Of a stretch of DNA of 32,000 nucleotides, positions 1-32,000 are shown piece by piece. Position numbers and translations under genes: made by a program. The stretch spans positions 4,380,001 to 4,412,000 of the forward strand of contig CP126532.1 of the NCBI GenBank assembly GCA_030167145.1, given 5' to 3'. This DNA is from Ktedonobacterales bacterium (GTDB lineage Bacteria; Chloroflexota; Ktedonobacteria; Ktedonobacterales; JADMIN01). The notes beneath the pieces are model-generated. The model was not told the DNA's origin. It was given only the letters and a program-made list of their open reading frames with translations, and searched no databases. Each line of letters starts with the position of its first letter. The first letter of the stretch is position 1.

Positions 1-819
1 CAGTACTTGCAGCCCCTTGGCGAAGTTCGTCTGCGGATATTGCACGGCGGGCGTGTAGGCGGAGGCGACGCTTTCGAGTTGCTTCGAGCCTTGCACCGCG
101 CTCTGAGCGGTGGCATCGAGCAGCGCGGCGTAGGGAGCGGAGCGGGGATAGGTATTGTAGAGCTTCAGCAGCGTTTGGATGCGCGCTTCTGCCGCGCTGA
201 GTTGGGTCTGCGCGGTGGGGTCGGGCTGGAGGCGATAGGTCTTGGGGTCGGCGACGACGGGCACATCGGCGTTGAGCGCACGCAGCGCGGTGGGCAGCGT
301 GGTGCCGACGGCGAGCGACTGGAACGGGTGGCCGTCCTGGTCCACCAGACCGGAAACGTATTTGCCGAGCCAGCCCTGGCCCGCCGCCGCGCCGTTGAGG
401 TCCAGCGTCTGCCAGATGTCCATCGAGACGAAGTGAGAGAGATTGGGATTGGGATAGCCAACGCCTTCGACGACGGCGAGCTTGTTCTGCTGCCAGAGCG
501 GTTGCAGCGCCTTGAGCGCGGAGTGCATGCCCAGGCGGTCGTTCAGCGCCAGCACGTTGGGCTGCTGAATCGCCAGGGTGGGCCGAGCCTGATAGTACGC
601 GCTATCGGTATAGGGCACGATGGTATTCAGGCCGTCATTGCCGCCCGCCATTTGCACCACGATCAGCGTTTTGCCCTGCGCAGCCTGCGCCCAGTGGGAG
701 CCTTCGCGCGCAGCGTTGGAGGCGGCGCGCACGGCCCGCGCGAAGATGGACGGCATAATCATGCCCGCGCTGACGGCGAGCAAGCCGTCTTTTATCATGG
801 CCCGGCGAGTAAGCTGCAT
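1..819 (-). CDS. DUF1501-family protein (sulfatase-like) with Tat-type signal; 3' end runs off the window
   Basis: Absent from the ORF track because it stays open to position 1. The reverse-strand ATG at 819 gives MQLTRRAMIKDGLLAVSAGMIMPSIFARA (twin-arginine-like TRRAMIK). This is followed by ...TLIVVQMAGGNDGLNTIVPY...GVGYPNPNLSHF..., the conserved DUF1501 N-terminal core. The frame is open for all 273 codons. It starts 9 nt after the stop of the DUF1800 gene, its usual partner. Confidence 0.8.
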   Translation of the reverse strand, partial: MQLTRRAMIKDGLLAVSAGMIMPSIFARAVRAASNAAREGSHWAQAAQGKTLIVVQMAGGNDGLNTIVPYTDSAYYQARPTLAIQQPNVLALNDRLGMHSALKALQPLWQQNKLAVVEGVGYPNPNLSHFVSMDIWQTLDLNGAAAGQGWLGKYVSGLVDQDGHPFQSLAVGTTLPTALRALNADVPVVADPKTYRLQPDPTAQTQLSAAEARIQTLLKLYNTYPRSAPYAALLDATAQSAVQGSKQLESVASAYTPAVQYPQTNFAKGLQVL

Positions 820-828
820 AATCGTCCC

Positions 829-2553
829 TCAGTTCATCTGGTATTCGGGCATGGACATCAGCAGGTAGAGCGTATTGCGGACGCTGGCGGCGGGCACTGT
901 GGCGTTGCCCGCCAGTGCGAAGCTGGGGCCGGTGGCGCGCTGGCTCACCGCGTCATACAGCATCGCCCGGCGGTCGGCACCGAGCTGGTTATCGGCGAGC
1001 GCGGCGATAAAATAATCGGCCACGGCATGCGGGGTGGAGACCTGGCGCGCGGTGATGAGCCTCTGGAGCGCGGAGTTCGCCGTGTTGGCGCTGCCCCTGG
1101 CCTGCGCACCGCCTTTGACCGTGATACCGGAAGCGCCCGCGAGCAACAGATTGATGAGGTTGACGCGCGTCATCCACGCGCCGGTTGAGACCCAGGAGGC
1201 GCTGACCTTGTCACCATCCCAACCGGAAACGTTCGGCGGATCGAACGGCACCTGCCCCATCTGCTGGAAGGCGAGCGAGACGCCCTTGAGTTCGGTATCC
1301 AACCCCAGGCCGCGCACCGCGCCCGCGATAAACTCGACGGGACTCTTGACCCGCGAGCGATACGCCTGGGCGCTGAGGAACGCGGGCGAGGCGAACATCG
1401 CCTTGATCATCGCGCTGATGCTGTGGTTGCTGTGGTAATAGGCGTCGGCCACGGGCTTGAGGTCGCTGGCGCTGGGATTTTCGGAGACGAAGAAGCTCCA
1501 CATGCGCCAGGCGATGTGATAGCCGGTGGAGGGATGGGCGCAGACGAGCCGCACCACGTCATTGAGGCCAAAATTGCCGGTGTGGCCAAGGAAGGTGACG
1601 GAACCGTTGTAGTGCTGGGCGGGCGAATAAACACCCTTGCTGTTTTGGATGCGCCAGCCGGTGAGCGCGAGTGCCCCCTGATGCACGTCGTTCTGCGTGT
1701 AGTTGGGCTGCCCCGCGCTATTGGTGACGCCGAGTGTGAAGAGTTCCATCAGTTCGCGAGCGTAGTTCTCGTTGGGATTCCTGCCAGTGCTGCGGTTGCC
1801 GTCGAGCCAACGCAGCATCGCCGGATCGGTCGAGACTGCGTGGATCAGGTCGTCAAAGCGGCCCATAGCATGCGCGCGCAATAGTTGGTTCTGCTGCGCC
1901 ATCAGCGGATAGCCCTTTTTGCCACCAATCTTGAGGATGCTGCTGGTGAGCACGCCATGCCAGAAGAGCGTCATCTTCTCTTCGAGCGGACGCTGCGTGT
2001 AGACCATGCGCAGCGCCCACGAGCGAATCAAATCATCGAGATTGGTGAGATCGAGGTTGAGCGCGCTGATGCGTTTATCCAGGTTGTCATTCGGGACTGA
2101 ACTGTAGTTGATGAGGCGGTCAATCGTGCCCTGCACGCCAAGGTTGAGGTAGTCGCCGATGTCGCTGGGGGAGGGACCGAAGCCCGCCCGCCGTAAGATG
2201 TGCGCGATCTGGCCGGCATCATGGGTGAAGACATCTGCCGGACCGGATGCGCGGTTGGCAAGGAAGACGCCAAGGCCTGCGCCTAGCGCGCCGATGCCGA
2301 GCATGCCCGCGCCCGCACCCACCAGTACCTTGCGCCGCGAGACACCGCGCGGCCCGGCTTGCGTCGCGGCAGGCGCGGCAGGAAGAACCGGCTGGGGCGC
2401 TTGGGGCGGCTGCCAGTAGGAATCCGGCCCCTGGCCGCTGCCATGTGAGGCGTGTCCCAGTGGAATGGTTGATTGATCCTCAAATCGCGGCATGCTCGCG
2501 CCGTTGCCCCAGGCATCGTCGCCGGAAGACCCTCTCGGACGATTGTCACTCAT
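829..2553 (-). CDS. DUF1800-family protein
   Basis: Track ORF 829..2736. Motifs FWHGVLTSS and GRNPNENYARELMELFTLGV are characteristic of DUF1800. I trimmed the start to the ATG at 2553 (MSDNRPRG...), which is preceded by AAGGTGG 7 nt upstream. A TM/signal-like stretch (VLVGAGAGMLGIGALGAGLGVFL) follows. Confidence 0.85.
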   Translation of the reverse strand: MSDNRPRGSSGDDAWGNGASMPRFEDQSTIPLGHASHGSGQGPDSYWQPPQAPQPVLPAAPAATQAGPRGVSRRKVLVGAGAGMLGIGALGAGLGVFLANRASGPADVFTHDAGQIAHILRRAGFGPSPSDIGDYLNLGVQGTIDRLINYSSVPNDNLDKRISALNLDLTNLDDLIRSWALRMVYTQRPLEEKMTLFWHGVLTSSILKIGGKKGYPLMAQQNQLLRAHAMGRFDDLIHAVSTDPAMLRWLDGNRSTGRNPNENYARELMELFTLGVTNSAGQPNYTQNDVHQGALALTGWRIQNSKGVYSPAQHYNGSVTFLGHTGNFGLNDVVRLVCAHPSTGYHIAWRMWSFFVSENPSASDLKPVADAYYHSNHSISAMIKAMFASPAFLSAQAYRSRVKSPVEFIAGAVRGLGLDTELKGVSLAFQQMGQVPFDPPNVSGWDGDKVSASWVSTGAWMTRVNLINLLLAGASGITVKGGAQARGSANTANSALQRLITARQVSTPHAVADYFIAALADNQLGADRRAMLYDAVSQRATGPSFALAGNATVPAASVRNTLYLLMSMPEYQMN

Positions 2554-2657
2554 CCCGCACCACCTTACGACACCACTTCTGCTCCACACATCTGATAGTG
2601 CGCCCCAAGGCTTAAGAATCGCTGAGGGCTGGATTAAATGTTGGCGAATATTTGGCG

Positions 2658-3422
2658 CTAGTCTTCGGGTTCGGGCGCGGTGATGTGTTCCACGCGCTTG
2701 CGGGTGTGCAGCGACGCCTCGGCGCAGCCGCGCCATTCGGCCTGGGAGCGCGGTGTTGGTGTGCGCGCGCCTGTCGGGACTTCCGCGCCGCTCTCGACCA
2801 ACGCTTCGGGGACGGCGGCCAGGTCGGCCAGCCGGTCGGTGACGCGCATGTAGAACTCCATCAACGCCTGCGCGGGACCGTTATGCGCCAGACAATTATC
2901 GAGCATCTCCACCAGCGCCTCGTACTCTTGAACCGCCGCCTGATGTTCCGCCAGGGCAAGCGCCAGCGGGTCTTCAGCATCCGCATCCATGTGTCCGCTG
3001 CCGTCCGCATCCTCAGCCGCGTCCGCGCTGCCTTCTTGCAGGCGGCGGCGCTCTAGCAGCAGATAGCCGACCGCGTCGCCCTCGAAGGCGCGCTGGCGCA
3101 ACAGCCACGCGCGGGTCGCGCGGATGCGCAGCGGCTCCGGCGCGCCCGGCGGCAGTTCCACGTCTTCATCACCCCAGTGCGAGGCCGCTTCGGCGCGAGG
3201 GTCCGGCTCGCCTTCTTCGTCACCGGACGCCTCCCACTTCAAGACGCCGCCTGACGAGACCCACTGCCCCGCGCCTGCGTCGGCATGCGCGCTGGCGTCC
3301 GGATCATCGTGGTTAGCGGGTAGCTGGCTGCCATCGGCGGCTGGCTCGCCCCAGGTGTTGAAGTCGAAGCCATCCCAACTGTGGTTCTGGCCGCCGTCGC
3401 TGCCGTGGTTGTCATCGCCCAT
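2658..3422 (-). CDS. hypothetical acidic (Asp/Glu-rich) protein
   Basis: Track ORF 2658..3557, trimmed to the ATG at 3422 (MGDDNHGSDGG...) because the longer form overlaps the guaA 3' end. Strong G/C preference at codon third positions supports coding. No recognisable domain. The N-terminal half is low-complexity acidic and the C-terminal half is helical-looking (AEHQAAVQEYEALVEMLDNCL). Confidence 0.6.
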   Translation of the reverse strand: MGDDNHGSDGGQNHSWDGFDFNTWGEPAADGSQLPANHDDPDASAHADAGAGQWVSSGGVLKWEASGDEEGEPDPRAEAASHWGDEDVELPPGAPEPLRIRATRAWLLRQRAFEGDAVGYLLLERRRLQEGSADAAEDADGSGHMDADAEDPLALALAEHQAAVQEYEALVEMLDNCLAHNGPAQALMEFYMRVTDRLADLAAVPEALVESGAEVPTGARTPTPRSQAEWRGCAEASLHTRKRVEHITAPEPED

Positions 3423-3447
3423 ACGGTTGCGCGTCCTTTCTAGTGGA

Positions 3448-5097
3448 CTACTCCCATTCGATGGTAGCGGGCGGTTTGCTGGTGATGTCATAGACGACGC
3501 GATTGACGCCGGGCACCTCGTTGACGATACGGTTGGCGATGCGCGCCAGCACGTCATGCGGCAGCCGTGCCCAGTCCGCGGTCATGAAATCGCTGGTAGT
3601 GACGGCGCGCACGGCGACCATATTGGCATAGGTGCGACCGTCGCCCATGACGCCCACACTCTGAAGTGGGGTGAGCACCGCAAACGCCTGACCAATCTCG
3701 CGGTACAGACCCGCGCGGCGCAGTTCGTCCAGCACAATGCCGTCGGCGTGGCGCAGCGTATCCAGTCGTTCGGGCGTCACCTCGCCGATCACGCGAATCG
3801 CCAGCCCAGGGCCGGGGAACGGGTGACGCCAGACCCACTCCTCGGGCAGGCCCAGCGCCTCGCCCGCCTGGCGCACCTCATCTTTGAACAGGTAGCGCAG
3901 CGGCTCGATCAGTTTAAAGCGCATGCCTTCGGGCAGGCCGCCGACATTGTGATGCGTTTTGATCTTCTGGGCGGCGCTGGCGTCGTGGCTGGTGCTTTCG
4001 ATTACGTCGGGGTAGAGCGTGCCCTGCGCCAGAAATTCCACCGGCTCGCGCTCACGCAGGCGCTCTGCCTCGGCCTCGAAGACGCGCACGAACTCCTCTC
4101 CGATGATATGGCGTTTCTCTTCGGGGTCGGTGACGCCCGCGAGCCTGCCCAGGAAGCGCTCACGCGCATCCACCGCGACCAGCGGGATGCCCAGGTGCGT
4201 GCGGAACGTTTCGACGACCTGTTCTGGCTCGCCCGCGCGCATGCAGCCAGTATCCACGAAGATGCAGGTCAGCCGGTCGCCGATGGCGCGATGCGCCAGC
4301 AGCGCCGCTACCGCCGAATCCACGCCGCCGGAGAGGCCGCAGATCACGCGGCCATCGCCAACCTGCTCGCGAATGCGCGCGACGGCTTCTTCGATGAAAG
4401 CGTCAGAGGTCCAGGTGGGCGAGCAGCCACAGACGCGGAAGAGGAAATTCTCCAGGAGATGCTTGCCCTGGGGCGTGTGACTGACTTCGGGATGGAACTG
4501 GATGCCGATATGCCCTTTGCCGTCGTCCATCGCGGCGAGCGCGCCCGACGCCGAACGGCCCACGGCAACGAAGCCCGGCGGCAGCGCGCCAACCGTGTCG
4601 CCGTGGCTCATCCAGACGTTGAGGCACGCGCCCTCGCTGGTGGGCAGCCCGGCGAAGAGCGCGCTAGGGGCCGTTGCGCCATCATCGGGCAGCACGGAGA
4701 TTTCAGCGGGACCATATTCGCGGCGGCCGGTGTGTGGCTCGACCCGCCCGCCCAGTTGGTGCGCCAGCAATTGCATGCCGTAGCAGATGCCGAGCACTGG
4801 TAGCCCACTGGTGAGAATCGCCTGATCTACCAGCCGTGCGCCCTCGTCGTAGACGCTATCGGGGCCGCCGGAGAGGATGACGCCTTTCGCGCCAAGCTGG
4901 CGCAGCGTCTCCAGCGTGGCCGTGGCGGGGAGCAGTTCGCAGTAGACGCCGCACTCGCGCACACGCCGGGCGATCAAGCGGCTATATTGCGAGCCGTAAT
5001 CCAGAATGGCGATCATCTCGCGCGGATGGGGCGCGGCGGCTGGCGGCGGGCTGGCGTGCGTGTCGGTCATGGGTGCGTCGGTGGCTGGGTGCGACAT
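3448..5097 (-). CDS. guaA: GMP synthase (glutamine-hydrolysing)
   Basis: GATase region [18 protein letters not shown] with catalytic Cys context [11 protein letters not shown]-loop LSGGVDSAV. Conserved C-terminus [15 protein letters not shown] lies 8 nt upstream of the ATG at 5097. Confidence 0.97.
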
Positions 5098-5353
5098 GCG
5101 GGCGATTCCTCAACTTTTCGATACGCTACTCGCCAGGGCCGATGCGCTTCTCTTCGGCGAGCATTACCGGCATTATCGGCTACGGGCGCGCTGCGTGGCA
5201 AGCTGGATGGTATAGGCGGGCCGGACCACCCTTCCCTTGGCAAGTGGCTCGCGGCCACATACAATGATGTCCCCAGGGTATGTGTTGCGTGGAGGCGCTG
5301 AAAGCCTTGCGCTATGGGTCGGCGCGAGTAGCCCAGCAGAAAGCAGAGAGGCC

Positions 5354-6349
5354 ATGAAATATTTTGTAACGGGCGCGACCGGATTCGTCGGCGGACGGGT
5401 GGCGCGGCAACTCGTCGAGGCGGAGCATGACGTGGTGGTGGTCGCGCGCAATCCGGAGAAGGCGCAAGACCTCGCGGAACTTGGCATCACCGTACACAGG
5501 GGAGATGTGACAGAGAAGGAGAGCATGCGCGCGCCGATGACTGGCGCGGACGGCGTGTTTCATATCGCTGGGTGGTACAAGCTCGGCATGAAGGACAAGC
5601 GCGCTGGCGAGGCGACCAATGTGCAGGGAACGCGCAATGTGCTGGAATTGATGCGCGAGCTGGGCATCCCGAAAGGCGTCTATACGAGCACGCTGGCGGT
5701 CTTCTCCGATACGCACGGGCGGCTGGTGGATGAGACATATCGCTACGACGGGCCGCACCTGAGCGAGTATGACCGCACCAAATGGGTGGCGCACTATGAG
5801 GTAGCTGAGCCGATGATCGCCTCTGGGCTGCCGCTGGTGATCGTGCAGCCGGGGCTGATCTACGGGCCGGGGGATACGAGCAATGTACGCACAGCGCTCA
5901 TCCAATATCTGCAACGCAAACTACCAGTGGTTCCGGCGCGCACGGCGTTCTGCTGGGCGCATGTGGACGACATCGCACGCGGGCATCTGCTGGCGATGGA
6001 ACAGGGGAAGCCGGGTGAAAGCTACATCATCGCCGGTCCGATGCACACGATGGTAGATGCGCTGGCGATAGCGCAGCGGCTCACTGGCGTGCCCGCGCCG
6101 CGATTGCATATGCCTCCCGCTGGCATGAAGGCGATGGCGGGGATGATGGGCCTCGTTGAGAAGATAGCGCCAGTGCCGGAGAGCTATAGTTCCGAATACC
6201 TGCGGGTGAGCGCGGGCGCGACGTATCTCGGTGATAACGCCAAGGCGAAGCGCGAACTGGGCTATGCGCCGCGCCCGCTGGAAAAAGGATTGGGCGAGAC
6301 GCTGGCGCACGAGATGCGGCTGCTAGGAATGGAAAGGCGCGGCAACTGA
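5354..6349 (+). CDS. NAD-dependent epimerase/dehydratase family (extended SDR) protein
   Basis: Rossmann motif MKYFVTGATGFVGGRVARQL at the trimmed ATG 5354, with GAGAGG upstream. The track ORF begins at 5237, but that N-terminal extension lacks similarity. Confidence 0.85.
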   Translation: MKYFVTGATGFVGGRVARQLVEAEHDVVVVARNPEKAQDLAELGITVHRGDVTEKESMRAPMTGADGVFHIAGWYKLGMKDKRAGEATNVQGTRNVLELMRELGIPKGVYTSTLAVFSDTHGRLVDETYRYDGPHLSEYDRTKWVAHYEVAEPMIASGLPLVIVQPGLIYGPGDTSNVRTALIQYLQRKLPVVPARTAFCWAHVDDIARGHLLAMEQGKPGESYIIAGPMHTMVDALAIAQRLTGVPAPRLHMPPAGMKAMAGMMGLVEKIAPVPESYSSEYLRVSAGATYLGDNAKAKRELGYAPRPLEKGLGETLAHEMRLLGMERRGN

Positions 6350-6359
6350 AGAAACGACG

Positions 6360-6391
6360 ATCCCCTTCCCACCAACCGGCGGGAAGGGGAT
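6360..6391. terminator. GC-rich hairpin between convergent SDR and usp genes (candidate bidirectional terminator)
   Basis: ATCCCCTTCCC (6360-6370) and GGGAAGGGGAT (6381-6391) form a perfect 11-bp stem with a 10-nt loop. On the minus strand it is followed by a T-rich tail (tcgtcgtttcttc). Confidence 0.55.
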
Positions 6392-6413
6392 ACTACTGAA
6401 TTGCGGCCAAAGC

Positions 6414-7055
6414 CTATCGGGTCGTGTTCGCGCTTTCTTGCCGCTCCGATTCCTCTGGCGTGCCGCGAACCAGCCACACGCGACACGGCGCGCTCTTCAG
6501 CGCGTAATCGGCCACCTCGCTGAGATCGAAATGACCACCGAGGCCGAGCCGATACGGCAGGCCGACGATGACCAGCGCGGAGTCATGCGTCTTGGCTTCG
6601 TCCACCAGGCTCTGGCCAAAATTGCGCGATTGCACGATCTCCGTTTCCGCATGCATCTTCATTTGCTCGGCGATCAACGCGGCGCGTTCCAGCGCGGCGC
6701 TCGCGGTGTTGGTCGCTTCGGGCATCTCGGCGTCAATCGGCAACTTGCGCGGCACTTCGATGCCATAGACCAGATAGACGGACGAGTTTTTCTTCTTCGC
6801 CACGGTGCAGGCGAGCGTCACAACCTCTATATCTAGCTCGGTGCCAGAGATGGCGGCGACAACATTGCGCTTGCAATGGACGCCGCGCGCTTCTTCGCTC
6901 TCGTCTATCGGTAACAGTTCAGGCTTTGGCGTTTTCCCATGTGTGAGAGATGTCCCTGGATGCTGCCCATCAACGATCTTGAGGGCGTTCCCAAACGGAG
7001 ATCCCACCCGGTCAAGAAACCGCACAGCCATATCCTCCTGAAGGACGTTTCCCAC
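6414..7055 (-). CDS. universal stress protein (UspA-family) with N-terminal extension
   Basis: The C-terminal ~150 aa look Usp-like: VYLVYGIEVPRKLP...GQSLVDEAKTHDSALVIVGLPYR...SEVADYALKSAPCRVWLV. The start is uncertain. Candidates are the GTG at 7055 and the ATG at 7031, where AGGAGG lies only 2 nt upstream. Confidence 0.75.
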   Translation of the reverse strand: MGNVLQEDMAVRFLDRVGSPFGNALKIVDGQHPGTSLTHGKTPKPELLPIDESEEARGVHCKRNVVAAISGTELDIEVVTLACTVAKKKNSSVYLVYGIEVPRKLPIDAEMPEATNTASAALERAALIAEQMKMHAETEIVQSRNFGQSLVDEAKTHDSALVIVGLPYRLGLGGHFDLSEVADYALKSAPCRVWLVRGTPEESERQESANTTR

Positions 7056-7411
7056 GTGCGGCGTGGGAGCGTTCCTTTGCGTAATCCGCCCCAGCGGCGT
7101 TGTTCGCCTGCCGGTCTACTTCCGACGCCAGTATCAGCCGGCGTCTCAACTTCGTCGTTGCATCTCAAACTGGCATGGTATGCCAGTTAGTGAGCCACAT
7201 GTCATTATACCACCCCTGGGAAGAGGTATAGACATAAAGTAACTCGTGCATGCGTCGCCCCAGGTGCAAGCACCTCGCGATAGGATACCAGCGACACTAC
7301 GGGCGCGTGCCAAGCGCGAGAGCGCATACAGAACCCATACGCAGATGCTGTGCCGAGATGCTGCACGTCCTGGCAAGCGCCGCCTGGGCTAGCGCGGAAG
7401 TTCGCGTGGCT

Positions 7412-7440
7412 TTGCCGCCTGGTGGCGCGGCTGGTACAAT
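7412..7440 (+). promoter_or_regulatory. sigma70-type promoter candidate with extended -10
   Basis: -35 TTGCCG (7412-7417), 17-nt spacer, then TGg-TACAAT (7432-7440). It lies about 55 nt upstream of the ATG at 7494. Confidence 0.5.
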
Positions 7441-7493
7441 GACAGCGACGCGAATACGCGCATCGTCCTGATGCGCCGCATGCACACGAACGA

Positions 7494-8036
7494 ATGGACC
7501 TCACACTAATGAATACGATAGAGACACCGCCCTCGTTACGCGATGATGGGCAGCCAGAGCAAGAGGAGCACACGTGGGAGAGTCCCGGCGTGAGTATGCG
7601 CAAGCGTGTGCTTACCGGCATCGGCGTGGCAATTGCCGGGGGCGTGTTCTTCCTGATCGCCTATTCGCAGGGCGCGACGATGCTGGTGAGCACGCTCCTG
7701 GGCGCAATCTTCATCGGTTGTTTTGTCTGGTATCTGACCATCGTCGCGCCGCAGCCGTTCACGCTGGCGCTCGACTCAACAGGCGTGACACGAAATGAGA
7801 AGGGGAAGGAGCCGGTGGTTATTCCCTGGCAAAGTGTCGCCAAAGTCAAGGAAGAGGTGTTCAAGTCGGGCAAATCGGTGAGCATCACGATGTATAAGCG
7901 TGTGGGCGAGAAGGGGCTGCATCGCGCGTGGGTGGTCTATCGCGATGATATTCCACGTTTCGACGCCTTGCTGGCGGCGCTGAGGAGCGAACTGCCGGAG
8001 GCGACGCCGTGGATGCGCGAGCGGGTTCACGAGTAA
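7494..8036 (+). CDS. hypothetical membrane protein (two TM helices plus small soluble C-terminal domain)
   Basis: Hydrophobic segments VLTGIGVAIAGGVFFLIAY and LVSTLLGAIFIGCFVWYLTIV. No recognised family. The start codon is uncertain, with alternatives at 7509 and 7596. Confidence 0.6.
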   Translation: MDLTLMNTIETPPSLRDDGQPEQEEHTWESPGVSMRKRVLTGIGVAIAGGVFFLIAYSQGATMLVSTLLGAIFIGCFVWYLTIVAPQPFTLALDSTGVTRNEKGKEPVVIPWQSVAKVKEEVFKSGKSVSITMYKRVGEKGLHRAWVVYRDDIPRFDALLAALRSELPEATPWMRERVHE

Positions 8037-8072
8037 CGAACGAGATGTAGACGTGGCGAAGGGAGCGGTGCT

Positions 8073-8291
8073 ATGGGGGTGCGCGATCTGCCATTCTGGG
8101 CGCGGATGGCGGGCATGCTGGCGAATGCGGGCCTGGATGCGCGTGGCGCGAAACGCTGTGCGCAAAAGGGGCACAAGTGGATGGATGTGAAGGCCATCGT
8201 GGTGCGCGGCGATGATGTGGATGAATTGCCCAAAGGCGCGGCCCAACGCTGCACGCGCTGCGGCGCGACACGCAAGGCGCCCGCCGCATGA
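8073..8291 (+). CDS. small hypothetical protein with C-x4-H ... C-x2-C arrangement (possible zinc ribbon)
   Basis: 72 aa. GAAGGGAG lies 7 nt upstream of the ATG. G/C-rich third codon positions. The stop overlaps the pdp start (gcATGAac at 8288-8291), suggesting translational coupling. Confidence 0.5.
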   Translation: MGVRDLPFWARMAGMLANAGLDARGAKRCAQKGHKWMDVKAIVVRGDDVDELPKGAAQRCTRCGATRKAPAA

Positions 8292-9631
8292 ACGCCGTCG
8301 AGGTGATCCGCCACAAGCGCGACGGCAAGGCGCTCTCCGCTGAGGAGATCGCATGGTTCGTCACGGCCTATACGCACGGTGACGTAACGGACTATCAGAT
8401 GGCGGCGTTCTGCATGGCGGTGGTCTGGCGTGGCATGACGCGCGAAGAGACGGTGGCGCTGACGCTGGCGATGCTGCACTCCGGCGAAGAGTTGCATGCG
8501 CGGGATGTGCTCACGCCGGTGGCGGATAAGCACAGCACCGGCGGCGTGGGCGACAAGGTGACGCTGGCGGTCGCGCCCCTGGTGGCGGCGTGCGGGCTGC
8601 CCATCGCCAAGATGAGCGGGCGCGGGCTGGGGCACACCGGTGGCACGGTAGACAAGCTCGAATCTATCTCCGGCCTGCGGACGGAGCTAGGCCGGGACGA
8701 ATTTCTGGCGCTGGTGAAGCGGCACGGGCTGGCGCTCTCGGCGCAATCGTCGGAGCTTGCGCCCGCCGATGGCATGATGTACGCTCTGCGCGACGTGACG
8801 GCGACGGTAGACAGCATTCCGCTGATCGCGGCGAGCATCATGAGCAAGAAACTCGCGGTTGGCCCGTCGCATCTGTTGCTGGATGTGAAGGTTGGCTCTG
8901 GCGCGTTCATGAAGACCGAGACGGCGGCGCGTCGGCTGGCGCGGGCAATGGTGCAGATCGGCGAGGACGCGGGCGTGCGGACGGTAGCAGCGCTCTCTTC
9001 GATGGAGCAGCCGCTGGGGCGCGCGGTCGGCAACGCGCTGGAGGTGGCCGAGGCGGTAGACATCCTGCGCGGGACCGGACCAGCGGACGTGACGGAACTC
9101 TGCCTGCACGAGACGGCGACGCTGCTGGTGATGGCAGGTATCGCGGATGGCGAACCGGATGGCCATGCGCGCGCCGAACGCGCCGTGCGCGATGGCTCCG
9201 GGCTGGCGAAGCTGGCCGAGGTGGTCGCGGCGCAGGGCGGCGACGCGCGGCAGATCGAGGATACGTCGCTGCTGCCCAAAGCGCCGGTGCGCGTGGAAAT
9301 CGGTGCGCCGCAGAGTGGCTACATCACGGCGATGGACGCCGAGCGCATCGGCATGGCGTCAGTGCGGCTGGGCGCGGGACGCATGCACAAGGGCGACCCG
9401 ATTGATCCCGCCGTCGGGCTGGTGCTGCTGGCGAAGGCTGGCGACTGGCTGGACGCGGGCGCGCCACTGGTCGAGGTCCACGCCCGCAGCGAAGACGACG
9501 TGCAGGCCATCCGTGACGGCTTGCTGGGCGCATACACCTGGGGCGACGAAGCGCCCGCGCTCACACCGCTGCTGCTAGGGAGCGTGGGGCGCGAATCACG
9601 ACGGACGCGCAAGAGCGCGACTCGTAGCTAA
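8288..9631 (+). CDS. pdp: pyrimidine-nucleoside (thymidine) phosphorylase
   Basis: Motifs DKHSTGGVGDK and MSGRGLGHTGGTVDKLESI. Full-length architecture of about 430 aa. Confidence 0.95.
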   Translation: MNAVEVIRHKRDGKALSAEEIAWFVTAYTHGDVTDYQMAAFCMAVVWRGMTREETVALTLAMLHSGEELHARDVLTPVADKHSTGGVGDKVTLAVAPLVAACGLPIAKMSGRGLGHTGGTVDKLESISGLRTELGRDEFLALVKRHGLALSAQSSELAPADGMMYALRDVTATVDSIPLIAASIMSKKLAVGPSHLLLDVKVGSGAFMKTETAARRLARAMVQIGEDAGVRTVAALSSMEQPLGRAVGNALEVAEAVDILRGTGPADVTELCLHETATLLVMAGIADGEPDGHARAERAVRDGSGLAKLAEVVAAQGGDARQIEDTSLLPKAPVRVEIGAPQSGYITAMDAERIGMASVRLGAGRMHKGDPIDPAVGLVLLAKAGDWLDAGAPLVEVHARSEDDVQAIRDGLLGAYTWGDEAPALTPLLLGSVGRESRRTRKSATRS

Positions 9632-10869
9632 GCTGACTTGCGGCGGGCGCCTGCGCGGCTGACAAAGAGCGCGCCCAGCAGGAAACCAGCGGCCAGCCCT
9701 CCGAAGTGGTCCATGTAGCCAATGCCGGGGACGCTGACCGAAAACACGATGTTGAGAATCAGAAAGAAGAGCCACTGGCCGATTGCGGCATTGGCTGCGG
9801 ACCCAAGCTGGCGACGACGCAGCAGGATGAATGCGCCGTATGCGCCGAAGATGCCAAAGATCGCACCTGATGCGCCTAGAGATGGGATCCCTGACGCGGT
9901 AAATGCCTGAGCGATACCACCGACAATGCCTGACGCGAAGTAGATCAGCGCATATTTACCGCTGCCGAAGATGCGCTCCGTCACCATACCGACGGCGTAG
10001 AGCGACCACATATTGACGCCGACATGCAACCAGTTGAAGTGCAGAAACATTGAGGTCAGCAAGCGATACGCCTGTACAGGGTCGTGCTGAATCAAGAGAC
10101 CCTGCAAGACACCGAAACCATAGATAGGATTAGGCGCGCCAACCAAAAGATTCGTGGAGGTGTCTACGTATACGCCCGTATACGGGGTGAGAAGATTTGT
10201 GGAGAGCAGACCACACAGCGCGAAGACCACGAGGTTCGCGATAATCAAGGAGACGGTGACGATGGAGGTGTTGCGCGTGGCGAAGCGCGCTCGCACCATC
10301 TGGCGCTCAACCTGCGAACGCTCGCTCCAAGGACGTGGCTGCGCCGTGGTGACGGGTCGGGTGCTGGGTGGCGGAGCTGGCGCTGGCGCTGCCCACGGGC
10401 TGGCGGGGGCGTCTTCCACCTTCGGGAAGAGCTGGCTTAGCTCACGATTGCCAGAGAGACGCGCGGATTTCGCTTCGGCGAGCGCCGCATCGCCGTTGCG
10501 ACCCAGCCGCCGCAGGCAGTAGCCGCGTAGCGCATGGGCGTAGGCGCGGCCAGGGTCCAGCGTCTCGACGCGCTCAAGTTCGGTAAGCGCGGCATCGTAG
10601 CGGCGGTCCAGCACGTAGAGGATGGCTCGCGCGAGCGCGCCATCCGCGCTATCGGGGGTTAGCTCGAGGACACGGCGGCAGGCTACGTAGACGATGCCAT
10701 ACGCGCCCAGCGCTAGATTCACCTCGGCGAGTCCCAGATGCGCGCGGGCCAGCGTGGGATCGGCCTGCACCGCCTGGCTGAAGTCAGCGCCTGCGGATTG
10801 CACCTCGCCGCGCAACACGGCTTGCTCACCCCGCTCCACCAGCGCGCGCGCGTCCGTCAATTGCTCCAT
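9628..10869 (-). CDS. rhomboid-family intramembrane serine protease with N-terminal TPR-like region
   Basis: FLHFNWLHVGVNMWSLY, catalytic GASGAIFGIFGAY, and distal His in GYMDHFGGLAAG. The N-terminal ~130 aa are TPR-like helical repeats. The stop overlaps the pdp stop (convergent, 9628-9631). Confidence 0.9.
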   Translation of the reverse strand: MEQLTDARALVERGEQAVLRGEVQSAGADFSQAVQADPTLARAHLGLAEVNLALGAYGIVYVACRRVLELTPDSADGALARAILYVLDRRYDAALTELERVETLDPGRAYAHALRGYCLRRLGRNGDAALAEAKSARLSGNRELSQLFPKVEDAPASPWAAPAPAPPPSTRPVTTAQPRPWSERSQVERQMVRARFATRNTSIVTVSLIIANLVVFALCGLLSTNLLTPYTGVYVDTSTNLLVGAPNPIYGFGVLQGLLIQHDPVQAYRLLTSMFLHFNWLHVGVNMWSLYAVGMVTERIFGSGKYALIYFASGIVGGIAQAFTASGIPSLGASGAIFGIFGAYGAFILLRRRQLGSAANAAIGQWLFFLILNIVFSVSVPGIGYMDHFGGLAAGFLLGALFVSRAGARRKSA

Positions 10870-11085
10870 CTGGTGTTCATCCTATCTCGCCATATCTCAT
10901 GCCGCCAGGGCGGCAGTGTCGTTCGGTTCTTAATGGGGCAGCGCGAAGCCGCGCGCCTTCCCTATAGTGTACAGGTTTCGGGCCACCCCAGTTGCAGGAG
11001 ACGCGAAACCCTCATCGTCTTCACATTTTTGGGCGTCACACCCTCACCGGCACTATACATCTTGTGTACGAACTCAGGGACAATT

Positions 11086-12003
<918 letters not shown>

Positions 12004-12266
12004 ATGCCCTCTGCCCTCACTCGCTCGATGTGGTTGCGCTGACGCCGGATCATACGTCGCCGGAATGCGCTCGCACCGATTATAGACTGCCACCGCGTCG
12101 CGCCGCCAGAATGCATGCGGGCTGGCTATGCGAATGCGGGCGTCGTACTGTGACCCATAGGTGAAGATGTGAAACAATCCATACCACAACTGGCTCTAAT
12201 GCTATTCAGTAGCCTGCGTGGGCCAGGCAGCGCCGCGTCGTGCCACAAGAAACTAGGGGAAACACT

Positions 12267-13118
12267 ATGGCGGAGACACCGACTATCGCCGACAGCTACA
12301 CGTTTGATCCGTTTGCGCGGCACAAGTTTTACCACGACGTCAACCTGTCGCTGGTACGAACGGCTATCGAACGGCTGGATCGCGACAAGCCCACCGGCGA
12401 GCGGGTGCGGGTGGTCGAATTGGCATCAGGAACCGGCGCGGTCACAGAGTTGATTCTCGATGAACTGGCGCGGCTGGGTCGGCCAGCGGAGGTCATCGGG
12501 GTCGAGCCGTCGTTCGAGGCCATCGCCGTCGCCCGCGAGCGGCTGGCGAACCGCGAGGTGCGCTTCGAGCAGGGCGATGTAGATCAACTGGTGCAGGTCG
12601 TGCCATCCGCCGACGCGGTCTTCTTCTGCAACGCTATCCATCTGGTGCCCGACAAACACGAGGTCATCGGCAAGATTGCGCGTGTGATCGCGCCAGGCGG
12701 CCTCTTCGCCTGCAATAGCTCGTTCTTCGAGGGCGCGTATGCGCCCGGCAGCGAGCGCTTCTATCATCTTTGGACCCGCCGCGCCCTCGGCTGGATGCGT
12801 CAGCATCACCCGGAAGCGCGGGTCTCGCGCGAGAAGAAGGCCACCGCAATGCAATGGCTCAGCGCGAGCGAATATGCGGATCTGCTGAACGATAGCGGGC
12901 TGCGTGTCGTCACCGATGAGCACGAGGTGGCGCTGATGCCGTTGCGCTCCTGGCAGGACATCGGGCGCTACTGGCTTTTCATCGAGGGCGCGCTCCCTGG
13001 GGTGCCGATTCCCATCGGCGCGGATGCGCTGGAGTACGCGGCAGCCGAAGCGTTCACCGAACTGAACATCAGCGAGGTGCCGCGCATCTGGCTGCAACTT
13101 GTCGCGCAGAAGGCGTAA
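12267..13118 (+). CDS. class I SAM-dependent methyltransferase
   Basis: Motif I VVELASGTGAVTE, post-I VIGVEPS, and motif II-like DAVFFCNAIHLV. The ATG at 12267 is preceded by AGGGGA. Confidence 0.85.
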   Translation: MAETPTIADSYTFDPFARHKFYHDVNLSLVRTAIERLDRDKPTGERVRVVELASGTGAVTELILDELARLGRPAEVIGVEPSFEAIAVARERLANREVRFEQGDVDQLVQVVPSADAVFFCNAIHLVPDKHEVIGKIARVIAPGGLFACNSSFFEGAYAPGSERFYHLWTRRALGWMRQHHPEARVSREKKATAMQWLSASEYADLLNDSGLRVVTDEHEVALMPLRSWQDIGRYWLFIEGALPGVPIPIGADALEYAAAEAFTELNISEVPRIWLQLVAQKA

Positions 13119-13134
13119 CGCTACAGCGCGAGCG

Positions 13135-13170
13135 GGGGCATGGCGATCTCAGGGTCGGCCATGCCCCTTT
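13135..13170 (+). terminator. intrinsic terminator candidate after the methyltransferase gene
   Basis: GGGGCATGGC (13135-13144) and GCCATGCCCC (13158-13167) form a perfect 10-bp stem with a 13-nt loop, followed by TTTCT. Confidence 0.55.
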
Positions 13171-13213
13171 CTATACCATGAATCCCAAGTCGCTCGCACA
13201 CTATTGGCGGGCG

Positions 13214-14410
13214 TCATACCGTCGGCTGGCGGACGAGCCGGAAACCGGTGTCTTCGGTGCGCTCGCCCATGAAGAGCTGGCTGCGGTGCGCGACGCGCGC
13301 CAGCGTGGCGCGGTCGTTCCAGGAACCGCCCGCGAGGTAGCCGGTGCTCTTGCGCTCCTCGCCCGTAATGGGATCGGGCCGCAGCAGCGGCGAGCCAGGT
13401 GGGATGCCACACCACTCGTTGACGCTGCCGGCCATATCTAGCGCGCCGTAGGGGCTGACACCGCCCGGATACGCGCCTACCGGCGTCGTGTCGCCCGGCC
13501 CGCCATCCTCGGTATTCGCGCGCGCTGGCTCCCAGACATTGCCCCACGGATAGATGCGGCCATCGGTCCCGCGCGCCGCCTTTTCCCAATCCTCCTCCGT
13601 GGGCAGTCGCCACGGCTCGCCCGTCACCTGTGTGAGCCATGCGGCGTAGGCCAGGGCGGTCTTCCAGGAGATCTGCGTGACGGGATGATCGGGGCGCATC
13701 ACTTGTTTCTGCCAGTCGGGGAGCGGTCGCGCGGCCTGCGCCTTCACCGCGTAGGCATACTCGGCCACCGTCACCGGATACTGACCGATCTCGAATGCCG
13801 CCACCTGGACCATACGTTGCGGAAACTCCGCATCAGTGGCCTGCGGGTCGCGAGCGGGGTCGCTGCCCATCAGGAACGCGCCAGCGGGCACGGGGCAAAC
13901 GGGCGGACGGATGACCTCGACGCCATCCACCACCCAGCCGGTGAATCCCCGCTGCGCCAGCGTGGGCGGCACGAGCTGCGGCGCGGGCGCGATCTGCTTC
14001 GGCGCGGGTGGCGCGGGGAAGACTACTGGCGAGCCGAGCGCGGTGAGCACGCGCTGCGCTCCCGTCGGCGCATCCAGCGCGCTCACATCCACCCACTGGC
14101 GCGTCACCAGAAAGCCTTCCACGGCGGTTGGCTTCAGCATCACCGGCAGGATTGTACGGCGGGTCGCCAGCGCCAACTTAACTTCTTCCTGTACCCACGG
14201 CGAAGCCCACGCCTCAGGGGTCAACACCACCACGAAGACCTCACGGCTCTGCACTTCGCGCTGTAACGTCTCGACCCAGGTGGCGCCGCCGGTCAGCCCT
14301 TGCTCGTCATACCAGACATCGTAGCCAGCGCCCTGTAGCGCGGCTACCAGCACCCGGCACCAGGCGTTATCTTGCGTGCTGTGGCTCACGAAGAGACGGG
14401 TAGCAGGCAT
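13214..14410 (-). CDS. TIR domain / FGE-sulfatase (SUMF1-like) domain fusion protein
   Basis: N-terminus: RLFVSHSTQDNAW...VFVVVLTPEAWASPWVQEEVKLAL (TIR_2-like, including the S-x-W...E motif). A Pro-rich linker follows (FPAPPAPKQIAPAPQLVPP). C-terminus: FLMGSD...HPVTQISWKTALAYAAWL...RLPTEEDWEKAARG...YPWGN...GALDMAGSVNEW...GGSWND...DTGFRLV (FGE-sulfatase fold). I chose the ATG at 14410 (GAGGAG upstream, 8 nt after the fabF stop) over the track start at 14437. Confidence 0.85.
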   Translation of the reverse strand: MPATRLFVSHSTQDNAWCRVLVAALQGAGYDVWYDEQGLTGGATWVETLQREVQSREVFVVVLTPEAWASPWVQEEVKLALATRRTILPVMLKPTAVEGFLVTRQWVDVSALDAPTGAQRVLTALGSPVVFPAPPAPKQIAPAPQLVPPTLAQRGFTGWVVDGVEVIRPPVCPVPAGAFLMGSDPARDPQATDAEFPQRMVQVAAFEIGQYPVTVAEYAYAVKAQAARPLPDWQKQVMRPDHPVTQISWKTALAYAAWLTQVTGEPWRLPTEEDWEKAARGTDGRIYPWGNVWEPARANTEDGGPGDTTPVGAYPGGVSPYGALDMAGSVNEWCGIPPGSPLLRPDPITGEERKSTGYLAGGSWNDRATLARVAHRSQLFMGERTEDTGFRLVRQPTV

Positions 14411-14417
14411 CTGTATT

Positions 14418-15662
14418 TCACTCCTCTGGCTTGCCAAGGATCACCACCGCGTTGTGGCCGCCAAAGCCCATCGAGTTCGAGAGCGCCACGCGGATGGCGC
14501 GCTTGCGCGCCATATTGGGCACGTAATCCAGGTCACATTCGGGGTCGGGATGCTCGTAGTTGATCGTCGGCGGCAGCATGCCATCACGCAGCGCCAGCGC
14601 AGTGATGACGATTTCGATGCCACCCGCCGCGCCCATCAAGTGGCCGGTCATAGATTTGGTAGAACTGATAGCAAGCTTGCTGGCGTGCTCACCAAAGACC
14701 GACTTGATCGCCGCCGTCTCCTGGCGGTCGTTGGGCTTGGTCGAGGTGCCGTGCGCGTTGATGTAGTCCACGCGCTCAGGCGCAAGCTCGGCCTTCTTCA
14801 GCGCCCGCCGCAATGCCCGCGCGAGGCCCGCCCCACCCGGCGCGGGATCGGTGATATGGTGCGCGTCAGAGGTGGAGGCGTACCCCAGCACTTCCGCATA
14901 GATCGTCGCGCCACGCGCCCGCGCATGTTCCAGCTCTTCCAGCACGACAACGCCCGCGCCCTCGCCCATCACGAAGCCATCGCGCTCGGCGTCGAAGGGA
15001 CGGCTGGCGCGTTCGGGGTCGTCGTTGCGCCGCGATAGGGCGTGCATGCTGGCGAACGCGGCCAGCGTCATCGGGGTGATGCCCGCCTCCGTGCCACCTG
15101 CAATCATCGCCACCGCGTCGCCGCGCTTGATCGTCTCATATGCTTCACCGATGGCGTTCGCGCCGGTGGCGCAGGCTGAGACCGTGGCGAAGTTCGGTCC
15201 ACGCGCGCCCATGCTCATCGAAACGAAGCCGCACGCCATATCCGCCACCATCTGGGTGATGAAGAACGGGCTAATACGGTCCGCCCCACGCTCAAAGAGC
15301 ACATGAAACTGGTCTTCCAGCGCATGTAGCCCGCCGCTTCCTGAACCGATGACGACGCCAACCTCATCCGCTATGGGGGCGATCTCCAATCCTGAGTCAG
15401 CGACGGCCTGCTGGGCGGCGGCGGCGGCGAAATGAATGAATCGCTCGGTGCGCCGCATGTCTTTGCGGTCGAGATAGGCCAGTGGGTCGAAGTCGCGCGC
15501 CTCAGCCGCAATACGCACATCGTGCTGGCTGGGGTCGAAGCTTGCCACAGTGCCGACGCCGGACCGCCCCTGGAGCAATGCCTCCCAACTGCTCGCCACA
15601 TCGTTGCCCAGTGGCGTCACCATCCCCATACCGCTTATCACTACTCGCGCTGCCATATGCAA
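14418..15662 (-). CDS. fabF: beta-ketoacyl-ACP synthase II
   Basis: Active-site Cys context TVSACATGANAIGEA, His motifs NAHGTSTKPND and TGHLMGAAG, and C-terminus SNSMGFGGHNAVVILG. Confidence 0.97.
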   Translation of the reverse strand: MHMAARVVISGMGMVTPLGNDVASSWEALLQGRSGVGTVASFDPSQHDVRIAAEARDFDPLAYLDRKDMRRTERFIHFAAAAAQQAVADSGLEIAPIADEVGVVIGSGSGGLHALEDQFHVLFERGADRISPFFITQMVADMACGFVSMSMGARGPNFATVSACATGANAIGEAYETIKRGDAVAMIAGGTEAGITPMTLAAFASMHALSRRNDDPERASRPFDAERDGFVMGEGAGVVVLEELEHARARGATIYAEVLGYASTSDAHHITDPAPGGAGLARALRRALKKAELAPERVDYINAHGTSTKPNDRQETAAIKSVFGEHASKLAISSTKSMTGHLMGAAGGIEIVITALALRDGMLPPTINYEHPDPECDLDYVPNMARKRAIRVALSNSMGFGGHNAVVILGKPEE

Positions 15663-15880
15663 ATTCCTCTGTGCTCTCTACCGCGACATGCTCCAAGGCC
15701 ATGCGGACAAAGAAAATCAGCCGTAATAGTACCCCATGATAGCGCGATGGTACAGGGTATTGTGTGCGATCCTGATTGCGGCTTGCCACTATCTGATACG
15801 ATAGTGGGGCGCGGGAACGCGGAATGCCGTGTTTCTGAGGAGCGCAACACGGGGATGTCTGCCGAAGGGGAATGGGATTC

Positions 15881-17461
15881 ATGAGGAAGGGCGCGATCCC
15901 GGTCGTAGCGTTGCTTGCCTGTATACTCGCCGCACTTGCTGGTTGTTCGCAACAGCAGAATACCGTGCGTATCGCTGGCACGATTCAGGGCGACGCGGCC
16001 AACTCAAGCACATCATCGTCGGCGACCATTGCGCCAGTGGCAGGGAAAGTCATCTGCAACGGCACGACGGTGAAAGCCGCCAGCGACGGCAGCTACGCAC
16101 TGACAGTGCCAGCCGCCAAGTCGTACACCTGTGTCGCGTCCAGCCCACCCGCGTATGGCGAGCAGCAGGTCATCATCAGTGGTCACACCGAGAAGAGCAT
16201 CGCGCTGAACTTCGGCACATCGCAGGCGCCCGCCTGCCAGTTGAATCGGATCTCCTTCGCGATTGACTGTCAACGGCTGCACTTCCAGCCTGGCGAACTG
16301 CATGGGCGCGTCACATTCACGCATAGCGGCGGCCCGGCCGCCAATATCAATATTCAGTGCCCGGACCTCGACCATTACACTGGAACCAGCAATGATGGCT
16401 CCGTTCAGTGGGTGCATACCAGGACCGATAGCGCGGGCTTTTACACCCTCAAGAACATATCCATTGGGTCATTTAATTGTCTGGCGCAGAACGCCCATGG
16501 CGATGTGACGATGGAACCCATCACCACCAGCCCCGGTAGCAACATCACGGCGGACTTGAAGGTCTGCGACAGCAATTGCCCGCCGGTGAAATACCACTTC
16601 GGCAATGTGATGCACGAGGATCATGTCTACGTGATCTTCTGGCTGCCACCGTCGTATACCTTCGATCCCGCCAACGGCGACGCGCACTACGAATCGCTCA
16701 TCAAGCGCTATTTTCAGGATGTCGGCGGCACGTCGTTCTATAATATTCTGACCCAATACGGTGATTACCTGGGGCAGATTCGCAACACCGCATCGCTGGC
16801 AGGCGCATGGGTGGATACCAGCCCGTACCAGCATTGCGGGCTGAGCACCACCAACTGCACTCCGGCGGCGGCGACACGCGCCGATCCGCTCCTCGATAAC
16901 GATATCCAGTCTGAGGTTGGCCGCGCGGTCAAGGCCAATGTGGGCTGGCGCGCCGATGCCAATAGCTCATTCTTCGTGTTGACCGGCTATGGCGCGCAGG
17001 AATGCATCACCGCTGATGCGAATTCCGGCTGCACCTGGAAGTTCGATAACGGGTACTGCGGCTATCACGACTCGTTCCACATCAACCCGCAGGACGCCAC
17101 CGCGCCTGAGGCAATCTACGCCTACATTCCCGACGCGATCACCAGTGGCGCAACCTGTTCGTTTGGCTCCGGCGGCAATTTCGTGAGTCCAAACCACGAT
17201 CCACTGGCCGATTCAGCGATCAACGTCATCTCACACGAGCAATTTGAGTCCATTTCGGACCCACTGCCTAATGATGCGCCCGGCTGGTATGATGACGTGG
17301 CGGAGCACACGCGCGAGGGTGGCGAGATCGGCGACAAGTGCGTGACCTTCTACGGCAACATCGGTTCCGATGGCGGCAACGTCTCCCTTAACGGGCATCG
17401 CTATATCGTGCAAGGGGAGTGGAGCAATCTATCGAATTCCTGCGTCATGAGCCAATCGTGA
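15881..17461 (+). CDS. secreted lipoprotein: two CarboxypepD_reg-like beta-sandwich repeats plus EXORDIUM/PHI-1-like C-terminal domain (paralog 1)
   Basis: Signal peptide with lipobox: MRKGAIPVVALLACILAALAG|C. The ATG at 15881 has AAGGGGA 9 nt upstream (track start 15872). The C-terminal domain (about 16577-17458) shows the EXORDIUM-like motif order YHxGxV...V(I/L)xW, CGYH, YAYIPD, SPNxD...HEQFESISDP, GWYD, DKC, NGHRY...W...C. Confidence 0.8.
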   Translation: MRKGAIPVVALLACILAALAGCSQQQNTVRIAGTIQGDAANSSTSSSATIAPVAGKVICNGTTVKAASDGSYALTVPAAKSYTCVASSPPAYGEQQVIISGHTEKSIALNFGTSQAPACQLNRISFAIDCQRLHFQPGELHGRVTFTHSGGPAANINIQCPDLDHYTGTSNDGSVQWVHTRTDSAGFYTLKNISIGSFNCLAQNAHGDVTMEPITTSPGSNITADLKVCDSNCPPVKYHFGNVMHEDHVYVIFWLPPSYTFDPANGDAHYESLIKRYFQDVGGTSFYNILTQYGDYLGQIRNTASLAGAWVDTSPYQHCGLSTTNCTPAAATRADPLLDNDIQSEVGRAVKANVGWRADANSSFFVLTGYGAQECITADANSGCTWKFDNGYCGYHDSFHINPQDATAPEAIYAYIPDAITSGATCSFGSGGNFVSPNHDPLADSAINVISHEQFESISDPLPNDAPGWYDDVAEHTREGGEIGDKCVTFYGNIGSDGGNVSLNGHRYIVQGEWSNLSNSCVMSQS

Positions 17462-17599
17462 CACGGCTTCACACTGCGTTACTGTACTTGGAAATCGCCA
17501 CTTGCATGCCGCTGATATGCTGGAGTGGCTCCGCCTAGATGGAAAGCATCGGCGGCGCGCTTGTGCTGTGGCGTCGGCAGCGGTGATGAGGTGCGAAGC

Positions 17600-19150
17600 A
17601 TGCGGCATGTGGCTCTCGTGATAATGGTGTTGGCGGTGGTGGTATCGGCGCTGACGGGATGCTCGGTGGGCGCGACGACGCTGATCGGCGGGCAGGTATT
17701 CGGCGAGCCAACTGGCGCTCCTGGGAGCGGCCACGACATCGTCGCACTGCGCGCGACAGTCAAGTGCAACAATACCTCCGCGCAGACGGGCAGCGATGGC
17801 AAGTATTCGTTGCGCGTTTCGCCAGCGGATAGTTACACCTGCACTGCGTCCGCATCGCACTACACGCCGCAGACTACGACCATTAGCGGCGCTGGCGACG
17901 TGATCGAACTGGACTTCGGCGCACCGCAGAGTCAGGCGTGCGGCCCAGTTGGCGATGCGTCGGAGATCGAATGCCCCGCGCTCACCATCCTGCGCGGCAC
18001 GCTCACAGGCGTGGTGAGCTATAGCGGCGGCGGACACGTTGGGGCGGGCATCACGGTGGCATGCGCGCCAACCGATGGCAGCGCCATTACGCCGGATAGC
18101 GAATCGTCGCTCTGGGTGTCTACCAAAACCAACGCCAACGGCGCGTATACCCTGGAATCCGTTCTGCCGGGCGATAATGGCTGCATCGCCCAGACGGATG
18201 CGAAGGTGGCGGCATATTCGGCCGCACAGATTCCGAGCAACGGCGCCGCGAAGCTGAACTTCACGCTCTGCCAGCGCCACTGCCCGCCAGTGCGTTACCA
18301 TCTCGGCAATGTCATGCACACCTATACCGCATACCTCATCTACTGGCTCCCGGCGTCCTCTACGTTCGAGCCACACGGCAGCGACAGCCGCTTCGAGTCG
18401 CTGACACAGCGCTATTTTCAGGATGTCGGCGGCACATCGTTCTACAATCTGCTCACTCAGTACTGGGACTACCAGGGCTACATACGCAACTCAGCCAAGC
18501 TTGGCGGTACGTATGTGGATACGTCTGCGTACCAGAAATGCGACGAGTCATTCGCGCATTGCGCGCCGGTCGCGGCCACGAAGAACGCGCCCCTACAAGA
18601 CAATGACATCCAGGCGGAGATTGCGCGGGCGCTGAAGGCGCATCCCTCCTGGCAGGTGGGGCCAGACAGTGAGTTCGTGGTGTTGACCGGCTATGGCGCG
18701 GAAGAGTGCGTGCCCGGCAAACCGACCATCTGCTCGTTCAACCACGGCACAAACGGGTTCTGCGGGTATCATTCCGCCTTCGATGGCGCGCAGGTAGACA
18801 AAACAGACGCCGCCGTGATCTATGCCTATATCCCCGATCCGGCGAACGACGGCGCGTATTGCACGGGCGGCGGCGGTAGCTTCCCCACGCCGAATGGCGA
18901 CGCGACTGCGGATTTAGCGATCACCATCATGTCGCACGAGCAGTTCGAGTCAGTGAGCGACCCCAATCCGGGGGTAGGGGCCTGGTATGACGATGCGCTG
19001 CCACAGAGCGAGAACGAAATTGCCGATAAATGCGAGTCCAACTTCGGGAGCATTGGCGCTGATGGCGGCAACGTGACGCTGGCGCACGGACACCGCTATC
19101 TGCTGCAAGCCGAATGGAGCAATCGCAGCAACGGCTGCGCCTTCAAGTGA
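17600..19150 (+). CDS. secreted lipoprotein, paralog 2 of 15881-17461
   Basis: MRHVALVIMVLAVVVSALTG|C lipobox. GAGGTG lies 7 nt upstream of the ATG at 17600 (track start 17525). It is colinear with paralog 1 over its full length. By eye it is roughly half to 60% identical in the C-terminal domain, including a 26-nt identical run (16707-16732 = 18409-18434). Confidence 0.8.
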   Translation: MRHVALVIMVLAVVVSALTGCSVGATTLIGGQVFGEPTGAPGSGHDIVALRATVKCNNTSAQTGSDGKYSLRVSPADSYTCTASASHYTPQTTTISGAGDVIELDFGAPQSQACGPVGDASEIECPALTILRGTLTGVVSYSGGGHVGAGITVACAPTDGSAITPDSESSLWVSTKTNANGAYTLESVLPGDNGCIAQTDAKVAAYSAAQIPSNGAAKLNFTLCQRHCPPVRYHLGNVMHTYTAYLIYWLPASSTFEPHGSDSRFESLTQRYFQDVGGTSFYNLLTQYWDYQGYIRNSAKLGGTYVDTSAYQKCDESFAHCAPVAATKNAPLQDNDIQAEIARALKAHPSWQVGPDSEFVVLTGYGAEECVPGKPTICSFNHGTNGFCGYHSAFDGAQVDKTDAAVIYAYIPDPANDGAYCTGGGGSFPTPNGDATADLAITIMSHEQFESVSDPNPGVGAWYDDALPQSENEIADKCESNFGSIGADGGNVTLAHGHRYLLQAEWSNRSNGCAFK

Positions 19151-19152
19151 GG

Positions 19153-19575
19153 CTACCGGCTGCCGACGCCCACCACCACCGCAAGCGTATGCTCGTGGGT
19201 ATCTGAGATGCTGACATCGAAGGCGATGAGTCCCAGTGCGTGGGCGCGGGCGGCGGCGCGGCCAGAGAGGCGCAGGGAGGGGTTGCCGCCAGGGAGCCGG
19301 ACGATCTCGATCTCTTGCCAGGCGGCGTCGCGCCCAATGCCCGTGCCGAGCATCTTCGCGCACGCCTCTTTCGCGGCGAAGCGCCCAACCAGCCGTTCGA
19401 TGCGCCCACCCGCCTGCTCGCGCTCCAGTGGGGTGAAAACCTTTTCGAGAAAGCGCACGCCAAAGCGCGCATAGGTGGCGATGACACGCTCGCGGGCGAT
19501 CATGTCCACGCCGACCGCAACCGGTAGCCTGCGCGCGGCAAGCTGCCCCGCGTCGAGTTCATCTGTGCCCATCAC
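19153..19575 (-). CDS. acpS: holo-[acyl-carrier-protein] synthase (4'-phosphopantetheinyl transferase)
   Basis: VGVDMIARERV...FTPLERE...RFAAKEACAKMLGTG...EIEIV...SISDTHEHTLAVVV. Typical AcpS length and motifs. Confidence 0.9.
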   Translation of the reverse strand: MMGTDELDAGQLAARRLPVAVGVDMIARERVIATYARFGVRFLEKVFTPLEREQAGGRIERLVGRFAAKEACAKMLGTGIGRDAAWQEIEIVRLPGGNPSLRLSGRAAARAHALGLIAFDVSISDTHEHTLAVVVGVGSR

Positions 19576-19621
19576 GCCGCCTCCCCCCTCCCGCGATTGC
19601 GATACAGCAAACCGCGCGAAA

Positions 19622-19649
19622 CACGAGGCTTCCGCGCGGCGTGCCGTAC
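19622..19649 (-). terminator. weak hairpin between ugd and acpS (terminator/attenuator candidate)
   Basis: CCGCGCG (19622-19628) and CGCGCGG (19643-19649) form a 7-bp stem. On the minus strand it is followed by TTTG only. Confidence 0.3.
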
Positions 19650-19679
19650 CATGCCCGAAGATGCGCTGATATATACGCT

Positions 19680-21113
19680 CTACTGCTGCTCGCGCAGATC
19701 ACCATTGTACTTGTGGAGATTGCGAGCCGCCTTGGTATCTGATCGCTTTTCGCCACGGGAGCGCGTGACACCTCTGGCGCGCTCGACACCCCGTCCGATG
19801 CCGAAGTAGCGGAAGCCCGCGATGGTCGCCTCTTCAGCGTTGAAGAGGTTGCGGCCGTCAATCAGCACGGGGCCACCCTCTACCTCCGCCATGACGGCGC
19901 GCAGTTCGGCAAGATTCAACTCGCGGAAACGCTTCCACTCGGTGACGATGATCACGCCCTGGCAACCAGTGACCGCCGCAAGCTCATCGTCGCAGTAGCG
20001 CACCTGCCAGTCGGGCTGGATGCGCTGCGCGGTCTCCACCGCGACCGGATCGTAAGTATGCACGTTCGCGCCCGCTTCGATCAGCCAGTTGATGATGTCA
20101 ATCGCGGGGGCTTCGCGCATGTCGTCGGTGTTGTCCTTGAAGGCCAGCCCCAGCACGGCAATGTTCTTGCCGCGCAGGCTATCGGAGCCACCCAGCGCCG
20201 CTTCCAGCCGCTCAACAGCCAGTCGCCGCTGGTCGTGATTGATCTTCATGACGGCTTCGATCAACTGCGGATGCAGCCCGACTTCGTCGGCCATGAACGC
20301 CAACGCCTTGATGTCTTTGGGAAAGCAAGAGCCCCCGTATCCGAGGCCCGCGTTCAGGAAAGCGCGCCCAATACGCTTGTCGTAGCCCATGCCCTCCGCC
20401 ACTTCGGTGACATCCGCGCCGAGCAGATCGCAGATGCGCGCCATCTCGTTGATGAACGAGATTTTGGTCGCCAGGAAGGCATTCGAAGCGTACTTAATCA
20501 TCTCCGCCGTATAGAGGTTGGTAATCATGATCGGCGCACGCAGCGGCAGGTAGAGCTTCGCGACCGCGTCGGCGGCATCGCGATCCGTGGAGCCGAGGAC
20601 GATGCGATCTGGATTCTTGAAATCGTGAACGGCGACGCCCTCGCGCAAGAATTCAGGATTCGAGACCACTGAAACTTTCAGCGAGGTGTCGCGAAGGTGC
20701 TCATGAATCCGCTGCGAAACGAGGTTGCCGCTGCCGACGGGCATCGTGCTCTTGTTGATGACAATCACATCATGGGTTAGATTCTCGGCGATAGACTTCG
20801 CCGCGTCCTCCACATGCGACATATCCGCGCCCGCGCCATCTGGTCCGGTGGGCGTGTTGACTGCGATGAAGATGTAGTCTACCCCAGGAACACCTTCGCT
20901 GTAGTCAGTGGTGAAGGAGAGACGCTTCGCGGCCACAGTGCGACGCACGATAGCGTCCAATCCCGGCTCGAAGATGGGCAGTTCGCCCGCACGCAATCGC
21001 TCGATCTTCTCATCTACGATGTCGAGACAGATCACGCTATTGCCCAGGTCAGCCAGGCACGCGCCAGTCACCAGACCGACATAGCCTGTGCCCACCACAC
21101 AAATCCTCTTCAT
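19680..21113 (-). CDS. ugd: UDP-glucose 6-dehydrogenase
   Basis: MKRICVVGTGYVGLVTGACLADLG Rossmann motif, catalytic Cys context GYGGSCFPKD, and GGAGGAG SD upstream. It has a basic extension of about 40 aa at the C-terminus. Confidence 0.95.
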   Translation of the reverse strand: MKRICVVGTGYVGLVTGACLADLGNSVICLDIVDEKIERLRAGELPIFEPGLDAIVRRTVAAKRLSFTTDYSEGVPGVDYIFIAVNTPTGPDGAGADMSHVEDAAKSIAENLTHDVIVINKSTMPVGSGNLVSQRIHEHLRDTSLKVSVVSNPEFLREGVAVHDFKNPDRIVLGSTDRDAADAVAKLYLPLRAPIMITNLYTAEMIKYASNAFLATKISFINEMARICDLLGADVTEVAEGMGYDKRIGRAFLNAGLGYGGSCFPKDIKALAFMADEVGLHPQLIEAVMKINHDQRRLAVERLEAALGGSDSLRGKNIAVLGLAFKDNTDDMREAPAIDIINWLIEAGANVHTYDPVAVETAQRIQPDWQVRYCDDELAAVTGCQGVIIVTEWKRFRELNLAELRAVMAEVEGGPVLIDGRNLFNAEEATIAGFRYFGIGRGVERARGVTRSRGEKRSDTKAARNLHKYNGDLREQQ

Positions 21114-21271
21114 TTCAGCAACACTCCTCCACAGAAACAGGCGCTTCGCGACGCGGAGAATCTTGACACTTGCACGCCGCTACGGTTTAGGGAGTTACCC
21201 CTGGCCCACAAGACTTGAACGAGCAACGCGCAGCGCGCGTAGTACTCCATTGGAATATTCGCTACGCACGC

Positions 21272-21967
21272 TCATGTCCCCGCCTGCACAAACGGGTTCA
21301 ACCGGCGTTCCTGCTCGATGGTCGTCTCTGGCCCATGACCAGGATACACCGTCAACGGGCCGGGCAGAGGATAGAGGCGTGTCAGGATGCTCTCGTAAAT
21401 CGCCTCTTCATTGCCGCCCGGCAAATCTGTGCGTCCGATGCCGCGTCGGAAGAGCGTATCGCCCGTTAGAATCCACCAGTCGCCGCAGCGCAGCGACACG
21501 CTCCCCGGCGTATGCCCCGGCGTGGCGATGACTTCGAGTGACAGGTCGCCCACGCGCAACTCGCCACAGTCGCGCAGTTCTTCATCAGGTTGCGCCAGGG
21601 TCTCAGGCAACAGATAGCCGAACCCCGCGCCCATCTCGCGCGCCGCACGTTCATAGAGATACGCATCGGCGGGATGCGCCGCAATCGGGACGTGCGCTGG
21701 CAGACCCGCCATCACCGCCTCGGTGGCCGCGATATGGTCAAAATGTCCGTGGGTATGCACGATACGCGCCACATGGCTCGCCGTCTCGGCAATTGCCGCA
21801 AGGATACGCTCTGGTTCGGAGCCGGGGTCAACGACGATGGCCTGGCGCGTGTGTGGGCAGGTAACGATGTAGCAATTCGCCTCTAGCAGGCCGTTGGGGA
21901 TGATGGTGAGGAGCGGCTCAGGCGATGAGCCGCTATGCTTGTCTTCCGTCATGGTATCGTCGCGCAT
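21272..21967 (-). CDS. MBL-fold metallo-hydrolase (glyoxalase II-like)
   Basis: HTHGHFDH metal-binding motif, TPGHTPGS, GDTLF, and RTDLPGG. Confidence 0.9.
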   Translation of the reverse strand: MRDDTMTEDKHSGSSPEPLLTIIPNGLLEANCYIVTCPHTRQAIVVDPGSEPERILAAIAETASHVARIVHTHGHFDHIAATEAVMAGLPAHVPIAAHPADAYLYERAAREMGAGFGYLLPETLAQPDEELRDCGELRVGDLSLEVIATPGHTPGSVSLRCGDWWILTGDTLFRRGIGRTDLPGGNEEAIYESILTRLYPLPGPLTVYPGHGPETTIEQERRLNPFVQAGT

Positions 21968-22090
21968 ACTCGGTCTTTCTCAAGTGGTCTCTTCCGTTGC
22001 CACCGGCACAGTGTAGCATATCGCGCGGCGCACACTGGCGGAATAGGCCATCTACGTATCCTGACGTACCGCACGCCGTATCGTCATTCA

Positions 22091-22119
22091 TTGACACGGC
22101 GTGCGCTGTCCGCGATAAT
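22091..22119 (+). promoter_or_regulatory. near-consensus sigma70 promoter upstream of lgt
   Basis: TTGACA (22091-22096), a 17-nt spacer, then GATAAT (22114-22119). A 9-bp inverted repeat, GCACGCCGT (22071-22079) / ACGGCGTGC (22096-22104), brackets the -35. Confidence 0.55.
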
Positions 22120-22282
22120 GCCCACTAGATGCGATACGGCGCCACGTACTGTGGGATAGTGGGCGCACTTGATGCTGACGCGCGTACACAGACCGCTTTA
22201 GGCACACGTCGCGCATGCTGAGCTTGGCGTGTCCGCTGCCATGTCAGATCCGCCGCATCGCGAACCAGGAGGATATCATCCC

Positions 22283-23410
22283 ATGCAACTATCGGGTGTG
22301 CTGCATGCGCATCTCTCTACGCTCGGCTTCTTCGTCCTGAATATTGACCCCGTGCTGTTTCGGCTTGGCCCCATCGCCGTACACTGGTACGGCCTGATGT
22401 ATGTCGTCGCCATCAGTGTCGCGCTGTGGGCGCTGATGCGCTATTCGCGCAAGCTCGGCATCCACGAGGAACAACTCTGGAGCCTCTTCATCTGGACGGC
22501 GATAGCCGGACTCGTCGGCGGGCGGCTCTACTTTGTGATTCAGCAGCCAGACCTCGTCAACAATTATCTGCTCGACCCAATCAACATCTTCGCCGTCTGG
22601 AATGGCGGCATGGCCTTCTTTGGCGCGGTGTTCTTCGGCACAGCGACGCTCTTTCTGCTCGCGCCACGCTATGGCCTTAGCCGCTGGATTGCTATTGACT
22701 GTGGCGCGTTCTTCGCGGTGATCGGCCAGATCTTCGGGCGCGTCGGCAACGTCGTCAACGGGGATATTCTCGGCAAGGTGGTCAGCGCCCATGTGGCGAT
22801 TCCGGCGGGTGTGTGTACGCAGTCGCCGTGCATCGCGTATGTCTCCGACCCGCACATTTTGCCCTGGGCCATCGTCTACACCAACCCCAACAACACCTTC
22901 GCCACGCTTGGTGCCGCGTACCATCCCGCGCAGGTCTACGAGATGCTGATGAATATCGCCATTCTGGCGATACTCCTGCCGCTGCGTTTCAAGCTGCCGC
23001 GCATACGCGCGGGCTACTTCTTCATCGCCTATCTGGCGCTCTACGCCATCTCGCAGATTGTCGTCTTCTTCGCCCGCGACACCGAGCCAGTGACGCCCTT
23101 CCTCGGCATCACCGCCTTTAAGCAGGCGCAGTGGACTGGCCTCGTCGTCCTGCTGCTCTGCATCCCGCTGATCCTGATCGTGCGACGTTTCTCCGCCCCG
23201 TGGACCTACGACACCGCGCACCCCGTACCACTGGATGGGGTAGCTGGCGTGCCTACAGCAAGCGTCAATTCGTCACGCGCCGTGAAGAGCCAGTTGCGCC
23301 CAGTCAAAAGGGCTGTGCCCACGCTAGAGCCGGTGGACGATCTCGCGCCGTGGGAGCCGACGCGCGTCACTGGCGGCGGGCTGCGCAACATCCTCGGTCC
23401 GCGCTCCTGA
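22283..23410 (+). CDS. lgt: prolipoprotein diacylglyceryl transferase
   Basis: HWYGLMYVVA, GGRLYFVI, WNGGMAFFGAVF, and GRVGNVVNGD motifs. The ATG at 22283 has AGGAGG 9 nt upstream (track start 22229). It is longer than typical Lgt, with an internal insertion and a C-terminal tail. Confidence 0.9.
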   Translation: MQLSGVLHAHLSTLGFFVLNIDPVLFRLGPIAVHWYGLMYVVAISVALWALMRYSRKLGIHEEQLWSLFIWTAIAGLVGGRLYFVIQQPDLVNNYLLDPINIFAVWNGGMAFFGAVFFGTATLFLLAPRYGLSRWIAIDCGAFFAVIGQIFGRVGNVVNGDILGKVVSAHVAIPAGVCTQSPCIAYVSDPHILPWAIVYTNPNNTFATLGAAYHPAQVYEMLMNIAILAILLPLRFKLPRIRAGYFFIAYLALYAISQIVVFFARDTEPVTPFLGITAFKQAQWTGLVVLLLCIPLILIVRRFSAPWTYDTAHPVPLDGVAGVPTASVNSSRAVKSQLRPVKRAVPTLEPVDDLAPWEPTRVTGGGLRNILGPRS

Positions 23411-23455
23411 GTCTGGCATGCGTGGTGGCGTTTGTAGCCTTGGGGAGGCGAGCCT

Positions 23456-24076
23456 ATGCGGGCGCAGGATTGCGCGTTCTGTAATCGCGGGCACCTGAGC
23501 AATATCTTGATGGAGTCCGAGCGCTTTCTGTTGCTCGCCGATCATGCGCCACTGGTCGCAGGGCATCTGCTGATCATTCCTAGAGAGCATTATGCCTGTT
23601 ATGGCGCTGTGCCAGCAGACCTGGAGGACGAGTTGCTCGCGCTCAAAGCGCGCGTGGCGGACTTCCTTGCCGCCGCCTATCATGTGCCGATCTTCTTCGA
23701 GCATGGCGTCTTTCGCCAGACGGTGTATCATGCCCACCTGCATGCGATTCCGCTCGGCGCGGAGAGCTTCCGCCTCGACGATCTGCTCACCGATGGCGCG
23801 CGGCGCGTCCACACGCCCGCCGACATTCGCGCGTGGTACGCCGAGCGCGGTCACTACTACTACATCGAGCATCTTGCCCGCGACGGTTCCTCACCCGAAG
23901 CCGTGATCTTCCCGCCGGCGTATGAGCCATACTTCAGCGCGCTTGGGCGGCTGCGCAACGCTTCGGGGCAATTGGGCGCCTGGGAACCACAGCCGCTGCG
24001 CCGCCTCCACAGTCAGTCTAAGATAGACGCGCTGAAACGCGCATGGGAGGAGTATGCAAGGAGAGCGGGTGGTTGA
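23456..24076 (+). CDS. HIT (histidine triad) family protein
   Basis: Histidine triad VYHAHLHAIP and N-terminal CAFC...LVAGHLLIIPREH. GGGGAGG SD 8 nt upstream. The last ~20 codons are duplicated in diverged form at 26490-26549. Confidence 0.85.
   Translation: MRAQDCAFCNRGHLSNILMESERFLLLADHAPLVAGHLLIIPREHYACYGAVPADLEDELLALKARVADFLAAAYHVPIFFEHGVFRQTVYHAHLHAIPLGAESFRLDDLLTDGARRVHTPADIRAWYAERGHYYYIEHLARDGSSPEAVIFPPAYEPYFSALGRLRNASGQLGAWEPQPLRRLHSQSKIDALKRAWEEYARRAGG
24011..24057 (+). repeat. direct repeat copy 1 (3' end of the HIT gene; candidate attL-like junction)
   Basis: agtcagtctAAGATAGACGCGCTGAAACGCGCatgggaggagtatgc. The 23-nt core at 24020-24042 is identical to 26499-26521. Confidence 0.9.
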
Positions 24077-24220
24077 AACCGCGCCTGGATGGCATGCCAC
24101 TACTCCGCTTCGCTCACAGTCTGCTCCGCTCCCTTATGGGCGCTCGCTGCGCCGTAGGCTGGCCCCGCCGACGCGCCTCGTGAATAGATAAGAGCGCATC
24201 AGATAATGCTCTCCATAGAC

Positions 24221-24243
24221 CCCGTGGCTCAAGCCACGGGTTT
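24221..24243 (+). terminator. hairpin plus short T-run downstream of the HIT gene
   Basis: CCCGTGGC tcaa GCCACGGG (8-bp stem, 24221-24240) followed by TTTG. It lies 145 nt after the HIT stop. Confidence 0.4.
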
Positions 24244-24496
24244 GCTGCTACCCCGCCAGGGGCGCCACGTCTGGCGGTATGACGACCGCCCGGTGGCCAT
24301 TATTGACCGCCGCGTCCAGGTCGGCAGAAGCGTAGAACTCACATACGACACAGAGGAAGCCGCAGTCGGTGATACTCGGCGGGGCCTGCCGCTTAACGCC
24401 GAATGCCGTCTCCCTGCCGCGTGAGTGAACAAATCGGGCACACGCCTGAAACGCTTTTCGTCCATGAAACCCAAAAGCAGTTGTCAATGCTCCCCC

Positions 24497-24528
24497 TTGA
24501 CTCTGACGTTACGTCAAAGTCGCATCCT
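24497..24528 (+). promoter_or_regulatory. MerR-type operator-promoter (over-long spacer with central dyad)
   Basis: -35 TTGACT (24497-24502). Perfect dyad TGACGT-T-ACGTCA (24504-24516), extendable to ACTcTGACGT-T-ACGTCAaAGT (24500-24520) and centred in the spacer as in the mer and bmr promoters. Weak -10 CATCCT at 24523-28, giving a 20-nt spacer. It lies about 90 nt upstream of the small ORF and merR-like gene. Confidence 0.6.
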
Positions 24529-24614
24529 CTGCTTAAGAGTTGCGGCGATCTGGTGAACAGCCATCTATCCGGCAACCGGACCAACCGTTCTACATGTGCG
24601 AGAGGAATCCTACC

Positions 24615-24830
24615 ATGAGCATGATTGATACGCTCTTACAGCGTAACGTGGAACTCGATGATCACTATGATGCGATCACGCAACTGGATGGAGCCGCATT
24701 CCTCCATCTAGCTGCCGGGTTCGTCGCCGGGCACAAAGCCCATTTCCGGCGTTGGGACTTCGCCTGGCTGCATCACGCGCTGCGCGATTCGGTCAGTTTT
24801 TGTATCGCCAGCAGTGAGGAAAGGAGGTGA
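24615..24830 (+). CDS. small hypothetical protein (71 aa)
   Basis: The ATG at 24615 is preceded by GAGAGGAA (7 nt). It ends 7 nt before the merR-like start. No recognisable domain, so its coding status is uncertain. Confidence 0.4.
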   Translation: MSMIDTLLQRNVELDDHYDAITQLDGAAFLHLAAGFVAGHKAHFRRWDFAWLHHALRDSVSFCIASSEERR

Positions 24831-24837
24831 AGCTGTT

Positions 24838-25713
24838 ATGTTTCGTATTGGCGAATTTTCCCTCATCGCCCAGGTATCGGGACGGCTCCTGCGTTACTAC
24901 GACGAGATAGGGTTGCTCAGCCCGGAGTATACCGATCCGCAGACGGGCTATCGCTACTATAGCGCCGCACAATTGCCCCACCTCAATCGCATTCTCGTCT
25001 TGAAGGAACTCGGGTTGGGACTCGACCAGATTGCCCGGCTCCTGAGTCAGGGCGCCTCCTCCGAGGAGATTCGGGGCATGCTGCTGTTGCGGAAAGCGCA
25101 AATCACGCAGGCGATGCAGGATGGCTTGGACCAACTTCACCTGGTCGAAGCCCGTCTCGATCAGATGGACGCATTTGGCCAGACGCCGGTTCTCGATGTG
25201 GTGGTGAAGGCGATCCCATCCCAACGATATCTGGCGCTACGCGAAGTATTCCCAGACGTTGCGTCCGTCCGTCGGTTGGTAGTACACATGACGACTATCG
25301 TGCCGCACAAAATGCCCGCGAGTAGCCTGGGCCAGATTGCCTTTGTCGTTCACTCGCGGATGTTTGACCCAGATGCCCTGGACTTTGAGGTCGGCTTTCT
25401 CCTCACGGGCAACCCTGGAAATAGTGGAAAGACCCCCACTGCGTTCCAACTTTCGGAGGAACGGGTATTGACCGTGCATGACCTCCCGGCGGTTGAGATG
25501 ATGGCGACGCTGGTCCATGTTGGAAGCATCACCGACATCCACCGCACGTATGGCCTGCTGGGCGCCTGGGTGGAGCAGCAGCAGTGGCAGATCGTGGGGC
25601 AGGGCCGGCAAGTCCTCTTGCAGCTCCCGCAACCCGGTCACGACGATGCCGTCATTGAACTCCAGATTCCGGTCAGCAAGGCGGGTACACCGTACCTGCA
25701 GCAAGACATGTAG
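24838..25713 (+). CDS. MerR-family transcriptional regulator with C-terminal GyrI-like (SbmC/BmrR-type) effector-binding domain
   Basis: MFRIGEFSLIAQVSGRLLRYYDEIGLLSPEYTDPQTGYRYYS is a classic MerR wHTH. A coiled-coil linker follows, then a ~160-aa GyrI-like C-terminus. AAAGGAGGTGA lies 8 nt upstream of the ATG at 24838 (track start 24814). Confidence 0.9.
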   Translation: MFRIGEFSLIAQVSGRLLRYYDEIGLLSPEYTDPQTGYRYYSAAQLPHLNRILVLKELGLGLDQIARLLSQGASSEEIRGMLLLRKAQITQAMQDGLDQLHLVEARLDQMDAFGQTPVLDVVVKAIPSQRYLALREVFPDVASVRRLVVHMTTIVPHKMPASSLGQIAFVVHSRMFDPDALDFEVGFLLTGNPGNSGKTPTAFQLSEERVLTVHDLPAVEMMATLVHVGSITDIHRTYGLLGAWVEQQQWQIVGQGRQVLLQLPQPGHDDAVIELQIPVSKAGTPYLQQDM

Positions 25714-25733
25714 ACATTGTAAAGGAGATTTCC

Positions 25734-26303
25734 ATGAACACGACCCTGGTATTTGTAACGCAATTCACGCTGAGTCTGCTGTCCTTTGGGCTGATCGCAC
25801 GCTGGGTGATCTACCCACGCCTGCGCGATCGCCCGTTGCGCGACGCCCTGACGCTGCTGCTGCTTTTTGAGACCCTGCGCACGATCGGGCTGATCGACCT
25901 CGTTCCAGGCCTCGTGGATGCCGCGCTGCCCGCTGGGTTCATCATTCCCGAGGCAGTGGGCGACATGCTCGCCGTGGTCCTGGCGTTTGCCGCCCTTGTT
26001 GCGGTGCGCTCCAACTGGCGCGTGGCGACTGCGCTCGTGTGGCTCTTTACGGTGGAAGGGTTGGCGGACTTCATCAATGCGACCGCACAGGGGCTGCGGC
26101 TTGATATTGTCACGCATAATCAACTGGGGCTTGCCTGGCTCTTGCCCACCTATGGCGTGCCCGCCTTCGCAGTAGCCCAACTGATAGTGATCGCGTTGCT
26201 CCTCTACCATGCCCGCCGCGAACGCCAGCCTGCTGGAGAGTTTGGAAACGATGGTGAGCGGACCGTGACGGCTCGTGATCGTCTGACGGCGAGCATCTCC
26301 TGA
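25734..26303 (+). CDS. hypothetical integral membrane protein (about 5 TM segments)
   Basis: AAAGGAG lies 7 nt upstream and 20 nt after the merR-like stop. Hydrophobic segments FVTQFTLSLLSFGLIARWVIY, MLAVVLAFAALVAV, ATALVWLFTV, and AFAVAQLIVIALLLY. No family recognised. Confidence 0.65.
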   Translation: MNTTLVFVTQFTLSLLSFGLIARWVIYPRLRDRPLRDALTLLLLFETLRTIGLIDLVPGLVDAALPAGFIIPEAVGDMLAVVLAFAALVAVRSNWRVATALVWLFTVEGLADFINATAQGLRLDIVTHNQLGLAWLLPTYGVPAFAVAQLIVIALLLYHARRERQPAGEFGNDGERTVTARDRLTASIS

Positions 26304-26489
26304 GATCGTTGCTATGACGACGCGGAGGAATGACGACGGGAAGCAAATAGATGGCTCTCGGCGGCGCCCGGCGGAGACGCATCCTGAGATTCGCCGGGCA
26401 GTCGTGGGCGAGCGCATCGCACCAATGGCGTCTGGCGCTGGTGTGGCCCTCACCCTTGACACGACGTTCGCCGAGGCGCTGGCATCCGC

Positions 26490-26536
26490 AGCCAGCCCAA
26501 GATAGACGCGCTGAAACGCGCGTGGCAGGAGTACGC
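26490..26536 (+). repeat. direct repeat copy 2 (candidate attR-like junction)
   Basis: agccagcccAAGATAGACGCGCTGAAACGCGCgtggcaggagtacgc. Same 23-nt core as copy 1, lying 2479 bp downstream of it. Confidence 0.9.
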
Positions 26537-26549
26537 TCTTGGCGGATAG
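26490..26549 (+). pseudogene. orphaned 3'-terminal fragment of a HIT-family gene
   Basis: In its own frame it reads SQPKIDALKRAWQEYALGG*, compared with SQSKIDALKRAWEEYARRAGG* at the end of the intact gene. An in-frame stop at 26457-26459 lies just upstream, so it cannot be part of a longer gene. Confidence 0.75.
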
Positions 26550-26565
26550 CCATCATACACATGTA

Positions 26566-26599
26566 AGAACGCCCCTTCCCAGCCAGGGAGGGGCGTTCT
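26566..26599. terminator. strong hairpin between convergent units (downstream of nuoH and of the HIT relic)
   Basis: AGAACGCCCCT (26566-26576) and AGGGGCGTTCT (26589-26599) form a perfect 11-bp stem. It lies 15 nt after the nuoH stop. T-tracts are poor on both strands. Confidence 0.5.
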
Positions 26600-26614
26600 C
26601 AATGCAGTCCAGAG

Positions 26615-27922
26615 CTACCGGCGGACGGGGCCGCCAGCAAGCTCCGGCGCGCCCTTGGCGGGTGGCGTGCCTGCTGTGGTCGCGTCCACCACTTTGCCAG
26701 TTCGCCGCGCCCAGCCGGGAATCTTGCCGATGGAACTGAGGCCACTCAGGCGGCGGAAGCTGAAGATGACGATGAACATCAGCAGCCAGTTCGCCACCGC
26801 CGAGATTGCCAGCCGGGGCGTCAGGTCCAGTGGCAGCAGCAGGAGCACGCCGGTCAGCAGGATGTTGAAGAGTGTCAGCGGGATCAGGAAGAGCCATGCG
26901 AACCGCATCAGTTGGTCGGCGCGCAGACGCGGCAGCGTGGCGCGTATCCACAAGAACACCAGCAGCAGCACATACATCTTGGTGATGAATGCGCCAACGG
27001 CGATGATGTTAAAGACCACTTGTCCCCAGAACGAGCCAAGCAGCCCGACCCAGAAGCCAATTGCCGTGCCAGGCAACGACCACCCGCCCAGGAAGACCGC
27101 CGTCGCCACCGCCGAGACGATGGTCATGTTGCCATACTCGCCCAGGAAGAACATCGCCCAGCGTAGGCCGCTATACTCCGTGAGATAGCCGGCGACCAGT
27201 TCGGATTCAGCTTCGGGCAGGTCGAACGGGGTGCGGTTCGTTTCGGCGAGGCCGCAGATGTAGTAGATCAGCAGGCCGAGCGGCTGCAAGAGCACGAACC
27301 AGAGCCACGGCGCTTCGGGGCGCATCTGCGCGGCGACAATCTGCGTGAACGAGATCGAGCCGACGCCGCAGGTGCTCAGATCAGGGTTCGCTCCCTGGCA
27401 GCCCGGCGCGAGCACACTGGTCAGCATGATGGCGCCGACGAGCGCGAGCACCAGCGGCAGTTCATACGAGATCATCTGCGCGCCCGCACGCAGACCGCCG
27501 ATGAGCGCATACTTGTTGTTCGATCCCCAGCCCGCCATGAAGACGCCGATCACGTCAATCGAACTGAGCGCAACATAGTAGATGATGCCGGTAGCCAGCG
27601 CGCCCGCCGTCATATAGGGCGAGAACGGCAGCACCACAAAGGCGGTGATGACCGGAGCGAAGAAGATCACTGGCGCCATGCGGAAGATGATATTGTCGGT
27701 CTGGGTCGCCCGCACGTCTTCTTTCAGCAGCAGCTTGGCGGGATCAATTACCGCCTGAAGGATGCCCTGTGGCCCATAATGATACGGGCCGTAGCGCTCC
27801 TGCACGTAGGCCTGCACCTTGCGCTCCAGGTAGACCAGAATCGAGGCTGACCCCATCAGGAAGAGCATGGAGAACACGAAGGTGATGACGAAGTGGATGA
27901 CGTTCTGTAGTACAGGATTCAT
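26615..27922 (-). CDS. nuoH: NADH-quinone oxidoreductase subunit H
   Basis: LVYLERKVQAYVQERYGPYHYGPQGILQAVIDPAKLLLKED and EAESELVAGYLTEYSG motifs. At 435 aa it is longer than usual, with an internal insertion and a C-terminal tail. Confidence 0.95.
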   Translation of the reverse strand: MNPVLQNVIHFVITFVFSMLFLMGSASILVYLERKVQAYVQERYGPYHYGPQGILQAVIDPAKLLLKEDVRATQTDNIIFRMAPVIFFAPVITAFVVLPFSPYMTAGALATGIIYYVALSSIDVIGVFMAGWGSNNKYALIGGLRAGAQMISYELPLVLALVGAIMLTSVLAPGCQGANPDLSTCGVGSISFTQIVAAQMRPEAPWLWFVLLQPLGLLIYYICGLAETNRTPFDLPEAESELVAGYLTEYSGLRWAMFFLGEYGNMTIVSAVATAVFLGGWSLPGTAIGFWVGLLGSFWGQVVFNIIAVGAFITKMYVLLLVFLWIRATLPRLRADQLMRFAWLFLIPLTLFNILLTGVLLLLPLDLTPRLAISAVANWLLMFIVIFSFRRLSGLSSIGKIPGWARRTGKVVDATTAGTPPAKGAPELAGGPVRR

Positions 27923-27930
27923 AGGGTCTC

Positions 27931-29073
27931 CTAACGATCCACATCGCCGAGTACGATGTCTATGCTGCCCAGGATTGCGATCACATCGCCAATCTTACTG
28001 CCGCGCAGCAATTCGGGCAAGATCTGGAGATTGACGAAGGACGGCCCGCGCAGCTTGGCGCGATACGGATATTCCGAGCCATCGCTAATCATATAGATGC
28101 TCTCTTCGCCGCGCGCACTCTCCACCGCGTAGTAGGTCTCGCCGCGTGGCGGACGCAGCGCGATGGGCGAACGTGTGGTGATGGAGCCGCCGGGGAGATT
28201 CGCCAGCGCGACCCGGCACAGGCGCACGCTCTCGGCCATCTCATCCATGCGAACGCGGTAGCGACCGAAACAGTCACCATCCTGCCGGATCTGGGTCCGC
28301 ACCGCAATCTCGCGATACGCGCCATAGGGGCGGTTCACGCGCAGATCGAAGTTGACGCCGGAGGCCCGCGCCACTGGACCGGTCAGCGCATAGGCGAGCG
28401 CCTGCTGCGGGTCTATATAGCCGACTCCCTGCGTGCGCGCCTCGAAGATTTCGTTGCCGGTCAGCAGTTCATGTAGCTCAGGCAAACTAACTTTCTCGAA
28501 GTTGTCGAGGAACTTCTCGCAGGTCTGTATCCAGCCTTTCGGCAGGTCATAGAGCACCCCGCCGACGCGCATGTAATTGTGGGTGAAGCGATGGCCGCTC
28601 ACCGCCTCGAACATATCCAGAATCTGTTCGCGGTCGCGGAAGCACCACAGCACCGGCGTCGAAGCGCCGAGGTCCAGGCCATAGGTGCCGACCGCGACGA
28701 GATGACTGGCGATGCGCTCCAATTCGCCGACGATCAGGCGGAGATATTGCGCGCGGCGCGGCGGCTCGATGTCCATTAACTGCTCGACGGCGCCCGCGTA
28801 GCAGGTTTCGTTGAGCATCGGGCTGAGATAGTCGGCGTTATCAATGTAGCGCGGACCGGCCATATAGGGCCGGTTCTCGAAGATCTTCTCCATGCCACGA
28901 TGCAGATAGCCGATGATCGGCGTGCATTGGATCACTGTTTCGCCGTCGAGCACCAGCACCAGGCGCAGCACGCCATGGGTCGAGGGATGCTGTGGACCTA
29001 AGTTGAGGATCATCTCCTCGCTGCGCAGCCCGGCAAATTCAGTCGTCAACGGCGCTGAAACGTCATTAGCCAT
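27931..29073 (-). CDS. nuoD: NADH-quinone oxidoreductase subunit D
   Basis: MILNLGPQHPSTHGVLRLVLVLDGE, GYLHRGMEK, and C-terminus ILGSIDIVLGDVDR. Confidence 0.97.
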   Translation of the reverse strand: MANDVSAPLTTEFAGLRSEEMILNLGPQHPSTHGVLRLVLVLDGETVIQCTPIIGYLHRGMEKIFENRPYMAGPRYIDNADYLSPMLNETCYAGAVEQLMDIEPPRRAQYLRLIVGELERIASHLVAVGTYGLDLGASTPVLWCFRDREQILDMFEAVSGHRFTHNYMRVGGVLYDLPKGWIQTCEKFLDNFEKVSLPELHELLTGNEIFEARTQGVGYIDPQQALAYALTGPVARASGVNFDLRVNRPYGAYREIAVRTQIRQDGDCFGRYRVRMDEMAESVRLCRVALANLPGGSITTRSPIALRPPRGETYYAVESARGEESIYMISDGSEYPYRAKLRGPSFVNLQILPELLRGSKIGDVIAILGSIDIVLGDVDR

Positions 29074-29076
29074 GGA

Positions 29077-29850
29077 TTATCCCCTTTGCGGCTTTCCTGT
29101 ACCGCCGCTTTCCGTATCCTGCTCGGTGACGAAACCATGCTCGCTCACGTCCTCAACGCCCTGGCCGGTCGTGAGGTAGACCGCCGCGCTGCCGAAGGTA
29201 AGCTTGCCCGGATGGACCCGCTCTTCGTCGCCCTGGCCCAGATGCTTCGGTGTGATGCGCTCCATGCCGCGCTGCTGTTCGCCGGAGACCGCGCGCTCGC
29301 CACTGGTCTGCGTCGTGGCGCGGTCATGCACGGTGAGTGGCGTCGGGTGGAAACTCTTGAGCAGCGGATAGCCGTTGAACTCGTCGTCCAGCAAGATGCG
29401 CCGCAGGTCGGGGTGACCGCGATAGACGATGCCATACATATCAAACGTCTCGCGTTCGAGCCAGTTCGCGGCGGGATAGAGGCCAACCAGCGAATCCACT
29501 TCGGCGTTGGCGCTAGGCAATTTGACGCGCACCTGGAGTAGCCAGTTATGGCTGATCGAACGCAGGTGATAGAGCGATTCGAGGTGGTCCACCATGTCCG
29601 CGCCCGAAACACAGGTAAGCATCTCAAAGCCCAGTGTGTCGCGCATGATGCGCGCCGCATCGAGCAGACGCTCCGCAGGCACTTCGATGCCGACGATGCC
29701 GCCATTCATGCGTTTCTTCGGCACGGGCTGGCCCAACGCCTGATCTACCTGCGCGAGGCCAGCGAGCAATTCGTTGATATGCTCAGGTTCGTAGGCAGCC
29801 AGCGAGGGAATCTGGTCGCCAGCGGCGGGGACGTTGCGCGCTAAATCCAC
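29077..29850 (-). CDS. nuoC: NADH-quinone oxidoreductase subunit C (with ~85-aa C-terminal extension)
   Basis: AANWLERETFDMYGIVYRGHPDLRRILL core. The proposed GTG start at 29850 overlaps the nuoA stop (GTGGATTTAG) and has AAAGGAG 7 nt upstream. An internal ATG (MNGGIVGIEV) is the alternative. The track ORF start at 30042 lies inside nuoA. Confidence 0.88.
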   Translation of the reverse strand: MDLARNVPAAGDQIPSLAAYEPEHINELLAGLAQVDQALGQPVPKKRMNGGIVGIEVPAERLLDAARIMRDTLGFEMLTCVSGADMVDHLESLYHLRSISHNWLLQVRVKLPSANAEVDSLVGLYPAANWLERETFDMYGIVYRGHPDLRRILLDDEFNGYPLLKSFHPTPLTVHDRATTQTSGERAVSGEQQRGMERITPKHLGQGDEERVHPGKLTFGSAAVYLTTGQGVEDVSEHGFVTEQDTESGGTGKPQRG

Positions 29851-30218
29851 CGGATGACTCCTTTCCGCCAGGCGTAGACCAGCCCCAGCGCCAGGACGAG
29901 GATGAAGAAGACGATCTCGATAAAGCCGAAGATGCCAAGCTGCTGAAAGATGACCGCCCAGGAGAGGATAAACACAATATCCACGTCGAAGGCGACGAAG
30001 AGCAGCGCGAAGATGTAGAACGCCAGCGGATACTGAATCCACGCGGAGCCAATCGGCGTCTCACCGGACTCGTAGATCGCGTACTTGGATTTGGCGGGCC
30101 GCTTCTTGAGCAGCAGGGCGTTGAGGACATTGGCGAATGTCAGCGACGCCACGACGAAGCCCGCGCCACCCAAGAAGAAAATGGCGGCGTTGAGATATCC
30201 AACAGCGGCCACGCGCAC
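29841..30218 (-). CDS. nuoA: NADH-quinone oxidoreductase subunit A
   Basis: YESGETPIGSAW and FDVDIVFILSWA motifs, three TM helices. The start is the GTG at 30218, or the GTG at 30212, which has better spacing to GGAGGT. Confidence 0.9.
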   Translation of the reverse strand: MRVAAVGYLNAAIFFLGGAGFVVASLTFANVLNALLLKKRPAKSKYAIYESGETPIGSAWIQYPLAFYIFALLFVAFDVDIVFILSWAVIFQQLGIFGFIEIVFFILVLALGLVYAWRKGVIRWI

Positions 30219-30559
30219 CTCCAGATGTGTAGATGTCTGCCGCGACGAGTGCGTTCCCCTACGCGGTGGGCGCGCTGCCGAGCGGTAGCCAAATGGGCGG
30301 CGCCAGCGCGGCGCGAGGCGGCATCAATGCGTATAATATGGGGTATGCTGCCACTCATCCGGCGCAACGTATGAGACGATGTGACGGGAAGACGCAGCGG
30401 CGCGGCGGAAACCGCGCCATCGCTGATTATACCATAGCTGTTTCGGCCAGACAACGCGCTTGCCGCTTGTTCAGCCGGTCTGGGACATTCGTACTCTCCA
30501 CCGTTCCCATTGTGCCAACGGTCAACAGAGACGAGAACGCTGCCAGGATTGAGGGTAAG

Positions 30560-31183
30560 ATGACGCTACTGGAAACCGAAACCATAGATGGGCTGAATGT
30601 CCTGTTGGAAGATCAGCGCGCCAGTGTCGAGATTCTGCTGGCGCTGGCGAACGGCGCAACCGAGCGCGCCGAACGTGAAGTCTTTCAGGCGATGGGCGGC
30701 GAAGCGGTTCTGGGCTGCTGTGTGCTGCGCGAGTATCTGGACGGTGCGGAAGGCGCATCGGTAAGCTGGCGCGTCAACGGTATCGTCTTCCCCATAGTCG
30801 GCCAAGAAACCTACGATGAGCGCCTGCGCGCGTATGCCACCTTTCTGAAGGATATATGTGATCGCGTCGAGGGATTCGTGCCCGACATTCCAGATGTCGC
30901 GGTGCGGCAGATATTGCGCGACATCTACACCGCGAATCTGCTGGCGGCGCGCTGGTGCTCGCAACGCGCGGAGGTCTTTGCCGAGAGCCGCACGATGGAG
31001 TTTAGCAAAACCAGATCGCTGATTACCGGCGTCACCCCGATTACTGAGGAAATGGAACTGGAACGCGCCGCACTGACACAGGAGCCAGAGACTGCGCCGT
31101 TCGCGCGCCCCCATCGCCCCGACCGCGCCGCCGAAGAGGCCGAATATCTTGGCGAGCAGGGCGAGATGCCCGATACGTTTTAG
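30560..31183 (+). CDS. hypothetical helical protein (tentatively DUF6306/ferritin-like; unverified)
   Basis: The ATG at 30560 (MTLLETETIDGLNVLLEDQRASVEILLAL...) has GAGGGT upstream. The track ORF starts at 30233, but that region looks non-coding. The family assignment rests on memory of an LNxLLExxRA-type motif only. Confidence 0.6.
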   Translation: MTLLETETIDGLNVLLEDQRASVEILLALANGATERAEREVFQAMGGEAVLGCCVLREYLDGAEGASVSWRVNGIVFPIVGQETYDERLRAYATFLKDICDRVEGFVPDIPDVAVRQILRDIYTANLLAARWCSQRAEVFAESRTMEFSKTRSLITGVTPITEEMELERAALTQEPETAPFARPHRPDRAAEEAEYLGEQGEMPDTF

Positions 31184-31272
31184 TGCGTCTCTCAAAGCCT
31201 TACCGTGTGGTAGATTGATGGCATGAGTTAGCCATTGGGATGTGCCGTTCTCTCGAAAGATGGGTATAGGTG

Positions 31273-31635
31273 ATGGCGAACGTTCGCGTCGGCTCAATTG
31301 TTCTGCGCGTAGACAACCTGCAGCGCCAGACGGAATTCTGGGCGGCGGCTCTCGACTACGTCCCCCGCGAAGAGCAGAGCGACGACTTTATGCTGCTGCG
31401 CCCCCGCAATGGTGTCGGACCCAACCTTTCTCTCGACCAGGTCCACTCGAAGGTCCAGGTGCCGCCACGCATTCACCTTGACCTGTATACAGACGATCAG
31501 GTTGGGGAGGTCAAGCGCCTGATCGCACTGGGCGCCACCGAGGTACATTGGAGCAAGCGACCACCAGATGCCGACTACGTGATCCTCGCCGATCCTGAGG
31601 GCAACCGCTTCTGCGTCGTGGACACAACTCGATAG
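31273..31635 (+). CDS. VOC/glyoxalase-bleomycin resistance family protein
   Basis: VRVGSIVLRVDNLQRQTEFW...RIHLDLYTDD...ILADPEGNRFCVV is the typical single-module VOC pattern. A GTG at 31270 is the alternative start. Confidence 0.8.
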   Translation: MANVRVGSIVLRVDNLQRQTEFWAAALDYVPREEQSDDFMLLRPRNGVGPNLSLDQVHSKVQVPPRIHLDLYTDDQVGEVKRLIALGATEVHWSKRPPDADYVILADPEGNRFCVVDTTR

Positions 31636-31856
31636 CCGTTTGGCGCCTTGCGCTCATTCCAGCAGCGCCGCGAAGGGGCCGCAGCTATCGGTTTCGCCAG
31701 GCGCGGTCAGGAAAGTCAAGAGATAGCCACCTGGCCTGAATGGCTTTGCTGTGCTATATCTCTCCTATATATCCCTGGCATTGGCGACCAAGCAAACGCC
31801 CGATTACGGATGCGAGCGAATGGCAACCCTGGCAGAGCCGGATGGGAGGGAAGCGC

Positions 31857-32000
31857 ATGGCGATACAATCGGCACACCACCCGGCGGAGAACACGCCTCC
31901 CATCCCGTTGCGGCTCTTCAATACGCTCACGCGGCAGCGCCAGACCTTTGAACCCCTAGAGCCAGGCCGTGCGCGCATGTACAGTTGCGGGCCGACCGTA
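31857..32000 (+). CDS. cysS: cysteine--tRNA ligase, 5' end (continues beyond the window)
   Basis: Absent from the ORF track because it is open to the window end. The ATG at 31857 (GGGAGGGA upstream) gives [48 protein letters not shown]. This matches the conserved CysS N-terminus (FNTLTR...F.P......MY.CGPTVY). Confidence 0.85.

Follow-up and report, generated by a model that had tools for sequence, protein, structure and literature searches.

The closest described relatives of the protein analysed here appear in the catalogue of conflict systems by Kaur et al. 2021 (eLife, PMC8195603), whose Figure 2-source data 1, section 5, lists solo TIR+FGS proteins from Chloroflexi, including tandem pairs; one such solo 'TIR+FGS*->' entry is the 421-aa Anaerolineae protein KAB2904273.1 (PMC8195603). 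The FGS domain has been proposed to act as an invader-sensing lectin or 'antigen-receptor-type' domain (PMC7159879, PMC8195603, PMC13581612, bioRxiv 2022.07.19.500537), a sensor role put forward repeatedly for NLR-like and ternary conflict systems, and FGS systems are over-represented among multicellular bacteria (PMC8195603). Here, we analysed a TIR–FGS gene within a 32,000-nt stretch of a Ktedonobacterales genome, referred to below as the window. The TIR–FGS architecture is widespread, and earlier computational work has already listed it among the predicted immune sensors of bacteria. Since Kaur et al. 2021 list solo TIR+FGS proteins and the architecture occurs in 63 of 83 nearby 50%-identity cluster representatives, the novelty implied by the original prediction for this locus was overstated. 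Its reading of the protein as sensor plus effector nevertheless agrees with the published computational proposals for FGS (PMC7159879, PMC8195603). Its remark that the architecture lacks experimental validation also stands, as no experimental test of any TIR–FGS protein was found in the literature searched; the same literature yielded neither an FGS ligand nor a test of any FGS-bearing protein.

The complete coding sequence lies on the minus strand at 13214..14410 and, according to the ORF list and the sequence, encodes 398 aa followed by a stop codon (13216-13214); its translation is 100% identical to P0001 of a Ktedonobacterales bacterium MAG (OJF49_004229). The ATG at 14410, which had been taken as the start from the outset, is likely to be correct because homologues share this start position (consensus N-terminus MxxTRxFVSHS) and because a Shine-Dalgarno-like hexamer, GAGGAG (14421..14426, minus strand), lies 10 nt ahead of it, within the final codons of the preceding gene. 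This upstream gene (14418..15662, minus strand), which serves here as context only, is a true fabF, as had been claimed (TIGR03150, 618 bits against a cutoff of 494). Its stop codon, TGA, occupies 14420-14418, so that the adjacency described earlier holds and only the spacing needs correction, from 8 to 7 nt, which is a trivial difference. No promoter-like or terminator-like sites were seen in 12900-16000, an Rfam scan of the 32-kb window gave no matches, and the TIR–FGS gene is probably co-transcribed with fabF. The gene has a GC3 of 0.81, and both its GC3 and its codon usage fall inside the range of the neighbouring genes. Profile scans of the window ORFs identified only housekeeping genes around it and no defence island.

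Judged by its sequence, the N-terminal TIR domain (residues 5-112; 14075..14398, minus strand) keeps all hallmarks of NAD+-cleaving bacterial TIRs, including the strand βA with FVSHS, a BB-loop-like WYDEQGLTGG and a helix αC with WxxxE. Pfam TIR_2 (PF13676) matches residues 7-112 with an E value of 1.4e-24 and 87.4 bits, against a cutoff of 28, and every TIR motif quoted in the original prediction is found in the sequence, with LFVSHSTQDNAW at residues 6-17, VFVVVLTP at residues 58-65 and SPWVQEEV at residues 70-77. Searches with phmmer matched the TIR part to PdTIR (3h16), AbTIR (7uwg/8g83) and the TIR-APAZ protein of SPARTA. The motifs FxSHSxxD, WYD...G and S-x-W-x3-E align with AbTIR and PdTIR and are invariant in 66 homologues; within the last of these, W72 and E76 fall on the corresponding residues of AbTIR 'WTNYEL' and PdTIR 'WPQKEL'. 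The predicted catalytic glutamate, E76 of the motif S70-x-W72-x3-E76, is encoded by the GAA codon at 14183..14185 (minus strand). It is invariant in 66/66 homologues, is present in 63/83 cluster representatives, as many as match TIR_2, and is placed in a helix (residues 71-82) of the AF2 model, which has a pLDDT of 86-94 over the TIR core; the proposal that the glutamate of SPWVQEEV is of the catalytic type was thereby borne out. The top TIR matches in the defence library, pAgo-associated Aga_TIR (2.8e-14) and SAVED_TIR (2.8e-9), are both NAD-consuming effector TIRs, and we believe that the domain is probably NAD-cleaving. Weaker matches were obtained to ThcB4 of type III Thoeris (1.2e-8) and to several ThsB models of PADLOC, the best of which reached 4.3e-6; ThsB_TIR scored 21.3 bits, just over its cutoff of 21.2. 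The PADLOC models match only the TIR portion (residues 2-95) through the TIR parts of Aga, SAVED and ThsB; none of them covers the FGS domain, and there was no full-length defence-protein match.

The TIR domain is followed by a helix and a Pro/Ala-rich linker and then by a short β-hairpin that leads into the FGS domain (residues 113-168; 13907..14074, minus strand). This is the most variable segment of the protein (entropy 1.51 versus 0.83 for the TIR domain), with a pLDDT of 72-74 at residues 121-140 and of up to 96-97 for the hairpin at residues 141-168. The FGS, or FGE-sulfatase, domain has a C-type-lectin-like fold and spans residues 169-398 (13217..13906, minus strand). Pfam PF03781 matches residues 173-394 with an E value of 2.9e-42 and 145.5 bits, against a cutoff of 23.3, and the motifs RLPTEEDWEKAARG, YPWGN, DMAGSVNEW, GGSW and GFRLV are all found in the domain. 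Foldseek searches against the PDB with the AF2 model (mean pLDDT 85.7) recovered ToxD (7spq, 5e-18), FGE, pFGE, EgtB, PvdO and TvpA (2y3c), each with a probability of 1.00, in full support of the earlier domain call. The toxoflavin biosynthesis protein ToxD is the closest solved relative both by sequence (E 4e-30) and by fold, and further close folds include those of the biosynthetic proteins CalU17, EgtB and OvsA.

The loss of the FGE cysteine pair, also part of the original prediction, was confirmed in several ways. The segment after GGSW reads NDRATLARVAHRS and contains no cysteine, and in the alignment with human FGE the loop that carries the cysteine pair in true FGEs corresponds to GGSWNDRATLARVAHRS (residues 361-377; 13280..13330, minus strand), likewise without cysteine. 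Two or more cysteines in this segment occur in only 1/66 and 1/83 relatives, the occasional single cysteine of relatives sits at the 'ARCA' position, and the sole cysteines of the FGS part, C171 and C334, both lie outside the FGE catalytic loop. We therefore rejected a genuine FGE (SUMF1) given the missing cysteine pair and the absence of any sulfatase gene among the window ORFs scanned. An EgtB/OvoA sulfoxide synthase was rejected as well, because the protein has no DinB_2 3-His iron domain, its N-terminus being occupied by the TIR domain, and because its scores fall far below the equivalog cutoffs (TIGR03440 for EgtB, 55.5 bits against 360; ovoA_Nterm, 30 against 400). Since the domain lacks both the copper-binding cysteine pair of FGE and the DinB iron domain, we propose that it is a ligand-binding module rather than an enzyme.

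A candidate ligand-contact loop is provided by residues ~341-360, LLRPDPITGEERKSTGYLA (13331..13390, minus strand), which form the most variable stretch of the FGS domain. The top 10-residue entropy windows of the domain are those at 346, 351 and 341, the loops adjoin the GGSW motif, and the stretch has the lowest pLDDT in the FGS domain (66-79). We infer that it lies near the position of the C-terminal variable region of DGR-type FGS proteins (PMC7159879). Overall, the TIR domain is more conserved than the FGS domain, with an entropy of 0.83 versus 1.10 and an identity of 70-83% versus 61-73%. No signal peptide or transmembrane segment was found in the protein, in which the TIR strand βA starts at residue 5.

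The family extends well beyond this gene. Ktedonobacteria are mycelial, and the source MAG carries at least four dispersed TIR–FGS paralogues on the same 5.07-Mb contig. The closest FGS sequences in other proteins follow N-terminal death or effector modules, namely PNP_UDP_1, caspase, EAD7 and Pkinase. Among the matches listed, which comprised distant architectures and no close Ktedonobacterales loci, an Accumulibacter TIR–FGS gene directly follows a gene for ParA-TIR-nSTAND1-FGS, and a Bryobacteraceae MAG contains two TIR–FGS genes in tandem. The orthologues seem to have been passed on vertically and to be fairly conserved: the TIR parts of one genome pair share 75% identity, compared to 77% for MetH, and one sub-lineage keeps the synteny MetH...Peptidase_M20→TIR–FGS. 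Defence genes usually turn over faster than these orthologues. Recent horizontal transfer was rejected on the basis of the native GC3 and codon usage and of the plasmid and phage collections, in which no full-length TIR–FGS copy was present.

The surroundings of the gene offer no sign of a larger defence system. In agreement with the original prediction, no ThsA-like gene (SIR2, SLOG or Macro) was detected among the window ORFs scanned, and none is recorded in the annotated orthologue, paralogue or distant contexts. Thoeris and other multigene systems were rejected given the lack of a conserved partner in the contexts examined and the restriction of the PADLOC matches to the TIR part. Neither the protein nor the window contains a STAND NTPase, KAP or MoxR-vWA partner. 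A role as a DGR target was dismissed because the 3' end has no VR/TR repeat pair, with no template repeat involving 13214-13400, and because no reverse transcriptase domain is present among the ORFs of the 32-kb window. PADLOC returned nothing credible near the TIR–FGS gene; its mad2 and mad1 matches, to a methyltransferase and a MerR protein, are generic domains 12 kb apart, and a MADS system was discarded.

Taken together, we see about an even chance that the TIR–FGS protein is a cytoplasmic single-chain receptor-effector, in which ligand binding by the FGS domain would cluster the TIR domains and lead to NAD+ cleavage. The free protein would be inactive. A ligand bound by the FGS domain, most likely a multivalent or polymeric invader molecule of protein or glycan nature, would bring several copies together, and such ligand-induced oligomerisation would allow the TIR domains to assemble into head-to-tail arrays with a composite active site; to our knowledge, all known TIR NADases need such arrays. 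Cleavage of NAD+ would then either deplete the cell or generate a cADPR-type signal, and the affected cell of the filament would stop growing. Neither an NTPase switch nor a partner gene would be needed, and the protein would belong to a multi-paralogue family of mycelial Ktedonobacterales. Points in favour of this explanation are the domains and their fold, the invariant E76, the effector-type TIR matches, the missing cysteine pair and the cytoplasmic prediction, to which the conserved TIR with variable FGS loops, the effector modules on related FGS domains, the Accumulibacter and Bryobacteraceae loci and the presence of at least four paralogues can be added. Points against it are the lack of a defence island and of plasmid or phage copies, the native composition and the apparent vertical inheritance.

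Other explanations assign the protein to metabolism. The original prediction considered the linkage to fabF to be worth explaining, and the 7-nt gap, the Shine-Dalgarno sequence inside fabF and the lack of a terminator or promoter between the genes would fit a functional coupling to fabF or fatty-acid synthesis, for instance if the protein sensed acyl or lipid intermediates. A first look was also in line with this reading, with an acyl/lipid enzyme (fabF, GDSL lipase, 4HBT, ECH plus thiolase, MaoC) as immediate neighbour in 5/9 Ktedonobacterales contexts. However, in our survey of seven distinct orthologue contexts (nine orthologues, 62-76% identity) and three paralogue contexts, fabF is never repeated beside TIR–FGS (0/7 and 0/3, respectively), and the grouping of lipid neighbours was made post hoc and failed in three further contexts fetched as a test (0/3) and in five distant loci (0/5), which led us to dismiss it as a chance pattern. 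We hence regard such coupling as highly improbable and reject fabF as a functional partner; the adjacency is a positional accident and not functional, and we propose that the chance position of the gene is the only reason why TIR–FGS is transcribed from the fabF promoter. No conserved partner gene emerged from the orthologue and paralogue contexts examined, in which family members typically stand alone among unrelated housekeeping genes, and the downstream methyltransferase was rejected as an ortholog of the one beside the closest orthologues (24% identity, E 0.002). It also appears decidedly unlikely that the FGS domain has catalytic activity of its own or a small-molecule ligand, in the manner of ToxD, EgtB and CalU17, with the TIR domain serving as the NAD-linked or oligomerisation module of a metabolic or regulatory enzyme. 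ToxD is indeed the nearest solved relative, and the CalU17, EgtB and OvsA folds are also biosynthetic, but the FGE cysteine pair is missing, the DinB domain that holds the metal site in EgtB/OvoA is absent, the scores are far under the equivalog cutoffs, and none of the contexts examined places the gene in a biosynthetic cluster. Moreover, the most variable residues occur at the position in which one would expect a conserved active site, and the database names that suggest enzymes are automatic.

The two further alternatives retain the TIR chemistry and differ in its output or its trigger. The TIR domain may be a ThsB-like signal producer, such that the FGS domain would sense the trigger and a cADPR isomer or related messenger would activate an effector encoded elsewhere in the genome. 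This is suggested by the weak ThsB_TIR, PADLOC ThsB and ThcB4 matches and by AbTIR being among the best-aligned solved TIRs, and AbTIR makes a cADPR isomer. Yet no ThsA-like neighbour occurs in the window or the annotated related contexts, and the higher-scoring TIR models, Aga_TIR and SAVED_TIR, are of the effector type, so that we assign this possibility a small, if appreciable, probability. Similarly unlikely in our view, though not without appeal, is an endogenous role in which the same chemistry would be controlled by a self-ligand, stress or developmental sensor in the mycelial, sporulating Ktedonobacteria. Hyphal compartments could, for example, be led to programmed death, or kin could be recognised, in response to the cell's own glycan, wall fragment or metabolite. 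The scattering of single genes among housekeeping genes, the native composition, the synteny with MetH retained in one sub-lineage together with the similar TIR and MetH identities in one genome pair, the lack of mobile-element copies in the plasmid and phage collections and the enrichment of FGS systems in multicellular bacteria (PMC8195603) all argue for such a role. In contrast, related FGS proteins elsewhere occur with STAND NTPases, DGR reverse transcriptases and other conflict parts, the occurrence of several divergent paralogues in one genome is consistent with diversification against a range of targets, and nothing points to a self ligand.

Returning to the receptor-effector reading, we tentatively suggest, as a possibility about which we remain doubtful, that TIR–FGS represents a minimal, NTPase-free pattern-recognition receptor in which a germline lectin-fold FGS domain gates a TIR NADase directly, through clustering induced by the ligand. 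As a vertically inherited multi-paralogue family of mycelial Ktedonobacteria, such receptors may function in programmed death at the level of compartments or in self/non-self recognition and not in classical phage abortive infection. If this is true, bacteria would have no simpler equivalent of lectin-type innate immune receptors than TIR–FGS, and the question of what FGS 'antigen-receptor' domains bind could be approached through a tractable protein. A two-domain, partner-free protein of 398 aa is about the simplest construct for reading FGS recognition as NAD+ cleavage and therefore a convenient experimental handle. Beyond this value, the finding is an ordinary one, the architecture being abundant and catalogued and the fabF adjacency accidental.

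Compared with known systems, TIR–FGS shares with the FGS conflict systems of Kaur et al. the order of an N-terminal TIR and a C-terminal FGS domain (PMC7159879, PMC8195603), and both are found in Chloroflexi and other multicellular bacteria with several, sometimes tandem, paralogues per genome. The texts of Kaur et al. centre on NTPase-switch versions, ternary MoxR-vWA systems and DGR diversification (PMC7159879, PMC8195603), whereas the present protein lacks an NTPase, and its gene, a member of a fairly conserved Ktedonobacterales orthologue group, has neither conflict-system neighbours nor a DGR in the window. The solo TIR+NPCBM proteins of actinobacteria (Kaur et al. 2021, Fig. 2H, source data) are also two-domain TIR and lectin-fold proteins, of ~300-370 aa, and, like TIR–FGS, often stand alone without a conserved neighbour in filamentous bacteria, but they belong to another phylum and use NPCBM instead of FGS as the lectin fold. 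The DGR variable proteins Mtd and TvpA and the DGR-diversified CLec/FGS sensors (PMC10907252) have the same fold as the FGS domain (TvpA 2y3c, Foldseek 4e-10) and, as in TIR–FGS, the greatest natural variation in the C-terminal third of the domain; unlike them, our protein has no template repeat or reverse transcriptase in the 32-kb window, and its orthologues differ by ordinary divergence. With SUMF1, pFGE (SUMF2), EgtB/OvoA, PvdO and ToxD, the FGS domain has in common the fold and the framework motifs DHPV, RLPTE.EWE.AARG, YPWG, GGSW and GFR; it differs in lacking the cysteine pair, the DinB domain and sulfatase or biosynthetic neighbours, and resembles pFGE and PvdO in that the FGE active site is missing. 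Thoeris ThsB likewise has a TIR domain with the conserved glutamate, in line with the borderline ThsB_TIR match, but TIR–FGS has no ThsA nearby and carries a large sensor domain fused to its TIR. Finally, TIR-SAVED, TIR-STING, SPARTA TIR-APAZ and AbTIR share the TIR hallmarks and the catalytic glutamate with TIR–FGS, and also the mode of action proposed for it, in that TIR oligomerisation, and with it NAD+ cleavage, is brought about by a sensor that is fused or bound to the TIR. The sensors of these systems bind cyclic nucleotides or guide RNA plus target DNA, whereas that of TIR–FGS is a lectin-fold FGS domain with a putative activation by clustering.

The TIR–FGS gene (FGS being the FGE-sulfatase, lectin-fold domain) lies on the minus strand, from an ATG at position 14410 to a stop codon at 13216-13214, and encodes a protein of 398 aa. 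A GAGGAG hexamer is located 10 nt 5' of the ATG. A longer reading frame starting from a TTG at 14437 is unlikely, as it overlaps fabF and homologues share the downstream Met (consensus MxxTRxFVSHS). TIGR03150 identifies the upstream gene as a genuine fabF (618 bits) and the adjacency described in the original prediction holds, although the gap from the fabF stop codon (TGA, 14420-14418) to the ATG measures 7 nt and not 8. Since our search for promoter-like and terminator-like sites over positions 12900-16000 found none, fabF and the TIR–FGS gene are likely co-transcribed in the source genome. The composition of the gene is native, with a GC3 of 0.81 (range 0.66-0.84) and a codon distance of 0.196, inside the range of 0.154-0.248. 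All motifs originally quoted are found in the translated protein, and Pfam matches both TIR_2 (residues 7-112, E 1.4e-24) and FGE-sulfatase (residues 173-394, E 2.9e-42), leaving the two-domain interpretation sound as a hypothesis.

The TIR domain displays all marks of catalytic competence that a sequence can reveal, and its activity is predicted. Using phmmer against PDB sequences, residues 2-103 align with PdTIR (3h16), AbTIR (7uwg, 8g83), a related TIR (7uxr) and the SPARTA TIR-APAZ protein. In these alignments, F7-x-S9-H10-x3-D14 matches the βA motif, W33-Y34-D35 marks the start of the BB loop, W72 and E76 form the WxxxE motif, and E76 falls on the catalytic Glu of AbTIR, E208. Moreover, S9, H10, D14, D35, S70, W72 and E76 are invariant in 66 of 66 aligned homologues, in support of the earlier reading of the Glu in WVQEEV as catalytic-type. 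Among defence-system models, pAgo-associated and SAVED-associated TIRs score best and ThsB models lower.

An AlphaFold2 model of the protein, built from the 66-sequence alignment, has a mean pLDDT of 85.7. Its top Foldseek matches in the PDB are FGE-fold proteins only, namely ToxD (5e-18), CalU17, FGE of bacteria and human, pFGE, EgtB, OvsA, PvdO and TvpA (4e-10), a variable protein of the DGR type. The FGS domain keeps the framework motifs of this fold. In FGE, the two catalytic cysteines sit in the loop after the GGSW equivalent; aligned to human FGE, this loop reads NDRATLARVAHRS and contains no Cys, as first noticed by eye. A single Cys appears now and then in the loop of relatives, at the 'ARCA' position, and two or more occur in only 1/66 and 1/83 relatives. 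EgtB-type chemistry requires an N-terminal DinB iron domain, whereas TIR–FGS carries a TIR domain in that place and scores far under the cutoffs of EgtB-type equivalog models. The missing Cys pair thus rules out an FGE, and the absent DinB domain together with the sub-cutoff scores rules out an EgtB.

Across the orthologue group, conservation is stronger in TIR than in FGS (mean column entropy 0.83 vs 1.10). The most variable FGS windows span residues 341-360, just N-terminal of GGSW, which is also the lowest-confidence part of the model, and an additional variable window emerges around residue 381 once all 66 sequences are compared. The variable region of DGR-type FGS proteins is C-terminal and falls in roughly this part of the fold (Kaur et al., 2020, PMC7159879), and we infer that its position maps onto this variable stretch.

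The protein matches, at 100% identity, the hypothetical protein OJF49_004229 from a Ktedonobacterales bacterium MAG, whose 5.07-Mb contig encodes at least three further TIR–FGS paralogues (P0080, P0086 and P0107; 43-45% identity). DinB/DinB_2-family genes lie convergent to P0080 (positions 9516-10022 of its locus, L090) and 6 kb from P0086 (locus L091). As EgtB is a DinB-FGE fusion, a split DinB/FGE arrangement is conceivable by analogy, but this phylum is rich in DinB genes and the proximity is therefore probably due to chance. The apparent orthologue group comprises about 45 full-length sequences of at least 55% identity from Ktedonobacterales metagenome bins. An exhaustive HMMER search over 1.84 billion cluster representatives returned 143,201 proteins related to FGS at E ≤ 1e-3, of which 3,171 reached E ≤ 1e-30. 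We scanned 83 of the best representatives, with lengths up to about 900 aa, and found TIR_2 plus FGE-sulfatase in 63; E76 is kept in 63 of the 83, the same count as TIR_2 matches. In the others, a similar FGS is joined to TPR, Pkinase, PNP_UDP_1, EAD7 or caspase domains. Among the matches listed, full-length TIR–FGS proteins also come from Chloroflexia, Bryobacteraceae and Accumulibacter genomes. In Candidatus Accumulibacter affinis (L080, 1826-7263), a 421-aa TIR–FGS gene comes 110 nt after a 1353-aa ParA/CbiA-TIR-nSTAND1-FGS gene, with a DUF4062 protein gene upstream; this is a clustered pair of FGS sensors, one NTPase-containing and one NTPase-free. In a Bryobacteraceae MAG (L041, 3609-6413), two TIR–FGS genes, for proteins of 518 aa and 388 aa, stand in tandem on one strand. 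Phages use the fold as well: FGS domains with about 32% identity to ours are encoded by Microcystis phages (LMM01 and the MaMV group; for example NC_008562.1, 41691-42407) and annotated 'kinase' or hypothetical.

The original prediction held the fabF linkage to be worth explaining. We surveyed nine orthologues, representing seven distinct arrangements, and three paralogue contexts from the source genome; fabF was beside none of them and no neighbour gene was constant. The orthologue contexts were GDSL lipase with methyltransferase (seen twice), Pkinase with ECH and thiolase, glyoxalase with GH1, NHL protein with 4HBT, Peptidase_M20 with variable downstream genes and MetH nearby (three times), and function-unknown genes. 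An apparent excess of acyl or lipid enzymes in the first nine contexts was gone in three test contexts and five distant loci. For these reasons, the fabF adjacency is positional and incidental, not functional. Synteny in the order MetH...Peptidase_M20→TIR–FGS is kept in one Ktedonobacterales sub-lineage (L004, the locus of P0030, and the contexts of P0033 and P0034, the latter with a DDE_3 transposase directly 3' of TIR–FGS), and in L001 (12076-15669) an orthologue has MetH about 3 kb away. No MetH is within reach of the window copy, which suggests that it relocated to beside fabF. The fabF gene itself (14418-15871 region) is isolated, with no acpP, fabD, fabG or fabH in the window and only a 209-nt divergent intergenic region on its 5' side, and may represent a second KAS II copy outside any operon.

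Housekeeping genes fill the window, encoding GMP synthase, an epimerase, Usp, pyrimidine-nucleoside phosphorylase, a rhomboid-TPR protein, UbiA, a methyltransferase, FabF, two CarboxypepD_reg proteins, UDP-glucose dehydrogenase, an MBL-fold protein, Lgt, MerR and NuoC/D/H. Searches of the window found no STAND NTPase, reverse transcriptase or, in agreement with the first reading, ThsA-like gene, and no repeats pairing with the 3' end of TIR–FGS. PADLOC gave no credible match; its mad2 (5e-16, a SAM methyltransferase) and mad1 (9e-7, a MerR regulator) matches at 12240-13118 (+) and 24814-25713 (+) are partial, generic-domain and 12 kb apart, and a MADS system was rejected. The CarboxypepD_reg genes (15872-17461 and 17525-19150, +) are tandem paralogues of about 530-540 aa each, divergent in transcription from fabF, with DNA repeat blocks D1, D2, D4 and D6 still 70-81% identical; the second has a weak Phi_1-like match at its C-terminus. 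A 55-nt direct repeat occurs at 24003-24057 and 26482-26536 (85% identity). The first copy forms the 3' end of an ORF of 206 aa (23456-24076, ending in SKIDALKRAWEEYARRAGG) that by eye looks HIT-like because of its HxHxH motif; the second keeps its reading frame by eye (ending in SQPKIDALKRAWQEYALGG and a stop), has no long ORF upstream and is probably what is left of a duplicated gene.

Our analyses show a cytoplasmic two-domain protein in which a conserved, catalytically equipped TIR domain, predicted to be active, is joined to a more variable, Cys-less FGS domain, with no partner gene. TIR NADases need self-association for activity, as established for SARM1, AbTIR, TIR-SAVED, TIR-STING and SPARTA. 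Ligand binding by the FGS domain would draw TIR domains together, and the clustered TIRs would deplete NAD+, or possibly produce a cADPR-type signal, either of which could lead to arrest of the affected cell. We favour, by analogy, an invader molecule as the trigger because FGS domains are linked to conflict systems elsewhere. These bacteria are mycelial, and an endogenous, developmental or stress role is conceivable too; the scatter of TIR–FGS genes in housekeeping contexts, the native composition of the gene and its conservation, not much lower than MetH's in one genome pair (TIR 75%, FGS 64%, MetH 77%), would be compatible with it. A small-molecule or enzymatic role of the FGS domain is a less likely alternative, its best solved relative being ToxD. 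The main value of TIR–FGS lies in offering a minimal construct for learning what FGS sensor domains recognise.

The TIR–FGS architecture is abundant and already catalogued; its kind is known computationally and its function is predicted. FGS has been assigned a lectin fold and an 'invader-sensing' or 'neutralising' role, and is described as always C-terminal to effector domains, enriched in multicellular bacteria, often DGR-diversified and usually partnered with STAND/KAP NTPases or MoxR-vWA ternary systems (Kaur et al., 2020, PMC7159879; Kaur et al., 2021, PMC8195603). In later work FGS figures as a sensor or 'antigen-receptor-type' domain in NLR-like proteins of bacteria, with no ligand identified, and our literature search found no paper testing a TIR–FGS protein. 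Figure 2-source data 1 of Kaur et al. (2021, PMC8195603) lists solo 'TIR+FGS*->' genes in Chloroflexi, including a tandem pair, as well as a TIR+FGS gene adjacent to an RT and a TIR+nSTAND1+FGS gene; the Accumulibacter affinis pair and the Bryobacteraceae tandem, found independently here, are of the same kind. The same source data contain dozens of solo TIR+NPCBM proteins (PMC8195603), which share the design of TIR–FGS but use a different lectin fold.
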